Part shown: in pieces, positions 1 to 64,000 of the stretch
Layout of the letters: the number at the start of each line of letters is the position of its first letter
Position numbering within the stretch: the stretch's first letter is position 1
Assembly (NCBI GenBank): GCA_020348985.1
Contig: CP070761.1
Span: 2,499,445-2,563,444, forward strand
Source of the DNA: Candidatus Thorarchaeota archaeon
Lineage (GTDB): Archaea > Asgardarchaeota > Thorarchaeia > Thorarchaeales > Thorarchaeaceae
DNA: 64,000 nt
Direction: 5' to 3'
Translations under genes and position numbers: made by a program
Notes under the pieces: generated by a model
What the model was told of the DNA's origin: nothing
The model's input: the letters and a program-made list of their open reading frames with translations, nothing else
The model's database searches: none

Positions 1-2
1 AG

Positions 3-329
3 CAACGATTCTATCGGAGCTGGAAATGGCGAGCACAAGCAGAACAAATCAAGAAGAGAGACAATTCTACTTGCCAAGGATGCGGATGGGATGAGAGTGA
101 AGTTGAGCGAATTGGAGTGCATCACGTGAAGCCACTGGAAAACTGGGATGGTGATTGGCACGACTATCCAGACGAGATGTTAGCGACTCTCTGCGAGAAG
201 TGTCACAGCAAAACAGAGTGCCAGGAAAGGGATTTGAAATGGCCTCAAAATGGGAGAGGAGAAGATGCCAGACTAGATCGGCTTCATAATCCCGAAAGTA
301 GGCAGGCTGGTCTAGATGACTTTGGTTGA
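3..329 (+). CDS. HNH endonuclease, 5'-truncated by the window edge, with C-terminal PIP-box-like tail
   Basis: The 117..329 frame is open back to base 3: QRFYRSWKWRAQAEQIKKRDNSTCQGCG...VHHVKP...LATLCEKCH. This is the RD-x3-CxxCG / HH-x-P / LCxxCH HNH pattern. It ends RQAGLDDFG*. Confidence 0.75.
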   Translation, partial: QRFYRSWKWRAQAEQIKKRDNSTCQGCGWDESEVERIGVHHVKPLENWDGDWHDYPDEMLATLCEKCHSKTECQERDLKWPQNGRGEDARLDRLHNPESRQAGLDDFG

Positions 330-347
330 GTAGCCCTCTAGGAGATA

Positions 348-2492
348 TCAAACACCGTAGCGGTGTCTATCGAGAAATTCCTGTCGCTTGGCATCATTCC
401 AAACTGAAAGCGACTGAAGATATCCTGTGATTCTTGAGTATACTTCGACACCAAATGCCCCACACCTTGGACACTGTATCTTCTTCAAGTCTTCAATTGT
501 CTTGAACTTGGTTCGACTCCAATCGATCCCAGTCTGATAGAAACAATGATCGCACCACAAGACGTCCTTCGTGAAGCTGAAGTAAGATACCAAGGTCTCC
601 CTCGAAATCTTCTTGGTTAGTTCCCATAAAGCGTCAGGGTCGGGATTAGCTTCACCCAAGTAGATGTGAGTCAGAGCGCCACCGTCCATATACGGATGGA
701 ACATCGCTTCCTTGCGAATCCTGTCGCTGAGCGGTAGTGGGGCAGCCACGTCCAACGTTGTGCTATTAGTGTAGTAGACATTGGGCGCCGAGCCTTTCAG
801 ATATTTCCGAATACCAGGGTACTTCTTGTAGTCCTTCAACGCCAATCGACCGGCTGCACTTTCAGCTGGAGTCCGGGTCACACCGAAGTGAAGACCAGTC
901 TCCTCCTGAAACTCCGCGGCACGCTGCTTGAGATGCTTCAGTACCTTGATTCCGAATCGGATACCCTCACGATCATGGAGTGCATGTCCAGTGATAATCT
1001 CACTCATTTCTGAGAATCCCACAGTCCCAAGCAAGAACTCCCGCTTTTCCATGTCGATGAGTGGTTCGCCGTTGGGCTTCGGCTGAGTGTAGAAGGGAAC
1101 GCTGCCGCTTCCGATTAGCCGATCCATCAGAGCCTTCTTCTCAAGAATGACCTCCTTTGACAGTTCCACCTGCTCGTCGAGTTTGGTGAAGAACTGGTCT
1201 TCATCACTTCGACCAATCCATGCTGCGCGGCCGAAGTTCGGTGTCACCATCTGAGATGCTCCAAAGACCATGTTGCCAGTCAAGAACTCCTCAAGCTCTT
1301 CATCGGTGCTTGCTGTCCAGAGGTGTGAACAGCAACTACTACAACCGGCCTCAATCTTTGAACGCCAGTTCAGGTAGTTCTCGAAATAGGGAGATCCGAA
1401 CTTGGCCGTAAGTTCAGCGACAAGCCGCCAAGCTTCATCGTACTCAGACTTCATGAATTCTTTCCGAAGCACGATGTTTGGCTTGGGAAAGTTGAATCCT
1501 TTGCCCTTGGCATCACCTTCGAGCATGACTTCCATGAACGCTGTGAAGAACTGACGAGCCTCGACCTCATAGTCGCCATACGTGTCTCCATTCTTCTTTC
1601 CGCCGGGAAGAATTGCCGGGACATCCTTCATGATCCGAGGAATCCCAGGAGTGAGATCGACACTAGAGAAGATGACTTGACCTCCACGGGCCACGTATTG
1701 CTGAGTAAGAGTAAAGATGAGTTGTTGAGCAGCCTGCTTGATTTCTCTGTAGCTCTTGCCCCTCATGTAGGGAGCTAGGAAAGTATTGTAGAAGAAATAG
1801 CCCTGACCGCCGGCGAAGGAGCTTTGTGCTGCTGCCAACCATATTGCCGAATGGTTGACTGCTACGTGAAGATGCTCCGCGGGTCCTGCGGCTGATGAGT
1901 GCATACCGCCGAGACCGTCAGGAGCAATCCCAAGAGCGAGCACTTGACGTAGGTCCCACGTCGCACAATAGTCTCGAGTGCTGAAGTACTCTCTGTCCTT
2001 GATGTAGATGTCACCACGAAGATGTGCGTCAGCCAAGTGTGAAGGGATTGTCAGGTAGGTGTGCTGTTCCATTACTTGATCGTGAACGAGTTTGGCTATA
2101 GTCTCAGGATTTCTCATTAGGTTGGCATTGTAAGTGTGAGTGCCTGGGTCGTGAATAAGCTGGGTGAGGTCGTACATCGGAACACCGACACGAGTGTAGA
2201 GTATTCGGGCCTGCTCGAATCCGAGTTCTGCCAGAACGCTGTTGCACATCTCACGGATAAGCGGACCTGACAGAAACTGAATTCCTGAGGCAACAATTCG
2301 GTCCATCACTCTGATCGCAACAAGCTGAGCATCTGCTCTTGACAGCCTGGCTTCAAGAACAAGGCTTTCGATTATCCTCTCAGCCTTGAATGACTCGATT
2401 GTGCTGTCTGTCGACCTGACCTTTGGCATCCGCTTCTCTCGAGCTTCGATGGCTTCGATGTCATCAGCTAGCGAACGAGTTATGTCAGTCAC
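348..2492 (-). CDS. nrdD: Anaerobic (class III) ribonucleoside-triphosphate reductase with N-terminal ATP-cone
   Basis: ATP-cone (KVRSTDSTIESFKAERI), AHLRGDIYIKD, TPAES, YYTNS, C-terminal CxxC...CxxC Zn site and the glycyl-radical motif SRITGYL. Confidence 0.95.
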   Translation of the reverse strand: MTDITRSLADDIEAIEAREKRMPKVRSTDSTIESFKAERIIESLVLEARLSRADAQLVAIRVMDRIVASGIQFLSGPLIREMCNSVLAELGFEQARILYTRVGVPMYDLTQLIHDPGTHTYNANLMRNPETIAKLVHDQVMEQHTYLTIPSHLADAHLRGDIYIKDREYFSTRDYCATWDLRQVLALGIAPDGLGGMHSSAAGPAEHLHVAVNHSAIWLAAAQSSFAGGQGYFFYNTFLAPYMRGKSYREIKQAAQQLIFTLTQQYVARGGQVIFSSVDLTPGIPRIMKDVPAILPGGKKNGDTYGDYEVEARQFFTAFMEVMLEGDAKGKGFNFPKPNIVLRKEFMKSEYDEAWRLVAELTAKFGSPYFENYLNWRSKIEAGCSSCCSHLWTASTDEELEEFLTGNMVFGASQMVTPNFGRAAWIGRSDEDQFFTKLDEQVELSKEVILEKKALMDRLIGSGSVPFYTQPKPNGEPLIDMEKREFLLGTVGFSEMSEIITGHALHDREGIRFGIKVLKHLKQRAAEFQEETGLHFGVTRTPAESAAGRLALKDYKKYPGIRKYLKGSAPNVYYTNSTTLDVAAPLPLSDRIRKEAMFHPYMDGGALTHIYLGEANPDPDALWELTKKISRETLVSYFSFTKDVLWCDHCFYQTGIDWSRTKFKTIEDLKKIQCPRCGAFGVEVYSRITGYLQSLSVWNDAKRQEFLDRHRYGV

Positions 2493-2495
2493 GAT

Positions 2496-2762
2496 TCAGT
2501 TCACCTCAACCGCAGACCTAACGCCCTCGATCGTCGGCACCTCTCCGCTGCTCAACATACGGAGTTTGCCATTGTTCTCAATGATAATGCTCGGAGTAGA
2601 AGCAATGAACACTTGGTTCTCGAGCAGTAGGAATTCGAAGTCAGGATCCATCCTGTTGAGGTCGACTGTGTGAAAAGAGACTTCAGAGCCTGCAACCGCT
2701 TCTTCAACGACAGCCTTTGCTGCCGGACAGTTGATGCAATTCTCCTGAGTTATCAGGTACAA
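2496..2762 (-). CDS. Glutaredoxin/NrdH-like redoxin
   Basis: CINC (CxxC) and the cis-Pro STP motif. Stop is 3 nt upstream of the nrdD start on the same strand. Exact start is uncertain. Confidence 0.75.
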   Translation of the reverse strand: MYLITQENCINCPAAKAVVEEAVAGSEVSFHTVDLNRMDPDFEFLLLENQVFIASTPSIIIENNGKLRMLSSGEVPTIEGVRSAVEVN

Positions 2763-3198
2763 TGTAGGCGGTATAGTCTCTAGTCCTCCCGGCGGTTTCT
2801 CGTGTCTCCCCCACTTGTGGGGCCAGAGAAGAATCTACTTTGGGTAATAAAAGAGTTGTCGCTCCTCGACACGGCTTGTAGAGGCATTCTGATGAAGCTA
2901 GAGCGAAGCGAGTCTGTAACCATGGTGCTCTTATTGAAGTACTGTGAATATGCTAATAATCTCCTACAATAATTGAAGGCAGGGTGACACTCGAAGTAAG
3001 GAATTTGCAGTTTTCGGCATGGAGACTAGACCAAACTTCTAGTGAAACGCACCAAGATGTTGAACACGTGTTGGTATGAAGCTTTGGCGCGGTTCATTTT
3101 CGAAAAACAATGAGCCTTGTCGATTTGAAGTACATCCCACAGACGAGGAGAAAAGCTAGAATAGAGGAGTAGACGTTCCACCTAATCAAGACGGATGG

Positions 3199-3828
3199 AT
3201 GTCGATGCCAACGTATGTACGAGCAAGGACACCGGTTGAGGCATGGAGACGTGTTATCAAGAAGATCATGGAGAGCGGCATGCTGCGTGTCGATGAGAGG
3301 GGAATCAAGACACGTTGGCTTGACAACGTTATGGTTCACATAGCAAGCCCATACGAGGACAGGGTCAGCAAGCACTACCCGTTCAGTGAAACTGTGTTGA
3401 GGGAGAGATATGCCACTCAACTTCTCAATCCGGACAGAATGGATTTCGAATATACATATGGAGAGCGGCTCAGAGCGTATGGGGCTGAGACCATCGACCA
3501 GATTGAGTATGTCATCAAGAAGCTCAATGACAGTCGCCATTCACGACGAGCGGTCGCGACTACTTGGGACCCGAGCAAGGATACGGACGCCGATGAGGTT
3601 CCGTGTCTGAATCACTTCGTATTCATGGAGCGAGAAGGACTCCTGGATGTCTCTGTCATGGTGCGGTCGAATGACATGTATGGTGCTTGGCCTGCCAATG
3701 TCTATGCCCTATCTGAATTGCTGACATACGTTTCTGACAAGACTGATCTTGGGAGTGGGACAGTGACCACAGTCTCCATTAATGCCCATATTTACAGTCA
3801 TGATTGGGATAATGCAGAGAAGCTTTAG
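3199..3828 (+). CDS. thyA: Thymidylate synthase (archaeal ThyA type)
   Basis: YTYGERL, SRRAVA, catalytic PCL, RSNDMYGAWPAN, NAHIY. Confidence 0.92.
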   Translation: MSMPTYVRARTPVEAWRRVIKKIMESGMLRVDERGIKTRWLDNVMVHIASPYEDRVSKHYPFSETVLRERYATQLLNPDRMDFEYTYGERLRAYGAETIDQIEYVIKKLNDSRHSRRAVATTWDPSKDTDADEVPCLNHFVFMEREGLLDVSVMVRSNDMYGAWPANVYALSELLTYVSDKTDLGSGTVTTVSINAHIYSHDWDNAEKL

Positions 3829-3933
3829 AACGTAAGCGCTGGGCGACTGAAATATATAGGCCTTTAACCGACAAACGCGCGTAGGTTTCCCAGTGTAACT
3901 CATCTGACAATATGCATTGAGGAGTAGATTGCA

Positions 3934-4548
3934 ATGGACAATGTCGACAAACAGCTGATCTCGATGCTCCATGACAATGGCAGAGCGAGTCTGTCAGAGA
4001 TTGGCAAGAAACTGAGGATGTCTCATGTGGCGGTGAGCAAGAGACTTGACAAACTCATTCAGCAGGGCCTTGCCAAGGTGACAGTTGGTGTCAATGCTGA
4101 AGCGTTGGACATGAAACTCTTGTTCATGGCTATTGAAACGGACAATCTGGATATTGCTGAGCATATCATAAACAAGTACCAGAATTGTCCACGTGTGTTG
4201 ATGATAGCTCCAGTGACGGGTAGATACAATCTCTTTGCCGTGATGGTTGCTGAGGACTCTTGGACACTTGAGTCAATAATAGGCACCTGCAGCCTCAGAA
4301 CTGAGAAGGGAGTGCGTCGGTCAGAGACCTGGTTTGGTAACGCACCGAAGGTTCCAGAGTACGTGATGGTGGATCTTGCCCCCTTAGACGACGGAAAGGT
4401 CAAGGCTCCTTGTGGAATAACATGTGAGTCGTGCAAGAGATATGGCGTGGACAAGTGTGTGGGATGTCCGGCCACTTCTAGCTATCGAGGTCTCCTTTGG
4501 TCCTCTGAGCTCACCGAGCGAAAGAGAGGAAGGAAGAGCAAGAGTTAA
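3934..4548 (+). CDS. Lrp/AsnC family regulator with extra C-terminal Cys-rich domain
   Basis: HTH (MDNVDKQLISMLHDNGRASLSEIGKKL), RAM-domain VTGRYNL and a tail APCGITCESCKRYGVDKCVGCP. Confidence 0.85.
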   Translation: MDNVDKQLISMLHDNGRASLSEIGKKLRMSHVAVSKRLDKLIQQGLAKVTVGVNAEALDMKLLFMAIETDNLDIAEHIINKYQNCPRVLMIAPVTGRYNLFAVMVAEDSWTLESIIGTCSLRTEKGVRRSETWFGNAPKVPEYVMVDLAPLDDGKVKAPCGITCESCKRYGVDKCVGCPATSSYRGLLWSSELTERKRGRKSKS

Positions 4549-4572
4549 CTCGCATTATGCTGAGCGTGTCTT

Positions 4573-5172
4573 GTGACTCAGATGGGAGACGTGTTTATTC
4601 ACGAGCTTGCCGTAGTTGATGAAGGAGCAGAGATAGGCGAGGGTTCTCGAATCTGGCATTTTGCTCACATCAGGGGAACGGCGAAGATCGGCAAGAACTG
4701 TATAATGGGAAAGGGTGTCTATGTTGACACAGATGTCACTGTAGGTGACAATGTCAAGATACAGAATGGAGTATCTGTCTACCAGGGCGTCACTATAGAA
4801 GACGACGTCTTTCTAGGTCCTCACATGGTCTTCACAAATGACCTCTACCCACGTGCTGTGACAGACACCTGGGAAGTCTCAAACACTCTAGTCAAGCGAG
4901 GTGCATCAATTGGTGCAAATGCAGTCATAGTCTGCAACACAGTATTGGGTGAGTACTGCATGGTCGGGAGTGGATCAGTGGTCACAAAGGATGTGCCGGA
5001 CTACGGATTGGTCGTCGGCAACCCAGCTAGACTTCTAGGCTTCGTCTGCAAATGTGGCAGGCCTGCACAGAAGGAGATCGGCAGGACTGATGAGTTTGTG
5101 ACACTATGGTGTGACCAGTGTGAATCTGATGTCATGATTCCTCTCGAGGATTACAAGAAGATAGTCAGGTAG
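4573..5172 (+). CDS. Hexapeptide-repeat N-acetyltransferase (WbpD/WlbB-like) with C-terminal Zn ribbon
   Basis: Left-handed beta-helix repeats, IWHFAH, KIQNGVSVY, FTNDLYPR, VGNPAR and CKCG...CDQC. Confidence 0.88.
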   Translation: MTQMGDVFIHELAVVDEGAEIGEGSRIWHFAHIRGTAKIGKNCIMGKGVYVDTDVTVGDNVKIQNGVSVYQGVTIEDDVFLGPHMVFTNDLYPRAVTDTWEVSNTLVKRGASIGANAVIVCNTVLGEYCMVGSGSVVTKDVPDYGLVVGNPARLLGFVCKCGRPAQKEIGRTDEFVTLWCDQCESDVMIPLEDYKKIVR

Positions 5173-5179
5173 ACCTGTC

Positions 5180-7258
5180 GTGTCGCATCTGTACAAGAAA
5201 TTCGTAAACGAACGGATATCACACCTGATAGACAACACAGACAGGATCAGGAACTGTACAGTCATTGCGCACATAGACCATGGAAAGACTACATTGACAG
5301 ATTCGCTGATTGCTGCGTCTGGCCTCCTCTCAAAGGATGTAGCGGCCACTGCGAGGCTTCTCGACTATGACATAATTGAACAAGAGAGAGGGATTACGAT
5401 AAAGGCCTCGAGCATCTCACTTGTTCATAGCCTTGGCGAGTATGAATACCTTGTAAATCTCATAGACACACCCGGGCACATCGATTTCTCAAGTCATGTG
5501 ACAAGAGGCCTCCGTCTTACTGATGGTGCAATCATCGTAGTAGACGCAATAGAGGGTGTCATGGTTCAAACAGAGACCGTGACGAGGCAAGCAATGCGTG
5601 AACTTGTCAAGCCAGTTCTCTTTGTCAACAAGATTGACCGACTGATTACCGAAAGAAGGTTGAACTCAAGGAAGGTCGCAAAAGAGGTCAATCGTGTCGT
5701 TCGTGAGTTCAATGCCATGCTTGGCAAGTACCTTGACGACGATCGCTTAGTAGAATGGGAAGTCTCTTTCAGTCGAGGGTCTCTATGTGTTGGTTCAGCT
5801 CTTGACAAATGGGGAATAGGGTTTGAGGACCTACTTCGAGAAAGTGGAGGGAAGGATGACCCTTCAAGTCTTGAGTTCGCATTCCTATCTATGCTAGAAG
5901 GAATTGCAGAAGTATACTCCAAGGAAGAAGAGAAACAGCTTCCAGAAAGCTATCCTGTTGCGAAAGCCATCCTGGATGCGGTCGTCAAAATCGTGCCTAA
6001 CCCAATCCAAGCCCAGCAAGAACGGATACCCACATTCTGGAGCGCACCAGGGGAAGAACAGATTCGCGAGGCTCTTCTTCATTGTAAACCAGATGGCCCC
6101 TGCGTGGCAACGGTTGGTGACGTACAGCCAGATCGCCACGCCGGAACAGTTGCTGCCGTGAGAGTCTTTGCTGGAACCCTGCGAAGAGCTAAGCCATTGA
6201 GAAATACCAGGACTGGAAAGTCTGACAAATCACTACAGGTCGGACTCAATATGTCAAAGTCCAGAGTGGCTTTGCCAGAAGTCCCGGCTGGTAATCTCGC
6301 ATTCATAACTGGCCTTCGCGGTATTGCTGTTGGAGACACTCTCGTGGATGACGATTCAAAGGATATGGGGTTCATGAAAGGACTTGTGTATCCTACCGAG
6401 CCCGTCGTGACATTCACTCTAAGCCCAAAGAAGCTGTCGGAGCTCGGCAACATAGAGACCCCAATCAGGGAGTTTGTTGAAACAGATCCAGGACTTGAGT
6501 TTGAAATCAATGAAGAGACTGGAGAGTATCTGCTGTCTGGTGCAGGTGAGCTTCACATTGAGGTGAGCGTTCAGAAGCTGAATAGGATTGGCATCGACCT
6601 AATCCTTGGAGAACCAATAGTCGTCCTGAAGGAACAGATGACAAAGGACGGAGAGGTGGCAAAAGGAGGGGAACGTCCCTCGAGCACATTTTCAGTTCAA
6701 GCAGTTGTGACACAGCAGGAGCCGGACGCCTCCAAAGGAAGAGTCTTGGACTCGGTTCCACATTCTGATTGCTACCTCGTTGATACATCTGGGACCATTC
6801 CCCCATTCTCAGGAATTGAGGAATGGGTCGTAGAGGGATTTCGATCTGTGGTTAGAAATGGTCCGCTGCGAGGGGAACGAATGAGGAAGCTAACAGGAGT
6901 CATTCGTCAAGCAGAGATAAGCTTGGAGTCTCGAGAGACGTCATGGCGGGATGTGACTCAACCGTTTGTCAATGCGTTGAGATCTAGCATAGAGACCGGT
7001 ACTCCCAGAGTTCTGGAGCCGTGGGTTCATTTGGAGATTAGTGCGCCAGGGGAGCACGTAGGGAGACTAACTGCAATACTTGCCAGAAGAAAGGGTGATG
7101 TGCTCGAAATCGGATCTGAGAGAACACTGTATCTCATAGTCGCTGAGATACCTGTCAGGAAATCATTTGGTCTTGCCACTGAGATTAGAACGGCAACCTC
7201 GGGCTGGGCAACCTGGGGAGCAGAGAGCGGTGGATTCCGGGAAGCACATCTCGACTAG
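5180..7258 (+). CDS. Divergent elongation factor 2 paralog
   Basis: AHIDHGKTT, EQERGITI, DTPGHIDF, NKIDR and GAGELHIE are present. Domain IV lacks the HRG diphthamide loop and the protein ends early. Confidence 0.88.
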   Translation: MSHLYKKFVNERISHLIDNTDRIRNCTVIAHIDHGKTTLTDSLIAASGLLSKDVAATARLLDYDIIEQERGITIKASSISLVHSLGEYEYLVNLIDTPGHIDFSSHVTRGLRLTDGAIIVVDAIEGVMVQTETVTRQAMRELVKPVLFVNKIDRLITERRLNSRKVAKEVNRVVREFNAMLGKYLDDDRLVEWEVSFSRGSLCVGSALDKWGIGFEDLLRESGGKDDPSSLEFAFLSMLEGIAEVYSKEEEKQLPESYPVAKAILDAVVKIVPNPIQAQQERIPTFWSAPGEEQIREALLHCKPDGPCVATVGDVQPDRHAGTVAAVRVFAGTLRRAKPLRNTRTGKSDKSLQVGLNMSKSRVALPEVPAGNLAFITGLRGIAVGDTLVDDDSKDMGFMKGLVYPTEPVVTFTLSPKKLSELGNIETPIREFVETDPGLEFEINEETGEYLLSGAGELHIEVSVQKLNRIGIDLILGEPIVVLKEQMTKDGEVAKGGERPSSTFSVQAVVTQQEPDASKGRVLDSVPHSDCYLVDTSGTIPPFSGIEEWVVEGFRSVVRNGPLRGERMRKLTGVIRQAEISLESRETSWRDVTQPFVNALRSSIETGTPRVLEPWVHLEISAPGEHVGRLTAILARRKGDVLEIGSERTLYLIVAEIPVRKSFGLATEIRTATSGWATWGAESGGFREAHLD

Positions 7259-7266
7259 AAGCAGAG

Positions 7267-9573
7267 TTAGACTCTGAGGTAGTACTTCCGATTCATAATG
7301 TCTCCGAGGAATGAAAGGACTCTTCTGTCCACGAGAGAGACTGAGTCCATCATTCGAAGGGCACGCGTAATATTCGAGAAGACAGCATTGAGGTAGGGTT
7401 GAGCCTGGGCAAGTTCAGCCTCTTCCACCATTTCTAGGTAGTTGTCCGTGATCTTCATCAAACCCAGCCAATCTTCTGTGAGGATTAGATTGATCTCTTC
7501 GTCCCCAAGACTAGAAACTGCCTTCTCACTATCAATCCGGTCGATTTGTGCTCCGAATTGGCCTTCTAGAGCGAGCGCAAATCGCATCAGTGTTTCAGAG
7601 AACGATATGGCGGTGGCACGAATAAACTCTGATGATTCAACGTATTCGGTCTCTACAGCCCCTACCTCAATTAGAATGTTGGCTGCTTGATAAAGTCCGG
7701 TGGCTACTTCAGAATAGTCCCTGTTGTCGTAGTATGCCTTCAGAGTCTTGGCAATAGCGTTCTGTCCGTGCCAATACTGAGCAAGTAGATTGTCAGTCAG
7801 TTCTACTAGTTCTTCTACGGGAGAGAGTGAACGAACTCTGGCCTCCAGACTGATTGCCTGAAGATTCATCTTTCCTGAAGCGAGCGCGATCATGAGCCGT
7901 GCGGCGTCTGCCAGCACTGAATCCTCAGACACCACTTTGGCCGCACGGTCACGCAGAGTAGGCCACTGCTTATTGAGATATGGAACCACAAGTGACACGC
8001 CCTGAATGAAAATCGATTCTTCGTGATCTCGCGCGTCACTAAGCATTCTATCCATGTCTTCGAGAAGCCGCAGAATCTTCTCCGGCAGGGTCTTTCCGTG
8101 GCGAATCGTTAGCCACACTACATTGTACATTGAGATTGCGGCCTCTACAAAAGCACGGGGATCGGATGGAAACAGAGGGAAGTAGCTAACAAGGACCTCC
8201 CTAAGTGTTTCATACATCTCATCGTCAGTGCTCTCAAATGATCTCATCATTGAGAGAACTAGACCAATATGGCTTCCAAGTGCCTCCAGCTCTGAGATGT
8301 GTCCAGTCTGGAGGAGATCCTCTCTGATTCTGATTGCGTTTTGAAATGCCTCAATACCAATAGACCAGAACTCTGTCGAGTCATTAGAGAGACACACCCA
8401 GCCGATTGCATTCTCAACTCGTGCCATTTGGCAACGGATATCAAATCCAGACTGCTCAATTCTCTCCAGTGCCGACTTCGCTCTTGTCATGTACTCAATA
8501 CTGCGGGTAATGCTTCTATCGTCATCTAGCAATCCATGTGCAAAGCCAATTCCAGAGAGAGTCCGAAAAAGAAGGAGCGATTGGGAGACATCTAAATCCG
8601 TTTTGCTTTCGAAGACCTCCAGAGCGGCATTCAGTCGCGTAATCGCTTCGGGAACTGATTCCCTCCACCCATTTGCAAGAATGCTGGAGCCAATGACCAG
8701 ATGGGCCAACCCCAATCCATCCTTTGAAGACTCGCCTTCATCTAATACTTGCCTGAACATCTCCGCAGCATAATCGCCAAGAGTGCGTGCCCTCACATGA
8801 TCAACCGAATCGTCGCGGGTTTCATTGATGCTTAGAGCGAGAGTGATTGCCGCAAGATCGACCGAGCTATTGCGCTGTGTGGCCTCGGTTTCCAATCTCT
8901 TGAGAATAACACGAGCTTGGTCGTATATGCCCAACTCAGTAAGGACAGAAGACTCATCCAGAGAAACGTCGAAGTGTAAGTCATCGATGGACAGGTCCTT
9001 TGTTATCACCATCATTCGGTTCAGCAGTAGCTCTGCACCTTCGAAAAAGCTCGCTTCCGTCAATCTCGCTGTCAGATGGTGGACTTCCCTCAACGCCAAC
9101 CTAGTTGCTGCTTCGTGTCTCTTGTCAACGATGGCGTTGAGGGTCATCAGCACTTCATCTGCAAAGAATGGGAGAACCGGACGGAGGTTAAGCTCAAGGG
9201 CCATGTCAACTGATAGTGAGAGCTCGCCAAGGATGTCGAGAAGGACTTGTACTGCGGCCAGGTCGGGGAGAAGTTCGCTTTCTATCCGTCGGTAATCACT
9301 CGTGTATCTAGTATCTAGTAGCGCAAGCATCTCAGGCAGAACACGGTTCTCTTCAAAAGAAAGTCGGACTACTAGTTCTGTTAGCTTAGCACTTGCGATG
9401 CTTGGCCTCCTGAGTATGATCTCCTCGATAGCTCGAGCGCATTCAAACACAATGTCCGATTCGTCTGACCGTTTTATAGACATCCTTTGGATTGTTGAGA
9501 GTCCGTCGTCAAGGGAGAGAGTGCCACAGAGAATATCCCTCAATGTGACAATCAATACGGACTCCACTTTCAA
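7267..9573 (-). CDS. Large alpha-helical, TPR/alpha-solenoid-like protein
   Basis: 768-aa ORF with repeated helical units such as LGLAHLVIG, IGFAHGLL and ARVENAIGWVC. No catalytic motif recognised. Confidence 0.65.
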   Translation of the reverse strand: MKVESVLIVTLRDILCGTLSLDDGLSTIQRMSIKRSDESDIVFECARAIEEIILRRPSIASAKLTELVVRLSFEENRVLPEMLALLDTRYTSDYRRIESELLPDLAAVQVLLDILGELSLSVDMALELNLRPVLPFFADEVLMTLNAIVDKRHEAATRLALREVHHLTARLTEASFFEGAELLLNRMMVITKDLSIDDLHFDVSLDESSVLTELGIYDQARVILKRLETEATQRNSSVDLAAITLALSINETRDDSVDHVRARTLGDYAAEMFRQVLDEGESSKDGLGLAHLVIGSSILANGWRESVPEAITRLNAALEVFESKTDLDVSQSLLLFRTLSGIGFAHGLLDDDRSITRSIEYMTRAKSALERIEQSGFDIRCQMARVENAIGWVCLSNDSTEFWSIGIEAFQNAIRIREDLLQTGHISELEALGSHIGLVLSMMRSFESTDDEMYETLREVLVSYFPLFPSDPRAFVEAAISMYNVVWLTIRHGKTLPEKILRLLEDMDRMLSDARDHEESIFIQGVSLVVPYLNKQWPTLRDRAAKVVSEDSVLADAARLMIALASGKMNLQAISLEARVRSLSPVEELVELTDNLLAQYWHGQNAIAKTLKAYYDNRDYSEVATGLYQAANILIEVGAVETEYVESSEFIRATAISFSETLMRFALALEGQFGAQIDRIDSEKAVSSLGDEEINLILTEDWLGLMKITDNYLEMVEEAELAQAQPYLNAVFSNITRALRMMDSVSLVDRRVLSFLGDIMNRKYYLRV

Positions 9574-9648
9574 TACGCCCCTCTGATTTTACACGTCGCG
9601 GGCGGCCCTCGATTAAAAGTCTTCAGTAGGCATCCAGAGACTCTAGTT

Positions 9649-10371
9649 CTATTCTTGGCTGCTTTCGAGGATGAACTCGTGCCACTCACGAGATGCCTCG
9701 GTTCCGCGCATCCGCTCCATTCTGACGAAATGACCTGGGGGTGCGCTTGACTCATCAATGTTGAATCGTAGTACTGCGTCGGCAAGGTACGAAAATGTCG
9801 CGTAGGTCTTTTCATCATGAACTCCCTCTTCAAGTACATACATAATACTGTGTGAGCTTTGAGTGATTCTTCCACTTAGCCTTTGAACTGCTCGAGGCAT
9901 TGTAGCAGGATTTGAGTGGAGAATAAGAGTAGATAGACTGTCGACCACAATCCGGGCTACTACGAGGTCCTCAAGAACTTCAAACAACACAATGCCCAGC
10001 TCGCTGATGTCATCAACCTTTGTCAGAGACCTAGTTGAGCCAGCCATAGGAGCTCCCATTCGCTCGGAGTAACCATCTATGAAGACTAGTTTCCCTTCCT
10101 GCTCATACTTCTCAAGGGACCATCCATGACGACTCATATCATTCCTGATGACCCTGGGGGATACGTCTGTTGTCACAATAACTCCAGGGAAACCCTGTCG
10201 TAATCCATCGGCGATATAGGCCTCACCATACGTGGACTTCCCGGAACCAATAGGACCGACAAGCATGACTGATACTTGAGTCAACTGACCAAATTTGACA
10301 AGGTCGCCAATCATCGGCGTAGCAGTGGTCTTGTGCTCTTCCTCTTTGTCGGTCTGCTCCTTCTCACCCAA
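9649..10371 (-). CDS. KaiC/RAD55-family ATPase, single domain (CII-like, degenerate catalytic EE)
   Basis: Walker A GPIGSGKST, Walker B IVVDS, FSYLADAV and RMRG. It has VTTDV where KaiC has the catalytic EE. Confidence 0.85.
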   Translation of the reverse strand: MGEKEQTDKEEEHKTTATPMIGDLVKFGQLTQVSVMLVGPIGSGKSTYGEAYIADGLRQGFPGVIVTTDVSPRVIRNDMSRHGWSLEKYEQEGKLVFIDGYSERMGAPMAGSTRSLTKVDDISELGIVLFEVLEDLVVARIVVDSLSTLILHSNPATMPRAVQRLSGRITQSSHSIMYVLEEGVHDEKTYATFSYLADAVLRFNIDESSAPPGHFVRMERMRGTEASREWHEFILESSQE

Positions 10372-10402
10372 ATCTCATGCCTCTTGATGCCTTCCAAATC
10401 TA

Positions 10403-11146
10403 TCATCCGGATCCTATCTCGCCCGGGAATACTCTGATTCCGTCCTCAGTTATTCTCATCGAATGGATGCGTGAGCTATGCTGAGAACCCCTCAATTTCA
10501 GTACTTCGATGGACCTTGACCTTGAGGTTTCACTGATCTTCTCATTATAGAGAACTATGACTCCTGAGGCAAGGAACGCCTCGATGTCAAATACTCCCAG
10601 TCCATCATGCTGTTCTGGAATCTCACTGGTCAATACTAGCGTCCGTCCTTCATCCGTCAGATGTGCTGCGAGTTTGAAGAACTCCTCTCTCAGAATGTCA
10701 CGACTCTTGAACTTGTATGCCATTATTGACAACGTGTCCAGCACGATTCTCTTAGCTCCAAGCTTCTTTACGTGATTCATGATGATTGCTTCTAGACCAG
10801 ATAGATCGAAGCTGGGATACTCGCCGATTGTGACTGGCGTGGCTTCTTTCGAGGGAGATAGGTCCACGACGGCTAGTTTGCCTTCTTCCTCCAGCTTCTT
10901 CAAGTCCATGCCAAAACGCAGCATGTTTCTCCGAATCATCTTCGGAGCCTCCTCCAAGGTCACTAGGACACCTGCCTCGTCGTACGTCACAGCTCCGTTG
11001 TATAGGAACTGTGTGGCCAGGATGCTCTTCCCTGTACCTGCTTTTCCCGCAACAAGGATTGTATCCCCTTTGGGAAATCCTCCTTCTATTAGCTCGTCCA
11101 GGCCGGGAATTCCTGTCTTGACACGTTCTATTGTGAATTCACTCAT
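10403..11146 (-). CDS. KaiC-family ATPase, single domain (CI-like)
   Basis: TGIPGLDELIEGG, GKAGTGKS, QFLYNG, VTLEE, B-loop-like DLSP...FDLSGL, KLRG and ITEDGIRVFP. Confidence 0.92.
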   Translation of the reverse strand: MSEFTIERVKTGIPGLDELIEGGFPKGDTILVAGKAGTGKSILATQFLYNGAVTYDEAGVLVTLEEAPKMIRRNMLRFGMDLKKLEEEGKLAVVDLSPSKEATPVTIGEYPSFDLSGLEAIIMNHVKKLGAKRIVLDTLSIMAYKFKSRDILREEFFKLAAHLTDEGRTLVLTSEIPEQHDGLGVFDIEAFLASGVIVLYNEKISETSRSRSIEVLKLRGSQHSSRIHSMRITEDGIRVFPGEIGSG

Positions 11147-11149
11147 TCT

Positions 11150-11476
11150 TCATACCTCGTTGGTTGTTACACGGACTCCCAGAATCATCTTCATGAGCAT
11201 CTCTGGCTCAGGGATACCGGTGATTGACAAGTTTCCTATCATGACTGTAGGCAATGCAAACACACCATACTCTTCTGCTGCCTCGGGAGTCTCGCTGACG
11301 TTGATTACTCTTAGCTTGAACGTTCCGGGTTCAAAGGTTTCAATGGTCTCTCGGACAACCTCCTCTGCACGCGGACAGAAAGCACAGGTATCCGACTTGA
11401 ACAGCACTATCTCCATAGTGTCTGAGTCTTCGACACCGTCTTCTGGGGCCTCATCACTTTCGGCCTTTTCCGCCAA
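11150..11476 (-). CDS. Thioredoxin-fold, KaiB-like protein with CxxC
   Basis: CAFC plus LRVINVSETPEAAEEYGVFALPT. Stop is 3 nt upstream of the KaiC-like gene. TTG start follows a CAGGAG SD-like site. Confidence 0.8.
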   Translation of the reverse strand: MAEKAESDEAPEDGVEDSDTMEIVLFKSDTCAFCPRAEEVVRETIETFEPGTFKLRVINVSETPEAAEEYGVFALPTVMIGNLSITGIPEPEMLMKMILGVRVTTNEV

Positions 11477-11567
11477 TGAGCTGAACTCCTGGACCAGTGA
11501 ACCTCAAGCAGAAGTGGGGCGACCTCTCTTGAATGTTTTGACAAAACTTCACGCGTATTCCTAGCAG

Positions 11568-11954
11568 CTACCGCTTGTACCGCATTATCTGTCGAATCGT
11601 TGTTGCGCCTTTGCCAATAGCGCGTGAGTGATAACGTACACTCTTTGGCATTATTGCGGCAACAAGAAGTGTCTGCTCGTCCCTCGACCCGATCTTTCGA
11701 ATGACCGCCTTGCCAGCACTGCATCTCACTACAATGTCCTTGACCTCTCCAAGCTCAAGGTCCTTCCGCATTCTCTCAACAGTCGAAGCAACATACCCTG
11801 ACATGGCTGCCACCACGTCCGGGTTTGTTCTTGGAGCCACGGCGTTTGCCATCGGCCAGCCGTCATCGCGAGAAAGGACAGAAGCATAGAATCCTCCTTC
11901 CTTGTTCATCTCTTCGAGAACCTTCGTGAGAGCACTGTAGTCAGGTCGCTCCAT
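11568..11954 (-). CDS. Roadblock/LC7 (MglB-like) domain protein
   Basis: 128 aa with the Roadblock pattern: ASVLSRDDGWPMA, VAAMSG, LELGEVKDIVVRC. Confidence 0.85.
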   Translation of the reverse strand: MERPDYSALTKVLEEMNKEGGFYASVLSRDDGWPMANAVAPRTNPDVVAAMSGYVASTVERMRKDLELGEVKDIVVRCSAGKAVIRKIGSRDEQTLLVAAIMPKSVRYHSRAIGKGATTIRQIMRYKR

Positions 11955-12139
11955 TTCAGACCCTCCGGCCTACTTGTCAGCCTCTCAATCACTCAGTGCC
12001 TTATAACAATTCATCGCATATTTCATTCAGCTCGTGCATAGGCGGCCAGAGCACCAATTCCAGACAGAGTTGTTTCAAGCAGTAGGAATGTCAGAAACAG
12101 CTTTTTAGGGGATGGCGCATTCGGGTCTTCAGGAAGGAT

Positions 12140-12682
12140 TTGAGTATCATGCCGGCCGATTACCGCTTCAAGTGCGTCATGATTGGAGATGGTGCTGTCG
12201 GCAAGACCGCCCTCACGGTTCGATTCACTGAGGGCCGCTTTGAAGCCGATTACAAGCGGACGATTGGCAGTGACTTTGCGGTCAAGAGAATTGAGCTGCC
12301 GGACATGGATGCTGGTGTGACGCTGCAAGTATGGGACCTTGCAGGTCAGCCAAGATTCGAGTTTGTACGTCAGTCATTCTATCGTGGCGCGAGAGGAGGG
12401 GTCCTTGTTTATGATGTCACTCGACGACGAACTTTCATGAACTTGGACAGCTGGAAGAAAGAGGCGTTCGATGCTCTTGGAACAGAGATACCTCTTGTAA
12501 TTGTGGCAAACAAGGTAGACCTAGCGGACAGCAGGGTAGTTCCGACTGAAGACGGACAGAAGTACGCGGATGAAAACGGGCACCTCTACGTAGAGTCTTC
12601 AGCCCTGACAGGCGAGAATGTTGAAGAAACCTTTGCCACCCTTTGCAGAAATCTGATTAGTCAGACCAAAGACAGTAGCTAG
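12140..12682 (+). CDS. Rab-like small GTPase
   Basis: GDGAVGKT, TIGSDF, LQVWDLAGQ, FYRGA, LVYDVT, NKVD and SAL. No C-terminal Cys. Confidence 0.93.
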   Translation: MSIMPADYRFKCVMIGDGAVGKTALTVRFTEGRFEADYKRTIGSDFAVKRIELPDMDAGVTLQVWDLAGQPRFEFVRQSFYRGARGGVLVYDVTRRRTFMNLDSWKKEAFDALGTEIPLVIVANKVDLADSRVVPTEDGQKYADENGHLYVESSALTGENVEETFATLCRNLISQTKDSS

Positions 12683-12696
12683 TTGACTAAGCCCAG

Positions 12697-13860
12697 TCAA
12701 TCCAGCTTTCGTGTTTTGCCCTTCAAGAGACCAAGCGCCTTCTTGCACTGCCATTGAATATAGAAGAGCCGCTTATCTTTGAGTGTCTCCTCATCGTACT
12801 GGCCTAGCAGACTCTCGTATTTCTCAATCAGCGCATCCTTCTGAGCCAGTTGGGGATCGCTCTCTATCTCTTTGAGGAGGCTCTCGAACGGAGCCAACAT
12901 CGATGCCAAATCCAAGACATCCCAGCGGAGTATTGCACCAGTTCCATCAGAGCTCAGGAATGAGTGCTCATCATGATACCATTCGAGACCATCAATCTCG
13001 CTGTCTGTTCTACCTTCACCCTCGATTGTGTAGTCCTCAGTCGACCATATGTATAGATCTTTGTCACTTGATCCTGACGCCAAGTATCTCCCGTCACTAC
13101 TGAAGGAAACGGCCCTTACTTCGTTCAGATGGCCTAGCAAGACTCGAGAGCCCTTCAGTGCACCACCCTGAGCGTCCCATATGATGATCGAATTGTCGGA
13201 GGATCCGGACGCCATTGTTGAACCGTCAGTAGTGAACCTGAGTGTATGAACTGCCGTCCTGTGGTCTTCATGCTTCTTAGTAGCCTTGCCGCTCGACGGA
13301 TTCCATTCGATAATGGTCGAATCTACAGAACCGGACACTATCCGGTTGCCGTTCGGATCCCAATCACAAGTCTTTACGTAAAGCGCGTGGCCTCTCAACG
13401 TGGCAAGTTCGCTGTAGTTTGACGTATCCCATATCTTCAGTGTCGTGTCGCCGCTTGCCGATACGAGTCTGTCACCATCAGGAGAAAAGGCAAGCGACAG
13501 AATTGGATAAGAGTGGCCCTCCAAGGTAGCGAGCAATTCTGCTGTTCTGATGTCCCAGAGCTTGACAACTCGACCGACGCTGCCACTGGCCACAATGTCC
13601 CCCTTTGGACTAAATGCAATCGATGTGCAAAGATGGTCGTCAGACATTCTTTGGATTTCTTCACAGTTCCTCGCGTCATAGAGTCGGATTGATTTGTCCT
13701 GAATTGCCGCAGCAAGCATCCTGCCGACTCTGTTCATGGCAAAACGTCTCGTAATCTCAGAGCCATGACTGGCGGCAGGTCTGAGCGTTTGGGGTTTGAG
13801 GAATAGGGATAACTCCTGCTCGGTCATGATTCTGCATCCAGGGCCCGTTAACGTGGTCAC
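12697..13860 (-). CDS. WD40-repeat beta-propeller protein with C-terminal helical tail
   Basis: About 7 GH...WD repeats, e.g. LEGHSYPILSLAFSPDGDRLVSASGDTTLKIWD. The true start may be ATG 13827. Confidence 0.93.
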   Translation of the reverse strand: MTTLTGPGCRIMTEQELSLFLKPQTLRPAASHGSEITRRFAMNRVGRMLAAAIQDKSIRLYDARNCEEIQRMSDDHLCTSIAFSPKGDIVASGSVGRVVKLWDIRTAELLATLEGHSYPILSLAFSPDGDRLVSASGDTTLKIWDTSNYSELATLRGHALYVKTCDWDPNGNRIVSGSVDSTIIEWNPSSGKATKKHEDHRTAVHTLRFTTDGSTMASGSSDNSIIIWDAQGGALKGSRVLLGHLNEVRAVSFSSDGRYLASGSSDKDLYIWSTEDYTIEGEGRTDSEIDGLEWYHDEHSFLSSDGTGAILRWDVLDLASMLAPFESLLKEIESDPQLAQKDALIEKYESLLGQYDEETLKDKRLFYIQWQCKKALGLLKGKTRKLD

Positions 13861-13910
13861 GGCGTGGTGACCCTGCTAAAAGGCTTATGTTAGACGAACT
13901 GGATTGCGTG

Positions 13911-14477
13911 CTATACGAGTCCGCCTGACTCTAGAATCTTGATCGCAAGTTCCAAGAAAGCGGCCTCGACGTTGTGACCCGTCTTGGCAGATGTCTCAAG
14001 GAATGAAGTAATGACACCATGACCCGCTATCTTCTCAGCAAGACCTTTGCCTTCGTCGGTTGTAACGATAGTCTGTGCCATAACAGGGTTGTCCTTGAAT
14101 TGCTCTCGGAGATCGGTCTTGTTGGCTATGAGTACAACGGGAACCTTCTTACCCGCATTCGACCAACACTCATCCACCCAGTTCTGTATGTTGTCAAAAG
14201 AACCTCGCTCCACAACAGAGTAGACAGCCAAGGCTCCTTGGGCGCCCTTATAGAAGGTCGAGCGCACACTCTTGAAATGCTCCTGCCCTGCCAAGTCCCA
14301 AATCTGCACACTGACATCGTGACCTCCAGCAAGCTGCATCTTCTTCACGGCGAAGTCTGCACCGATGGTGAGGTGGTATTGTGCTCTGAATCCTTCGCCC
14401 ATGTAGGTACGTCTCAGGGAAGTCTTGCCGACGCTCCCGTCGCCCATGAGGACTATCTTGAATAGGGCAGTGACCAT
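13911..14477 (-). CDS. Rab-like small GTPase
   Basis: GDGSVGKT, TIGADF, QIWDLAGQ, FYKGA, NKTD and SAKTG. No C-terminal Cys. Confidence 0.93.
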   Translation of the reverse strand: MVTALFKIVLMGDGSVGKTSLRRTYMGEGFRAQYHLTIGADFAVKKMQLAGGHDVSVQIWDLAGQEHFKSVRSTFYKGAQGALAVYSVVERGSFDNIQNWVDECWSNAGKKVPVVLIANKTDLREQFKDNPVMAQTIVTTDEGKGLAEKIAGHGVITSFLETSAKTGHNVEAAFLELAIKILESGGLV

Positions 14478-14759
14478 TTTGCGACCACCGATTTTCTACG
14501 AGCGGACAGGCGCTATTTGATGTTTCCGATGGAATGCCGTCCGATTCTTTGAAGAAACGAAAACGAACGCATCATATGAAAGTTGCGTGTTCAACTTCAG
14601 GGCAGAATACTTTCAGTAATCAGTCCGCCTCAGCATAGTACTTCCAGACCGACTTCCAACATGAGCAAAGGTCAGATTTGTTCGAGACTAGATATACTGT
14701 CTACCCAGTGTAGAGAACCCCCTCCCTCCCCTGCATATATCGAGTAACGGATTGCGAGG

Positions 14760-15044
14760 ATGAAAGCGTTGGGACGAACCGTAAGGACATTCAGAAATGC
14801 TGTTGATTCAGAGCAAGCCAGATGGCATGACTTCAGGCGCACACTCAGACCAGCTCATAGAGATCGCCTGGACCGGATTTTCGACTATGCACGAAAGTGT
14901 GCTGATGCGGGAACCATGATTGCATCAGCGAGAATTTCGGAAGTCGTCTTTATCTCCACGATGATGGAGATGCTCAGCGAGATTGACTCCCTCAAACAGA
15001 CAGTATCGGACCTCAAGAGCCAGACTGAGGAGACTGCTCCCTGA
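14760..15044 (+). CDS. Small helical protein of the type encoded with archaeal PolB2
   Basis: GRTVRTFR...WHDFRRTLR...DRIFDYAR pattern. Its stop overlaps the PolB2 start (TGATG). Confidence 0.7.
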   Translation: MKALGRTVRTFRNAVDSEQARWHDFRRTLRPAHRDRLDRIFDYARKCADAGTMIASARISEVVFISTMMEMLSEIDSLKQTVSDLKSQTEETAP

Positions 15045-17323
15045 TGAAGAGAGTCGGCTGGCTGCTCGATGCCAGTGTGGACCACAAACGTCAGGCATTA
15101 ACGCTCTGGATTAAGGTGGAGGGAAAGACAAGAGGGTATGTGTATCATGGTTTCAGTTCGTCCGTATTCGTAAGAACCGACCTTCTTGACAGTCACAATT
15201 GGACTGATAGCAATCTACTAGGAGTAGTTCGAGAACACGACGGAGTACTTGCAGCAACTATCACTGAGAAGTTTGTCAGTGTCTATGATGCTGAAAAGAA
15301 GAGAGTCCTGCAGATATTCACCACACCGGACATGCACTGGGAAGTAACCCGGGACCTAGAGAAGCTGCCAGGTGCAACAGTCTTCCACGCGGACATCGAT
15401 CCAGTTCAGCAGTTCTTCATCATGCAGGAGATATTCCCATTTGGCCGTGTTGAATTCGAGGAAAAAAATGGCTGTATCACTACCATCACATGTCTTGATA
15501 GCCGAGAGGATGTGGAGTACGAAATCCCAGAACTGGATGAAATCAGGATTGAAGTCTTTGCGGACACCGACCGGATTGTTCCTGATGTTGAGGATCCAAT
15601 TCACCACATTGAGATTCATCATAGAGATGGTGTGATACGTGTTGAGGACGTTGACGAGCAGAGACTGTTGACTGCTTTTCAGGAGACCATCGGCGAACTC
15701 GACCCCGATGTGGTTGTGACCAGAGGTGGCGATGACACTCTGTTCAGATACCTGACTCTTCGTGCTAATCTGAATGGAGTCCAGTTAACACTCTCAAGGG
15801 ACGGGACACCCTTGCGAGTGGTCCAGAAGAAATCGCAATCGTTCTGGCAGTACAATCAGATTGTCTATCGACCGGGAAATCAGGTGATGTTTACCGGACG
15901 GATTCACATTGATCGGGGAGAAAGCCTGTACTATTCACCGTCTGGGATTGAAGGAATCATCGAGGGCTGCAGACTTGCTTTTGCACAGCCCCAGAGAGTT
16001 GCACGAATGTCAATAGGCAGCGTGAACGCGGCAGTCCAGTACTATAACGCATTCAAGATGGACATCCTGATACCGCCAATCAAACGCAACCCCGAGTTTC
16101 TCAAATCAATAAGCGACCTGAGAGATATTGACAGGGGAGGACTAATACTTCAGCCAAAACCCGACATCTACGAAGACATTGCGGAATGCGATTTCTCTTC
16201 CATGTATCCAACCCTGATGGTTACACGGAATATCAGCCCTGAGACAATATGTACACGTGATCAGTGCCCATACGATTACGACTACTGCACCGATGTTCCA
16301 GGACTGAGCTTCAAGCTCTGCACTAAAAGGAGAGGTATAGTAGCTGAATCACTAGATCTTGTAGTCAGGAAACGCAATGAATTCAAGCGACTCATTGAAG
16401 AGGGAAAGGACGCGAGAAAATACGAATTGATGCAGAATACCCTCAAGGGCGTTCTGGTCTCCTGTTTTGGATATCTTGGCTTCAAGAACGCGAGGTTCGG
16501 GAGGGTCGAGGCGCATACAGCAGTGACTGCACTGGCACGCGAAGTCATGCTCAGAACGCAGGATATTGGTGAGTCAATGGGACTCGAGCTGATACATGGC
16601 ATTGTGGACTCGGTATGGCTCAGGTCGGAAGACAAGATTGACCATCGGCATGTGGAAGAATTCTGTAGGCAGGTTACAGACGACCTGGACATCAAGATGT
16701 CACTAAAAGGCGTTTACAAATGGTTGGTGATTCCCTCATCGCGGATGCACCCATCAATTGCGCCATTGAACCGGTATTATGGTGTCTATCGCAATGGTGG
16801 AATTAAGACCCGTGGAATCGAGACTAGACGACGAGATACTTGTCTCTATGTGGGTGATTGTCAGACAGCAATGATCAAGACGCTGGCCCGAGGACGAGAT
16901 AAGAGCGGGTTCTTGGAGAGAATACCTGATGCATACGCAGTCTGCCAGAGCTACATAGACCGCCTACACGAGGGAGATGTGGACTTGAGAGACCTTATTC
17001 TTCACTCTCGACTTACTCGTGAGCCGGCAGAATATCGTGCAACGTCACGGGCAGCCATAGTAGCACAGCAATTGGTAAAAGCAGGAAAGGATCTCCATGC
17101 AGGACAGAAGGTCCGGTATGTTCTTTCGAGTGTGGACTCGCCGAGCCCTGTGCGAAGAGTCAAGGCTGTGGAATTGATTGATGAAACTGTCCGCTATGAC
17201 CCAGAAGCCTACGCAGTTCTTTGCGAGAGAGCATTTGAGAACTTGATACCTGCACAGTACCTTGACAAACATAGACCATCAAAGCCAGGCGAGGAGACTC
17301 AAACCCTAATCAGATGGACATAG
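15044..17323 (+). CDS. polB2: Family B DNA polymerase, PolB2 clade
   Basis: DFSSMYP, KGVLVSCFGYLG, HGIVDS (in place of YGDTDS) and RGIETRRRD. Exonuclease motifs are eroded. Confidence 0.9.
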   Translation: MKRVGWLLDASVDHKRQALTLWIKVEGKTRGYVYHGFSSSVFVRTDLLDSHNWTDSNLLGVVREHDGVLAATITEKFVSVYDAEKKRVLQIFTTPDMHWEVTRDLEKLPGATVFHADIDPVQQFFIMQEIFPFGRVEFEEKNGCITTITCLDSREDVEYEIPELDEIRIEVFADTDRIVPDVEDPIHHIEIHHRDGVIRVEDVDEQRLLTAFQETIGELDPDVVVTRGGDDTLFRYLTLRANLNGVQLTLSRDGTPLRVVQKKSQSFWQYNQIVYRPGNQVMFTGRIHIDRGESLYYSPSGIEGIIEGCRLAFAQPQRVARMSIGSVNAAVQYYNAFKMDILIPPIKRNPEFLKSISDLRDIDRGGLILQPKPDIYEDIAECDFSSMYPTLMVTRNISPETICTRDQCPYDYDYCTDVPGLSFKLCTKRRGIVAESLDLVVRKRNEFKRLIEEGKDARKYELMQNTLKGVLVSCFGYLGFKNARFGRVEAHTAVTALAREVMLRTQDIGESMGLELIHGIVDSVWLRSEDKIDHRHVEEFCRQVTDDLDIKMSLKGVYKWLVIPSSRMHPSIAPLNRYYGVYRNGGIKTRGIETRRRDTCLYVGDCQTAMIKTLARGRDKSGFLERIPDAYAVCQSYIDRLHEGDVDLRDLILHSRLTREPAEYRATSRAAIVAQQLVKAGKDLHAGQKVRYVLSSVDSPSPVRRVKAVELIDETVRYDPEAYAVLCERAFENLIPAQYLDKHRPSKPGEETQTLIRWT

Positions 17324-17327
17324 AACA

Positions 17328-18755
17328 CTATTCAGTTACAGCATGGGCCTGTAATGCGATTCTTGGCTTGAGTTCACGTATTGGAATTCCAGTCTCCTTT
17401 GCCACTTTCAAGACATCATCGGCCTCCGGCTTTATGGCAACGATACTACCGTCTACTGACCGAGAAACCTTAACCCGAACCATGAACTCCTTGTCGTCTA
17501 TCTCGAGTTTTGTTACAATGGTCTCGCGGGGAGCCTTTAGACGGTTCCATGTTGTGTGACGAATACCAAGCGTTCCCAGATGCTTTATCAGAGTCTCAGC
17601 GATCTGCGCGAGCCCCTCATTCGGAGCGATCACCTTCACGACGTAACAGGGACGATTCTTCTTACCATAGGCAGGTATCATAACGAGGTCGTAGGCGAGA
17701 CCTTCAGCAAGCAGCTCGTCAAAGAGCAGACCCATTATCTCCCCATCCACATCATCTACGTTCGTCTCAATGACTGTTACTTCATCTGTGATGAGTCCTT
17801 CAATCAATTCGGCCGTCTCCTTCTTTCTTGGCTTCTTCTCTTTGCGTTTGGGAGCTTTCTTGGGTTTCTTCTCCTTTGGAGGCTTGGGAGGTGCCTTTGG
17901 CTTCTCTTCTACATCTTCTGGAGCTTCGGATTCCACTTCGAGTATTCTCAATAGGTTTGGAACATCGCCAAGGTCTTGAGTTCCGAACCCTACACCCTGA
18001 GCCTTTATCTTGAAACCGTCTGTCTCTTCAACGAATTCGTCCACCAGGGATACCAGAATGGCGGCCCCAGTAGGGGTTAGGAGTTCCTTTTCAACAGGAC
18101 CATCTTCAAATGGAACATCATGTTCCACAAGTATTTCAGCGACAGCCGGAACTGGAACATCTATTTCTCCATGTTCAGTCTTTACAGTTCCGCCACCTAT
18201 GGCAACGGGAGTTGCCAAGAATCTCACATTCTCAAGATATCCAGATTTCTCAAGCAAGTAGGCGGTCCCGACCACGTCAAGAACAGTGTCAACTGTACCT
18301 AGCTCATGAAGATGCAGTTTTTCTGGAGGTGTATCATGGGCTCTACTCTCAGCTTTGAACAACTGCTGGAGGACTTTGTCAGCGAATTCTTTCGCAGGAT
18401 CAGACAATTCAACTTCTTCGCATACAGCTCCGAGAACCTCGTCCAGTAGTTGAGGAGTGAGGCGGGCTTCTTGATCCAGTGTGACCTCAAGAGCCGGACC
18501 TTTGAGTTTCCCCGATTTCTTCTCCACAACGCTCAGGCGGAGAGTCGGATCATGAATCAGTAGACTTGCAGCCACTGGAACAAGTGCGTCATTATCGCCG
18601 ATTATATCGATTAGAGCAGACAGAAACATGTCTCCTGAAGCACCGGCCCCGGATACATCGATGAGCACTGTCTTTTTGCTCAATTCAACAACTCCAATTT
18701 GAGATGCGCTGTCTGCGTTGCGCACTATTCTTGACCTTTTCTTTCTTTCTGGCAT
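17328..18755 (-). CDS. larC: Nickel-pincer cofactor nickel insertase LarC family
   Basis: GASGDMFLSAL, HLHELG, HGEIDVPVPA, ELLTPTGAA, IETNVDD, KKNRP and TLGIR. Confidence 0.88.
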   Translation of the reverse strand: MPERKKRSRIVRNADSASQIGVVELSKKTVLIDVSGAGASGDMFLSALIDIIGDNDALVPVAASLLIHDPTLRLSVVEKKSGKLKGPALEVTLDQEARLTPQLLDEVLGAVCEEVELSDPAKEFADKVLQQLFKAESRAHDTPPEKLHLHELGTVDTVLDVVGTAYLLEKSGYLENVRFLATPVAIGGGTVKTEHGEIDVPVPAVAEILVEHDVPFEDGPVEKELLTPTGAAILVSLVDEFVEETDGFKIKAQGVGFGTQDLGDVPNLLRILEVESEAPEDVEEKPKAPPKPPKEKKPKKAPKRKEKKPRKKETAELIEGLITDEVTVIETNVDDVDGEIMGLLFDELLAEGLAYDLVMIPAYGKKNRPCYVVKVIAPNEGLAQIAETLIKHLGTLGIRHTTWNRLKAPRETIVTKLEIDDKEFMVRVKVSRSVDGSIVAIKPEADDVLKVAKETGIPIRELKPRIALQAHAVTE

Positions 18756-18826
18756 TTCGAACGAAAGAGGACTAAAGATGGTGAGTTGAGAATGTGCTAA
18801 ATAACATATTCAGCTTGTATGCAATG

Positions 18827-19600
18827 CTATTTCCCCTTGCGCCATTGCTCAAAGATTGCCATGTACATGCATTCTGAGGGCGGAATCCACATTTCCGAAG
18901 AGCTAAAAGATTGATTCACAAACTCTACTGGAGCCCCTCGTATAAGTGCCGCAGGCACTGATTCATCTGTTTCGCCCATGACCGCCGTGCATGCTGAAGC
19001 CAAGTTGTCAGCTACCGCCCTGCGAGTTATTCGCATGATATTGCCAAATAAGTCCTCACGACCCCTATCGTCCATTACAGGACGAAAACCTGCGACGGCC
19101 AGTGCCATCCCAACGGTCCCCATACGAAGTGGTTGGGTTCGACTGTCTATTATGATGACGCCTATGTCTAATTCGGTTCTCTTCTTCACTTCATCCCTAA
19201 TTCTTTCTGCACTGGCACGAGGATCTTTAGGTAGGAGTGAAGCATGTCCCATCGGGACGTTTGATTTGTCGACACCCGCATTGGCCATCAGAGTATTCTC
19301 CTTGATCGTGAGTAGAACATGCGGAATTCCTCCGAGAATCTCATCAGCCTCTCTGAGAATGAGCTCGGCCACTTCTGGAATCAATGTGTATTGCTCCGAT
19401 AGCCTTCTCGCTTCCTCAGACACTTCCACGTTGGATAGCTTCATCACTCTGCCCTCGGTTGTGCCAAGGGGAGTCTCAGCAATTCCGAGAATATCGTGGT
19501 TGGCAAGTTCGTATTCACACTTCTCAAGACCATCAAGGAGTACGCTCAAAATGTCGTCGGTCTCTGTGATGACACGTGTCTTGATTGGGAGTACTAGCAA
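18827..19600 (-). CDS. cofE: Coenzyme F420:L-glutamate ligase family
   Basis: ANAGVDKSN, LPKDP, GVIIIDS, PLRMG, DLFG, ADNLAS and MGETDE. Confidence 0.88.
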   Translation of the reverse strand: MLVLPIKTRVITETDDILSVLLDGLEKCEYELANHDILGIAETPLGTTEGRVMKLSNVEVSEEARRLSEQYTLIPEVAELILREADEILGGIPHVLLTIKENTLMANAGVDKSNVPMGHASLLPKDPRASAERIRDEVKKRTELDIGVIIIDSRTQPLRMGTVGMALAVAGFRPVMDDRGREDLFGNIMRITRRAVADNLASACTAVMGETDESVPAALIRGAPVEFVNQSFSSSEMWIPPSECMYMAIFEQWRKGK

Positions 19601-19695
19601 TCTCGAGTCCTCCGATTCTGCTCCGAACGCATCTAAGATAAACCCTGTCTATGTGAGCGCGTCAAGGGCGCAATGGACGCTTCCGTTACGAGAAC

Positions 19696-21114
19696 TCATC
19701 TCTTGCTTTGATGGTGTCTCTGCCGCTTCATCCGCGCCCCCATTATGCAACCGTCTCCTTTTCGACCGCCCATTGGATTGGTTCTGGTTCCCATAGAGTT
19801 CATACACCTGCCTGCAACTGCAGCTCCAAGAGCAAGACCATCTTCAACGAAAATCAGGTCACGATTACCCATCCAATGTTTGCCATCCTTAGACTCCAGT
19901 GTTGATGCGATGATAGAAGGCTTCTCTCCTGTAGTTATTCCCCGACCGGTAAGACCCAAGGATGTATTGGGATGCAGCAGTCCTTCCTCTTCTGCCAAGG
20001 ACACTATCCTCTGAGCTGTACGCGCTTGCACCTCGTCAATCAATCTCAGAAGATACGATATACCGTTCGCCTCCACAATGCCGCGTCCAAGAATCTCCAG
20101 GTCAGCAAGTCTAGAACCGTCAGTCCCTGCATCAACACCTATAAGAACCACACCAGATTCGTCAGCAGCTTCGGCGTTAACGGGTACTGTGCCAAATCGC
20201 TTGGTCCCCGGTGTCACCCGCTCAACACGGATGTACTCGTGGACAGCATCAACCTCATCTTGAGTTGCTTCAGCTTTGGACCTCTTGTTTTCTGACAAAT
20301 CCATCACGCAGCCCAAAGGGTTCTCTGGCAACAACGCCCCCCGAGCCAGTGCGTCAGGAATAGCTCCAGCAAGTCCTGCAAAGGACCCTATTGTCTTTGC
20401 GTAGGGATGTCCGTCGTCTGTAACTCTTCCAGCCAACGTTGTACCGAAATCAAGGGTCATCACTGGATTTCGGAAGTCGATGTCTGTGCTCTTGGCGGCA
20501 CCCTTTATGCCTGCAGTCACCAATTCCCCTTCCATCTCATTGGCAACAATCTCGGTGTTAGCAGGAGGAAGAGAACTGGCAATAGCTCCATCGAAGTGCA
20601 CCCTCTGTAGCCAGGTGTAGTCTCTCAGGCTTGGAGGTAGATTGTTGGGCGCAAGTGAGGCTGTCATCTTCTTCGGAGGAACTCCAACAAGCAAGCAACC
20701 ATCCGCTAGTGCCTTGACAATTGTACCGATTTCCTCTGGTCGTTCGAAGCCGGCGGTTATTCCGGTTGATCGAACCACAAAGTGAAGATCGCCCTCGATA
20801 GACATCCTAGCACGACTGACTACACTCGAGATTAGAGTAGCAACGAGTTCGGCAACCGATTCCTGGGAAAGCTCTATGCCAGTCATCGTCCTTCCGAAGA
20901 CGGATTCCGTCGGGACTACGGAGCGTATACCTCTTGTGAGCACAATCTCCTTCTCAATGACGAAGATTTCTGCCGTCTTAAGATTCGTAGATGTGAGTAT
21001 ACATTTGGCGGTCGTGTTTCCAAGCTCAACTGAGGCAACTGTGTAGAACGCTCCCAATCTAAGCGATGATACTCCTATCCGCCGGGGATTGATGAAAATG
21101 GGGCGCGTTGACAT
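19696..21114 (-). CDS. Methanogenesis marker protein 14-like (ASKHA-fold ATPase)
   Basis: FYTVASVELGNTTAKCIL, DLHFVVRSTG, NEMEGELVTAGIK, LDFGTTLAGR and DGLALGAA. ATG 21114 after an SD-like GGTGGGTGAG is preferred over 21177. Confidence 0.8.
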   Translation of the reverse strand: MSTRPIFINPRRIGVSSLRLGAFYTVASVELGNTTAKCILTSTNLKTAEIFVIEKEIVLTRGIRSVVPTESVFGRTMTGIELSQESVAELVATLISSVVSRARMSIEGDLHFVVRSTGITAGFERPEEIGTIVKALADGCLLVGVPPKKMTASLAPNNLPPSLRDYTWLQRVHFDGAIASSLPPANTEIVANEMEGELVTAGIKGAAKSTDIDFRNPVMTLDFGTTLAGRVTDDGHPYAKTIGSFAGLAGAIPDALARGALLPENPLGCVMDLSENKRSKAEATQDEVDAVHEYIRVERVTPGTKRFGTVPVNAEAADESGVVLIGVDAGTDGSRLADLEILGRGIVEANGISYLLRLIDEVQARTAQRIVSLAEEEGLLHPNTSLGLTGRGITTGEKPSIIASTLESKDGKHWMGNRDLIFVEDGLALGAAVAGRCMNSMGTRTNPMGGRKGDGCIMGARMKRQRHHQSKR

Positions 21115-21130
21115 GACAAGACTCACCCAC

Positions 21131-22066
21131 CTAGAGAAGCTTGTTGATAGGATGTCCTTCGATTGGTTCGATTCCAAACTCCGTCCTCAATGACTCTGCG
21201 GCAAATATATCCGCCATCGCAACTACCGGAAAGACACGTTCAGCATTTTCTATGGGCCCATAGAGGATGAAGTCCGCCCCCAATGTGTGTGTGATGAGAT
21301 TGGACGCTATGTCACAGGCTTCAAAGACCTCTGGACTCTCCTTCCTGATCTTGCGAAGCCAGCTCCATGAGGACGGTGCATTGTGTATTCCAGCTCCAAC
21401 TGGATGACCATAGAGCGTCTTGGCAACGAATGTGAACGATGCAGAAGAGCCAGCTCCTGCCCCCATTGCCATAGTTGCTGTGTCAATTAGTGGCTTCTTG
21501 ATCCCTAAGTCTTCAGCTAGAGCGAGCAGACCTCTTTCAAGCGTGATTGTTCCGTCATCTAGGACACCTCTCTTGCCGGCAATAGACGGATCCTGTGGAT
21601 TAAAGGCCAGAATGATGGCGCATTCGTGCTGCATGTTCCAAAGTGCCTCTCTCTCCTCTTTTGTGGCTGAGACGTTGAGCGAGTTGTAGATGGCCCTGTC
21701 AAGGAACCCAACCTCCTCCGCGTAATGAAGACCTGACACTCTTACCAATGGATCTGCTGAATCAATCAAGAATGGAGCATCAGACAGATCAGCAGTAAAA
21801 CCAAGGAACTTCAGCATGGCCTCTGAGGTCTCTGCAAAAACCTGAACCATTCTTGGATTGCCTGTCGTGTCTGACAGTTCCTCTTGTGAGTTTATCAATG
21901 ACTCTGCTGCTTTCTTGTCGAAGTCCCCGCGAACAGGATCCTTCACTATTTTGTGTCCACCATAGAATATGGTTCCCGCCAGAACAGTCGGGTGTTCACC
22001 TGGATGGCCACCCACTCTTGTTCCAGCTATGTCGTACACGAACTGCTCTTTCTCGAAGAGAAACAT
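21131..22066 (-). CDS. mtrH: Tetrahydromethanopterin S-methyltransferase subunit H family (MtrH/MtxH)
   Basis: GGHPGEHPTVLAGTIFY, PFLIDS, IYNS, PLIDTA, GIHNAPSSW and LYGPIENA. Confidence 0.9.
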   Translation of the reverse strand: MFLFEKEQFVYDIAGTRVGGHPGEHPTVLAGTIFYGGHKIVKDPVRGDFDKKAAESLINSQEELSDTTGNPRMVQVFAETSEAMLKFLGFTADLSDAPFLIDSADPLVRVSGLHYAEEVGFLDRAIYNSLNVSATKEEREALWNMQHECAIILAFNPQDPSIAGKRGVLDDGTITLERGLLALAEDLGIKKPLIDTATMAMGAGAGSSASFTFVAKTLYGHPVGAGIHNAPSSWSWLRKIRKESPEVFEACDIASNLITHTLGADFILYGPIENAERVFPVVAMADIFAAESLRTEFGIEPIEGHPINKLL

Positions 22067-22071
22067 ATCAT

Positions 22072-22761
22072 CTACAACTCCTTGCCTATCGTTATGGTCC
22101 CTGTTTCGGTGTCTGTCACTTTTGCCCCAATGTTAGATGGATGAGTAGCTATCAGTGCAATTGATTCCTGTTTTGATATCAGTGACGTCGAGGAGGTCAT
22201 TGACATACCATACTCAGGAAGCAGCATGATTTCCGCACTTACAACTACACCCTTTGGCTTGGCCGACTTGGCCTTGAATTCGATCCATATTGGATCATCT
22301 GGAAATGGTCCGGGATTCCTGACAACTAGCTCTGCAGCTGCAGCCGATATAGCATCCGCATCAAGAACTCTGATGAAGTCAATAAGCTCAATCTGGACTC
22401 GGAACCGCTCTACAACCTCCACGGGGATGTTCTCAATGTATGGTATTGCACCAGGGGCATCAATGATTCTTCGCGTTTCTTCATCAATCCCATTCTCGTG
22501 TAAGCACTTGAAGCTCTTGCCCGTCAGATGTCCAGGAACTTCGGGTCCGGCAAGTATTAGGAATCTGATGTTGGGATTGGCCACAATGTTGGCAACTACT
22601 CGTTCAATCCCTATGTTCTCCGTCTTGCAGGAGCCGTTCAGTGCGAAGTCGCCTTTGATCGAGATCTTCTTTCCTAGAGTACAAATCGCTACGCATGATG
22701 AGTAGGAACCAACCTCGAAGTCACCTGACATGGGAGGCCACTCTTGTTCCTCATCAGACAT
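22072..22761 (-). CDS. mtrA: Corrinoid protein MtrA/MtxA, soluble form
   Basis: WPPMSGDF, CKTENIGIER, NPNIRFLIL, EVPGHLTG (cobamide His ligand) and APGAIPYIEN. No C-terminal TM helix. Confidence 0.9.
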   Translation of the reverse strand: MSDEEQEWPPMSGDFEVGSYSSCVAICTLGKKISIKGDFALNGSCKTENIGIERVVANIVANPNIRFLILAGPEVPGHLTGKSFKCLHENGIDEETRRIIDAPGAIPYIENIPVEVVERFRVQIELIDFIRVLDADAISAAAAELVVRNPGPFPDDPIWIEFKAKSAKPKGVVVSAEIMLLPEYGMSMTSSTSLISKQESIALIATHPSNIGAKVTDTETGTITIGKEL

Positions 22762-22771
22762 CTTTTTGTCA

Positions 22772-23695
22772 TCACCCGCTGGTCAAAGGCTCGAAAAGGT
22801 CTCGTTCGATGCCCATTGCTCGGCTTGACTCGGCCGCAGCAGAAGAGATTGCATTTCCTATCAGCGCCGCGGCTCCAAATGCTTCCTTTGAGCGAATCAT
22901 TGAGCCATACATTATACAATCTGCTGCGAAAACCTGGGCAGTCGATATTGCTGCAATTAGTGTCGCAAGATGCATTGGCTCATTGTCAAGGTCTGAATCC
23001 TTGATGAACTTCCAGGCAGAGGGAGCGTTATGTGGAGCCAGACTAGTTGGATAGCCAAGCTGAGACTTCACTGCCAAGAGCGTGCGATATTCAACTCCGT
23101 GGCCCGAGCCAACAGGCAGTGCACCGGGATCCACCAGGAACTCTGTGATGCCCATGTCCTGTGCTGAGGTGACCATCTCCCTGATCGTCTCCATTCTTTC
23201 TGGGAGCGATGTTGCTCTGGGGGTCCATCCTAGAACGATGCCCTTGCCTAGTGAACTCGCTGTCAAGGCCGCCTTTTCTTCATCAGTCATCGAGAGATTG
23301 ATGCTATTGTACAATGCTCTGTTGTTAAGACCCGACTCATCACAGAACTCAATTCCTCTAATACGGGATTCTGGCTTGACCGACTCAAAGATGATCGGAC
23401 CTTCAAATTGATCTGCAAGCCATGAGAGATGTGTCTCCATTGCTTTTGGCGTTCGACCAAAAGCCTGAATCATCAAAGGATGACCAGTCCTTTCTGACAT
23501 AAGAGTCCCAGTCTCTATCCATTCTTTGGCGAGCTTCTTGTCAAAGATACCTTCACGAGTGTTCTCCATTATTGGCTGGCCTGCAAAAAACATACCGCCT
23601 ATCAACACCGTGGGGTTCTCACCAGGCTGCCCTCCAGCGACCACTCCTCCAAAGTCGAAAGTTTGCTGCTCCTGCTTGAAGACGTACATCATCAC
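22772..23695 (-). CDS. Second, more divergent MtrH-family methyltransferase
   Basis: GGQPGENPTVLIGGMFF, LYNSIN, LVDPG, APHNAPSAW and MYGS. Confidence 0.85.
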   Translation of the reverse strand: MMMYVFKQEQQTFDFGGVVAGGQPGENPTVLIGGMFFAGQPIMENTREGIFDKKLAKEWIETGTLMSERTGHPLMIQAFGRTPKAMETHLSWLADQFEGPIIFESVKPESRIRGIEFCDESGLNNRALYNSINLSMTDEEKAALTASSLGKGIVLGWTPRATSLPERMETIREMVTSAQDMGITEFLVDPGALPVGSGHGVEYRTLLAVKSQLGYPTSLAPHNAPSAWKFIKDSDLDNEPMHLATLIAAISTAQVFAADCIMYGSMIRSKEAFGAAALIGNAISSAAAESSRAMGIERDLFEPLTSG

Positions 23696-23723
23696 TTACT
23701 CCTTCAACGAACCAAACTGAGTC

Positions 23724-25016
23724 TTAGGGATCCATCACTCTCGTAAGGGCATCAAGGGGTAGCTGCCCTGCCAGTCTATCGAGAGCTTCCTCGCTCAAAT
23801 AGACTTCGACATGGATGACACTCTCGTCAAACGACTGACTCAGAACGTGAGCATTGTCATGGAGCCATGATACTACGGACATGGCACTTCTATCGTATGG
23901 GATGTCTATCGAGTATCGAACTAATCCAGGGAGGCTCCGTTCCACAGCGGCAAGAAGTGCTTCTAGACCTGTTGACTCCTTTGCTGAGATGGCCACGACG
24001 GAACCATTGAAGTCTTCAAAGGCCACAAGTCGTTCTTCGATAGAATTCTCATCCAGTAAGTCAGTCTTGTTTATTGCTAGAACAAGCGGGATACCTCCAA
24101 CGCCTACTCTGTTGAATGTTTGTTGGCAGACCTCTATCTTTCTGCCCATTTCTTCTAGCGAGTTACTACCATCTACTACTAAGATGATGACATCAGCTGA
24201 TGTAATCTCCATCAGGGTTGTATTGAATGCTTCAAGAAGAGCAGGGGGCAGGTCACTTATGAACCCGACCGAATCTGTCAGGACAACTTGCCGTCCAACC
24301 ATAGACAGAGAGGAAGACTTCGTAGCAAGCGTTGTGAAGAACTTGTCCTCTACCGCAACGTCAGAGCCAGTCAGTGCTCTGTGGAGAGTACTCTTTCCTG
24401 CATTGGTATAGCCAGCCAGCGCGATTTCGCTAAATCCAACCCGTTTCCTCTTCTTTTTCTTCAGAGTCTGTTCTTCTGAGATTTTCTTGAGTTTAGCCGA
24501 AATTTGCGCGACTCGCCTTTTTATCTCAGATATGCGGAGTGTGAGCGGGTCCTCCCCCGCACCTATCTGTTCGGCAATGGGGCGGTCGCCCGTGTGCTCT
24601 TTCTGCAGCCTCATTCTAATCTGATGGCGCTCAAAGGGCAGCTCATAGCGGAGGCGTGCCTGTTCGATCTGGAGCTTGGCCTGAGGAGTTCCGGCATGTT
24701 TATCAAAGATCTCTAAGATGACTTGTGTTCTATCTCGAACCTCAATCTCCCATTTCTCCATTAGTCGAAAGAGCTGGCTTGATTTGAGGGCTGGAGAAAA
24801 GAGAGCGTATTCTGGCTGGTTTATTTCTATCCAAGTTCCAATCTCCTCAGCTTTGCCGGCCCTGATGCCATACTTGGCCGACGGTACTCCTACTATGTCG
24901 AACCGACCTACGACCATATAGCCTGCTGTTTCGGCCAACGATTCGAACTCATGCATGAGGTCAGGCTCGTCTGACCTTCTACGTTGAACAAGTATAGTAG
25001 TGTGAGATTCCATCAA
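23724..25016 (-). CDS. hflX: Ribosome-associated GTPase HflX
   Basis: DRTQVILEIF, KLQIEQARLRY, GYTNAGKST, FTTL, DSVGFI, NKTD and SAK. Confidence 0.93.
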   Translation of the reverse strand: MMESHTTILVQRRRSDEPDLMHEFESLAETAGYMVVGRFDIVGVPSAKYGIRAGKAEEIGTWIEINQPEYALFSPALKSSQLFRLMEKWEIEVRDRTQVILEIFDKHAGTPQAKLQIEQARLRYELPFERHQIRMRLQKEHTGDRPIAEQIGAGEDPLTLRISEIKRRVAQISAKLKKISEEQTLKKKKRKRVGFSEIALAGYTNAGKSTLHRALTGSDVAVEDKFFTTLATKSSSLSMVGRQVVLTDSVGFISDLPPALLEAFNTTLMEITSADVIILVVDGSNSLEEMGRKIEVCQQTFNRVGVGGIPLVLAINKTDLLDENSIEERLVAFEDFNGSVVAISAKESTGLEALLAAVERSLPGLVRYSIDIPYDRSAMSVVSWLHDNAHVLSQSFDESVIHVEVYLSEEALDRLAGQLPLDALTRVMDP

Positions 25017-25121
25017 CTGAGTTCAGAGCGCTACCATCTTAAGACGTTCGCTCGCGTCCAAGATCGGGAGGGCAAGCACAAGATTCTTGGCCTGTTCAAA
25101 GCCCCAGCATCGTGGTCATCA

Positions 25122-27152
25122 ATGAGTGATTTTGAGATTCGTGCAAAGGACGGCATGGCAAGAATCGGACTTCTGCCTACAAAGCACGGGCGCCTAAGGA
25201 CACCTCTCCTGATGCCCGTGGTACATCCTGGTAAGTCGGCTGTTTCTCCGAAGGCCCTCATTGAGACCTATGGATTCCAAATGATAATCACAAACTCGTA
25301 CATAATCAAATCACACGAGAAGTTCAGGAGCAAGGCACAGAGTGAGGGGGTTCACTCGCTGCTTGATGTTGATGTGCCTGTAATGACTGATTCAGGCACA
25401 TTCCAAATGTACTTCCACGGTCTTCCGGAAGATGAGATTGATCCTCTTGAGATTGTGAGATTCCAGAAGGAGATTGGTTCTGACATAGGCACAATCCTAG
25501 ATGTCTTCTCAGACCCAAAGGTGGGCAAATCGAAGGTGGAAGAGGATGTGCGTGTGTCTATTGAACGCGCCAGGATTTCCGTTGGGTCGAAGGATGACAT
25601 GCTTCTTGCGGGGACAGTACAAGGCGGGATCTATCCAGACTTGAGGAGAGAATCTGCTCGTAAAATGGCGGAACTCGATTTCGACATTCATCCCGTAGGA
25701 GGAGCAGTGCCACTCATGGAAGCCTACAGATATGCTGACGTAGTCAGAGCGACGCTGGCTGCCAAGGAGTTTCTTCCGGTGGAAAGGCCTGTGCATCTCT
25801 TTGGATGCGGCCATCCGATGTTCTTTGCACTGGCAACGCTCTTGGGATGTGATCTATTCGACTCGGCCTCATATGCGAAGTTCGCTGAAACAGGCAGACT
25901 ACTTCTGACGACCGGGACAGTCCATTTGCAAGACCTGACAGAGCTTCCCTGTAATTGTCCTGTTTGTAGCAGGACCACTGCCGAAGAGATGAAGAACCTC
26001 AAGAAGAACGAACAAGAACTGGCACTGCTGAAGCACAATCTGTACATCAGCGCAGCTGAAATGCGTCGTGTGAGACAGGCAATCTATGATGGGCGGCTTC
26101 TTGAGCTAGCATCGATTCGTGCTCGAGGTCATCCAAGTCTGTATGATGCGCTTCAAGTCTTCCTGAGTCATTACAACCAGATAGAGGAATACCATCCTGT
26201 AGGAAATTCATCTTCAGTCTTCTACACAGGACCGGAAACTGCAGATCATCCCGACTTTGTGAGATTCACCCAACGAATTCTGGATAGGTACCCGTATACC
26301 AAAAGCTCGAACTTGTTCCTTGTTCCACATCATGGGGATCGACCCTTTGCAGAGACTACCTCAAAGATTGTGCAATTGGTCAGGTCAAGCAAAGCAGAGT
26401 CCAGCCTCCTGGTTTTTGCAGCTCCGCTAGGAGTGGTCCCTTGGGAGCTAGAGCACGTCTTTCCGGCTCAGCATTGTATCTTCCCTAGGAAGTTGGACAT
26501 TGCCACGATCAACGCTTCCAAAGAACGCACTGTGAGTTTCATCAAGACTCTGAGTTACAATGATGCTTACTGGGTTACTCGAGATACTCCGACTGATTCA
26601 CTTCTTGATGACGTCTTGGATGAATTTGGAATTGCCCGGCTGGGTGATGCGGCTGAGGGTCTGGCCATTATGGAAGAGGCCAACACCGGAGAACACTGGC
26701 CGCAGAGAAAGCTTGGAGCACTGATGGCATATCAGTGGGGACTGGAGGTTGGCTCTCTGTCAGACATCAAGGGCTTGAGTGTGAAAGTATCAAAGTCCAC
26801 AGGAAAGATCAGACATGTCACCAAAGGAGAGGACATTCTATTCACAATCATCCCAACGACAGGTATGCTTGCGCCTACGATGTCTGGCGGACTCTACCTT
26901 CTTGAGAAGAACTTGGGCCGAGACTATCAAGTCACTCTTGAAAACGAAGCCGCTGAGTTCGTAGCGAAGGGGAAGTCAGCTCTGGCAAAGTTTGTGATAG
27001 AGGCGAGTCCTCTGCTCAGAGCAGGAGAAGAGGTCATAGTGGTGAATGAGGACAGGGAGCCTGTTGGCGTCGGCCGTGCCAGCCTAAACGGCAATGAGAT
27101 GATCTCTTTCAACCGCGGAGTCGCTGTCAATACACGTCATTCTAGGTTGTGA
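25122..27152 (+). CDS. tgtA: Archaeosine tRNA-guanine(15) transglycosylase with C-terminal PUA domain
   Basis: FEIRAKDGMARIG, TPLLMPV, MTDSGTFQ, HLFGCGHP, DLFDSASYA, the Zn site CNCPVC...H and a PUA domain. ATG 25122 avoids overlap with hflX. Confidence 0.93.
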   Translation: MSDFEIRAKDGMARIGLLPTKHGRLRTPLLMPVVHPGKSAVSPKALIETYGFQMIITNSYIIKSHEKFRSKAQSEGVHSLLDVDVPVMTDSGTFQMYFHGLPEDEIDPLEIVRFQKEIGSDIGTILDVFSDPKVGKSKVEEDVRVSIERARISVGSKDDMLLAGTVQGGIYPDLRRESARKMAELDFDIHPVGGAVPLMEAYRYADVVRATLAAKEFLPVERPVHLFGCGHPMFFALATLLGCDLFDSASYAKFAETGRLLLTTGTVHLQDLTELPCNCPVCSRTTAEEMKNLKKNEQELALLKHNLYISAAEMRRVRQAIYDGRLLELASIRARGHPSLYDALQVFLSHYNQIEEYHPVGNSSSVFYTGPETADHPDFVRFTQRILDRYPYTKSSNLFLVPHHGDRPFAETTSKIVQLVRSSKAESSLLVFAAPLGVVPWELEHVFPAQHCIFPRKLDIATINASKERTVSFIKTLSYNDAYWVTRDTPTDSLLDDVLDEFGIARLGDAAEGLAIMEEANTGEHWPQRKLGALMAYQWGLEVGSLSDIKGLSVKVSKSTGKIRHVTKGEDILFTIIPTTGMLAPTMSGGLYLLEKNLGRDYQVTLENEAAEFVAKGKSALAKFVIEASPLLRAGEEVIVVNEDREPVGVGRASLNGNEMISFNRGVAVNTRHSRL

Positions 27153-28299
27153 CTGAGGGCCCCTCTGCACTGGCCATAGGATGACCAGGGATTTTCCTTA
27201 AGGCGTGAACTCCTCCCAATGGAAGAACCATCACATCTCTAACTGGTGCATAGAATGTTATTTCGTCGCCGGGTGTGAGCTTGAGATCTGGGTCAAGCAG
27301 TGCTTGAGCAGGTATGTCACCTACCGAGAAATAGACTTCCAGACCATTGCCAATGTAGATCGTGCGTGTAACCTTTCCCGTAATCTGATTGTCTTCTTGA
27401 GAAGAACGCTCCAGAAAGAGATTCTCTGGACGGATGGCACACTTGACATCCTCACCTTCCTCGAACGGGTATCCATGAACCGTGGTAACTCCTGATATTG
27501 GTTGTCCATCTGTTAGTCGAACTTGTAGAGTGCTTCCCGTCTTCTCGATCTTTCCCTCCACAAACGTACATTGTCCAATGAAATCAGCAACAAAGATAGT
27601 CTGTGGGTTTGCATATATCTCCCGGGGAGTATCGAACTGCTGGACATAACCGTGGTCCATAACTGCTACTCGATCTGAGATACTGAGGGCTTCATGTTGA
27701 TCATGGGTTACATACACGGTCGTGATTGACAGCTCCTTCTGGATTCGTATAATCTCCTCTCTCATTTCTATTCTGAGCTTGGCATCCAAGTTAGATAGCG
27801 GCTCGTCCAAGAGGAGAACGTCAGGCTCAATAGCGAGTGCACGGGCAAGAGCGACACGTTGCTGCTGACCGCCGCTAAGCTGATGGGGAGTTCGTTCACC
27901 TAGAGCATCCATCTGTACAAGCCCTAGAGCTTCATCAACCCTGCGTCGGATTGCGGATCCTGTGTACTTCATTCCCTTGACGCGTTTGATTTTCAGGCCA
28001 TATGCGATATTGTCGAACACAGACATATGCGGCCAGAGTGCGTAGTTCTGGAAACACATTCCGGTATTGCGCTTGTTTGGTGGTATGTATGTCATTTCTT
28101 TGTCATCGAAGAAGACTCTGCCTCTGTCGGGCTCATAGAAGCCTGCAATCAAACGCAAGAGAGTCGTCTTTCCACAACCAGATGGACCGAGAAGTGTAGA
28201 AAGCTCAGCCTCTTGAAGTTCCATATTGACGTGGTCAGTGGCCACAACGTCTCCGAAAGTCTTTCGCAGATTTTCCAAACGTATAGTTACCATTTTCAT
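27142..28299 (-). CDS. ABC transporter ATP-binding subunit (FbpC/PotA-like) with TOBE domain
   Basis: GPSGCGKT, FQNYALWPH, LSGGQQQR, LLLDEP and YVTHD. Confidence 0.95.
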   Translation of the reverse strand: MKMVTIRLENLRKTFGDVVATDHVNMELQEAELSTLLGPSGCGKTTLLRLIAGFYEPDRGRVFFDDKEMTYIPPNKRNTGMCFQNYALWPHMSVFDNIAYGLKIKRVKGMKYTGSAIRRRVDEALGLVQMDALGERTPHQLSGGQQQRVALARALAIEPDVLLLDEPLSNLDAKLRIEMREEIIRIQKELSITTVYVTHDQHEALSISDRVAVMDHGYVQQFDTPREIYANPQTIFVADFIGQCTFVEGKIEKTGSTLQVRLTDGQPISGVTTVHGYPFEEGEDVKCAIRPENLFLERSSQEDNQITGKVTRTIYIGNGLEVYFSVGDIPAQALLDPDLKLTPGDEITFYAPVRDVMVLPLGGVHALRKIPGHPMASAEGPSVTT

Positions 28300-28306
28300 A
28301 TACCCC

Positions 28307-30316
28307 CTAGATTCCTGTCATTGCCGACGCTCTTGTTTTGAGAATTGCGTTAGTTATTGAGATTACTATCATTTGCAACAGCATCATCACAACACCCAGA
28401 GATGCTGCCGGACCAATTCCAAAGAGCGGTGGCAATCCTCGGTAGACCTGGTCAATCCAAAACGTCAATGGCGCTTGACCGTAGTTTGCCCCACCCAGCA
28501 AGAGACTTGTGCTGACTTCACTGACCGAGTAGACGAATGACAATAGGCCACCCGCAAGCACACTCACACCAATGAGAGGTACGACTATGCTAGAGAAAGT
28601 CTTGTTCCTACTTGCACCGACATTGAGTGAGGCCTCTTCCAAGGCCACAGGCGTTTGCTGTAGTCCCGCGTAGGCCGCTCGCACTGTAAACGGGAACTTC
28701 CTTACTGTGAACGACATAATAATCATGAACACTGGAAAGTCAGGCGGGAAGAAAGGAAGATATGGGTTTGCATAATAGGCCGTAAAGTACCCGGCCGCAA
28801 TAACGATACCAGGAAGCGCAATCGGAGAAGTTACAAGCAGATCCAGAGCCGAATTGCCCGGGATGTCCCTTCTTGCAATGATATATGCCGCAGACACGCC
28901 GAGAAGGATAGTTGCAAAGGTTGCTATCGCTGCATAGCCTAATGTCCGAATTATGGCGCCTTGTATGTCAGTACTCTCAAACAACAGTGCGTAATGGTCG
29001 AGAGTCAAGGGTGGCAGTAGGGCGCTAGAACGATGTTCTGCAAATGAAAGCACTATGACGCTTATCTGAGGAATCAGGGCGAACAACAGAACAGGAATAA
29101 CAACTAGATAGAGGAGCAGCGTAGTTCTGGGGTTGAGATCCCTTGTGCGTGGATTCCATTGACCGCCTTTGCTTGCAGACGCATAGCTTCTGAGTGAGGC
29201 ATATCTCCTAATTGCAAAGAATCCTGCCAGTGCAAACACCAGAAGCAACATACCTATAGCTGGACCAATTGGATTGATGGTTCCTGACTCTGCCGAGAAG
29301 TTGCTGTATACCTGATACGCTAGGCACTTCTGAGCTTGGATGTCATCGGAGTAGACTATTGGAGTTCCAAGATCTTCCATACTCAGGATAAAGACGAGGA
29401 TAGCGCCGGCTTGTATTCCAGGCATCGCTAGAGGGAATGTTACAGTTCTGAAGAGTCCGAAGCCACTGGCACCCAGGTTCTCCGCTTGTTCTTCTAGTGA
29501 TGGATCGATTCCCATGAATGACGAGTAGGCATTCAGATAGACCAGAGAGAACAGCGAAAGGCCTTGTACCACTATTATTGCTGCAAGCCCGTGAAACTCA
29601 ATCCGAGTCCATTCTACTCCAAAGGATCCGAAGAAAGCATAGGCGAGATTGTTGAGGAATCCATTTGCTCCCATAAACCATCGTATCCCAATCGCCCCTA
29701 TGAAGGGGGTAGATAGCATTGGGAATATTAGTGCAGTCCTGAGAATCGATTTGCCTGGGAAGTCGTACTTTGCTATCAAGTAGGCAAAACTGGTTCCAAG
29801 CACAACTGAGATTATGGTCACTACAAACGCAACATAGATGGAATTGAAGACAACTCCGAGGTCCATTCCCCAAATCTCAAGGATTCCGGCTTCGGGGCTC
29901 GGTCGAAAGATGTCGAACCGGAATTGTACACCAAACGTCGGATGCGTGAATGGTAGTATGATACGCTCGAGTGTGAAGTCGCCTGCGGACGTGAAGAATG
30001 ATGCACTGACAACGGTGACTAGGGGCAATATGAGAAACAAGAAGAAGACAACTATGATCGAAATCAGCATTACCGCTGAAAGCCAGTCTAGTTCCTTCCT
30101 GAGCCGCGTATAGCCTGAGCGTAAAGAAGGCCCGGGATTTCTAAGGAATCTACCAATTCCAAGAAGAAACCCGTAAATCCACTTGAAGATTCCAAGTATC
30201 ACTTTGCCGATGCCTTTGACTAGTCCGACAATCCCATCGGCAAGATAGCGAACAGCCCCTTCAGCTGGAGAGGGTTCTGTTTCAAGCTCCTCTTCTAGCT
30301 CCATCTCCGTTGTCAC
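28307..30316 (-). CDS. ABC transporter permease, duplicated (FbpB/ThiP-like)
   Basis: About 12 TM segments and two EAA loops (LEEQAENLGA, LEEASLNVGA). Confidence 0.92.
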   Translation of the reverse strand: MTTEMELEEELETEPSPAEGAVRYLADGIVGLVKGIGKVILGIFKWIYGFLLGIGRFLRNPGPSLRSGYTRLRKELDWLSAVMLISIIVVFFLFLILPLVTVVSASFFTSAGDFTLERIILPFTHPTFGVQFRFDIFRPSPEAGILEIWGMDLGVVFNSIYVAFVVTIISVVLGTSFAYLIAKYDFPGKSILRTALIFPMLSTPFIGAIGIRWFMGANGFLNNLAYAFFGSFGVEWTRIEFHGLAAIIVVQGLSLFSLVYLNAYSSFMGIDPSLEEQAENLGASGFGLFRTVTFPLAMPGIQAGAILVFILSMEDLGTPIVYSDDIQAQKCLAYQVYSNFSAESGTINPIGPAIGMLLLVFALAGFFAIRRYASLRSYASASKGGQWNPRTRDLNPRTTLLLYLVVIPVLLFALIPQISVIVLSFAEHRSSALLPPLTLDHYALLFESTDIQGAIIRTLGYAAIATFATILLGVSAAYIIARRDIPGNSALDLLVTSPIALPGIVIAAGYFTAYYANPYLPFFPPDFPVFMIIMSFTVRKFPFTVRAAYAGLQQTPVALEEASLNVGASRNKTFSSIVVPLIGVSVLAGGLLSFVYSVSEVSTSLLLGGANYGQAPLTFWIDQVYRGLPPLFGIGPAASLGVVMMLLQMIVISITNAILKTRASAMTGI

Positions 30317-30354
30317 TTCGGATGCATCTCCCAGCCACGTGACGACACGTCTCT

Positions 30355-31773
30355 TTACGGCGTAATTAGATCATTCAGTGCATCAATAGTCGCAGCATAG
30401 GCCGCTACTGCCGCTGCACTCCACTTGGCCTGCATAGCATAATAGAAGTCAGAATCGTAGATCATCTGATCATTGATTTCCGTTGCCAGAGCTACCGTAA
30501 ATTTCCGGTCAAATCCGTCAACATCTACTGATACAGGTGTTCCCATCTGAGTCGCCAGTGTGTTCAACTGTTCAAGTGTGATGTCTGCATCGTAGTAGGC
30601 ACCTACAAGCTCACCCCAAGCATCAGCAAGCTCATCATGCGCGTTGTTGAACACAGCCTCAAAGTAGGCCGTGAATGCTGTGTTGATCTGCAAAGACAGG
30701 TCATCATCGAAGTCGATGGCCTCATTCTCGAGTGTCAGGTTGAACAACCGGTAAAGCTCTGTGTTTGCCTGTCCAGCCGGTGTCTGGAATGCAGAGGCCA
30801 AAACCGGCATTCTTCTAACACCGGGTGTAAACCAGATAGCCTGACCCTCAGCTGACAGTACATAATCTATGAAGCCTTCAGCCAACTCCTGTTGGGCAGT
30901 TCCCACGCAGAGAGCGATCGGATCACCGTTGACAATTGTCTCTCCCTCTGGGATTATGTACTCACAGTCAGGGTTGTTTGCCTGCGTGTTGTACCCGTAG
31001 AAGTCAATCGACATTGACACGCCCACATCTTGATTCTCAGCAGCAGCCTGTGTCTCGACTGAACCTTGATACATACCTGCACTGCCTGCCATTCTAGCTA
31101 TGGTCACCCAGCCAGCATCCCACCCCATTCCTTGAGTAATGATTTCGTAGATTCGAGTGTTGGATGTGGTCTTTGGAGCGTTGCCCATTGCAATAGTTGT
31201 AGTAGGTAATAGGCTACCCCAAATGGGCTGGGCAAGATGTGTCCAGTTGTTAGGTGTGGGAAGGCCGTGTGTATCCAGAAACGCGTGGTTTACGGTGAAT
31301 CCGAATGTTGAAATGGCTGCTGCCACCCAGACTACTTCTCCGTCATCGGTGCGCTTCATGGCTGCTCCAGCAATCTCATCTGGAACGCGTGCTAGTACCT
31401 GTTGCATATGTGTACTGGTCAGCGGAGCCAGGTTACCATCTCTGTTCATCTGATCGAACAGCGTTGGACCACCGCCCCAAAGGACATCTACGCCGCCCGC
31501 AGCGATTACATCATCCCAGAAAGCAGCGTCCTGTGTCTTCCAGTTTATGTCGACAATATCATTCTCAATGGCATATTCGGTTGCCAAGAATGCATCCTCA
31601 TAGGCCTCGTGTATCACAACGTCATGTCTTGTAAGTACCGTAAGAGTGACCCCTGTGGGGCCTCCTGTCATATTCAGCACGATAATAATGCCGGCTGTAG
31701 CTACGACACCAATCACGACAACGGCGAGGACTATTTTAGTCATGTTTCTTCCAGCTTCAAACTCTCCAGCCAT
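30355..31773 (-). CDS. ABC transporter substrate-binding protein (Fe3+/thiamine/sugar-phosphate class)
   Basis: N-terminal anchor helix, DVLWGGG, GFTVN, IDFYG, NGDPIAL and FIDYVLSAEGQ. Confidence 0.88.
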   Translation of the reverse strand: MAGEFEAGRNMTKIVLAVVVIGVVATAGIIIVLNMTGGPTGVTLTVLTRHDVVIHEAYEDAFLATEYAIENDIVDINWKTQDAAFWDDVIAAGGVDVLWGGGPTLFDQMNRDGNLAPLTSTHMQQVLARVPDEIAGAAMKRTDDGEVVWVAAAISTFGFTVNHAFLDTHGLPTPNNWTHLAQPIWGSLLPTTTIAMGNAPKTTSNTRIYEIITQGMGWDAGWVTIARMAGSAGMYQGSVETQAAAENQDVGVSMSIDFYGYNTQANNPDCEYIIPEGETIVNGDPIALCVGTAQQELAEGFIDYVLSAEGQAIWFTPGVRRMPVLASAFQTPAGQANTELYRLFNLTLENEAIDFDDDLSLQINTAFTAYFEAVFNNAHDELADAWGELVGAYYDADITLEQLNTLATQMGTPVSVDVDGFDRKFTVALATEINDQMIYDSDFYYAMQAKWSAAAVAAYAATIDALNDLITP

Positions 31774-32050
31774 TGGCTCTCACCATATGAAATTCGTATC
31801 GTTATTTGTTATGTGCAGCGAAACTAATGAACACTCCTCTGAGTTCGCTCGGACGCGTTTGAAAACGAACTCACATTATATCTTTACCGATACGCGGTCG
31901 GGAGAATTCGGGTAAGATTATCATGTTTTCTCATCGTGTTCACAATAGTATAGTCCGGCCGCTTGGAGCCTAAAAGGCTAAATAGTGCTAACCATGAAGC
32001 GAACACTCCTCTCTATTGTTCTCTCACAAGGGAGGAGGAGAACAAAGGCG

Positions 32051-33073
32051 ATGAGACTACGCAAATTGGGTTCAGTCTTCCTAATCGCAGCCCTATTTGC
32101 ACCATACTTGTTTGCGTTAGGCATAGCTCCCATGCCTGTTGCTGCTCAGAATCAAACCATTGTGTTTGACATGACGCACGGGCAATATAGCAGCTATATA
32201 TTTCCTAACGAAGACACAGATCTAAAGGCCGATCTAGAGGCACTTGGGTATACTGTTGTATGGGCATGGGGCGGACTGAACGACACGATTCTCGCAGATG
32301 CGGACGGCCTGATGATTGGCGGCATTTATGGCGCCACAGCTGGCTTCGCACAGGCAGAGATCGATGATGTAGCAGAATGGTTCAACGCAGGTAACAAGTT
32401 CATGTGGGTTGGATCTGACTCTGACTACGCAGGCTATGCATACATCAACAACAACGCGAGTGCTATTCTTTCAGCAGTCGGTTCACATGTCTATCCCGAG
32501 CCCATCTCGGTATCTGACTCTGAGTCCAACTGCAACGCTAGCTACCGTGCTGTTGCCAACGTTACAAGCAGTGATCCCTTCGTTGCTGATATCTTGGCGA
32601 ACGTTGATCAGATTCTCATGCATGGTCCGACCTGTCTATATGGTAGTACTACTGGAGACGGCGCTGGTGCGGTGGATCTTAGAGACACGACCATTGCTAA
32701 CGTCTACCCAGTTCTGTTCTACAGTCCTGCAGCAACAATCGGAGATTCTGATCTTGTTGCACCACTCGCTCACAGCGACGGTGACGTGGGTTCATTCGTT
32801 GCTATGACTGTCGAGACCTACGCAGGAGAAGCTGGAACTGGCGTACTGATGGTGGCTGGTGCTTCACAATATGGTGACTACAAGCCCATGTACGCTGACG
32901 AGTACTACGATGTGACGCTGAGCGGCCAGAACCTTGTTCCACAAGCTATCGAGTTTGGCATGGATCTTGCTCCTACTCTTACAGCAGGACTTGATTTGGT
33001 GCTAATCTTGGGTGCTGCTGGCGCCGTAGTTGTTGTAATCGTAATCGTTGCAGTGTTTATGAGAAGGAGGTAG
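32051..33073 (+). CDS. Secreted, C-terminally anchored protein with GldG/IFT52(GIFT)-like domain
   Basis: ATG 32051 after GGAGGAGG, signal peptide, VFDMTHGQ, LADADGLMIGG, EIDDVAEWFNAG and a C-terminal TM ending VFMRRR. Confidence 0.65.
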   Translation: MRLRKLGSVFLIAALFAPYLFALGIAPMPVAAQNQTIVFDMTHGQYSSYIFPNEDTDLKADLEALGYTVVWAWGGLNDTILADADGLMIGGIYGATAGFAQAEIDDVAEWFNAGNKFMWVGSDSDYAGYAYINNNASAILSAVGSHVYPEPISVSDSESNCNASYRAVANVTSSDPFVADILANVDQILMHGPTCLYGSTTGDGAGAVDLRDTTIANVYPVLFYSPAATIGDSDLVAPLAHSDGDVGSFVAMTVETYAGEAGTGVLMVAGASQYGDYKPMYADEYYDVTLSGQNLVPQAIEFGMDLAPTLTAGLDLVLILGAAGAVVVVIVIVAVFMRRR

Positions 33074-33101
33074 TTTTCTACCTCTCCTCTCCACTTTTTT
33101 T
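33067..33101 (+). terminator. Hairpin plus T-tract after the 32051..33073 gene
   Basis: GAGGTAG-TTTT-CTACCTC stem-loop followed by T7 at 33095-33101. Confidence 0.6.
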
Positions 33102-33182
33102 GCCTGAGACTCCAAGGTATTCTTCATCGTGTTGTCAATGTGTCGTATGACTTAATACTGACCAAGAGCAGCACGACAGAGT

Positions 33183-35099
33183 ATGAAGAAATCAGGATTC
33201 ATTTTGACAATTCTGCTTGTATCAGTTATCCCAGCTGGGATTCTGTTGCCCATGGCAACTCCGGCAAGTGCATGGGGATTGACCACTCACATGTTCATTG
33301 TTGGCGAAACTGCAGATTATATCAGCAATCTAAGTTGGGCGGATGCCTATGACTTCTACATACCTGAGGTCCTATCAGGCTCAACAGCACCTGATTCGGC
33401 TTGGCAAGACTGGTCCAATCATCTCTACTACCCCATCGATGGGACCCATACCGCCCCAAGTGCTGCAAAGACCTGGTTTGACTACGCTAGGGACAATTTC
33501 ACATCAGCAAATTGGGAAGATGGTTTCTTCGCTTTCGGTGTGTTGAGTCACTACGTTACAGATACTTGTAACCCGATACATACTTACCTGAATTGGACTG
33601 GACATCCAGCCTACGAAGGAGACGTCAATGCCAATCTAGCCACGCTTGCTTTGTCAACTCCTTCAGAGGTCATCGTTACCAATGCGAGTCAGTTAGTTGT
33701 CGACAATGCCGTGTTCGTCAATCAATACTATAACATAATCGTTGACGCTTACCCATACTCTGAATCAACCGCTATCCAAACAAATGCAACGATTAGGTCG
33801 ATAACCGAGACTTGCATATCACGCGCTCTAAACTCGACTCTTTCGCTGTTCTTCACCCTGACTCAAGGTTTAGACGCGCCCGATGTGACCGTTGCGCTAG
33901 AATATGTTGCATTGTTCGATTTCGCGCACACAAATGACTATATTGACTACGCTGGAGAAGTGAAACTGGTCTCAGTGAATCAAACGCTTGCCCGTAGGGG
34001 CTTCGAGATGAAAAGACAGGAGTCTGCCTTCACTGCGTCCGCGCTCGCGGATGTTGACCTGTTAGTGGTCACATGTGGCCTCGACGAGTACACAACAGAT
34101 GAGATTACAGCTATCTCAAATTGGGCAGCTACGGGAAACAAGTCAATAATCGTTACGGGAAGAGGGGATTATTCTGAATATGTAGACACTGCGAGGGCAA
34201 ACGATATACTTGAAGCCGTAGGTTCCAACATTCGTGTAAACGATGACAATGTGAACATGGAAGGAACGTACCAACCGTACTACATCGACTTGACAGAAAT
34301 TCCTGACGAAGCCGAGACGGTGGGACTTACGGTTGGTGTGGCATCTATCACGTTCTACTCACCGTCGTCGCTATACTTCCTAGACGATGGACCTGTCTTA
34401 CCAATCATCTATGCGGATGCAACAGGGTACCAAGTCAACGAGCGTCCACCGGCAATCATTGTCGTTTGGGATGCACTCCAAGATGGCGTCAACGGCGAGC
34501 AGATTCCGTTGGCGGCCGTTGAAGAGGTTGGTAGTCTGAGAGTCTTGGTCACTGGAACCACATTCTTTTCAGATTTCGACTATGGCAAGACAGCAATCTT
34601 TGACAATATCGTGTTTCTGGAGAACTTTCTGGATTGGGCCATAGATAGAGACATAGGTGACATTCCAGACGAAGATGAGATTGGTCCCAGAATGGACATA
34701 GAATGGACTCCAACGAGTCCCGATGAAGGCCAGAATGTGGCATTCACTGCAACTGTCACTGACCCATCTAATGTTGATCATGTCACATTCGAAGTCTTCG
34801 ATGGCACGACAACCACAACAGCGACACCTACAATCGTTGGAGATGAGTACACCATCCAGTTGTCGGATGAATATGACGGATCAGTCCAAGTCAGAGTAAG
34901 AGCCAACGACACGGCAGGAAATGAGGCTGTTCGAGGTTACTTCACTGTAGCTTGGGGTGACGAAGTCCCAACTACGACTGGAACCACAACTCCAACTGGG
35001 CCCCCGCTAGATGATACCACTCTATACCTTATGATTGCTGCCGCAGGAGGCGCAATGATTGTACTTGCTCTCGTATTCGTTGTTATGAGGAGAAGATAG
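33183..35099 (+). CDS. Surface-anchored Zn-dependent phospholipase C/P1 nuclease-family protein with GIFT-like and Ig-like domains
   Basis: Signal peptide ASA|WGLTTH, APD, NHLYYP, HYVTDTCNPIH and HPAYE. Then LFDFAHTN (GIFT-like), VRANDTAGN (Ig-like), a Thr/Pro linker and a TM ending VVMRRR. Confidence 0.8.
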   Translation: MKKSGFILTILLVSVIPAGILLPMATPASAWGLTTHMFIVGETADYISNLSWADAYDFYIPEVLSGSTAPDSAWQDWSNHLYYPIDGTHTAPSAAKTWFDYARDNFTSANWEDGFFAFGVLSHYVTDTCNPIHTYLNWTGHPAYEGDVNANLATLALSTPSEVIVTNASQLVVDNAVFVNQYYNIIVDAYPYSESTAIQTNATIRSITETCISRALNSTLSLFFTLTQGLDAPDVTVALEYVALFDFAHTNDYIDYAGEVKLVSVNQTLARRGFEMKRQESAFTASALADVDLLVVTCGLDEYTTDEITAISNWAATGNKSIIVTGRGDYSEYVDTARANDILEAVGSNIRVNDDNVNMEGTYQPYYIDLTEIPDEAETVGLTVGVASITFYSPSSLYFLDDGPVLPIIYADATGYQVNERPPAIIVVWDALQDGVNGEQIPLAAVEEVGSLRVLVTGTTFFSDFDYGKTAIFDNIVFLENFLDWAIDRDIGDIPDEDEIGPRMDIEWTPTSPDEGQNVAFTATVTDPSNVDHVTFEVFDGTTTTTATPTIVGDEYTIQLSDEYDGSVQVRVRANDTAGNEAVRGYFTVAWGDEVPTTTGTTTPTGPPLDDTTLYLMIAAAGGAMIVLALVFVVMRRR

Positions 35100-35110
35100 A
35101 TTCACTTCGA

Positions 35111-35140
35111 TGGGCAGAGATGAACTCTGCCCAACTCTTT
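35111..35140 (+). terminator. 9-bp hairpin after the PLC-like gene
   Basis: TGGGCAGAG-ATGAA-CTCTGCCCA followed by a pyrimidine-rich tract. Confidence 0.5.
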
Positions 35141-35295
35141 CATTTCGCCGCTTGATGAGAGCTTCTGATGCAGTGGCTGTGACACCAGAGATTATTCGTC
35201 CTCATTGTAGATTTTTCGAATACCAAGCGATGCTCTATACATTCATATTAGGAAAAACCCAGACTGCAGTGAATTCGAAGCGCTGGGGTGTAGTG

Positions 35296-35931
35296 GTGTC
35301 TGAGACTGGAGTGCAGGATGGACACCCGAGTCCGATTGAGCTAGATATCATTCGGTCATTTGGGTGGTCGGTGATCGAGTTTGAAGCTACTCTCTATCAC
35401 AAATTCCTGCATCTGTCTGCAGGACGCTCTCTCATAGCTGAAGAAGACTTCAGAAGAATCCTCCGTGAAATGGAAGCCAAGGGATTCGTTGCGTCTACCG
35501 AACTGCATGGAAAACGGGCCCTCAGGAGGCTACTCATCGAAGAGGAGCTGGAGGAATCCTTGAAACCTCAAGTGCCGCTAGATGAAATTCGTCTTGCACT
35601 CGGACAGCTCGAGGCGAAGAAGAAAGAAGCGAGTGACGGTCCGCCTAGAGTCAGCGGCAATCTGGTAACAGGGGCACGAGTAATCGGGAAAGATCTATTG
35701 GAGTCTCTCGAAGAATCGTTGCTTCAAGGAAAACCAGCCGATGATTCTGATAGAGTCACTGTGCAATCCCATATTGGAAATATGCGTCGCGCTCTGTGTG
35801 ATTCTGAAGAAGCTTTGCTCGAATATGTGGAGATTCATGTTCCCGGACTTCTTCACCACGTCAAACAGCTTCTCAAAGCTAGAGGATCTGAGTTTATTCT
35901 ACTCAGTCTGCGTCTTGTGGAAGCAAATTGA
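35296..35931 (+). CDS. Hypothetical protein, paralog of the next gene (possible winged helix)
   Basis: IELDIIRSFGWSVIEFEATL...EMEAKGFVASTELHG aligns with the next ORF. GTG 35293/35296 after GGGGTG is preferred over 35110. Confidence 0.65.
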   Translation: MSETGVQDGHPSPIELDIIRSFGWSVIEFEATLYHKFLHLSAGRSLIAEEDFRRILREMEAKGFVASTELHGKRALRRLLIEEELEESLKPQVPLDEIRLALGQLEAKKKEASDGPPRVSGNLVTGARVIGKDLLESLEESLLQGKPADDSDRVTVQSHIGNMRRALCDSEEALLEYVEIHVPGLLHHVKQLLKARGSEFILLSLRLVEAN

Positions 35932-36000
35932 AAGCACTACTGCGTATTCCCCGAAAGCTTCTTACCAGAAGACGTCAATTAGTAGATAGCACGCGCAAAT

Positions 36001-36654
36001 ATGGTGGGGGCTATGTCTGACATTCAACTCCCCGAATCAATGGAGAAGGAGCTCGAGATTGCTATCATTCGCGCATTTGGCTCAGCTATAATCGAATTCG
36101 AAGCAGTCTTGTTCCAGAAAGTGCTCCTCCATTCAGCTCAGATGCTCATTACTGAAGATATCTTCAAAGCAAAGATCAATGAAATGGCAGACCGCGGATT
36201 TGTTGCACCATTGGAGTTTCATGGACGTCCTTGTTGGAGGAAATTGGCAACAGAGGAGGACTTAGAAGTAGAGGAGCCGTTGACCCCTGAGGAGATTCGA
36301 TCGATTCTTGAACAGGGACAGAAAGACATTCCTGTTGTTGAGAGAACTCCGAGAAGTCCGAGTGATAGGCTCGTGACCGAAGCTAGGAACATTGCCCAGG
36401 ATGTTCTGCATTTGGTCAGGGCACGAATGCTTGACGATGAGGAAAACAAGGATAGAGCAAGAAGAGAGATCATTCAGCACTTGCAGGAAATGCGAAAGAC
36501 GCTCACTGATTCAGAACAGGAGTTCGTGGAATACGTGAGAGAGAACCTTCCAGAGATCTCTGGAAGGTTGGAATTAATCCTGAAAGCCAAAGGAGAGGAC
36601 TTGATGCTTCCAGCTCTGAGGATGATTGAAGCTGGACTCAGGGACGAGTTCTAG
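36001..36654 (+). CDS. Hypothetical protein, paralog of the previous gene
   Basis: LEIAIIRAFGSAIIEFEAVL...EMADRGFVAPLEFHG. Confidence 0.7.
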   Translation: MVGAMSDIQLPESMEKELEIAIIRAFGSAIIEFEAVLFQKVLLHSAQMLITEDIFKAKINEMADRGFVAPLEFHGRPCWRKLATEEDLEVEEPLTPEEIRSILEQGQKDIPVVERTPRSPSDRLVTEARNIAQDVLHLVRARMLDDEENKDRARREIIQHLQEMRKTLTDSEQEFVEYVRENLPEISGRLELILKAKGEDLMLPALRMIEAGLRDEF

Positions 36655-37724
36655 TAGCTACGCTTCGCGAGGAAGTTTGACAATTCAACTAGGAATTCCT
36701 TGTATTTGGAACTAAGTGGAGGCTTAGCTGTCTCAAGTGAGGAGTGTGCGCCAGCAAGCAGCTCGTCCATTATGTTCTTTGATACCTGCAGGGCTCCAGA
36801 TTCCTTGAATATGGTTCTAACCTGTTCAACTTCTGCCACTGACATTCCGTCTTTTCCAAGTAGTTCCTTGAGCTGCCTCTTTTGATCATCAGTCCCCAAT
36901 TCAAACGCCTGGACGACAAGCATGGTCTTCTTTCCTTCTCTGATATCTCCATCTGTCGGCTTGCCAGTCTCTGCCTCTTCTCCGAAGCTGCCGAGAATGT
37001 CATCCTGGACCTGAAATGCTTGACCTGCCTTGCGACCAAACTCACCTAGAGCTTCCAGTTGTGACTCTGTTGCATTGGCCATTACAGCCCCCATCATGAG
37101 CGCACGCTCAAAGAGTACAGCAGTCTTCATGTACACCATGTTGAGATACATATCTGGAGTTGTATCAGGATCTCTAACCATTGCAAATTCCAAAAGGACT
37201 CCGTCCACGAGATTCTGGAAGCCATATTGATAGTATTCTAGAACCTTCATCCCGATTTTAGGAGGAAGTTCCGATGAAGTAAGCATCTGAGCTCCGGTAT
37301 TGATGAGGGCATCACCACCGAGGATTGCCATAGTCATCCCAAAGTCGTCAGCCTTTGATTGATCGGTGTCGAAATTTGCTTTGAGCCAATCTCTGTATAT
37401 TACATGGAAAGTTGGGCCGCCTCTGCGTGTTTCATCGTGATCGATCAAATCATCGTGTAACAAGGACCCGTTGTGAAGTATCTCAAGAGAAAGTGCTGCT
37501 CGATATAGACGTTCAAGCTCTACTACTTCCTTTACAGCTTTGTAGCCAACCGTAATCAAGGCAGGACGAAGTCGTTTTCCGCCTCTGGTCATGTACTCTC
37601 TGATGTTATTGTAGAAAGCCGCATGAGTCTGCCCGTACCTTTCAACTTCCTTTATTCTTGAATCGAAGTATTCGTTGAGAGCTTTCTCGACTGCTTCAAC
37701 TTCCTCTATGAGTATTCTCTTCAT
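36651..37724 (-). CDS. Geranylgeranyl diphosphate synthase (polyprenyl synthetase)
   Basis: GGKRLRP, LLHDDLIDHDETRRG, KTA, FQVQDDILG and DIREGKKT. Confidence 0.93.
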   Translation of the reverse strand: MKRILIEEVEAVEKALNEYFDSRIKEVERYGQTHAAFYNNIREYMTRGGKRLRPALITVGYKAVKEVVELERLYRAALSLEILHNGSLLHDDLIDHDETRRGGPTFHVIYRDWLKANFDTDQSKADDFGMTMAILGGDALINTGAQMLTSSELPPKIGMKVLEYYQYGFQNLVDGVLLEFAMVRDPDTTPDMYLNMVYMKTAVLFERALMMGAVMANATESQLEALGEFGRKAGQAFQVQDDILGSFGEEAETGKPTDGDIREGKKTMLVVQAFELGTDDQKRQLKELLGKDGMSVAEVEQVRTIFKESGALQVSKNIMDELLAGAHSSLETAKPPLSSKYKEFLVELSNFLAKRSY

Positions 37725-37850
37725 CTCGACTCCTCACCGTGGGCTGCCTGCCGTGATGGGTTTCGTTCCTTTTTTAGAGTTTCTCAATTTGAGGAACAAT
37801 GCTACATCAAAAGCAGAGCTCATCAAGTCTGGATAGAATCATGCAGCTGC

Positions 37851-38777
37851 CTAAATGTATAGAGTTCCTCGTAACGTCCGAACAGCGGTTCCGCTGACTT
37901 TCACTTGCTGAATCTCATCTTGGTCTCCAATAACCTCGACGAAGACTTTCCCAGGCCTGCCCACAAACTGGCCTTGTTCAATCACAATGCTGGTGACTCG
38001 GTTCGTAGAGTCCATTATTCCCTGCTTCACCATATAGCTGCCCATGGCACCGGCCCCGGAGCCGGAGACTGGGTCTTCATAAATGCCAAGCGCAGGTGCG
38101 AAGTGACGCGCGTGAGCATCTGATGTGACTTCAAGTGTTTCTCTTGAGAAAACCTGAATTGATACATAGTCAGCGTCTTCCCGAAGTTCTTTCAGTCGAT
38201 TCCAATCCGGCTCGATTCGCTCCATTGCCCGCATGGTAGTTATTGGCACCATTAGATGTGGCGTACCAGTGCTGACGGTCTGAATGGGGTTTGGTGAAAG
38301 GACATCTGCCAATGTTAGGCCAAGAGCTTCTGCGTAGACTCTTGGATCGTAAGTCCTCATGAATTGGGGACGCTGATGAAAGATCTGAACTTCGTTGCGA
38401 CCTGTGGTCTCGTTCTTCACAATCTCTACTTCGAGGACACCTGCTTTTGTTTCGAGGCTGAACATCGCGACATCATCAACAACTTCAACATGACCTTCTC
38501 TCGTCAATGCGTGAAACGCGGCTACAGTTGGATGTCCCGAGAATGCGAGCTCAGTCTTAGGTGTCATGAAGCGGAACTTGAAATCTGCCACTTTCGACGA
38601 CGAGACAAAGACGGTCTCTCTGACATTCATTTCGCGAGCTATCTTCAGCATCGTCTCCTCATTGACACGGTCGGCACCAAGAATCACAGCGGCCGGATTC
38701 CCTCCAAAGGGAACATCCGTAAAGGCATCAACCTGAACAACCGTCAGCTCGCGTCTATGCTTCATGATTTCCCACAA
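37851..38777 (-). CDS. PhzF/diaminopimelate epimerase-like family protein
   Basis: QVDAFTDVPFGGNPAAV, ETVF, FSGHPT, STGTP, EDPVSGSGAG and EQG. Confidence 0.9.
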   Translation of the reverse strand: MWEIMKHRRELTVVQVDAFTDVPFGGNPAAVILGADRVNEETMLKIAREMNVRETVFVSSSKVADFKFRFMTPKTELAFSGHPTVAAFHALTREGHVEVVDDVAMFSLETKAGVLEVEIVKNETTGRNEVQIFHQRPQFMRTYDPRVYAEALGLTLADVLSPNPIQTVSTGTPHLMVPITTMRAMERIEPDWNRLKELREDADYVSIQVFSRETLEVTSDAHARHFAPALGIYEDPVSGSGAGAMGSYMVKQGIMDSTNRVTSIVIEQGQFVGRPGKVFVEVIGDQDEIQQVKVSGTAVRTLRGTLYI

Positions 38778-39342
38778 GTGCGACTTCGTCCATCACCCTA
38801 ATTAAGAATCGCATGCGGTAATTGACTACAAAGTCATCGGTTGTGTTCAGTATGAGAGTCACCTGTGAGTGTCCTATGGGAGATCATGACTATGCATCTG
38901 TCCGATAGTGAATCCCTCGGCGGGTTTCTTTTTCTCTGGTTCCTAGAATAGCAATTCAGGTTAAACACTACTACTTCATTGTATTAAAGGACGATTAGAA
39001 GGTGGCGGACCCATGGGAATCGTGGTAGGAGGGGGGAGTTTCGTAATTGAGGGCATGTAACGAAAAACTAGCCCACGTGTCCGCCTTTGCAGCGTTTGGC
39101 ATGTCCGAGTCATGTTCCCACTCAAACTACCAGCTGTGTAGTCCCACGATTGGCCCGGTCTTATATACATTTCTGCTTTCGTAAGGAAATACCCAGCGAG
39201 ATTTGCTCAACAAATCATAATCTTCTGACACATCTGAGCGTGTTTCGGTTTGGAGCCGTAACCATAACTCTGCTCAATAGTTACCGAGTGAAAAGGCGTC
39301 CATGCGTTCGACTTATGAGTCTCCTAGCCGCTGTTCAGAAAT

Positions 39343-40131
39343 ATGGGAGAAGAACCTAGAGAGCAGAATATGCATACCGTCATGGATGCTCTGGCAGAAC
39401 TCATGAAAGAGCAATCCTATGACTACATAATTGGAATCACTGGTTTCGAAACTGTGTTTTGCGCGTTGATGCCAGTCCAGCAGAAATGGCTTAGAAATCT
39501 GTGCAAAGAGAGATTCAATGACTTGGTTGAAATTGGTTCATTCGTGTCCTTCGGCATCTCGTACTATGATTCGATAATCGACACGATTAACGTCAAGAAG
39601 GGAGGCGAGACGGACTTGGATAGTTGGAATCTGTATGGTGATGAGTATTCAAGACTAAACGAGATGCTGGACACGATTGCGTCCAAGCTGGCCAGTCGCT
39701 TTGACGGGATATCTATTCCCGCAACCCTGCATGGATTGGCTGGTAAGATAGAGAATGTGACAGACTACTATGGAAGAACAATCTCTCATCGAGCTGTAGC
39801 TGAAAGAGCCGGACTTGGCTGGAGAGGTAAGAATGGACTTCTGATCAATCATAGGTTCGGATGTGCGGTACGTTTTGCATCAGTAGCGGTGACACTTCCT
39901 CTTGATGCTTCTGAGGAGGTTGAATATGCATGCGGAGATTGTACAGCTTGCGAAGATGCCTGTACTTTCATCAAGCACAGAGTCGTGCTCCCTGATTACC
40001 GCGAGAACTGTAGACGCTACATAGCCAATCTTCGTAAGAAAGGTCTGAAGAAAGATGTCTGCGGGAAATGCATTCAGGCATGTATCCGAAACGGCATTCA
40101 TGCGACCAGTTTCGAATTGAGAGCCGAGTAG
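39343..40131 (+). CDS. QueG/reductive dehalogenase-like Fe-S (probably cobalamin) protein
   Basis: SHRAVAERAGLGWRGKNGLLI, CGDCTACEDAC and CGKCIQAC. Confidence 0.8.
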   Translation: MGEEPREQNMHTVMDALAELMKEQSYDYIIGITGFETVFCALMPVQQKWLRNLCKERFNDLVEIGSFVSFGISYYDSIIDTINVKKGGETDLDSWNLYGDEYSRLNEMLDTIASKLASRFDGISIPATLHGLAGKIENVTDYYGRTISHRAVAERAGLGWRGKNGLLINHRFGCAVRFASVAVTLPLDASEEVEYACGDCTACEDACTFIKHRVVLPDYRENCRRYIANLRKKGLKKDVCGKCIQACIRNGIHATSFELRAE

Positions 40132-40227
40132 AGCATTCATTATTAGAACACAAGCTCTCTGTTGGTTCATGCAAGGTTTGCGGGAAAGATGTCCCTCTTA
40201 TGGCAATCTCATCATTCTGTATGCATT

Positions 40228-40713
40228 ATGACTGACGCCGAAATAGAGGAGAGAAAGAAACTCGTTCAGACCTTCAAGAACAGCGAGAAACGTCATGCCC
40301 GCGACAAAGCAGCCATCTTGGGCGCACTAGAGAAGAAGTTCGGTCCGGAGGTGCGCGCAATCTTCGCGGAAGAGAGATCAAAGATTATCCGTGAAGAGTG
40401 GAGAAAGATAGCAGAAAGCTCTGAAGGTGAGACCCCAGCAGATCTGATCAGAGTAATGTGGGAGCCGGTTAAGGACATGTTCCCATACGAAATAGAAAGA
40501 GAAGAAGAGGGTGAGATTCAGCTTAGAGTTTCTGGATGCATATTCTATGATGTTGCTAAGGAGGTGGGCATCGAAGGAACTTGGGGATACGACCTCTTCT
40601 GTGGTAATGATCCCTTCATAGTGGCCGGATTCAACCCGAAAATGAAGTTTGAACGTACAAAGACCCTGATGGATGGAGACGGTTATTGCGACCACTGCTA
40701 CACTCTGAAGTAG
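40228..40713 (+). CDS. L-2-amino-thiazoline-4-carboxylic acid hydrolase-like protein
   Basis: RVSGCIFY, LFCGND, GFNP and RTKTLMDGDGYCDHCY. Confidence 0.8.
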   Translation: MTDAEIEERKKLVQTFKNSEKRHARDKAAILGALEKKFGPEVRAIFAEERSKIIREEWRKIAESSEGETPADLIRVMWEPVKDMFPYEIEREEEGEIQLRVSGCIFYDVAKEVGIEGTWGYDLFCGNDPFIVAGFNPKMKFERTKTLMDGDGYCDHCYTLK

Positions 40714-40816
40714 TTTTCAGATTCATGGAAGTCATTAAGAGAATCCTAGTCAATAGTGAAACAAGATATACCCCAGAACTCTGTTGAGAGCTGGAAGTCG
40801 AAACAGGTGAATGTGA

Positions 40817-41563
40817 GTGAACGAGCTCGATTTCGGCACAAAGCGGCTTCCAGCTCTTCTTTGTGGCTCGAGCCCCTTCATGGGTGCAGGGCAGTTTGGA
40901 CCAAAAGGGTTGGAGTGGTATCAGCACTTCTTCAATCATCCCAATCGTATGAGCGAACTTTTCTCTTACTTCTGTGAATTGGGCTTTCCCGGAGCACAGG
41001 TTATTGGATACTCCACTATAGTGGAGGCGGCTAGGCAGTCGCAACAACAGCACTCCATGAAAGTGGCGGTCTCATTACTGCCGGAGGATTGGATGCAGAA
41101 CCTGCGTGACGTTCAAGTGCTAGAGCCAGAAGTGATCTTCGTCCACGGTGCGATGACTGATGAATTCTTGCTGAATCGTGGCGATGAGCTTGTGGCTTGT
41201 TGCGACGCAATCCGTGAAGTGGGAGCGTTTCCCGGGATATCAACTCACAACCCCTATGAAACACTGACTCACATTCTATCGGATTCCAGCCACTTTGGTA
41301 GCGAATCGATTGGACTTCTGCTTCCCTTGAACCCAAAAGGATGGGGACTGGGAGCAGAAATCTCTGCGATTTCCAAGTTGGTGATGCAGCTCGATCAGCG
41401 AAACCCGATCATGGCAATGAAGGTCCTTGCAGCTGGAAGGATTCAGCCTGAAGAAGCATTGTCATGGCTCTATGAGACTGTGAATCCAACGATAGCAGCG
41501 ATTGGCGTCACAAACAAGGAGGAGGCACAAGAGCTTGCCTCTACTGTAAACAACCTTCTGTAG
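40817..41563 (+). CDS. Aldo/keto-reductase-like TIM-barrel protein
   Basis: GSSPFMGAGQFG, PGISTH, PLNPKG and MAMKVLAAGRI. Confidence 0.65.
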   Translation: MNELDFGTKRLPALLCGSSPFMGAGQFGPKGLEWYQHFFNHPNRMSELFSYFCELGFPGAQVIGYSTIVEAARQSQQQHSMKVAVSLLPEDWMQNLRDVQVLEPEVIFVHGAMTDEFLLNRGDELVACCDAIREVGAFPGISTHNPYETLTHILSDSSHFGSESIGLLLPLNPKGWGLGAEISAISKLVMQLDQRNPIMAMKVLAAGRIQPEEALSWLYETVNPTIAAIGVTNKEEAQELASTVNNLL

Positions 41564-41624
41564 GGATTTGATCTGTCATTGCAACCGTTTATTGGTCCTT
41601 GAAGACTATTTTTTTTGACTAATC

Positions 41625-42674
41625 TTGATCTTGGAGTGTCAGCTGGCACAGCAGGGAATCCCGAAAGGTTCGTGTGAAGTCGCAACAGAAGGAGACAAAA
41701 CGGGGCGAGCCTGTGACATTACGTTGAGATATAGTGAGAAGTCTGGATATGAACGCCTGATCAAATCCCTATTGCTATCTCGACCTGAGGACTACCTCTC
41801 AATCTACCAGAGTGGATGCAATCACACTTGTCTCAAGTGTCACTCGCATGAGTTCAGTAAGGTAGCTACTGGTGAATGGATGTCAGTTGAAGACATCGCA
41901 GGTGCCGTCAAGCAGTACAAGGAGTACATCACCGTTCATGAACCGAGAGAGGCTGCGACAAGTTGGCATGCACATCGGCTTTGCAAGCATTGTGGAAGCT
42001 GTCTGATGAATAGAGAACCTTCTGCAAACTGTCCCAGGATTCTCAAGCCCGATCAAGTGGTCATAAGTCCTCAAGGATTTGGTCCGGCACGGAACATAGT
42101 GGCGTTCACTGGGGGGGACATACTTTGTCGACCTGACTTCTATACCTCAGTTGCTCGCAGAATCAAGGAGGTTTCAGATGATCTTTGGGTCTTGCTTGAA
42201 ACCAATGGATATGGACTTACTGAGAAGAATCTGGCTCAGTTTGCTGAGGGAGGGATAGATTCATTCTGGTTGGATATCAAAGCCTACTCGGAGGATGTCT
42301 ACCGCAGACTGTGCGGAACGACCAACAAACACATCCTGGAGTCTGTGAGGACAATCGTTGACTATGGTTTCACACTTGAAGTGTTGACACTCTTCATACC
42401 GGGAATGGTAGAAACTGAAGAACATGAGAAGATTGCTCAGCTAGTTGCCGACGTTGATCCAGATATTCCATTTACTCTGTTGGCATTCTTTCCTTTCTAT
42501 CAGTTACTTGAACCCGAATATAGAAGTCCAACAGCTGAAGAGATGGCCGCCAGCTACATTTCGATAAAGGAAGTGGGACTCACCAATCTGAGACTTGGCA
42601 ATCTAGGTGTCTTCGTCAAGGACCAAGAGGACATGGATTACTTGTCGTCTGAGCTGGGTCCTGGATTCTTCTAG
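41625..42674 (+). CDS. Radical SAM protein, glycyl-radical activase (PFL-AE)-like
   Basis: GCNHTCLKCH (CxxxCxxC), FTGGD, LETNG, WLDIKA, AFFPFY and an extra CKHCGSC. Confidence 0.85.
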   Translation: MILECQLAQQGIPKGSCEVATEGDKTGRACDITLRYSEKSGYERLIKSLLLSRPEDYLSIYQSGCNHTCLKCHSHEFSKVATGEWMSVEDIAGAVKQYKEYITVHEPREAATSWHAHRLCKHCGSCLMNREPSANCPRILKPDQVVISPQGFGPARNIVAFTGGDILCRPDFYTSVARRIKEVSDDLWVLLETNGYGLTEKNLAQFAEGGIDSFWLDIKAYSEDVYRRLCGTTNKHILESVRTIVDYGFTLEVLTLFIPGMVETEEHEKIAQLVADVDPDIPFTLLAFFPFYQLLEPEYRSPTAEEMAASYISIKEVGLTNLRLGNLGVFVKDQEDMDYLSSELGPGFF

Positions 42675-42832
42675 AAGTGCTTGAATGTGATCTCTTGGAC
42701 TCACTGGTCATCCAAGAATCTAGCCAAGCCGGAGTCTGAAGTCAGTCAGATGGCAGCAAACTACCATAGCTCACGTTGATAGTTAGACACAATAATAGAT
42801 GCTGTTCAACGAATCTCTGAGGATGGAGTGAA

Positions 42833-43441
42833 TTGAACGAAATGAATCGCGGCGGTCGGCAACCCAGTGAAATCAATTGGGACGAGGTTCTGGTCTTCCC
42901 GATGGAGGAGATTAAACTTCCACCTCTGGAAAAGAGAAGTGGATGGATTCTGGACATTGGGGCTGGGGGAGAAGGGATTATTGGGCTTCTGGGAGGGACC
43001 CGGGTTGTTGGAGTAGACAAGAGCAGAACCGAGCTAGAGGAGACTAGCGATGACTCGTTAAGGATAGTTATGGACGCCAGAGACCTTGGTTTCCTAGACG
43101 GAACCTTTGAAACTGCTACACTATTCTATTCCTTGATGTACATGTCTCTTGAGACTGTGGACAACGTTCTGGAAGAAGTGAAGAGGGTCTTAAAGCCAGG
43201 AGGAGAGCTCTATATCTGGGACGCCATTGTCGAGGTACCTCCCGAAGTTGACAAGAAGTACTTTCTTGTCCAAGTGAGCGTAGTATTCCCTGATGGGAGA
43301 TTGGGCGAGGGAAGGTACGGGATGGACATTCGCAGACAAGGGATTGAGACTTTCAAAGAGATCGCACAACATCACGGCTTTGTCGTGTTGAATGAGGAGG
43401 CAAAAGAACACTCCTTCTTCCTCAGACTCAGAAAAGAATGA
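42833..43441 (+). CDS. Class I SAM-dependent methyltransferase
   Basis: ILDIGAGGEG, MDARDL and RVLKPGG. Confidence 0.88.
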   Translation: MNEMNRGGRQPSEINWDEVLVFPMEEIKLPPLEKRSGWILDIGAGGEGIIGLLGGTRVVGVDKSRTELEETSDDSLRIVMDARDLGFLDGTFETATLFYSLMYMSLETVDNVLEEVKRVLKPGGELYIWDAIVEVPPEVDKKYFLVQVSVVFPDGRLGEGRYGMDIRRQGIETFKEIAQHHGFVVLNEEAKEHSFFLRLRKE

Positions 43442-43503
43442 TGGGAAGAAGGAGGCACTCCGAAATGAAGGCATCCCTCGGTCGTATGGCCAACGGATTA
43501 AGA

Positions 43504-45162
43504 TTATCCAACGTATGGACTGCTAATCGAATCTTCTTCGACCTGTGATGGCTTGTCACGAGTTCTCCATTCGGATAGTGGAATCGAGAACTGATCCTCC
43601 ATCCTGGAACGGTGAATTGTGTTCATTGTGCAGAATGGAATAATCCTGCCGTCGGGAAGTGAGTAGTTCACGTCGCAATGCTGGACACGTTCAAGGTCGA
43701 AGTTGAATGGGTCCTGGAAATGCATCAGACCAATCATGATTATACGTCTCATGAACTTGGCCAATGACTCGTAATCTCCTCTGTTGAGGAAAGCACTCAG
43801 TAGATCCTTAATGATGCCTTTTCGCTTGATGTGTCTTGCGCCGGCTGCAAGCTTTGCCTTTGCCCGTTTGCTAGCAGCTCTTGCACCGTCGGCATAAAGA
43901 TTCGAAATGTCAACCAAGAGCTCGATAAACTTGTCAACATCAATCAAATTTGTGATTGGTTCGTAGTCACCATCATCGTTGATGTAGATGAAGGTAGACA
44001 TGCCACACGCGAAGTGTGTGCTAAGTTCAAGCTGTGGAGTCCCTTTCAACAGGCCAAGTGCACGACCCACAGGCATCATTGCTGGTACTGGATACCAGAC
44101 ATCAGCTGGAATCTTGCCGCCCGTCTGTTCTTCAATGAGATGGATTACGTCAGGAATCGTAATACGCATCTTCTTGCGTGCCTCATAGTCGATTCGTCCG
44201 GTGATACTGACTGGCTGGAAGTTCACACAACGAATTACATCTCGGTTCTCAACTGCGAACTCAATAATCCCGCCAACTTGATCGTCATTTACTCCGCGGA
44301 CAACAGTCGGCACAAGCACGAGTGACTCCATTCCCACCTCTCGTGCGTTTTCGATGGCCTGCTTTTTGATGGGCAGAAGATTGGACCCTCTTGCCTCGAT
44401 GTACGGCTCAGGTGTGATTCCATCAAACTGCATGTATATCGTGGACAGTCCTGCGTCTCGTAGCTCCTGGAGATATTCCTTGCTCTTGCCAACTCTGATG
44501 GCATTGCTGGCAATCTGGACATGTCTGAAACCGAGCTCCTTTGCCCAGCGAATGTACTTTGGCAAATGCTTGCTTACAGTGGGTTCGCCACCAGCAAACT
44601 GAAGCGCTGGCGCAGGAACGGGAAGGTTGCCACGCAAGTTCCTCATCATATCAAGGACTTCTTCTGGTGTTGGTTCGTAGACGTCTCCACCTTCGGCGGC
44701 AACTGCGAAGCAAATAGGACAGCGTAGGTTGCATCGGTTCGTTACATCAAGTAGTGCTAGCGCAGTGTGTGACTTGTGCTCCGGACACTGACCACAATCC
44801 TCTGGACATCCTTTCACGGTCTCTGTTCGGGGATTGTCCAGCCCGATCGACTTGTACCATTGGTTCTGAGCCTTTCGGAACATCTCTGCGTCACCCCAGT
44901 AGAGATCCACATACTCGCCGTGAGTCTCACAGCTCTTCTTGTACATGACCTTGCCATCTTCTTCGTAGACTAGCGCGTCTATCACGTGCACATTGTCATT
45001 GTCGAGAAGACAATCCGGACATATCGACTGGGTGGTATAAGGGAGCTCCCTTACAGGGTATTTCTCAATATGATACCTTGAGATGTCCTTGCCGCCGTCG
45101 GTGTGTGCAAGATCCTCCTCAGGTATGCGCTCAACTTCTGAGGTCTTCGGAGTTGTCATCAA
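43504..45162 (-). CDS. tes: Tetraether lipid synthase Tes (GDGT macrocyclase, radical SAM)
   Basis: N-terminal CPDC...KSCETHG, GCPEDCGQCPEHKSHT, DVTNRCNLRCPICFA, GGEPT and C-terminal MHFQDPFNFDLERVQHC...GRIIPFC. Confidence 0.88.
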   Translation of the reverse strand: MMTTPKTSEVERIPEEDLAHTDGGKDISRYHIEKYPVRELPYTTQSICPDCLLDNDNVHVIDALVYEEDGKVMYKKSCETHGEYVDLYWGDAEMFRKAQNQWYKSIGLDNPRTETVKGCPEDCGQCPEHKSHTALALLDVTNRCNLRCPICFAVAAEGGDVYEPTPEEVLDMMRNLRGNLPVPAPALQFAGGEPTVSKHLPKYIRWAKELGFRHVQIASNAIRVGKSKEYLQELRDAGLSTIYMQFDGITPEPYIEARGSNLLPIKKQAIENAREVGMESLVLVPTVVRGVNDDQVGGIIEFAVENRDVIRCVNFQPVSITGRIDYEARKKMRITIPDVIHLIEEQTGGKIPADVWYPVPAMMPVGRALGLLKGTPQLELSTHFACGMSTFIYINDDGDYEPITNLIDVDKFIELLVDISNLYADGARAASKRAKAKLAAGARHIKRKGIIKDLLSAFLNRGDYESLAKFMRRIIMIGLMHFQDPFNFDLERVQHCDVNYSLPDGRIIPFCTMNTIHRSRMEDQFSIPLSEWRTRDKPSQVEEDSISSPYVG

Positions 45163-45282
45163 TAATCGCCCCTTAGATAACTGGTTTTACCACTAAAGCG
45201 AGTGGTATTCTTAGCCAGCAGCCGATGTTTATCGCATATAAGATTTGTCCGATGACTAAGAGTATGCATAGTGAGTAAGACT

Positions 45283-45591
45283 CTAGGTGTCATTTTCCAT
45301 CGTTAGGACGTAGCCCTTTGTGAATCCACCCTTTTTTTCCAGCTTCTCCTCTCGGATTCTGTTGATCTCATCCCAAGAGACTTTCCTCAAGGCAAGAAGA
45401 GCACCAATGGCTTCAAGAATGTCTGCAATCTCTTCTGCTGTGCCAGATTTCAGAAACTCTTTGGCTTCCTCAACAATCTTTGCACGAAGCAAAACGTCCA
45501 GCTCATCTCCCGAGGCTATCCGGACATTGGCAGTCTCACCATCCGACGTAATGATTTCTGGTATCAAATCTCGAACTAGCTTCTCACTCAA
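45283..45591 (-). CDS. MazG-like nucleoside triphosphate pyrophosphohydrolase
   Basis: KLVRDLIPEII, KIVEEAKEF, EEIADILE and KKGGF. Confidence 0.85.
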   Translation of the reverse strand: MSEKLVRDLIPEIITSDGETANVRIASGDELDVLLRAKIVEEAKEFLKSGTAEEIADILEAIGALLALRKVSWDEINRIREEKLEKKGGFTKGYVLTMENDT

Positions 45592-45614
45592 GTAAGGCCA
45601 CCTCAGCCCGAAAG

Positions 45615-46298
45615 CTATCTGAGAGCTAGGACCACTTCAATCTGCTCTTTGGCCTCTTGTAGAAAGGCCTCGATGCCGGCCTTCATGTTGTCAGGCAATT
45701 CGGTTGTCCAAGGCTCTTCAGCCCCGCGAGAGGTCTCTGCTGTCATTGAACCAATAGGAAGGAAGCTTGCCTCCAATTGCCCACTGAAAGAGACTGAACC
45801 GACCCACTGGCCATTGTTGTCAACTACTTCATAGACAGGCTGGAAGTCTGCCATGTCCTTGGAGGGAATAGCCGCCCAAAAGAAGGAGATCTCTGCGAAC
45901 TGAAGCGGCTTTCCTACTCCAACAACGTAGCTGTCCATTGTGGCCTTGGCAACCTCCAAATTGTAGAGAATCCCAATCCCACAGTTCAGGCACTGGTTGA
46001 ATTCCAGACCGTCACCACTTGGCTGAACATATGCGATACCGTTCTTCTCTATATTGTCATCATTGCAGAGCATACAGACATCCAGACCCCATCTGATCTC
46101 CATCTTGTCTTCGAGCGGACCATCTCTGAATCGCGTTCGAGCTCCATCAAAAGCACTGCCTAAGACTTCTGCGCCTTCTAAATCCAACTTCTTGCGAAGT
46201 GCGCTCCACAACTCCAGGTTGTCCTGCCAAAGCACGTTGAAGACCATATCTGCCAACTTGTCTGCAGGTCTTTCCTCAAGTGAACTCATTTCCGGCAC
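45615..46298 (-). CDS. Hypothetical protein with CxxC...CxxC
   Basis: 227-aa ORF fills the gap and is co-oriented with the MazG-like gene. Contains CMLC and CLNC. Confidence 0.6.
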   Translation of the reverse strand: MPEMSSLEERPADKLADMVFNVLWQDNLELWSALRKKLDLEGAEVLGSAFDGARTRFRDGPLEDKMEIRWGLDVCMLCNDDNIEKNGIAYVQPSGDGLEFNQCLNCGIGILYNLEVAKATMDSYVVGVGKPLQFAEISFFWAAIPSKDMADFQPVYEVVDNNGQWVGSVSFSGQLEASFLPIGSMTAETSRGAEEPWTTELPDNMKAGIEAFLQEAKEQIEVVLALR

Positions 46299-46592
46299 TC
46301 AGCTCCTAAAGTACGAACTAGCAGGTCTTGCTTTCGACGGCTCTCAATTAAGTCTTGGGCAGGCCTATCGATTCCGTTGCTTCGGCCAACGGTACTTGAC
46401 CGAACGTTTTTAACTGGGTCAACAGGACTGCAATTGTATCATACAGGGTGAGAAAGGATGGATTGCCAAATTCACTAGCGAATGTGAAAGCCACTGCAGT
46501 CCACTCTCTGATTTCAAACCTGTTCGGCTTTTGAAGAATACCCAAGATGTCGCATTAAACGGCTGCATGGATTGTCAATACCGGAGTTGGTG

Positions 46593-49500
46593 ATGGAGAT
46601 GTTCAAACCAGTACCCAATCAAGTTGATTTCGTTGCTCAGGAAATGGAAACGCTCGCCTTTTGGGAGGAGAAGCAGATCTTCGAAAAGCTGAAGAAACTG
46701 AGAGCAAAAGGGCCGATATGGTCCTTCATTGACGGCCCTATCACAGCCAACAATCCGATGGGTGTTCATCATGGATGGGGACGAACCTACAAAGACCTGT
46801 ACCATCGATTCAATTCCATGAAGGGACATCACACTCGCTATCAGAATGGCTTTGATTGCCAGGGGCTCTGGGTTGAAGTCAATGTTGAGAGAGACATGGG
46901 CTTCAAAGGTAAGCAAGACATAGAAGAGTATGGGCTGGAGAAGTTCATCATATTGTGCAAGCAGCGGGTTCTGAAGTACGCTGCAGTAATGACCCAGCAA
47001 AGCATACGTCTAGGCTATTGGATGGATTGGGATAACCTGGAAACACTCCAGAAGTTGCATGATGCACTTGGTAATGACCCAATGGCAGTCATGACAATCG
47101 AAGGTGTGGAAGGTCCTGTCACTGGCACGGTTGAGCAACTTGTAGGAAGACTTGGAATGCCTGAAGTTGGCGGATCATACTTCACTTTCTCCGAAGAGAA
47201 TAACTACACTATCTGGACTGTTCTGAAGTCTTGTCACGATCGAGGTTGGATATACAAAGGTCGAGACGTAATGCCATGGTGCGCCAGATGTGGAACAGCA
47301 ATCAGCCAACATGAGATTGTCACCGAAGGCTATAGAGAGCTAACACATCCTAGCATAACGTTGAGATTCCCATTGGTGAATCGTCCCGGAGAAAGTCTTC
47401 TGATATGGACAACGACTCCATGGACTCTGAGCAGCAATGTTGCTGCTGCAGTCGGTCCTGAACTGACCTACGTCAAGGTACGTCAAGGGAAGGAAGTACT
47501 CTATCTAAGTCGTGGGACACTTCATATGTTGAAAGGCAGTTACGAGGTTGAGGAGGAGCTGCTTGGTTTTGATATGGAGGGTTGGGTATATCACGGTCCT
47601 TTTGATGAGCTCCCAGCTCAGAAGGAAAGCGGAGTATCTGGCAAACACAAAGTGATACTGTGGGATGAAGTGGGAGAAGAGGAAGGAACTGGAATCGTGC
47701 ACATAGCTCCTGGATGCGGAGCGGAGGACTTCCAACTCTCGAAAGAACTTGATCTTGCAACAATAGCACCGCTTACAGAAAATGGAATCTTCATCGACGG
47801 ATTTGACTGGCTGTCCGGAATGAATGTCAATGCAGTTGCTCAGCCAATCTTCGAGAATCTAACAAAGAAGGGATTGACATACAAGGTTGAAGATTATACT
47901 CACAGATATCCGGTATGCTGGCGCTGCCAAGAAGAATTGGTCTTTCGTCTAGTTGATGAGTGGTTCATTTCAATGGGGAGCAAACTCGACGTGCCCTATG
48001 AAGAGGTCACCGAGGAACAGAAGAAGGCCAATCTTCGTTATCAGATAATGGAGGTTGTCATGGACGAAACCAATTGGTATCCTTCTTTTGGAAAGGAGAG
48101 GGAACTGGATTGGCTTCGGAACATGGACGACTGGATGATCTCCAAGAAACGGTATTGGGGACTTGCACTACCTATATGGGAGTGTTCGAACTGTGGCCAT
48201 TTTGATGTGATAGGGAGCAGACAAGAACTGCAGGATCGCGCTGTTGTCGGATGGGACGCATTCGAGGGACACTCACCTCATAGACCATTCATCGACAAGA
48301 TTGAGATAGAATGCAGTGAATGTGATGCAAGAATGAAACGAATACCAGATGTGGGAAATCCTTGGCTAGATGCCGGGATAGTTGCAATGAGTACAATGAG
48401 ATACAACTCAGATCGAGAATTCTGGAACAAGTGGTTTCCTGCAGAACTCATCAGCGAGAGTTTTCCAGGCCAGTTCAGGAACTGGTTCTATAGCCTTCTT
48501 GCGATGAGCACGATACTCGAACGTAGAGCACCATTCAGACACGTCTTCACCTATGCAATGCTGACTGGAGCGGATGGTAGGGAAATGCACAAGTCTTGGG
48601 GCAATATGATAGAGTTCAACGAGGCAGCCGATACAATGGGAGTCGATGTTATGCGTTGGCTCTATTGTGTCCACAGACCAGAGAAAGACCTCGCCTTCGG
48701 GTATGCTCGTGGTGATGAGGTGCGGCGACACTTTCTCATCCCTCTCTGGAATGTCTATTCATTCTTTGTCACCTACGCGCTCATTGATGGGTGGGTGCCC
48801 AAGAAGGATGTGAGGATGACGCGTAGCTTGTTGGACCGGTGGATACTCTCAAGGATGAACGAGGTCACTGAAGACGTCACAGGCTATCTGGAGTCGTATG
48901 AGCCAAACATGGCAGCAGCCGTTGTGGACCGGTTCATAGATCATCTAAGCAATTGGTATCTTCGACGAAGTCGTCGTCGCTTCTGGGTCGAGACAGGGTC
49001 GAGTGATGAAGCTGATGCAGACAAGAACGCGGCTTACGACACATTGTATAGTGTCTTAGTGAATCTCTCCCGACTACTTGCACCCTTTGTACCGTTTGCT
49101 TCTGAGGTGATACATCAGAATCTAATCTGCAGTATAGACTCTAGTGCACCAGAAAGCGTACATCATTGTGATTGGACTGTGGGTGAAGCCATTGACGAGG
49201 TCCTAAACAGAGAGATGGCACTTGTACTTCGCTTAGTCTCACTGGGTCATGCGGCAAGAAACAAAGCAAATCGTAAGCTTCGCCAGCCATTGTCTGAGAT
49301 AGCATTTGCTGTGGGACTGGACAAAGAGAGAGAGGTCGTTATGCGATATGCAGAATTGATAGGCGACGAATTGAATGTCAAGAAAGTTCGATTGCTAGAT
49401 GTTGCTGCAGAAGTAGTAAGCTATCAACTCAAACCACTGCCAAAGCAATTGGGTCAGAAGTATGGTTCTGAGTTCCCTGCACTTAGGGACGGCATTTTGG

Positions 49501-49952
49501 GTTTAGATCCCCGTGAAGCTTCAGCCCAGCTTCAAGCTGGTAAATCTATAGAAGTCAAAGTGAGCGGTAACAGGTTCGAAATATTGCCTGAAGAAGTCGA
49601 GGTGATAGTTGAAGCCAAAGAGGGCTTTTCGACAGCATCGGAAGGAGGATACCTCGCTGCTTTGACCACTGAATTGACTCGCGAACTCGAACTTGAAGGA
49701 TTAGCACGTGAATTCGTAAGACGAGTTCAAGATGTGCGCAAGTCAGCCAATCTAAACGTCAACGACAAGATAGATGTCCAATACTCCTCAAGTAAACGAG
49801 TAGCTGAGGCTGTCAAATATCATCAAGTGTACATCACAGAGGAAACATTGGCAACCAGCTTGAAGCAGGTGAAGAAGCCGACAGGAGATTTCCAAGATGA
49901 GTACAAGTTTGGTGATGAGAGACTCGTTGTAGCGATAGCTCTCAGTGAATAG
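46593..49952 (+). CDS. ileS: Isoleucine--tRNA ligase, type 2, with GVHH signature
   Basis: DGPITANNPMGVHH, GFDCQGL, WTTTPWTL, GTGIVHIAPGCG, WMISKKRYWG, EMHKSWGN and EGLAREFVRRVQ. Start is 46572-46599. Confidence 0.95.
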   Translation: MEMFKPVPNQVDFVAQEMETLAFWEEKQIFEKLKKLRAKGPIWSFIDGPITANNPMGVHHGWGRTYKDLYHRFNSMKGHHTRYQNGFDCQGLWVEVNVERDMGFKGKQDIEEYGLEKFIILCKQRVLKYAAVMTQQSIRLGYWMDWDNLETLQKLHDALGNDPMAVMTIEGVEGPVTGTVEQLVGRLGMPEVGGSYFTFSEENNYTIWTVLKSCHDRGWIYKGRDVMPWCARCGTAISQHEIVTEGYRELTHPSITLRFPLVNRPGESLLIWTTTPWTLSSNVAAAVGPELTYVKVRQGKEVLYLSRGTLHMLKGSYEVEEELLGFDMEGWVYHGPFDELPAQKESGVSGKHKVILWDEVGEEEGTGIVHIAPGCGAEDFQLSKELDLATIAPLTENGIFIDGFDWLSGMNVNAVAQPIFENLTKKGLTYKVEDYTHRYPVCWRCQEELVFRLVDEWFISMGSKLDVPYEEVTEEQKKANLRYQIMEVVMDETNWYPSFGKERELDWLRNMDDWMISKKRYWGLALPIWECSNCGHFDVIGSRQELQDRAVVGWDAFEGHSPHRPFIDKIEIECSECDARMKRIPDVGNPWLDAGIVAMSTMRYNSDREFWNKWFPAELISESFPGQFRNWFYSLLAMSTILERRAPFRHVFTYAMLTGADGREMHKSWGNMIEFNEAADTMGVDVMRWLYCVHRPEKDLAFGYARGDEVRRHFLIPLWNVYSFFVTYALIDGWVPKKDVRMTRSLLDRWILSRMNEVTEDVTGYLESYEPNMAAAVVDRFIDHLSNWYLRRSRRRFWVETGSSDEADADKNAAYDTLYSVLVNLSRLLAPFVPFASEVIHQNLICSIDSSAPESVHHCDWTVGEAIDEVLNREMALVLRLVSLGHAARNKANRKLRQPLSEIAFAVGLDKEREVVMRYAELIGDELNVKKVRLLDVAAEVVSYQLKPLPKQLGQKYGSEFPALRDGILGLDPREASAQLQAGKSIEVKVSGNRFEILPEEVEVIVEAKEGFSTASEGGYLAALTTELTRELELEGLAREFVRRVQDVRKSANLNVNDKIDVQYSSSKRVAEAVKYHQVYITEETLATSLKQVKKPTGDFQDEYKFGDERLVVAIALSE

Positions 49953-49986
49953 TAGGAACCAGATAGAAGGACTCCGAGGATGGTCT

Positions 49987-51318
49987 TCAGAAGGGGTAGG
50001 AATCTCTGATCAACAGCTCAGCAATCATGAAGTACAACTCGGCGTTCTCTTCTATAGAAGACAAAGAGACCCACTCATTTGTGCCATGGACGTTGCCACC
50101 GATAGGCCCGAAGTCAAATAGCTCTGCGCCCTGACCAGCGAAGTATCGCGAATCAGATGCTCCGAAACCTTCATTGATCTGATAGAAAACGCCAAGTTTC
50201 TCCAAGGCCCATTTTGCAGCCCGGATTAGTCTGGAGTCTGGATCCACATCTACGAAACCCGGACCCGGTATGACTTTCATAGAGAATAGGTCAAGCCTTC
50301 CTTCCAGGCTTTTTTCGAAGCTTTGATGGACAGCTTCGGCGTCATTGGTCATTGCACGAATGTCACACAGTAGAGTCCAAAGGTCATCCTGGCGGGACAG
50401 CACATTCGGCCATATCACGGTCCCTTTGTCCGATGGTCGAGTTGGGAATGATGTATATGCGATTGGCAAGAGCGACTTCATCAAATCAGTGAGCGCGCTG
50501 TCGTATATGAGCTCCTCACCAGAATCGTCCGGATGAATGAAGTCCACCTCTACCCAATCCGGAACAACATTTCTCTTCAGAAAGGGGCCTCTCACGTCTG
50601 CAACAACACTCTCAAGATTCATGTCCATGTATCGCGATGCAGCGAGCATGGCGTGACGGTCGACACCTGGGCGAAGGTAGGCAGAGTGACGAGTATCGGT
50701 TGCGAATGTCTCAGTATCGAAACGAATCGTCTCCTTCCTACCCTTCACTGAGGCTGCCTTCTGTTTGACCTTGAATTGAGTAGGCAATCCATTTCTTCGT
50801 CGATGAATGATCTGCTGTCCAATTCCATCAGCAATGACAATATAGTCTGGGAATAGTCCCTGCCTCTTCAGAAAGTCTCTCAGATGTCCCGCGCCGTTTC
50901 GGCCGCCAATCTCTTCATCACCAGTTGCAGCAATCATCATTGTACAAGGCAGGTCTACTGATGATATCTGTTTGGCCATCATCAGCATGGATGTGATGTT
51001 GCCCTTGTCATCACAAGACCCTCTACCATAGGCCCTGTCACCCTTGATCCTGAGCTTGAACGGGTCACCGTCCCATCCGTCAGCGGTGGGCACAACGTCA
51101 AAATGAGCCAAGTACAGAATCTTGAATCCACCATGGCCGTGTCGTCCGAAAGCAGTCCAGTATCCTTCAGCTTCAAGCAGTTCTGTATGGAATCCACAAT
51201 CTTCCAGTGCCTCGTTGATGTATTCAGGGCATTCTGAGGTGGGCTTGTTGTTGGGATCCCCAGTCCGGGTGTCAAATGAAACGAGCTTCTCTAGAATGGA
51301 CGAAGAATCGAATTTCAT
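49987..51318 (-). CDS. M20 family metallopeptidase/deacylase (ArgE/DapE-like)
   Basis: AHFDVVP, GRGSCDDKG, DEEIGG, GASDSR and HGTNE. Confidence 0.9.
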   Translation of the reverse strand: MKFDSSSILEKLVSFDTRTGDPNNKPTSECPEYINEALEDCGFHTELLEAEGYWTAFGRHGHGGFKILYLAHFDVVPTADGWDGDPFKLRIKGDRAYGRGSCDDKGNITSMLMMAKQISSVDLPCTMMIAATGDEEIGGRNGAGHLRDFLKRQGLFPDYIVIADGIGQQIIHRRRNGLPTQFKVKQKAASVKGRKETIRFDTETFATDTRHSAYLRPGVDRHAMLAASRYMDMNLESVVADVRGPFLKRNVVPDWVEVDFIHPDDSGEELIYDSALTDLMKSLLPIAYTSFPTRPSDKGTVIWPNVLSRQDDLWTLLCDIRAMTNDAEAVHQSFEKSLEGRLDLFSMKVIPGPGFVDVDPDSRLIRAAKWALEKLGVFYQINEGFGASDSRYFAGQGAELFDFGPIGGNVHGTNEWVSLSSIEENAELYFMIAELLIRDSYPF

Positions 51319-51393
51319 CTTCTTTCGGTTCTCGAGAATCCATCTCTGGTCAAAAGTCTATCTTAGTGGGGATGAGCAAATGAAAGGAAGTTC

Positions 51394-51418
51394 AAGCGAC
51401 GCCCGAAAAGCGTCGCTT
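51394..51418 (-). terminator. Perfect 9-bp hairpin downstream of the EF-2 homolog
   Basis: AAGCGACGC-CCGAAAA-GCGTCGCTT lies 17 nt past the stop and is followed on the minus strand by CTTCCTTTCATTT. Confidence 0.55.
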
Positions 51419-51435
51419 CAAAGGATTGATTGGAA

Positions 51436-53652
51436 TTATGTTCGTTTGTAGATATAACGACTCCAAGAGCTTGTAGTTGGCATCTGGACCGGCATTCCTT
51501 TTCTCTCACGTATCTCGAAGATTACCTCTTCCTGCATGTTGCCGGGCAGTGGTTCGAATCCTCTGAACTCATAACCAAAGAAACTCCTTCCGGCTGTGGC
51601 ACTCCTGAACTCATCAGCGATTCCTATGGTCTCTGCAGTGGGCAAAGTTCCCTTGATTGCCACGTTCTCTTCTTCACCCTCAATAGTGACTACTTGACCA
51701 CGGTGACCAGTCAAGACCTTGATCACACCACCTTGAGTGTCTGTAGGAGTCTTGATGTCCGTATTCAAAACTGGTTCATAGAGAGAAGGATCCGCGGTTA
51801 GGAAGCTCATATTCAAACCTGAGCTTGTCATCGTGGCAATCTCACTGTAACCAGTATGAGCAGGGTCAGTATGTACTGTAGCATCAGTTATCACTGCTTT
51901 TACACCCATAATAGGTTCACGAGCAAGCGGGCCTCCGTCGCAGAACTCGTGGAATACCGTCGTCACGTAAGGCCGTATCCTATCGAATCGCTGGACACCA
52001 CTCATCTGATCTACGAGCATATTCGACTCGTAGATGTCGAGTATCTTTCTCGCTTCCTTGGCGTCCCATCCTGCTTCATCACGCAGTATTGCTGCGCGCT
52101 CACGATCCGCCTGTGTTGCTGTGATCTTCTTCTTCCGGATGAGCTCAACTGTCTTGTCATCAAGCGGCTCGAGATAAATACGAAGCCTGTTGTGTCCGTT
52201 CGGAGACTTTGTGTGGAACTCTTCACCTCTCTGGGCAATCTTCTCACGGTACACAATGATTGGCTCGGAAACGTGTATCTTGACTTGCTCATGGATGCGC
52301 TTGGTCAGAATCTCAATCTGTAGGGGATCGATTCCGTCAAGCCGATATTCACCAGACTCCTTGTCATGGAAGAATCTTGCAGTTGGATCTGCCATAATCC
52401 ACTTTCTCACGACCTCACCTAGCTTTGCAATGTCTTGCGGATCTACGGGACTAATACTCCTGCTAACAACAGGCTCGCTCACATACTCGATTGCCTCAAA
52501 TCCTTTCATTTCAGAGCCTGGTTTAACGAAGGTCTCTCCTGATGGACACATGAAACCGAATATCGACATCAAGTTGCCAGCTGGAATCTCATCCATTGGC
52601 AGGATGTCTGTAATCTCTTGAACGCCCAATCGCTTCACACGAGCATTCTGCCTCATGTTTACAAGTGTAATCTCATCGCCTGTCTTGAGAGTACCAGAGA
52701 AGACTCGGCCAATTAGAGTTGGTCGCTTGCTCTTCGGGTCAACGAATATCTTGGTAATCATCCCTAGAAGAGGTCCATTCCTGTCACATTCGAGAAGTGC
52801 TTTTCCTTCGGGAGAATCAAGATCGCCTGACCAGATTCGTGGAATCTTGTACTTCTGGGCGTCCTTTGGATTCGGCAAGTGTTCGACAATCATCTCAAGC
52901 AAGGGCTCATCGAGTGGTAGGTTCTCTCGAAGCCACATCTCGTCTCCTTCGTTGTACTTCTCAAATACAACCACTGGCTTGATTTCCTTCTTGGCCAGAG
53001 TCTTCATTGTGAATGCCCAACCAGTCTTGGCTGAACCAATTGCAACACTTCCTTTTTCGAAGCTTACTCGCCAGTCTTGCTCGAACTCCCTCGGAGTGAC
53101 CTTCTTGATAAGCTCGTTCACCTTGGCTATGATGATATCAATTCGCTCGTAGACTTTCGCAGGTGGAAGCTTCAGCTCATTGATGAGGCGGTCAACCTTG
53201 TTGATGAACAAGACTGGCTTAGCCCCTTCCCCACCTACGGCGAGGCGGATGTTGGTCTCAGTCTGCGTCATCACACCTTCAAGAGCGTCCACCAGGATGA
53301 CTACTCCATCGCTGGCACGCAACGCTCGAGAAACTTCACCTGTGAACGACAGGTGACCGGGAGTGTCGGAAAGCTGGACCAAATACTCTTCGTCACCGAC
53401 CTCGAAGTTCAGAAGAACTACTGAGGTGAAGATTGTTATGCCCCGCTCCTGCTCTTCTTCGTCAGAATCAGTCATGAGGGCCTGTCCTGCTGCGGCATCG
53501 CTCATCAGACCTGCACGGCGCATGAGGTAGTCTGTAGTTGTCGTCTTTCCGTGATCGATGTGAGCACTGATTGAGATGATTCTCTTGTGCTCATAATCAT
53601 CACTCATGATTAGTTTCTTTATCGCGTCAGGTTCCTTGACCTTGACCATCAT
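51436..53652 (-). CDS. Elongation factor 2 homolog (aEF-2p-like, HTG at the diphthamide loop)
   Basis: AHIDHGKTT, EQERGITI, DTPGH, NKVDR, KSPNGHNR, VHTDPAHTG, FRSATAGR and IRERKGM. Confidence 0.92.
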   Translation of the reverse strand: MMVKVKEPDAIKKLIMSDDYEHKRIISISAHIDHGKTTTTDYLMRRAGLMSDAAAGQALMTDSDEEEQERGITIFTSVVLLNFEVGDEEYLVQLSDTPGHLSFTGEVSRALRASDGVVILVDALEGVMTQTETNIRLAVGGEGAKPVLFINKVDRLINELKLPPAKVYERIDIIIAKVNELIKKVTPREFEQDWRVSFEKGSVAIGSAKTGWAFTMKTLAKKEIKPVVVFEKYNEGDEMWLRENLPLDEPLLEMIVEHLPNPKDAQKYKIPRIWSGDLDSPEGKALLECDRNGPLLGMITKIFVDPKSKRPTLIGRVFSGTLKTGDEITLVNMRQNARVKRLGVQEITDILPMDEIPAGNLMSIFGFMCPSGETFVKPGSEMKGFEAIEYVSEPVVSRSISPVDPQDIAKLGEVVRKWIMADPTARFFHDKESGEYRLDGIDPLQIEILTKRIHEQVKIHVSEPIIVYREKIAQRGEEFHTKSPNGHNRLRIYLEPLDDKTVELIRKKKITATQADRERAAILRDEAGWDAKEARKILDIYESNMLVDQMSGVQRFDRIRPYVTTVFHEFCDGGPLAREPIMGVKAVITDATVHTDPAHTGYSEIATMTSSGLNMSFLTADPSLYEPVLNTDIKTPTDTQGGVIKVLTGHRGQVVTIEGEEENVAIKGTLPTAETIGIADEFRSATAGRSFFGYEFRGFEPLPGNMQEEVIFEIRERKGMPVQMPTTSSWSRYIYKRT

Positions 53653-53784
53653 TATCAGCTCATTCGTCTATGGCCTCTCCCAACCTGTTCGCTTAACGCA
53701 ATAGAAGGTCGGAGTCACCGATGGCGTCACCGGTGGCCTGCGCGCTCACGAAAAGCGAATCTTAAAAGAATTTCGTCAGGGACA

Positions 53785-54381
53785 ATGCATGCCTTGAGTC
53801 CACATCGAATTGTCTTTGAAGAACCAATCGTGAGAACTCACGTAGGTTTAACACGGTTTCCAGATAGATGCCCCATTTGCGGATTGCGCGCAACCAAGAA
53901 AAAGCGAATCGATGCGACACCAAAGGAGCCGCCTTGGGCCAAACCGCCGACAGGACGACGACTGACAACCATTCAGAGGATACGCCTTGGACTCAAGCCA
54001 GTGACTTTCATAGTCCCGTTCTGTGAAGAGCACGTGGACATTGATTCTGGAAGAGGTCGAATGCGGGTTGCGGCGACATACTTTTTCGGCCTGGCAACTT
54101 CCATTCTCATCATAGCAATCATGTTCGTAGGTAGTGATTTGTGGCTTGGGAGGGGCGTTCCGTTTTGGGCATATCCCTTCCTAGGAATATACGCACTCTG
54201 TTTCGCAGCATTCGTTCTGACCTATCGGCCTTCGGAATTGGAGTCATCGGTGAAGGTCATCGGCTTTGACGTAAACCGCGACCATGTATTCCTGCAGTTC
54301 AAAGACAAGACTTACACCGACGAGTTTCTTTTGCTCAATAAGTCAAATGCAGAGCTTGTAAGCTGGATAGTGAGGGTCTAG
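53785..54381 (+). CDS. Hypothetical membrane protein with putative Zn finger
   Basis: FPDRCPICG...PFCEEH followed by two TM helices. Confidence 0.7.
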   Translation: MHALSPHRIVFEEPIVRTHVGLTRFPDRCPICGLRATKKKRIDATPKEPPWAKPPTGRRLTTIQRIRLGLKPVTFIVPFCEEHVDIDSGRGRMRVAATYFFGLATSILIIAIMFVGSDLWLGRGVPFWAYPFLGIYALCFAAFVLTYRPSELESSVKVIGFDVNRDHVFLQFKDKTYTDEFLLLNKSNAELVSWIVRV

Positions 54382-54399
54382 CCACAACAATGAAAGGAT

Positions 54400-55194
54400 T
54401 CACTTCGTGGCTACGACAACCATTCGCTCCGAGTCTCTTGAATACGGCATCCTTGGCAGCTTGTTCTGACCGTAGAATTCGATCTTCTTGAAACCAACAT
54501 CCTCGAGGAGCTCTTTGATCTCAAGTGCGGTGTACATTCGGATATCATTGTTAGACAGTGCATCTTGATTCATCAGAACGAGTCTAGAATCCTCAATGTC
54601 AATGAACGTAGCTGGACGCCCTTTCAGCATACCAGCCTGAGCATCGAGCATATGAGGCTCACTCAGGAGATAGCCACCTTCTAGCTCGGTCCAAGTCTTG
54701 GCGAAGCGAGGGACGTTGTAGGGATTGATTAGGTCTAGTAGTAGTCTCCCACCATCGACAAGAGCTTCATGTGACTTCTCCAAAACTGCCTTGTTTTCTT
54801 CGTGATCAAAGAAGCCAAAGCTATGACTCAACAAGACTGCAGCGTGGAAGTTTTCCGAGAACGTGAGGTCACGCATGTCTCCCTTGTAGAAAGTGACCTC
54901 AATCTCTTCTTCCTTTGCTCGAGAGATTGCGACGTCCACAAGACTCTGCGCAAGATCGAAACCGGTCACCTTCAGACCATTCTTAGAGAACAGGATGCTG
55001 TGGTCCCCGGCTCCGCACGCAATATCTAGTATGAACTGATTCTGTTTCAGATCAAGAACTTGAATGCAGAAATCGACAACCATCTTGTCATACTCTGCAA
55101 TACCCTGAAGAGACCTCCTATGCCGTACCCTAAAGAGCTCGGCCCAAAACTCGTCCCAACCCAGTTCATTCTTCTCTAGAGGCACGCTCCTCAC
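54400..55194 (-). CDS. Class I SAM-dependent methyltransferase
   Basis: ILDIACGAGDH, GFDL, GDMR, SFGFF and GGRLLLD. Confidence 0.9.
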   Translation of the reverse strand: MRSVPLEKNELGWDEFWAELFRVRHRRSLQGIAEYDKMVVDFCIQVLDLKQNQFILDIACGAGDHSILFSKNGLKVTGFDLAQSLVDVAISRAKEEEIEVTFYKGDMRDLTFSENFHAAVLLSHSFGFFDHEENKAVLEKSHEALVDGGRLLLDLINPYNVPRFAKTWTELEGGYLLSEPHMLDAQAGMLKGRPATFIDIEDSRLVLMNQDALSNNDIRMYTALEIKELLEDVGFKKIEFYGQNKLPRMPYSRDSERMVVVATK

Positions 55195-55304
55195 TCAGCG
55201 CCGAAGTGATTCCCAATTGTTATGAAGATTGTCATCAATGGAAATGATATCGAAGCCTACCTGAAAGGAGAATGGGGAGATGACGCCTTTGTTGACATTG
55301 AAGA

Positions 55305-55517
55305 TTAGAAGTTCTCTTCTGGTTCCTCGGAGAGCTCCTTGTCAAAGATGGACTTCCATGGGCGTACTCCATAGCAGACGACAGCAAGCGCATTTATGGT
55401 GCCGGCAAGCAGCCACAGAAAGTTAGCACTCCAGTAGAAGAACATGAAACACAATAATGTGGATATGGTACCACAAAGCAGCTCGTATCGGTACAATCGG
55501 GGCCTTTGTGTCACCAC
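55305..55517 (-). CDS. Small two-TM membrane protein
   Basis: 70 aa with two hydrophobic stretches and an acidic tail. AGGGGAG SD-like site upstream. Confidence 0.5.
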   Translation of the reverse strand: MVTQRPRLYRYELLCGTISTLLCFMFFYWSANFLWLLAGTINALAVVCYGVRPWKSIFDKELSEEPEENF

Positions 55518-55590
55518 GAAAAACTCCCCTCTTTATGCAGCCATAGGTTACATTTGTTTCTTTCCAATAACGATAACAAAGAATAAGGGG

Positions 55591-55687
55591 GGAGACGCCC
55601 GCAAAGCTCTGTTGATCTCCGCCGGGAGGGACGTAGACTAAGGCAACAGTCGACTCAATGAGTCAAGGCATGCGGGCCTTGGTCTCC
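55591..55687 (-). ncRNA. Candidate ~97-nt structured non-coding RNA of unknown family
   Basis: Nested stems GGAGAC/GTCTCC, GCCCGCA/TGCGGGC, CTGTTG/CAACAG, GACTC/GAGTC and CTCC/GGAG. TTTATA box lies 26 nt upstream and a T-rich tract lies downstream. Confidence 0.6.
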
Positions 55688-55712
55688 AAACTGTATTACA
55701 ATCTAAACTACC

Positions 55713-55726
55713 TATAAATGTTCGCG
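55713..55726 (-). promoter_or_regulatory. BRE/TATA promoter for the candidate ncRNA
   Basis: Minus strand reads CGCGAACA-TTTATA at archaeal spacing from the first G of the terminal stem. Confidence 0.55.
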
Positions 55727-55877
55727 TGTTGAGCAAAACCGCTGTATTTTTCGATAAATCGTCGGGTTGTTCTAATAATGCTAGTGTACAAAAATCGAGC
55801 TCAGAACTATAAGAAAAGTTACATTTTGGGTCCTGTAATGTGCCAGACCACATCGGACCACGATTGGATCTGTGTCT

Positions 55878-56492
55878 TTATTTCTCTGCCATTACCCAGA
55901 ATGGATGCTCATCACGAATCTGGATTACTCGCGACCAAATGATTCGGAATCCGGCATCTTCGATGATCTCAAGGGACGTATCTTGGTCATGGTGACTCCA
56001 GAACATTGGCTCTCTGAAATACTCCCCAATATTTTCCCACTCATTCTGGCTAAGGCTGACCAACAGACGGCCGTTCGGTTTCAGCGTTATATAGAATCTT
56101 CGAAACACTTCAGCATGCAAAGCTTTGGGCACATGAATCACAGCATATGTAGAGATTATACCGTCAAAGGTCTCAGGGTCAAACTGGAGCTTGGTCATAT
56201 CCTGAAGAAGAAATGTTGCAGCGGGGACATGTTTGCGAGCCAACTTCAGCATACTTTCGGAAATATCAATTCCGGTAACTTGGAAGCCAGAGTCGACGAG
56301 GGCACTTGCCACAGGAACACCCGCGCCGCAGCCCGCATCGAGAATGTGTCCACCTGGGGTAACTGAGCTCATGAAGTCTTCAAGAATTCGAGAGATGTCG
56401 AATGTGTCTCGTTCGGCGTGATAGAGATGGGCAATCTTGTCATAACCCTCTCTCACAATTCGGATATGGTCTTCTTCGTCCACAAGTATCAA
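55878..56492 (-). CDS. Class I SAM-dependent methyltransferase
   Basis: VREGYDKIA, ILDAGCGAG, GIDIS, QDM, YAVIHVP and LKPNG. Confidence 0.9.
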   Translation of the reverse strand: MILVDEEDHIRIVREGYDKIAHLYHAERDTFDISRILEDFMSSVTPGGHILDAGCGAGVPVASALVDSGFQVTGIDISESMLKLARKHVPAATFLLQDMTKLQFDPETFDGIISTYAVIHVPKALHAEVFRRFYITLKPNGRLLVSLSQNEWENIGEYFREPMFWSHHDQDTSLEIIEDAGFRIIWSRVIQIRDEHPFWVMAEK

Positions 56493-56528
56493 CTCAACTC
56501 TGTGGCTTACTTCACTGTGAAAAGGTGG

Positions 56529-56633
56529 TGGTAGCTCCGCCAGGATTCGAACCTAGGTCCGGTGGGCCAGAACCACCGATGCTTGACCAGTGTGCGCCCA
56601 TCGAGTCATCGACAGACTCTACACCACGGAGCT
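56529..56633 (-). tRNA. tRNA-Gln(CUG) with 29-nt intron at position 15/16 (intron 56590..56618), CCA encoded
   Basis: Acceptor AGCTCCG/CGGAGCT-A-CCA, anticodon arm GGTGG-TTCTGGC-CCACC and T-loop TTCGAAT. Removing the intron gives a 76-nt tRNA with D-loop AGTGGTCAA. Confidence 0.93.
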
Positions 56634-56688
56634 TCAAGGCGCCGGTTCGCCAAGTACTTCTAAAACCTTTTCGGTGAATCATCGAGAT

Positions 56689-57537
56689 TCAAATGCCGAC
56701 TTTGAAAATCAGGGCGTCTCTAAGAACTCGCTGAAACATTCTCAGTAGATTCTTCCCCTCAGTCGCAATGGTGTCAAAGACAGGGTATCCCTCCAGACCT
56801 AGCATTTGAAGCATGTAGTCAATCGGCAGGGCATTAGGAAGATCACGTTTGTTCAGAGAAACCACAATGGGCAGCGTTGCCATTCTGTCAGTGCCCAGAG
56901 CAATCCTGAGTTCTTGCATCGATGCGATGTTCTCGTTCATCTGTTCGGGCTGACTGTCAGCCATGAATATCAGGCCGTCGACCTCCCTCAGCACAGAAAT
57001 CCTTTGGCTGGCATGCCTTCTTTGTCCAGCCACGGTGAAAACGTCAAAGACAACCTTGTGACTAGCGGAGATAGGAACGAAGTCGAAGAATGTCGTCCGA
57101 CCTAGCTCATCATGAATCTCAACAATCTTTCCCTTGGATATAGACCTCACGTTGGCAAAGAGCCATCGCAATGCAGTTGTCTTTCCTGATAATGAAGGTC
57201 CGTAGAACACAATCTTGATGTGAATGCGACCCTCTTTGTCCCGCTTTAGGGCCCTGCCTGGTACAATCTCTGCCGCTGTCTGAGGTTCAATGTGAGCGGC
57301 CTTTGCCAAGTCTTGGGTTGCTGCTGCATCAATCTGAAGTTTCTCAGGCTCAGCTACAAGTGTACCAACAGGTGTAGGCTCTCGTCGAGTGGCTACATAA
57401 TCCGGTGGAGTGGTCAGCGGTGTAACAGTGACTTCTTCAGCTGGTGTCGAAAACTCAGGCATGGGGTCTTCTTCCGCTTCCTCCGCCTCTTTCTTGGGCT
57501 TCCTTATGCGACCTGCAAGCCTACGGAATACCGACAA
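56689..57537 (-). CDS. MglA-like small GTPase with long acidic/Pro-rich N-terminal extension
   Basis: KIVFYGPSLSGKTT, RTTFFDF, FTVAGQ, NKRDL and TIATEG. Confidence 0.88.
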   Translation of the reverse strand: MSVFRRLAGRIRKPKKEAEEAEEDPMPEFSTPAEEVTVTPLTTPPDYVATRREPTPVGTLVAEPEKLQIDAAATQDLAKAAHIEPQTAAEIVPGRALKRDKEGRIHIKIVFYGPSLSGKTTALRWLFANVRSISKGKIVEIHDELGRTTFFDFVPISASHKVVFDVFTVAGQRRHASQRISVLREVDGLIFMADSQPEQMNENIASMQELRIALGTDRMATLPIVVSLNKRDLPNALPIDYMLQMLGLEGYPVFDTIATEGKNLLRMFQRVLRDALIFKVGI

Positions 57538-57605
57538 TTAGCTCTCCAGATTATGTCGGACCGGTTCAATGTCTTAAACTTTCTCTGTATTCTGTGTGAG
57601 GTTTA

Positions 57606-58766
57606 GTGACCTTTATGAGCAGGACCGTTGAGACTCTCGTCATGCCGCACGGTGTTGACCGCGAGTTTGTTGCTGAGATGTTTCCGACCCTATCCAGCAT
57701 GACCTATCTGAACAATGCTTCAACGGGAATACCGCCAAAGCCCACAATTGACGCAATCAAACAGTATTTGGATAATCGAACAAAGGCAATTGGTGACTTG
57801 GATGACACTCTGAATATCCTGAAAGAAGTAAGACAGCTTCTGGCAACAATCCTTGGTGGTGACTATTCAGCCTATGGCCTCGCACCGAGTACTTCACATG
57901 GCCTCAACTCAATAGCTCACAGTATCGACTATCCAGAGGGCTCCAACATCGTACTGTGTGACCTTGAGTTTCCAGCAAGTTACATCCCATGGCAGAACCT
58001 TTGTCGACTCCGCAATCTAGAGCTTCGTGTTGTCATGTCAGAGGCGGGTCAAGCTCCTCTCGACTCTTTCAGGGAAAAGATCGATGATAGAACAAGAGTA
58101 GTCGCAGTGAGTCATGTGCAATTCGGGAGTGGATACAAATCCGATCTTGGGGCACTGGCTAGGGCTGTGCATGATGTCGGGGGATACCTTGCGGCAGACA
58201 TAATCCAGTCAGCAGGCTGGGCTGATTTGGATCTTGTCAAGGACGAGGTCGACTTCGCGGCGGGCCAGTCTGCAAAGTGGCTGATTGGACCCATCAGCGC
58301 GGGATACGTGTATGTAAGGAGAGAGGTGATGGATCAAATAACGCCCAAGTTTCTGGGATGGTGGGGCGTTGAAGATTTGACAGAGTTTGGCTATATCGAG
58401 CGAACTCCGCTCCCTGATGCCAGAATGTTTCAGGTTGGTTCTCCTTCCGTGATGTCATATGTGGGTCTGAAGGAATCGCTGACGGTTATAAACAAAGTAC
58501 CGAGTGAGATACGCGAAAGGGTAGCACTAGCAAATGCAGATCATCTTAGGAAGAGATTGACCGAGATTGATGTCCCATTCTACGATTACGGTGAGAAATC
58601 AAACTCGACGATAGTCTCGTGTGATTTGGAAGACGTCGAGAGTGTTCACAAGAAGCTGGTGGAAGCTGCGATTCATTGTTCGCCTCGCAAAGGTCGACTC
58701 CGTATCTCGCCCCACTGGTACAACACAACCAAAGAGATTGATAGATTCATAGAGCATTTGGGGTGA
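57606..58766 (+). CDS. Class V PLP-dependent aminotransferase (cysteine desulfurase/selenocysteine lyase-like fold)
   Basis: YLNNASTG, STSHGL, EFPAS, SHVQF, DIIQSAG, SAKWLIGP and LRISPHWYN. Confidence 0.88.
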   Translation: MTFMSRTVETLVMPHGVDREFVAEMFPTLSSMTYLNNASTGIPPKPTIDAIKQYLDNRTKAIGDLDDTLNILKEVRQLLATILGGDYSAYGLAPSTSHGLNSIAHSIDYPEGSNIVLCDLEFPASYIPWQNLCRLRNLELRVVMSEAGQAPLDSFREKIDDRTRVVAVSHVQFGSGYKSDLGALARAVHDVGGYLAADIIQSAGWADLDLVKDEVDFAAGQSAKWLIGPISAGYVYVRREVMDQITPKFLGWWGVEDLTEFGYIERTPLPDARMFQVGSPSVMSYVGLKESLTVINKVPSEIRERVALANADHLRKRLTEIDVPFYDYGEKSNSTIVSCDLEDVESVHKKLVEAAIHCSPRKGRLRISPHWYNTTKEIDRFIEHLG

Positions 58767-59452
58767 TCTCAATCTTCGAAAACATATCTGGACCAGTTCA
58801 TGTTCTTGTAAGCAGAAGCTTCGACTCCAACATTGCCTTTCTCAAATGTGAGAATCACAAAGTTCTGATTGACACCGGAACCGGAATCTACCATAGCAGT
58901 CTTGAAAGAGACCTCAATCAACTAGGAACAGAAATGTCAGACATCACGGACATCGTTCTTACTCATTGTCATATCGACCATATAGGCGGGGTCCTGCCTA
59001 TATTGGATTCTGCGTCCCCTCAGATTCATCTTCATAGGTCTGAAGCAGAGAGGATCAACGCTGGAGACATGTCACAGACTCTGGGAGACACTTTCGGGGT
59101 CGACATGCCCAGGCTTAGAATTGATGGCATCCTTGATGAGGGCGACATTCTTGAGTTTGGAGACATAAGCTTGGATGTCCTTAGCACACCAGGTCATTCA
59201 AGTGGCAGCATTTGCCTTAACATAGAAGACTTGGGTATTCTCATCACCGGGGACACGCTCTTTGCAGGTGGCAGCTTTGGGCGGGTTGATTTTCCAGATG
59301 GTGATGCAAAGAAGCTGGTGGAGTCACTCAAAAGAATCTCTGAAATGAATTTCGCGACAGCCATACCTGGACACATGAATGTGATTCGACACAATACAAA
59401 GGGTTCTGCCAGACAGTCATATGAAATGGCCAAAATGATGTTTAGGGTATGA
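58763..59452 (+). CDS. Metallo-beta-lactamase-fold hydrolase (glyoxalase II-like)
   Basis: LIDTG, THCHIDHIGG, TPGHS, TGDTLF and PGH. Confidence 0.92.
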   Translation: MISIFENISGPVHVLVSRSFDSNIAFLKCENHKVLIDTGTGIYHSSLERDLNQLGTEMSDITDIVLTHCHIDHIGGVLPILDSASPQIHLHRSEAERINAGDMSQTLGDTFGVDMPRLRIDGILDEGDILEFGDISLDVLSTPGHSSGSICLNIEDLGILITGDTLFAGGSFGRVDFPDGDAKKLVESLKRISEMNFATAIPGHMNVIRHNTKGSARQSYEMAKMMFRV

Positions 59453-60428
59453 GAATTCGTTCGTAGATTTCATCTGCATCCATTGGTCTGGCTTTCTCGT
59501 CGGGAGTCCCAATGTCAATTCGCTTTGCCTCAAGTGCCTTGACAAGAGCGTAGACTGATTCACTATAAGGTGTTGATACATCTAGTTCCTTTGCTAGACG
59601 AATGACCTCTCCGGTAATCGCGTCAATCTCAGTCCTTTTACATGAGCAGATGTCCTGCAGCATCGAATTCGTGTTGTCTGAAGTGGCCTTTGCGGTGCCC
59701 AGTGTATACCTTATTGGATCATCAGTGCTGAGCCGAACATCAAGAGCTTCAGCAACCCTGGCGGCTTCTTCTACCAGACGGACTACGAGCTCTCGAAGGC
59801 GCATGTCACCATGAATTTCCCCGTTCTTCATCCCAGTGAGCGCAGCTATGGGATTCAAGCCACAATTCACAATCGTCTTCGTCCAGACAACTCCTTCTAT
59901 GTTGTCTGAGGGAATGACATCAAACCCTGCTCTGGAAAGTATATCCACAACTTGTTGAACGAGATTCATGTTGCTAGGAATATGGGAGCCAACCTCTGTG
60001 AGCCCCTTTCCTGTTGCCGTTACTTCACCGTCATCGGTCATCAATGCACCTACGCAGGTGGTTGCTCTTAGCACTCGGTCGGATTCGAGCGTGTCGGAAA
60101 CCAGCAGTTCGGTTCCGAGTCCATTCTGAAGACATACCACCGACGCGCCACCTTCAACCAAGTGCGCAATCTCCTGGGCAGCCGCAACCGTGTCATAGGA
60201 CTTCGTTGTAATTAGCACGATATCACAAGACTTGATATCGGATGCGTTTTCCGTCGCTTCGACATGAATCACGTGGTCTCCGAACACGCCTTTTAGTATC
60301 AGACCTCGTTCATTCACGGATTCTATGTGGCGCTTGCGGCCCACCAACGTTACTTCATTCCCGGAGAGCTTGAGTAGGCCTCCATAAAGGCACCCAATTG
60401 CACCCGATCCCATTACAACAATTCTCAT
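59442..60428 (-). CDS. panE: 2-dehydropantoate 2-reductase
   Basis: GSGAIG, TKSYD, LQNGLG, WTKTIVN, SMLQD and TEIDAITG. Confidence 0.93.
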   Translation of the reverse strand: MRIVVMGSGAIGCLYGGLLKLSGNEVTLVGRKRHIESVNERGLILKGVFGDHVIHVEATENASDIKSCDIVLITTKSYDTVAAAQEIAHLVEGGASVVCLQNGLGTELLVSDTLESDRVLRATTCVGALMTDDGEVTATGKGLTEVGSHIPSNMNLVQQVVDILSRAGFDVIPSDNIEGVVWTKTIVNCGLNPIAALTGMKNGEIHGDMRLRELVVRLVEEAARVAEALDVRLSTDDPIRYTLGTAKATSDNTNSMLQDICSCKRTEIDAITGEVIRLAKELDVSTPYSESVYALVKALEAKRIDIGTPDEKARPMDADEIYERILIP

Positions 60429-61222
60429 TGAGCTGTCTCCTCTTTGAAATCTTGGGCTTCACTAGCCATTTCGTCAATGTGGTCTCTAATGGTCTCTAAC
60501 GATTTCTTCAGATTTGATCTGTTGTCGAATCTGTCAACAATCGCCTTTAGTTCCTTTATAGGTCGTCCCTTATGTTCACGCACGGCTTCAACCAACAATG
60601 GCATACAGCGGACTATATTGTCTACGATCGTTATATTGGAAAAGATGGCTGTTCTGCTCATCGGGTTCAAGTCGATTGTTATGACGAACTTTCCGATCCT
60701 TCGAAGTGCCTCTGTTCGGTCACCGTCTTCCAAGGGAACAAGAACCACATCAGCACTTCCTATTCCATCTGGGTCAACCCTTCTTCGATTACTAGACAAT
60801 TCAGGGATTGTCGTTGAAGGACGATCATGTGTACCAAGAACACGCTTGGCCCCAGCGCCTTTCAGCGCCTCCAAGATTGCATCCTCGCGCTCCTTGCGGT
60901 AGTAGAAGAGATTCACTTCCAACGGGGCCCCCGTCACTTCCGAAAGGAGAACTAAGTCTTCGGGGACTAGGGCGCAGACGTTGCCATTGACACTAATTAC
61001 GGGGTGATCTGCAGTGAGCATTGCAGCTGCTGCAGCATTTATGGCAAGTTTGGTGTAGCTATGAGTTCGTTCGCCAATAAGGTAGTCAAATGCCTCTCCT
61101 CGCCCGTGAGCGAGAAGCCCTGCGGTGGCAACTATGTGTCTCTGATGGCCTTCGATTACTTGCTCTCTTGTTTCGAGGGAGACTCGTCTTGGATGATCGG
61201 GGGGAATCTCTATCGTATCCAT
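60425..61222 (-). CDS. pps: Phosphopantothenate synthetase (archaeal PPS)
   Basis: IPPDHPR, GLLAHGRGEAFDYLIGE, SVNGN, VPLEDGDR and IDLNPMSRT. Confidence 0.93.
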   Translation of the reverse strand: MDTIEIPPDHPRRVSLETREQVIEGHQRHIVATAGLLAHGRGEAFDYLIGERTHSYTKLAINAAAAAMLTADHPVISVNGNVCALVPEDLVLLSEVTGAPLEVNLFYYRKEREDAILEALKGAGAKRVLGTHDRPSTTIPELSSNRRRVDPDGIGSADVVLVPLEDGDRTEALRRIGKFVITIDLNPMSRTAIFSNITIVDNIVRCMPLLVEAVREHKGRPIKELKAIVDRFDNRSNLKKSLETIRDHIDEMASEAQDFKEETAQ

Positions 61223-62151
61223 TAGACTAAACCTCCACCGCTCTCTGTCAGATTAGTCTGTAGGATTTCTGATTCATCCCAATGGTGTTGTAGCAAAGCA
61301 GCCGCATCTGCCACCTCGTTCTCTCCACAGAAGCAAAACACTGAGTCCCCGAGCATGACCATACTAGACTTCTCATAACCCGCATCTGTGAGTTCTGCAA
61401 GAGCACCTGACACACGTTCTGTCATTAGCCCGATTTTTCCCGAGAACTCTCTGGATACGGAGATGAACTCGTCGAAGGTCGGATTCTGCAACAACTTGGA
61501 GACCGCTTTTTCTCCAGCATCGTTGACAAGACTGCGGGATTTAGGATTGGCCAGCACGTCTCTCGTTTCGAGACCGATCGAACCCGCTAACAAGACTCTT
61601 CTCGAGGCAGGTGGGGTTATGTTGATCACATCACCGTGCCCTGGGCCTCCAGGATGCCTTCGAATCTCTAGCCCACCCATTGTCTGAGCCAAGACATCAC
61701 CGAGCCCGGTCTTATTCACAATTTCTGCCAAATGGGCATACTGAGCGGCTTTTGTGGGACCTATATTCTCGTCAATGATGTGAGCAAGTGCGAGAGCGGT
61801 CCCCAAGGCTGCGGCCCCAGAAGCTCCGAAGCCCACACCGACTGGTATCGAAGATGTGTGTTGAACACTCACCTTGAACTGCATCTCGTAATCTTCCAAC
61901 AAACTTCGTACCACCGTTTCCGTCACAGGAGCTTCTATTCTCTCGTCATTGAAATCTACTATAATACCCAGTGTGTCATCTTTCACTGCTTCTACTTCGG
62001 TGATGATCCCGGCTTCTACCGAGAAACCCGCCCCCCTTGAGCCACTCATCAGAGGGTCCTCATACGTGTCGTGAATACTGAACATACCTGTGATATGTCC
62101 GGGCACAAACGCACGAGCCCTTTCTGCGTGTCTGCTCAAAGTGTTCGTCAT
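61222..62151 (-). CDS. pok: Pantoate kinase (GHMP family)
   Basis: AFVPGHITGMF, GSRGAG, PVGVGFGASGA, TGLGDV and MLGDSVF. ATG 62151 is preferred. Confidence 0.92.
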   Translation of the reverse strand: MTNTLSRHAERARAFVPGHITGMFSIHDTYEDPLMSGSRGAGFSVEAGIITEVEAVKDDTLGIIVDFNDERIEAPVTETVVRSLLEDYEMQFKVSVQHTSSIPVGVGFGASGAAALGTALALAHIIDENIGPTKAAQYAHLAEIVNKTGLGDVLAQTMGGLEIRRHPGGPGHGDVINITPPASRRVLLAGSIGLETRDVLANPKSRSLVNDAGEKAVSKLLQNPTFDEFISVSREFSGKIGLMTERVSGALAELTDAGYEKSSMVMLGDSVFCFCGENEVADAAALLQHHWDESEILQTNLTESGGGLV

Positions 62152-62178
62152 GTGTTCTCTTGTAGACCACAGTATAAA

Positions 62179-62220
62179 GTAATCCATTACATCCAGTGAT
62201 GGGTATATACTGGTATATAC
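62179..62220. promoter_or_regulatory. Tandem palindromes upstream of pok-pps-panE
   Basis: GGTATATAC at 62202-62210 and 62212-62220, and GTAAT-CC-ATTAC at 62179-62190. Confidence 0.4.
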
Positions 62221-62239
62221 ATTATGCATTTTCTCGTCG

Positions 62240-63085
62240 CTACTGGCCTTGCTGCCTAAGGGGCACTAGGCTTGTATACTGCTTAACCCTCGGGTCCTTG
62301 GACTGAGCGGCGGGATATGCCCAACGAGCATCAATGTCGCGACCACTGAGATCGTAGAGATTGAAGCTTCCAGAAGACCACGTGAGCGGACTGAATCCAA
62401 GAAGTAGTGTCTGAGTTCTCCAGCTAGTAACCACTAAATGACGATTCATTCCGGCGGTAGGTGCCACGAGAAATGCGTTTGATAACTCCATCAAAAGAGA
62501 GGTACTAATCCTGTAGAAGAAGCTGTATGTCTTCCTGTGTTCTTCAGCGCCCTGATCTCGGAGGTCATTCAGGTATCTTGTGATTGTTTCATCGTGAACG
62601 GCAGGGTCAAGAACGTCTGACAATGACTCAACGTCAACGACAACTGCTGTTTCGAAGTAGTAGGCTAGAGGAAACTCTGTCAAGTGGACAATGATGAATT
62701 TGTCCTTGGTGATTGTCTCATAGAGATGCTGGAAGATGGCCTGTTTGGAGAAGAGCAGAGACGGATCGAGCTCTGCTGGCTCGAAGTTTTCGGACGCCTC
62801 CGACACTACGAGCCGAAACATATCGTCCAACATGTCGCCATCGTAACCGATTCTCACTAGGTAGTAAGGAAGGTCTCTCAAGTTCCCTCTCTTCTGCCCT
62901 GTCAATTCCAGGAAGCTGTTGAAGTCACGTAGGAAAGTCTCAACCTCATTGTCATTGTCCAACACAAAGAGAGACTGTCCGGGAGTGCCAAGAGTCGATA
63001 TGACCTTTCTGTATGCTTGAAATCTGGCCCGCTGCTCTGAATCGAGCTTGCTGAGAATGGAGTCGATGTCAGGAGATTCGGCCAA
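62240..63085 (-). CDS. Hypothetical protein
   Basis: 281-aa ORF between pok and coaBC with a GAAGGTG SD-like site. No motif recognised. Confidence 0.65.
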   Translation of the reverse strand: MAESPDIDSILSKLDSEQRARFQAYRKVISTLGTPGQSLFVLDNDNEVETFLRDFNSFLELTGQKRGNLRDLPYYLVRIGYDGDMLDDMFRLVVSEASENFEPAELDPSLLFSKQAIFQHLYETITKDKFIIVHLTEFPLAYYFETAVVVDVESLSDVLDPAVHDETITRYLNDLRDQGAEEHRKTYSFFYRISTSLLMELSNAFLVAPTAGMNRHLVVTSWRTQTLLLGFSPLTWSSGSFNLYDLSGRDIDARWAYPAAQSKDPRVKQYTSLVPLRQQGQ

Positions 63086-63310
63086 GCATACTGCACCTTC
63101 TGCTGTTATGATTGAAGGGTATCGGTTTTTGCTGTACGTATATTCTCAGGAACTCGCCTTTTGCGTCCCTGTATGCGGTGCTTCCACTAGGGGGTGCACT
63201 CTGGACATGAGGCTTGAAACCAACCCACTCATATATTCTTCGACGACCTCTATCTTCTCGACACGCTACCTTCAAATAGATTCGCTAGATGAGCACTTGA
63301 TTGAAGGCGG

Positions 63311-64000
63311 ATGACGAACATAGACATTCACACTTCAAAGCTCATCATTGGCTCGAAGAGTAGTCTGCTTGGCGGACGGTTGGTAGCCTTGTGTGTAACA
63401 GGTAGTGTGGCCGCCGTTGATTGTGTTGCCATTGCGCGCGGAATCATGCGACATGGTGCTGAAGTTCATTGTGTGATGAGCCGGATGGCCCAGAAAATCA
63501 TCCATCCATATCTACTTGAGTGGGCCACCGGAAATCCCGTCGTTACTGAACTCACTGGTAAAATCGAACATGTCACTCTTGCCGGCAAACATGAAGGTAG
63601 GGTCGACTTGGTTTTGGTCGCTCCTTCAACGGCAAACACAATAGGAAAGATCGCCAACGGAATTGACGACACTACGGTGACCACAACCGTTTCGTCGGCA
63701 ATTGGTGCCCGCATCCCCGTCGTAATAGTACCTGCAATGCACGAGTCGCTTTATGATCATCCTGCAGTGAATGAAAACATCGAGAAGCTAAGGAGAATGG
63801 GTGTGATTGTACTCGCTCCAAGAATGGAAGAAGCCAAGGCCAAGATTCCGAAGACGAACACGATAATCGATGAAGTCCTTGCTGTTCTTGGCCCCAAAGA
63901 CCTGGACGGCAAGAGGTTTGTAGTCACGGCAGGACCTAACAGAGCCTGGATTGACACTGTAAGGTTTGTCTCGAACCCGTCAACCGGTAAGATGGGAATC
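63311..64000 (+). CDS. coaBC: Bifunctional phosphopantothenoylcysteine decarboxylase/ligase, 3'-truncated by the window edge (absent from the ORF track)
   Basis: Manual translation: MTNIDIHTSK...LCVTGSVAA...EHVTLA...APSTANTIGKIANGIDD...PAMHESL...VTAGPNRAWIDTVRFVSNPSTGKMG. Confidence 0.93.
   Translation, partial: MTNIDIHTSKLIIGSKSSLLGGRLVALCVTGSVAAVDCVAIARGIMRHGAEVHCVMSRMAQKIIHPYLLEWATGNPVVTELTGKIEHVTLAGKHEGRVDLVLVAPSTANTIGKIANGIDDTTVTTTVSSAIGARIPVVIVPAMHESLYDHPAVNENIEKLRRMGVIVLAPRMEEAKAKIPKTNTIIDEVLAVLGPKDLDGKRFVVTAGPNRAWIDTVRFVSNPSTGKMGI

What the first reader, a model, noticed from the sequence alone, without database searches (positions are those of the whole stretch)
9649..11954. kaiBC-like operon with a split KaiC, a redox-active KaiB-like protein and a Roadblock gene in the kaiA position
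Seen: four co-oriented genes in the order Roadblock, thioredoxin-fold protein, KaiC-like 1, KaiC-like 2, with gaps of 91, 3 and 31 nt. The comparisons below use cyanobacterial sequences recalled from memory. The small protein has FKLRVINVSETPEAAEEYGVFALPT versus KaiB [25 protein letters not shown], but keeps a CAFC dithiol that KaiB lacks. ATPase 1 looks like the CI domain: QFLYNG, intact VTLEE, KLRG and an insertion DLSPSKEATPVTIGEYPSFDLSGL where CI has the KaiB-binding B-loop (DASPDPEGQEVVGGFDLSAL). ATPase 2 looks like CII: RMRG and FSYLAD at the position of the ISTITD phosphosites, but the catalytic EE is lost (VTTDV). Inference: a two-chain KaiC ring gated by a redox-sensing KaiB-like partner and connected through a Roadblock protein to small-GTPase signalling, acting as a timer or redox/energy switch in an Asgard archaeon. 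Single-domain KaiC-like ATPases are common in archaea. The novel element is this gene combination and order.
Basis: partly seen in the sequence, partly recalled or inferred. Interest (0 to 1): 0.88.

Follow-up and report, generated by a model that had tools for sequence, protein, structure and literature searches.

The report
Thorarchaeal thioredoxin–KaiC–Roadblock signalling operon
In Thorarchaeota (Asgard archaea), a dedicated redox-type thioredoxin is always encoded just ahead of one active and one catalytically crippled KaiC-family ATPase, next to a Roadblock protein and a Rab-like GTPase. A structure model places the thioredoxin on the KaiC loop where the cyanobacterial clock proteins KaiB and SasA bind, so this looks like an untested redox/ATP signalling module and not a clock split in two.

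Summary
Four co-oriented minus-strand genes (Roadblock, CxxC thioredoxin, KaiC1, KaiC2) have gaps of 91, 3 and 31 nt. The order is conserved in every fetched locus long enough to hold them (about 45, 16+ genera) and in a sister family.

- KaiC1 is an intact single-domain KaiC with a CI-type B-loop. It lies with true CI/CII domains in the tree.
- KaiC2 is not CII-like. It belongs to a separate, degenerate KaiC clade whose catalytic Glu-Glu pair is replaced (here Asp-Val). The "split KaiC" reading fails.
- The small protein is a real thioredoxin (MJ0307/Thioredoxin_3 type, specialised paralog), not a KaiB family member.
- A complex model nevertheless docks its active-site face on the KaiC1 B-loop (ipSAE 0.76; best control 0.01). 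The contacts use the Phe-Asp pair that KaiC needs to bind KaiB/SasA. This pass may partly reflect memory of solved KaiB–CI complexes.
- KaiC1 and KaiC2 have no cysteines, so binding would be structural or redox-gated.
- The Roadblock is MglB-like and sits divergent from the crystallised Thor-Rab GTPase.

No KaiA, true KaiB or CII-type domain was found.

This scan had already noted the same cluster on other Thorarchaeota genomes. I found no description of it in searchable papers.

The parts
11568..11954 (-). Roadblock/LC7 (MglB-like) protein, 128 aa. First gene of the co-oriented run, with its own upstream spacer and a GGAGG ribosome-binding site.
   Evidence: PF03259 22.8 bits. AF2 model pLDDT 89. 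Foldseek top hits are Asgard Roadblock3 9jue, MglB 3t1s/6izw and Ragulator p14/MP1. Conserved in all Thor loci.
11150..11476 (-). Dedicated CxxC thioredoxin, 108 aa (MJ0307/Thioredoxin_3 type), with a disordered acidic N-terminal ~20 aa.
   Evidence: PF13192 39.6 bits and TIGR00411 53 bits. Best PDB match 1fo5. Minimal Trx fold βαβαββα. Top 50 Foldseek hits are all thioredoxins. Orthologs occur only in Thor family f1 and sister f2. The genome has three canonical Trx genes elsewhere.
11375..11386 (-). CAFC active-site dithiol (C31, C34), followed by P35.
   Evidence: Invariant in 26 orthologs. Coordinates checked. Residues 30-33 lie in the predicted KaiC1 interface.
10403..11146 (-). KaiC1: catalytically intact single-domain KaiC ATPase, 247 aa. 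Its start is 3 nt after the Trx stop.
   Evidence: PF06745 239.5 bits. 189 bits to the CI half of KaiC 8zn5. Walker A GKAGTGKS, catalytic EE, Walker B and KLRG are all conserved. It lies on the CI/CII side of a 94/94 split.
10775..10867 (-). B-loop insert of KaiC1 plus the start of the following helix (residues 94-124), including F113-D114.
   Evidence: Aligns with the CI B-loop, which CII lacks. The stretch EYPSFDLSGL is 90-100% conserved. It is the predicted Trx-binding surface. F113/D114 align with KaiC F122/D123, which are needed for KaiB/SasA binding (bioRxiv 10.1101/2020.06.17.158394).
9649..10371 (-). KaiC2: divergent KaiC paralog, 240 aa. Probably binds nucleotide but is hydrolysis-impaired.
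   Evidence: PF06745 104.3 bits, DUF7504 35 bits. Best PDB matches are PH0284 and PH0186. Invariant Walker A Lys, Walker B Asp and RMRG. Outside the CII clade. Only 3 representatives with E<=1e-30 among 1.84 billion.
10162..10167 (-). Asp69-Val70 at the position of the catalytic Glu-Glu pair in KaiC2.
   Evidence: T67 T68 D69 V70 are invariant in 24 orthologs. The whole KaiC2-like clade has replaced the Glu-Glu pair, mostly with D-x. Coordinates checked.
9787..9792 (-). Ser194-Tyr195 of KaiC2, at the alignment position of the KaiC CII phosphosites S431/T432.
   Evidence: MAFFT alignment. At least 90% conserved, and Ser is kept in the sister family. That it is an acceptor is pure inference.
7267..9573 (-). 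768-aa TPR-like α-solenoid, 75 nt downstream on the same strand. Candidate scaffold.
   Evidence: No Pfam hit. Atlas feature and structure neighbours are TPR proteins. Conserved after KaiC2 in family f1 but missing in sister-family locus L021.
12140..12682 (+). Rab-like small GTPase, ortholog of the crystallised Thor-Rab. Divergent from the Roadblock gene.
   Evidence: PF00071 173.7 bits. 285 bits to 7ezb 'Thorarchaeota Rab'. Adjacent in all Thor loci, and co-oriented upstream of Roadblock in L021.
11955..12139 (.). 185-nt divergent spacer between the Roadblock and Thor-Rab genes. Presumed to hold both promoters.
   Evidence: Sequence read. It contains a TTATAA element and a GGAGG before the Roadblock ATG. 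Promoter function is inferred, not tested.

Best explanation
This is a lineage-specific signalling module of the order that contains Thorarchaeota. It is built around a KaiC-type ATPase and is not a clock.

Proposed mechanism:
- KaiC1 is an active single-domain KaiC, presumably a hexamer like PH0186 and KaiC-CI.
- Its exposed B-loop binds a dedicated thioredoxin through the thioredoxin's active-site face (CxxC plus the cis-Pro loop). This is the same docking mode that fold-switched KaiB and the SasA thioredoxin-like domain use on KaiC-CI.
- KaiC1 and KaiC2 have no cysteines, so the thioredoxin is not reducing them. Its own dithiol/disulfide state, the nucleotide state of KaiC1, or both, would decide whether the complex forms. 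The module would thus combine redox and ATP/ADP information.
- KaiC2 keeps nucleotide-binding and Arg-finger residues but has lost the catalytic Glu pair. It acts as a regulatory partner or adaptor of KaiC1 (an 'iKaiC').
- The output goes to the neighbouring MglB-like Roadblock and the Rab-like GTPase Thor-Rab, with the TPR solenoid as a scaffold.

Shown: gene content, motifs, folds, phylogenetic placement and conserved order.
Supported by a model only: Trx binding to the KaiC1 B-loop.
Inferred: redox or nucleotide gating, KaiC1-KaiC2 assembly, and the link to the GTPase.
For: - Conserved order Roadblock-Trx-KaiC1-KaiC2 in every fetched Thorarchaeota locus long enough to hold it (about 45). 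A sister family keeps it at 33-64% identity, with the GTPase co-oriented there.
- The Trx stop is 3 nt from, or overlaps, the KaiC1 start.
- The Trx is a specialised paralog. The genome has three canonical thioredoxins, and orthologs of this one are confined to the two families.
- Complex model: ipSAE 0.76 against a best control of 0.01. The mark was reached by 58 of 80 solved complexes and 2 of 110 mismatched pairs. The runs agree in at least 97% of contacts and the partner's pLDDT is at least 86. The interface is KaiC1 residues 94-124 with Trx residues 30-33, 64-77 and 81-90.
- KaiC1 F113/D114 align with KaiC F122/D123, which are needed for KaiB and SasA binding.
- 28 of the 36 Trx interface residues lie in the C-terminal half, as reported for fsKaiB.
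- Trx interface residues are more conserved than the rest: 24/36 against 12/50, Fisher p = 8e-5.
- KaiC1 and KaiC2 have no Cys.
- A Trx-fold gene abutting a KaiC of the same tree side recurs: G036 and G046 have a CGFC Trx overlapping KaiC, followed by a RagA-like GTPase. A metagenomic double-domain KaiC has an upstream wHTH-Trx-fold protein without Cys. Bacteria have kaiB-kaiC.
- The nearest relatives of this Trx in other Asgard families are CxxC domains inside a PAS-Trx-histidine kinase and a Trx-V4R protein. That is a signalling context.
- The KaiC2 clade generally lacks the Glu-Glu pair and includes REC-KaiC fusions.
- The Roadblock has an MglB-like fold, and the neighbouring GTPase is Thor-Rab. 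Its low intrinsic GTPase activity led its authors to expect a GAP or GEF (PMC10933270).
- G033 has Ras-like GTPase, KaiC and iKaiC in a row, with a divergent Roadblock.
Against: - No experiment exists for any of these proteins except the Thor-Rab ortholog.
- KaiB-CI and SasA-CI complexes are solved. KaiC1 is about 40-50% identical to CI, so the model's pass may come from memory of those structures and shows likeness, not binding.
- The conserved Trx 'interface' is also the generic thioredoxin active-site face, so its conservation is not independent evidence.
- KaiC1 interface residues are not more conserved than the rest of this very conserved protein.
- Synteny within one order could partly be inheritance. 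The conserved block runs from PolB to an EF2-like gene.
- The TPR gene is missing in the sister family.
- None of the 10 extended KaiC2 relatives checked was fused to a GTPase.
- KaiC1-KaiC2 assembly and any Roadblock-KaiC contact were not tested.
Confidence: 0.5

Rival explanations
1. The thioredoxin is an ordinary disulfide reductase. KaiC1 recruits it, or it merely sits nearby, and it acts on cysteine-containing clients such as the Roadblock protein (C78), Thor-Rab (C169) or the TPR protein (C394). KaiC1 would serve as a docking platform rather than being regulated by it.
For: Intact CxxC-P and cis-Pro in all orthologs. Single conserved Cys in Roadblock (96%), Thor-Rab (89%) and TPR (92%). 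The docking face is the substrate-binding face of thioredoxins.
Against: Each candidate client has only one conserved Cys, so there is no obvious intramolecular disulfide. The sister-family Roadblock has no Cys at all. No thioredoxin reductase gene was identified among the conserved neighbours mapped. This reading does not explain why the Trx stop and the KaiC1 start abut or overlap.
Confidence: 0.15
2. The association is incidental. A thioredoxin paralog and two KaiC-like genes are kept together only by shared ancestry within one order, and the docking model is a recall of KaiB-CI structures.
For: The wide block from PolB to the EF2-like gene is also conserved. The complex-prediction tool warns that families with a solved complex can pass from memory. 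The KaiB model weakly hits thioredoxins in genomes without KaiB.
Against: The pairing survives at 47% (sister family) and 28% (G036) Trx identity, where the flanks differ. Stop and start abut or overlap. The Trx is a dedicated paralog. Three controls scored 0.00-0.01.
Confidence: 0.2
3. This is a KaiBC-like timer (hourglass or oscillator). KaiC1 and KaiC2 stand for CI and CII of a KaiC split into two chains, and the thioredoxin stands for KaiB.
For: KaiC1 has CI-like motifs and a B-loop. KaiC2 has Ser194 at the S431-equivalent position. Trx is predicted on the B-loop. Archaeal KaiC homologs show autokinase activity (PMC5520375).
Against: KaiC2 is outside the CII clade (CII is monophyletic at 96/92). 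It matches the CI part of the KaiC models. It lacks the catalytic Glu needed for autokinase chemistry and has no A-loop tail. There is no KaiA and no KaiB above cut-off. Outside cyanobacteria, KaiB occurs only with full-length KaiC (PMC5520375).
Confidence: 0.06

Closest known systems
Fold-switched KaiB, and the SasA N-terminal thioredoxin-like domain, bound to the B-loop of KaiC-CI (PDB 5JWO, 5JWQ, 6X61)
   Same: A small thioredoxin-fold protein is encoded directly upstream of kaiC. It is predicted to dock on the B-loop insert through its C-terminal half, using the conserved Phe-Asp of the loop.
   Different: The Thor protein is a bona fide CxxC thioredoxin (Thioredoxin_3/MJ0307 type), below the KaiB cut-offs. 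It aligns with true KaiB over only 39 columns, and there is no sign of a tetrameric ground state or fold switch. Its partner is a single-domain KaiC. There is no KaiA, CII domain or histidine-kinase output.
Archaeal single-domain KaiC-like ATPases and 'iKaiC' partners (PH0186 2zts, PH0284 2dr3). The KaiC signal-transduction hub proposal of Makarova, Galperin and Koonin (mBio 2017) is cited from my own knowledge and via PMC5847659.
   Same: Single-domain KaiC of about 250 aa, paired with a paralog that has inactivated catalytic residues, in a neighbourhood of signalling proteins. KaiC2's relatives include REC-KaiC fusions.
   Different: I did not find the specific partners here (a dedicated thioredoxin, a Roadblock, a Rab-like GTPase and a TPR solenoid) described in searchable papers. 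KaiC1 lies on the CI/CII side of the tree, apart from most other Asgard single-domain KaiCs.
MglA/MglB GTPase-Roadblock switch (3t12, 6izw) and Thor-Rab (7ezb; Tran et al. 2024, PMC10933270)
   Same: A Roadblock-fold protein next to a Ras-superfamily GTPase. The GTPase is the ortholog of Thor-Rab.
   Different: Thor-Rab is Rab-like, not MglA-like. The Roadblock gene heads an operon with Trx and two KaiCs. GAP activity has not been tested.
E. coli thioredoxin as a structural subunit of T7 DNA polymerase (own knowledge; the PDB entries appear among the weak hits)
   Same: A thioredoxin binds a partner loop through its active-site face without redox chemistry on that partner.
   Different: Unrelated partner and process. 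This is cited only as a precedent for a structural or redox-state-dependent role of a thioredoxin.
MJ0307 thioredoxin of Methanocaldococcus jannaschii (1fo5)
   Same: Closest solved sequence relative (49 bits). Minimal βαβαββα fold, CxxC-P and cis-Pro.
   Different: Below the TIGR00411 equivalog cut-off (53 against 92.75). The Thor protein has an acidic N-terminal extension and a fixed position ahead of KaiC.

Membership tests
Circadian KaiC sensu stricto (NF006799 / TIGR02655) | One chain of about 500 aa with tandem CI and CII domains, scoring over the curated equivalog cut-offs | tested here: not met
   Two separate genes of 247 and 240 aa. KaiC1 scores 214.5 (cut-off 408) and 172.4 (cut-off 546). 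KaiC2 scores 55.2 and 28.5.
Circadian KaiC sensu stricto (NF006799 / TIGR02655) | CI-type B-loop with the Phe-Asp needed for KaiB/SasA binding | tested here: met
   KaiC1 residues 94-118 align with the CI B-loop. F113/D114 align with F122/D123.
Circadian KaiC sensu stricto (NF006799 / TIGR02655) | A CII domain with catalytic Glu pair, S431/T432 phosphosites and an A-loop tail | tested here: not met
   KaiC2 has Asp-Val in place of Glu-Glu, lies outside the CII clade, and ends right after the ATPase domain. Only a Ser at the S431-equivalent position is shared.
KaiC superfamily domain (Pfam PF06745) | Domain score over the gathering cut-off of 26.6 | tested here: met
   239.5 bits (KaiC1) and 104.3 bits (KaiC2).
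KaiB (PF07689 / TIGR02654) | Score over the curated cut-offs | tested here: not met
   23.7 against 27 (Pfam), 18.1 against 145.3 (TIGR02654). All 26 orthologs hit KaiB weakly but hit Thioredoxin_3 better. hhalign to a true KaiB covers only 39 columns.
KaiB (PF07689 / TIGR02654) | No redox CxxC; metamorphic fold (tetrameric ground state switching to a Trx-like monomer) | tested here: not met
   CxxC is invariant. The model gives a plain thioredoxin fold. Fold switching itself cannot be tested with these tools.
KaiB (PF07689 / TIGR02654) | Binds the KaiC CI B-loop | tested here: inconclusive
   The model supports binding at the B-loop: ipSAE 0.76, best control 0.01, with 58/80 solved and 2/110 mismatched pairs reaching the mark. 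It is a model only and may draw on solved KaiB-CI complexes.
Thioredoxin, MJ0307 / Thioredoxin_3 type (PF13192, TIGR00411) | Pfam score over cut-off, CxxC and cis-Pro, thioredoxin fold | tested here: met
   39.6 against 24.8. C31/C34/P76 invariant. βαβαββα model, and the top 50 Foldseek hits are all thioredoxins.
Thioredoxin, MJ0307 / Thioredoxin_3 type (PF13192, TIGR00411) | Equivalog-level membership (TIGR00411 cut-off 92.75) | tested here: not met
   53.1 bits.
Thioredoxin, MJ0307 / Thioredoxin_3 type (PF13192, TIGR00411) | Disulfide oxidoreductase activity | not testable with these tools
   Needs an insulin or DTNB reduction assay and a redox-potential measurement.
Roadblock/LC7 - MglB | Roadblock fold (α-β-β-α-β-β-β plus a C-terminal helix) | tested here: met
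   Model pLDDT 89. Foldseek TM 0.82-0.90 to 9jue and MglB 3t1s/6izw. Pfam 22.8 bits, against a cut-off of 23.
Roadblock/LC7 - MglB | Acts as a GAP or regulator of a partner small GTPase | not testable with these tools
   Only adjacency to the Thor-Rab ortholog is shown.
Archaeal KaiC + inactivated KaiC (iKaiC) signalling pairs | A KaiC-fold paralog with lost catalytic residues encoded next to an intact KaiC | tested here: met
   KaiC2 has EE replaced by an invariant DV, 31 nt after the intact KaiC1. The G033 locus is analogous.

The most novel reading that the evidence does not exclude
The thioredoxin-KaiC B-loop pairing seen here is a surviving early form of the KaiB/SasA-KaiC interaction. 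In this reading, a redox-active thioredoxin partner of a single-domain KaiC came first, and Cys-less derivatives followed: the wHTH-Trx-fold protein upstream of a double-domain KaiC (L092), then KaiB and the SasA N-domain. In Asgard archaea the redox- and ATP-gated KaiC complex would control a Rab-like GTPase through a Roadblock GAP. That would be a direct metabolic input to a eukaryote-like G-protein switch.
Probability: 0.15. Interest if true: 0.85.

Novelty: new variant of a known kind. Interest (0 to 1): 0.6.

Why it matters
If the thioredoxin really binds the KaiC1 B-loop in a redox- or nucleotide-dependent way, three things follow.

1. It would give the first concrete input and partner for an archaeal single-domain KaiC 'hub'.
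2. It would suggest where the clock protein KaiB and the SasA sensor domain came from, namely a redox-active thioredoxin partner of KaiC.
3. It would name candidate regulators (Roadblock, the KaiC pair, TPR) for Thor-Rab. That Asgard Rab-like GTPase has a solved structure, but its GAP and GEF are unknown, and its authors say they cannot be guessed from genome layout in other Asgards.

All the proteins are small and soluble-looking, so the hypothesis can be tested directly in vitro.

Tried and rejected
- Split-KaiC (CI + CII) reading: rejected by the tree and the family models.
- KaiB membership of the small protein: rejected.
- KaiA in the genome: none found, with the control positive in Synechococcus.
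- Defence-system reading: no PADLOC hit except a 19.5-bit chance-level match. The Asgard defensome paper only mentions a viral KaiC-domain gene.
- Rosetta-stone search for KaiC2-GTPase fusions: none among 10 extended KaiC2 relatives. Three are REC-KaiC fusions and the rest have unassigned N-termini.
- Trx-KaiC fusions: the long Asgard proteins hit by the Trx profile are PAS-Trx-histidine kinase, Trx-V4R and a 308-aa protein, not KaiC fusions.
- Small proteins of 139 and 152 aa upstream of the G036 Trx-KaiC pair are not detectably Roadblock-like (hhalign probability below 1%).
- Expression: no RNA holder listed for the locus.
- Makarova et al. 2017 could not be read. It is cited from my own knowledge and via papers that cite it.
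- KaiC1 interface residues are not more conserved than the rest of the protein.
- Promoter and terminator scanning was not attempted, because the tool models bacterial sigma-70 sites.


Full report
**1. Observation.** One search lists four minus-strand ORFs at exactly the stated coordinates:
- 11568-11954 (128 aa)
- 11150-11476 (108 aa)
- 10403-11146 (247 aa)
- 9649-10371 (240 aa)

The gaps are 91, 3 and 31 nt. Pfam and NCBIfam assign them as follows:
- Roadblock/LC7: 22.8 bits, against a cut-off of 23.
- Thioredoxin_3: 39.6 bits. The MJ0307-family model TIGR00411 gives 53 bits, below its equivalog cut-off. KaiB gives 23.7 bits, below its cut-off of 27.
- KaiC PF06745: 239.5 bits and 104.3 bits.

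Record titles of near-identical loci show that the organism is a Thorarchaeota archaeon. The genome (3.16 Mb, one contig) has only these two strong KaiC-domain genes.

**2. Conservation.** The order Roadblock-Trx-KaiC1-KaiC2 is found in all 19 loci fetched from other genomes of the same family. It is also found in every contig-search Thorarchaeota locus long enough to hold it (28 loci).
- In these loci a 768-aa gene follows on the same strand, and a Rab-like GTPase lies divergently upstream.
- The conserved block is in fact wider, running from PolB to an EF2-like gene. Synteny inside this family alone is therefore weak evidence.
- The sister-family genome G025 (L021) is more telling. The proteins there are only 33-64% identical, the 768-aa gene is missing, and the GTPase has become co-oriented. 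The result is a five-gene run: GTPase-Roadblock-Trx-KaiC1-KaiC2.
- The Trx stop is 3 nt from the KaiC1 start in the window, and abuts or overlaps it in most orthologous loci.

**3. The small protein is a thioredoxin, not a KaiB.**
- Its best solved relative is the MJ0307 thioredoxin 1fo5. No KaiB appears among the 60 best of 115 PDB sequence matches.
- The AF2 model (residues 21-106, pLDDT about 85-90) is a minimal βαβαββα thioredoxin fold. The 50 best Foldseek matches are all thioredoxins.
- C31, C34, P35 and the cis-Pro P76 are invariant in 26 orthologs.
- All orthologs hit the KaiB model weakly, but Thioredoxin_3 always scores better. The KaiB model also gives sub-threshold hits in control genomes that lack KaiB, such as M. 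jannaschii.
- hhalign to a genuine bacterial KaiB (L064, next to a 518-aa KaiC) covers only the β2-α2-β3 stretch, 39 columns.
- The genome has three canonical thioredoxins elsewhere, at 62-74 bits.
- Orthologs of the operon's Trx (at least 138 bits) exist only in the Thorarchaeota family and its sister family among 301 genomes of the phylum. The next hits drop to 73 bits or less.

So this is a dedicated paralog.

**4. The two ATPases.**

KaiC1:
- It has every catalytic element: Walker A GKAGTGKS, Glu65-Glu66, Walker B and KLRG.
- It is 84% conserved per column among orthologs.
- It is about 40% identical to cyanobacterial KaiC, aligning best to CI.
- Its insert VDLSPSKEATPVTIGEYPSFDLSGL aligns with the CI B-loop, which CII lacks.

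KaiC2:
- It keeps an invariant Walker A lysine, the Walker B Asp and RMRG. The catalytic Glu pair is an invariant Asp69-Val70.
- It matches the CI portion of the KaiC models, not CII. Its best solved relatives are the Pyrococcus single-domain proteins PH0284 and PH0186.
- Among 1.84 billion representatives only three reach E<=1e-30.

Tree. In a maximum-likelihood tree of 66 domains, a 94/94 branch separates two sides.
- One side holds Thor KaiC1, the KaiCs of two other Asgard loci (L024, L029), all true CI domains, the CII clade and thaumarchaeal homologs. KaiC1 sits in an unresolved polytomy there and is not nested within CI.
- The other side holds most other Asgard single-domain KaiCs, Methanocaldococcus, and a long-branched clade (99/98) that contains KaiC2, its metagenomic relatives and the degenerate KaiC of L029.
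- CII is monophyletic (96/92) without KaiC2.

The KaiC2-like clade as a whole has replaced the Glu-Glu pair, mostly with D-x, and some members have also lost Walker A or the Arg finger. Three of ten N-terminally extended members are response-regulator receiver-KaiC fusions.

The pair is therefore an intact KaiC plus an 'iKaiC'-type paralog. It is not a KaiC split into CI and CII. Ser194-Tyr195 of KaiC2 do align with S431/T432, and the Ser is conserved in both families, but this alone says nothing about phosphorylation.

- The model supports binding; it does not show it. The score is 0.76, and the best of three controls is 0.01. The mark was reached by 58 of 80 solved complexes and 2 of 110 mismatched pairs. 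The three runs agree in at least 97% of contacts, and the partner's pLDDT is at least 86.
- The counts hold only roughly, because my own alignments were used.
- KaiB-CI and SasA-CI complexes are solved, so the pass may come from memory. It shows likeness, not that this protein binds.
- The interface on KaiC1 is residues 94-124, that is the B-loop and the start of the next helix. The lowest-error contacts are at F113-L118.
- The interface on Trx is residues 26-37 (including C31 and F33), 60-77 (including A74-T77 around the cis-Pro) and 81-97.
- KaiC F122 and D123 are required for both KaiB and SasA binding (bioRxiv 10.1101/2020.06.17.158394). They align with KaiC1 F113 and D114.
- The fsKaiB interface is formed mainly by its C-terminal half (PMC6378743). 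Here 28 of 36 interface residues lie at position 60 or later.
- Trx interface residues are more conserved than the rest (24/36 against 12/50 at 90% or more; Fisher p = 8e-5). This face is also the generic thioredoxin active-site face, so the evidence is not independent.
- KaiC1 interface residues are not enriched.
- The window's KaiC1 and KaiC2 contain no cysteine. The thioredoxin therefore cannot be reducing them. Binding would be structural, or sensitive to the thioredoxin's own redox state. The structural role of E. coli thioredoxin in T7 DNA polymerase is a precedent (own knowledge).

**6. The pairing recurs outside Thorarchaeota.**
- In two genera of another Asgard family (G036, G046), a CGFC thioredoxin overlaps a KaiC of the same tree side and is followed by a Gtr1/RagA-like GTPase. 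This sits in a conserved six-gene cluster at 60-71% identity. hhalign of the Thor Trx profile to this thioredoxin gives 98.6% over the full length.
- The closest double-domain relative of KaiC1 (P0001, 42% identity) has an overlapping upstream gene for a winged-helix protein with a Trx-fold domain. In that domain the CxxC positions are Ser and Val, and hhalign gives 96% over 85 columns.
- Bacteria have kaiB-kaiC.
- A third Asgard lineage (G033) has Ras-like GTPase, KaiC and a Walker-A-less KaiC in a row, with a divergent Roadblock gene and no Trx.
- The nearest non-orthologous relatives of the Thor Trx in other Asgard families are CxxC domains inside a PAS-Trx-histidine kinase and inside a Trx-V4R protein. 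The former architecture recalls SasA.

Together these findings place this thioredoxin subfamily in signalling contexts. They also show a graded series of Trx-fold genes ahead of CI-side KaiCs, from redox-active to Cys-less.

**7. The neighbours.**
- The Roadblock model (pLDDT 89) matches Asgard Roadblock3 (9jue), MglB (3t1s, 6izw) and Ragulator p14/MP1.
- The divergent GTPase is the ortholog of the crystallised Thor-Rab (7ezb, 285 bits), with Arg40 at the position of Thor-Rab Arg37.
- Tran et al. 2024 (PMC10933270) report that Thor-Rab has low intrinsic GTPase activity and probably needs a GAP or GEF. They say that Asgard GTPase regulators cannot generally be matched from genome layout. They do not mention thioredoxin, and 'adjacent' and 'gene cluster' do not occur in the text.
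- The 768-aa protein is a TPR-like solenoid.
- No KaiA is present. There is no defence-system signal.

**8. Literature and earlier notes.** Searches for Asgard/Thorarchaeota with KaiC, Roadblock or thioredoxin found no description of this cluster. Schmelling et al. 2017 state that outside cyanobacteria KaiB is found only with full-length KaiC, and that single-domain KaiCs lack the phosphosites. This scan had already noted the same cluster in other Thorarchaeota genomes, and related ones in Jordarchaeales. I treated those notes as leads and re-derived the points I use.

**9. Verdict.**
- The 'split KaiC', 'KaiB family member' and 'timer' parts of the interpretation are not supported.
- The 'thioredoxin-fold partner on the B-loop' and 'link to Roadblock/GTPase signalling' parts are supported, by a model and by recurrent gene neighbourhoods respectively.
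- It is best filed as a new variant of the archaeal KaiC-hub kind that works like KaiB/SasA docking on KaiC-CI. Everything mechanistic is still untested.

Noticed in passing
L095:472-2508 (+), genome G292, another Asgard family: A 679-aa PAS-thioredoxin(CVYC)-histidine kinase. A Trx_3-type domain sits inside a sensor kinase, an architecture that recalls cyanobacterial SasA (Trx-like domain plus histidine kinase) but with an intact CxxC.
   Followed up: partly
L094:730-2277 (-), genome G075: A 516-aa protein with an N-terminal CxxC Trx_3 domain and C-terminal V4R domains. It is recurrent in several Asgard families as frames of about 500 aa.
   Followed up: partly
L092:5433-6029 (+) and 6001-7497 (+), JGI metagenome contig: A winged-helix plus Trx-fold protein that has lost both cysteines overlaps the start of a 498-aa double-domain KaiC. 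That KaiC's CI half sits in the polytomy with Thor KaiC1. This is a possible intermediate between CxxC-thioredoxin partners and KaiB.
   Followed up: partly
L024:3236-6415 (+) and L097:1574-4796 (-), genomes G036 and G046: A conserved six-gene cluster: 139 aa, 100 aa, 152 aa, CGFC thioredoxin, KaiC, then a Gtr1/RagA-like GTPase. The three small proteins have no Pfam family, and the two tested (139 and 152 aa) are not detectably Roadblock-like.
   Followed up: partly
window 2514-2747 (-): A second, sub-threshold Thioredoxin_3-like frame (22.5 bits, 112-aa open frame) about 8.4 kb from the operon's thioredoxin.
   Followed up: no
window 5180-7258 (+): An EF-2-like GTPase paralog of 692 aa is the conserved flank of the cluster. 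It lies convergent to the TPR gene in Thorarchaeota, and directly after KaiC2 in the sister family.
   Followed up: no
window 12697-14477 (-), compared with L032, L034 and others: Most Thorarchaeota loci have about 1.4 kb of extra sequence between the second Rab-like GTPase and the WD40 gene. The window and a few other loci lack it.
   Followed up: no
window 11535-11547 (-), in the Roadblock-Trx spacer: A short palindrome GTTTTG-T-CAAAAC in the 91-nt spacer between the Roadblock and Trx genes. Whether it is a terminator, a regulator site or chance was not examined.
   Followed up: no
L037:6835-7540 (+): In one Thorarchaeota MAG the KaiC2 ortholog matches as two overlapping pieces (6835-7335 and 7295-7540). 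This suggests a frameshift or an assembly error.
   Followed up: no

Follow-up and report, generated by a model that had tools for sequence, protein, structure and literature searches.

A Rab-like GTPase beside a Roadblock–KaiC operon in Thorarchaeota: a candidate switch of the MglA/MglB type

The gene cluster described here, which lies in a 64,000-nucleotide stretch of a Thorarchaeota genome (the window), is best read as encoding a Rab-like GTPase switch of the MglA/MglB type, and not an analogue of Rag/Ragulator or a coat. The functional unit would consist of GTPase1, which its sequence identifies as an ortholog of Thor-Rab (PDB 7EZB) from Thorarchaeota SMTZ1-45, together with the products of the adjoining Roadblock, Trx, KaiC1 and KaiC2 genes, a TPR scaffold having been added in the family. 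This would make it an MglA/MglB-like switch tied to a KaiC hub, a reading to which we assign a probability of about one half. The preliminary description had reported Roadblock, Rab-like, WD40 and Rab-like genes beside a Kai-like operon, and all four proved to be real, at the coordinates listed below; its label of a eukaryote-signature cluster was overstated for Roadblock and WD40, both of which are common in prokaryotes (PMC12962969; 10.1101/2020.10.19.343400). No published description of the cluster was found in a search whose scope stopped short of the KaiC neighbourhood tables of Makarova et al. (2017).

The genes of the cluster and their products

7267..9573, minus strand: TPR-like alpha-solenoid, 768 aa, last gene of the operon (no Pfam match; identified through ESM Atlas)
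9649..10371, minus strand: KaiC2, single-domain KaiC-like protein, 240 aa (Pfam KaiC, 8.1e-30)
10403..11146, minus strand: KaiC1, single-domain KaiC-like ATPase, 247 aa (Pfam KaiC, 4e-71)
11150..11476, minus strand: thioredoxin-fold protein (Trx), weakly KaiB-like (Pfam Thioredoxin_3, 5.5e-10; KaiB, 4.1e-5, below the cut-off)
11568..11954, minus strand: Roadblock/LC7 protein, MglB-like, 128 aa, first gene of the operon (Pfam Robl_LC7, E=7.9e-5)
11955..12148, no strand: divergent promoter region of the Roadblock operon and GTPase1, with two conserved TATA-like blocks
12140..12682, plus strand: GTPase1, Rab-like, 180 aa, ortholog of the crystallised Thor-Rab (Pfam Ras, E=2.9e-51)
12697..13860, minus strand: WD40 protein, 7-blade propeller with a C-terminal helical tail (Pfam WD40, 7e-49)
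13911..14477, minus strand: GTPase2, second Rab-like GTPase, 188 aa (Pfam Ras, E=3.5e-47)

The operon that adjoins the four genes thus runs Roadblock, Trx, KaiC1, KaiC2 and TPR, all on the minus strand, and WD40 is convergent with GTPase1, their stops being separated by 14 nt. Roadblock and GTPase1 diverge across a spacer previously given as 185 nt, a length that holds for the TTG at 12140 called as the start of GTPase1 and becomes 194 nt with the better supported ATG at 12149. This ATG follows AGGAAGGA, fits the N-termini of the orthologs and is likely to be the true start. The Roadblock operon has a TATA-like box near 12000-12009, and GTPase1 is preceded by a TTTTTAGG box near 12103-12110. 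When 18 such divergent intergenic regions were aligned, two TATA-like blocks proved to be conserved (C.TAT..TAAA..AT and TTTTAAG/TTTTTAG) and an operator common to the regions was not seen; Rfam, searched with positions 11000-15200 and E values of up to 1, gave no match.

Judged by their sequences, both GTPases are Rab-like without being bona fide Rabs. GTPase1 carries TIGSDF, LQVWDLAGQ and FYRGA, and GTPase2 carries TIGADF, VQIWDLAGQ and FYKGA; the G1 to G5 elements read GDGAVGKT, T41, WDLAGQ, NKVD and SSAL in the former and GDGSVGKT, T37, WDLAGQ, NKTD and TSAK in the latter. By inspection, RabF1 to RabF5 can be recognised in GTPase1 as IGxDF, LQ(V/I)WD, RF..VR..F, FY(R/K)GA and LVYDVT. Both proteins retain the Gln of switch II, and a prenylation cysteine is absent from both C-termini (...QTKDSS in GTPase1, ...ESGGLV in GTPase2), so that these three features are as first described. 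GTPase2, which is 40% identical to GTPase1, has a 9-residue insert after G4 and a mean column identity of 82% over 20 orthologs.

GTPase1 aligned with PDB 7ezb over 176 residues (phmmer E=2e-84), the next best PDB matches being Rab14, Rab11, Rab2 and Rab1, and genome G267 encodes, at the equivalent position and in the same gene order, a protein (P0146) that matches 7ezb with 100% identity (Roadblock at 7415-7792 on the minus strand, Thor-Rab at 7928-8473 on the plus strand). The structures of Thor-Rab (7EZB/7EZD/7EZE; Tran et al. 2024, PMC10933270) display a Rab-like fold onto which RabF1-F5 were mapped, and these authors reported that its unassisted GTPase activity is slow, that its Arg37 is equivalent to MglA Arg53 and that REP or GGTase homologs are lacking. 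GTPase1 shares with Thor-Rab this Arg, its length and the absence of a prenylation Cys. The genomic context of Thor-Rab is not given in that work, which states that the layout of the MK-D1 genome does not reveal partners (PMC10933270), and the Roadblock protein crystallised there (Thor-RB, 7f8m) is a paralog other than the one encoded beside Thor-Rab, with which it matches at an E of only about 1e-3.

In switch I of GTPase1 (K39-R40-T41), the Arg-Thr pair is kept in 19 of 20 family orthologs, one member having His, and the sister-family ortholog reads Ser-Thr-Thr in place of Lys-Arg-Thr; a mechanism relying on this Arg finger would therefore not be universal. Nor is the residue unique to GTPase1, as Arg-Thr is also present in two other GTPase ORFs here that have no Roadblock neighbour. 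Of the two hallmarks of the MglA family, the intrinsic Arg beside the switch I Thr is found in GTPase1 and is missing from GTPase2 (H-L-T), whereas a G3 motif devoid of Asp, which goes with a bacterial G1-G2 insert in that family (PMC4316618), is found in neither, both reading WDLAGQ.

The Roadblock protein scores 22.8 bits against the Robl_LC7 cut-off of 23, and most of its orthologs carry PF03259 in precomputed annotation. Its AF2 model (pLDDT 90.7) adopts a Roadblock fold, in the order alpha-beta-beta-alpha-beta-beta-beta-alpha, and Foldseek matched it to MglB, including MglA-bound MglB, with TM 0.82-0.85 and probability 1.00, to MK-D1 Roadblock3 with TM 0.84 and to LAMTOR2 with TM about 0.71; as modelled, the protein is nearer to MglB than to LAMTOR2. 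A search of 5.8 billion proteins returned 88 homologs, all of them orthologs with at least 54% identity, and nearly all of those bearing a name came from Thorarchaeota. The C-terminal helix is basic and conserved, with R107, Y108, R111 and K115 invariant.

As for the remaining operon products, Trx has an invariant C-x-F-C-P-R-A motif, its CxxC being kept in all orthologs checked, and its best Pfam family is Thioredoxin_3, the KaiB match reaching 23.7 bits against a cut-off of 27. KaiC1 has an intact Walker A and the catalytic TLEE, these motifs being conserved in 20 orthologs. In KaiC2 the Walker A is likewise intact, the catalytic EE is replaced by TD, and TTDV is invariant. The TPR protein matched TPR clusters of the ESM Atlas at 0.95 by features and TPR_12 proteins at TM 0.53 by structure. 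The set differs from the KaiABC clock in that two separate single-domain genes (247 and 240 aa) stand in place of a double-domain KaiC; Trx falls short of the KaiB cut-off, and a scan of ten genes, within the cluster or adjoining it, gave no match to a KaiA family.

Linkage of GTPase1 to the Roadblock–KaiC operon

The 3.16-Mb genome contains 8 Roadblock-like and 30 GTPase-like ORFs, for which 0.15 pairs within 500 nt are expected and 2 are observed. The pairing of Roadblock with GTPase genes is thus more than chance; in the second pair the GTPase ORF is MglA-like, and the other 6 of the 8 Roadblock-like ORFs have no such neighbour. Among 301 genomes of the phylum, Trx orthologs occur only in family f1 (75/76) and family f2 (1/1), as do those of KaiC2 (70/76 and 1/1), paralogs with at most 33% identity being all that is found elsewhere. 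The comparison extends over a single order, outside which Trx, KaiC2 and Roadblock orthologs were not found; on these sequence searches, the core unit appears specific to this order of Thorarchaeota.

The competing view with most in its favour, which we consider somewhat unlikely, holds that adjacency reflects conserved synteny: Roadblock, Trx and the KaiC proteins would be self-contained, Roadblock acting as a KaiC adaptor, and GTPase1, WD40 and GTPase2 would be unrelated genes kept in place by collinearity. Indeed, some 16 of 20 family genomes keep the 12-gene block from Lrp to PolB in synteny, and since this holds for the whole 14 kb, flanking genes (EF-2-like, Lrp, PolB) included, synteny within the family says little about function. 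Moreover, EF-2-like and Lrp remain beside the operon as far as the sister-family genome G025, so that conservation of the neighbourhood alone does not single out GTPase1. In genome G005 a break falls between Roadblock and GTPase1 and separates the pair, and the covariation of branch rates (nine proteins on a fixed 12-genome tree) was not positive for Roadblock and GTPase1 (r=-0.32), the top pair being WD40 and GTPase2 (r=0.42) and none being significant.

However, several observations count against this view. In G004, GTPase1 stays with Roadblock-Trx-KaiC1-KaiC2 at a breakpoint beyond which the region is rearranged. In G025, instead of drifting away, it has changed orientation and lies 64 nt upstream of Roadblock, giving an operon-like series GTPase1>Roadblock>Trx>KaiC1>KaiC2 on one strand. 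In addition, five genomes of another Asgard family (L086, L090-L092, L094) contain KaiC>Roadblock>FIST>Ras-like GTPase operons, again a compact arrangement of genes for a KaiC-like ATPase, Roadblock and a small GTPase. These differ from the present cluster in gene order, in having one KaiC and not two, and in a FIST sensor replacing the thioredoxin-like protein; with 28% identity between the KaiC proteins, 31% between the GTPases and undetectable Roadblock similarity, they are non-orthologous and constitute an independent precedent for a KaiC, Roadblock and GTPase unit. Finally, Roadblock proteins are established regulators of GTPases (MglB, PDB 3t12, 6izw). The earlier suggestion that both GTPases are input or output of the Kai-like module is therefore supported for GTPase1 as regards a tie to it, on the strength of G004, G025 and the FIST operons, and is not supported for GTPase2, which is unlinked in the first two; likewise, the proposed synteny check upheld the GTPase1-Roadblock-Trx-KaiC core in G004 and G025, with the split in G005 and the separable GTPase2 and WD40 on the opposite side.

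A proposed mechanism and its bacterial and archaeal parallels

The analysis shows what the genes encode, which folds and motifs their products have, and how the genes are arranged and how far this arrangement is conserved; in the mechanism proposed under the MglA/MglB-type reading, every protein-protein contact and the direction of signalling are inferred. Roadblock, probably dimeric like MglB, would bind GTP-bound GTPase1 and speed its slow hydrolysis by positioning Arg40 and Gln70, as MglB does for MglA. The active KaiC1 and a non-hydrolysing KaiC2 would form an ATP-driven hub, and the state of this hub, which the CxxC thioredoxin/KaiB-like protein may set, would control the access of Roadblock to GTPase1. 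Roadblock-Trx-KaiC1-KaiC2 would then be the dedicated regulator of a Rab-like GTPase, namely an MglB-type GAP gated by an ATP-driven, redox-sensitive KaiC hub, a proposal that we put forward tentatively, as possible and on balance doubtful.

Roadblock might instead partner GTPase1 as an exchange factor, an effector or a localisation scaffold, with KaiC downstream of the GTPase. Roadblock-fold complexes can be GEFs or scaffolds (Ragulator entries are among the fold matches), MglB itself has been termed a 'potential GAP' with open questions (PMC13408092), the sister-family ortholog has no Arg finger and the conserved basic helix of Roadblock could be a docking surface. Yet the fold is closest to that of MglB, the intrinsic Arg and Gln needed by an MglB-type GAP are retained in most orthologs and Thor-Rab hydrolyses GTP slowly when unassisted (PMC10933270), which makes such a non-GAP role improbable in our opinion.

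A close parallel is provided by MglA/MglB of Thermus thermophilus and Myxococcus xanthus (PDB 3t12, 6izw, 6h5b), in which a gene for a small Ras-superfamily GTPase also adjoins one for a Roadblock-fold protein; GTPase1, moreover, resembles MglA in the Arg that immediately precedes its switch I Thr (Arg53 in MglA), and it has the switch II Gln. In contrast to MglA, it is Rab-like and keeps the G3 Asp and RabF-like motifs, and the pair is attached here to KaiC-type ATPases and a thioredoxin-like protein. The actinobacterial conservon or mfp operon (CvnA histidine kinase, CvnB Roadblock, CvnC and the MglA-like GTPase CvnD) similarly combines an ATP-using signalling enzyme with Roadblock and a small GTPase (PMC4316618; PMC13015309). 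In this case, the differences are that a KaiC-type pair replaces the histidine kinase, that the GTPase is Rab-like and not of MglA group 2, that no CvnC-like gene is present and that the host is archaeal. The Asgard operon of a LAMTOR1-like Roadblock, a Rab-like GTPase and a DENN protein (Liu et al., 10.1101/2020.10.19.343400) also has the genes of a Roadblock-superfamily protein and a Rab-like GTPase side by side and was reported in most Asgard lineages, whereas the present cluster is restricted to one order and contains KaiC-type ATPases, thioredoxin-like and TPR proteins, no DENN-domain protein having been found in it.

WD40, GTPase2 and the meaning of the cluster

GTPase2 had been described as co-oriented upstream of a 7-blade WD40 protein, and this is borne out: both genes are on the minus strand, and the AF2 model of WD40 (pLDDT 91.9) has 28 strands at residues 19-317, making up seven blades, followed by a helical tail (318-375). 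Foldseek matched it to 7-bladed propellers at TM 0.92 by target, all of them generic and offering no clue to a specific partner. As residues 1-14 are disordered in the model and unaligned in the orthologs, WD40 probably starts at the ATG at 13827. No WD40 ortholog was found in G004, G174 or G025, and GTPase2 lies among unrelated genes in G004 and G025, on another contig in the former. In six related genera, an opposite-strand gene between GTPase2 and WD40 encodes HEAT repeats and a C-terminal domain, its Atlas model resembling beta-COP and AP-2 alpha at TM about 0.5; this adaptin-like gene is missing from the present locus. WD40 and GTPase2 are viewed as family-level neighbours with their own promoters and, at most, as optional additions acting downstream or in parallel.

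The Rag GTPases of eukaryotes act as heterodimers and have a roadblock domain at the C-terminus, and Ragulator has five subunits. The cluster would resemble this system in the regulation of small GTPases by Roadblock-fold proteins, and it differs in having GTPases of a single G domain each (180 and 188 aa) and one Roadblock gene, so that the likeness to nutrient-sensing assemblies suggested at the outset was not sustained. That all nine genes specify one eukaryote-like machine, whether a nutrient sensor of the Rag/Ragulator type or a proto-coat with propeller and solenoid recruited by Rab-like GTPases, is very improbable: the propeller, the TPR solenoid and two Rab-like GTPases do lie within 7 kb, the HEAT gene of the related genera and the non-significant WD40-GTPase2 covariation would fit, but the GTPases lack a Rag-type C-terminal domain, Roadblock is nearer to MglB, the WD40 ortholog was not found in G004, G174 or G025, GTPase2 is unlinked in G004 and G025, the G025 operon has no solenoid gene, the adaptin-like gene is missing from the present locus, the WD40 model matches generic propellers only, and propeller and solenoid, which in protocoatomers follow each other in one protein or form an obligate pair, are encoded 3 kb apart in separate transcription units.

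Asgard archaea have Rab-, Arf- and Rag-like GTPases by the dozen, of which, to our knowledge, almost none has been matched to a regulator. Thor-Rab, as far as is known the only Rab-like GTPase of Asgard archaea for which both a crystal structure and a hydrolysis rate, a slow one, have been determined, has a conserved MglB-type neighbour; its gene context provides a testable guess at its regulators, and the proteins have already been produced in E. coli. With this cluster, the view that archaeal KaiC-type ATPases serve as signalling hubs gains one more example. The cluster also couples a Ras/Rab-type GTPase to Roadblock, a pairing with MglB that a 2014 census recorded for 0 of 121 Ras/Rup-type prokaryotic GTPases and for 404 of 488 MglA proteins (PMC4316618). 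If the operon were indeed a dedicated regulator of GTPase1, no Asgard Rab-like GTPase would have been assigned a set of cognate regulators before it, the adaptin-like protein and the propeller encoded at the locus in related genera might be effectors, and prokaryotic Roadblock/KaiC circuitry would have run Rab-type switches before eukaryotic GAPs and GEFs.

Gene layout and predicted folds

The gene set that the preliminary description had assigned to this region was confirmed, since Pfam backs the assignments and AF2 models yield the WD40 and Roadblock folds. The Roadblock gene opens an operon-like run in which the successive intergenic gaps are 91, 3, 31 and 75 nt. On its other side it diverges from GTPase1, whose stop codon lies 14 nt from that of the convergent WD40 gene.

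Genes of the cluster (window coordinates, strand; all but the 768-aa protein with Pfam support)
7267-9573, minus: 768-aa protein, TPR-solenoid-like, operon-like run
9649-10371, minus: KaiC2, operon-like run
10403-11146, minus: KaiC1, operon-like run
11150-11476, minus: thioredoxin-fold protein (Trx), operon-like run
11568-11954, minus: Roadblock, first gene of the run
12140-12682, plus: Rab-like GTPase1, divergent from Roadblock
12697-13860, minus: WD40 gene, convergent with GTPase1
13911-14477, minus: Rab-like GTPase2, upstream of WD40 on the same strand

Translation probably starts at ATG 12149 in GTPase1 and at ATG 13827 in WD40. Because a TTTTAG box lying some 50 nt 5' of the WD40 ATG is similar to a box found upstream of GTPase1, the sequence suggests that WD40 may have its own promoter. 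Beyond GTPase2, a 94-aa ORF (14760-15044, plus) without family assignment overlaps the start of PolB; it is conserved in 19 related loci with 43-69% identity, and adjoins PolB wherever the fetched stretch includes that gene.

The WD40 model (pLDDT 91.9) has seven blades made of 28 strands and then a helical tail, and the 768-aa protein resembles a TPR solenoid. The Roadblock model (pLDDT 90.7) has the canonical fold and is nearest to an MK-D1 Roadblock protein and to MglB, including MglA-bound MglB (TM 0.82-0.85), compared with a TM of ~0.71 for LAMTOR2. KaiC1 retains both the Walker A motif and the catalytic Glu-Glu, while KaiC2 keeps Walker A and carries an invariant Thr-Asp in place of the Glu-Glu pair. 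In the small thioredoxin-fold protein, a CxFCPRA motif is invariant. Small Thioredoxin_3-type domains also occur in signalling proteins of other Asgard families (L095:5384-6919, plus; L096:5478-7511, plus), as a Trx-V4R-V4R protein directly 5' of a Ras-like GTPase and as a PAS-Trx-histidine kinase, the latter reminiscent of the KaiB-like domain of SasA.

Both GTPases contain the motifs previously listed for them and, as had been claimed, neither ends in a C-terminal cysteine. GTPase1 shows Lys-Arg-Thr in switch I and a Gln in switch II; the switch I Arg is present in 19 of the 20 orthologs of the window genome's family (His in the remaining one), and is replaced in the sister-family ortholog. 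GTPase2 has a conserved 9-residue insert (residues ~124-133, REQFKDNPV...) right behind the G4 NKxD, corresponding in position to the Rho insert, in 20/20 orthologs, sister family included. Elsewhere in the genome (G000:C1:295607-296245), a GTPase-like ORF ending in ...KRCMMR has the sole CaaX-like C-terminus among 30 GTPase ORFs.

Linkage of the cluster genes across relatives

The entire Lrp-to-PolB stretch has the same gene order in ~16 of 20 genomes of the family (16 genera), and therefore synteny at that depth is uninformative and the exceptions are what inform. In genome G004, GTPase1 remains with Roadblock-Trx-KaiC1-KaiC2-TPR, GTPase2 sits on a separate contig amid redox enzyme genes, and a search for a WD40 ortholog found none. 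In the sister-family genome G025, all five of GTPase1, Roadblock, Trx, KaiC1 and KaiC2 share a strand, and GTPase1 is 64 nt away from Roadblock; GTPase2 is located elsewhere, the operon locus has no TPR gene, and a WD40 ortholog was not found. Orthologs of Trx and KaiC2 are limited to these two families among 301 phylum genomes searched. In a collection of 5.8 billion proteins, all Roadblock homologs found are orthologs (at least 54% identity), and nearly all those with a name are labelled Thorarchaeota. These linkage exceptions and restricted ranges define an order-specific core of five genes (GTPase1, Roadblock, Trx, KaiC1 and KaiC2). Outside the window genome's family, neither the TPR protein nor WD40 was found, and GTPase2 is an old gene, yet separable from the cluster. 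Thus, of the proposed Roadblock/Rab-like/WD40/Rab-like unit back-to-back with a Kai-like operon, the association of GTPase1 with the operon held in G004 and G025, that of GTPase2 and WD40 did not, and one genome (G005) has a breakpoint between Roadblock and GTPase1.

An EF-2-like paralog (5180-7258, plus) and Lrp (4573-5172, plus) remain beside the KaiC operon in the sister family too, a linkage as tight as that of GTPase1. One genus carries a 1.2-kb insert between GTPase1 and Roadblock (L029:7457-8425, plus; L015:7535-8387), encoding a 322-aa ORF, split in L015, whose sole Pfam match is weak and of 7TM type.

In six genera, an opposite-strand gene of ~400 aa separates WD40 from GTPase2 (L019:12509-13744, plus; also at L017, L023, L024, L027 and L028). 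Its product combines N-terminal HEAT repeats with a conserved C-terminal domain, and is similar in its ESM Atlas model to beta-COP and AP-2 alpha (TM ~0.5). The gene is missing from the window's locus, and the C-terminal domain occurs in 8 proteins elsewhere in the genome. On the concatenated tree the ~400-aa gene is scattered, a pattern which suggests that a deletion brought GTPase2 and WD40 so close together in the window. A protocoatomer reading of the cluster was rejected, as the defining features fail.

Searching 151 phylum genomes for the FIST family, and then scanning with profiles and Pfam, revealed a single-strand order KaiC > Roadblock > FIST > Ras-like GTPase in five genomes of another Asgard family. 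Its proteins are only 28-31% identical to those of the window and no Roadblock similarity is detectable; KaiC, Roadblock and a small GTPase are therefore joined there in an independent arrangement. In the window genome, 2 of 8 Roadblock-like ORFs, the window one included, adjoin any of the 30 GTPase-like ORFs, with 0.15 adjacent pairs expected by chance. The second, outside the window (G000:C1:1316056-1317001), is separated by 11 nt from a same-strand, divergent MglA-like GTPase ORF, and is probably part of the genome's classical MglA/MglB pair.

GTPase1 as the ortholog of a crystallised Rab-like GTPase

The best solved-structure match of GTPase1 was 'Thorarchaeota Rab' (7ezb/7ezd/7eze; E=2e-84, 176 residues), here Thor-Rab. 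This protein has a Rab-like fold, hydrolyses GTP slowly when unaided, lacks prenylation cysteines, and places Arg37 at the position of the MglA intrinsic arginine finger, Arg53 (Tran et al. 2024, PMC10933270). According to the same authors, Asgard GTPases cannot be matched to Roadblock genes by genome layout, and the genomic context of Thor-Rab is absent from their paper. Protein P0146, encoded in genome G267 (7928-8473, plus), is 100% identical to the crystallised chain, and its neighbour, 135 nt away on its upstream side, is a Roadblock gene (L100:7415-7792, minus). The order there (Lrp, EF-2-like, TPR, KaiC2, KaiC1, Trx, Roadblock, Thor-Rab, WD40, insert, GTPase2, PolB) is the layout of the window. 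The Roadblock protein crystallised by Tran et al. (7f8m) was considered as this neighbour and rejected, being a different paralog (E ~1e-3).

Proposed mechanism and relation to known systems

It is established that MglB activates MglA by positioning the GTPase's own switch I Arg and switch II Gln (Miertzschke et al. 2011, cited in PMC10933270). By this scheme, Roadblock would be an MglB-type GAP for Thor-Rab, the KaiC1/KaiC2 pair would set Roadblock availability, and this pair might in turn be redox-controlled via the thioredoxin/KaiB-like protein. These putative contacts are proposed because of the MglB-like fold, the switch I Arg and switch II Gln, the KaiC motifs and the CxFCPRA sequence. 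Rate covariation among the cluster proteins gave no support for them, and the non-universal switch I Arg of GTPase1 orthologs argues against a universal arginine-finger scheme.

In its mode of working, the cluster would be most similar to MglA/MglB and to the actinobacterial conservon, which joins an ATP-using signalling component to Roadblock and a small GTPase, although it is a member of neither. Unlike MglA, the cluster GTPase keeps the G3 Asp and RabF motifs, so GTPase1 is, on sequence grounds, of the Ras/Rab type; a 2014 census found 0 of 121 Ras/Rup-type prokaryotic GTPases coupled to MglB (PMC4316618). Nor does the cluster match the Asgard LAMTOR1-like/Rab-like/DENN operon already in the literature (10.1101/2020.10.19.343400). 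The earlier interpretation is supported in part; its analogy with Rag/Ragulator nutrient sensing fails in the defining features. No published description of the cluster was found in a literature survey that covered KaiC neighbourhoods incompletely. The cluster would join a GTPase to a Roadblock regulator, a known kind of system, and an orphan Asgard Rab-like GTPase of solved structure becomes, together with Roadblock, a directly testable pair.
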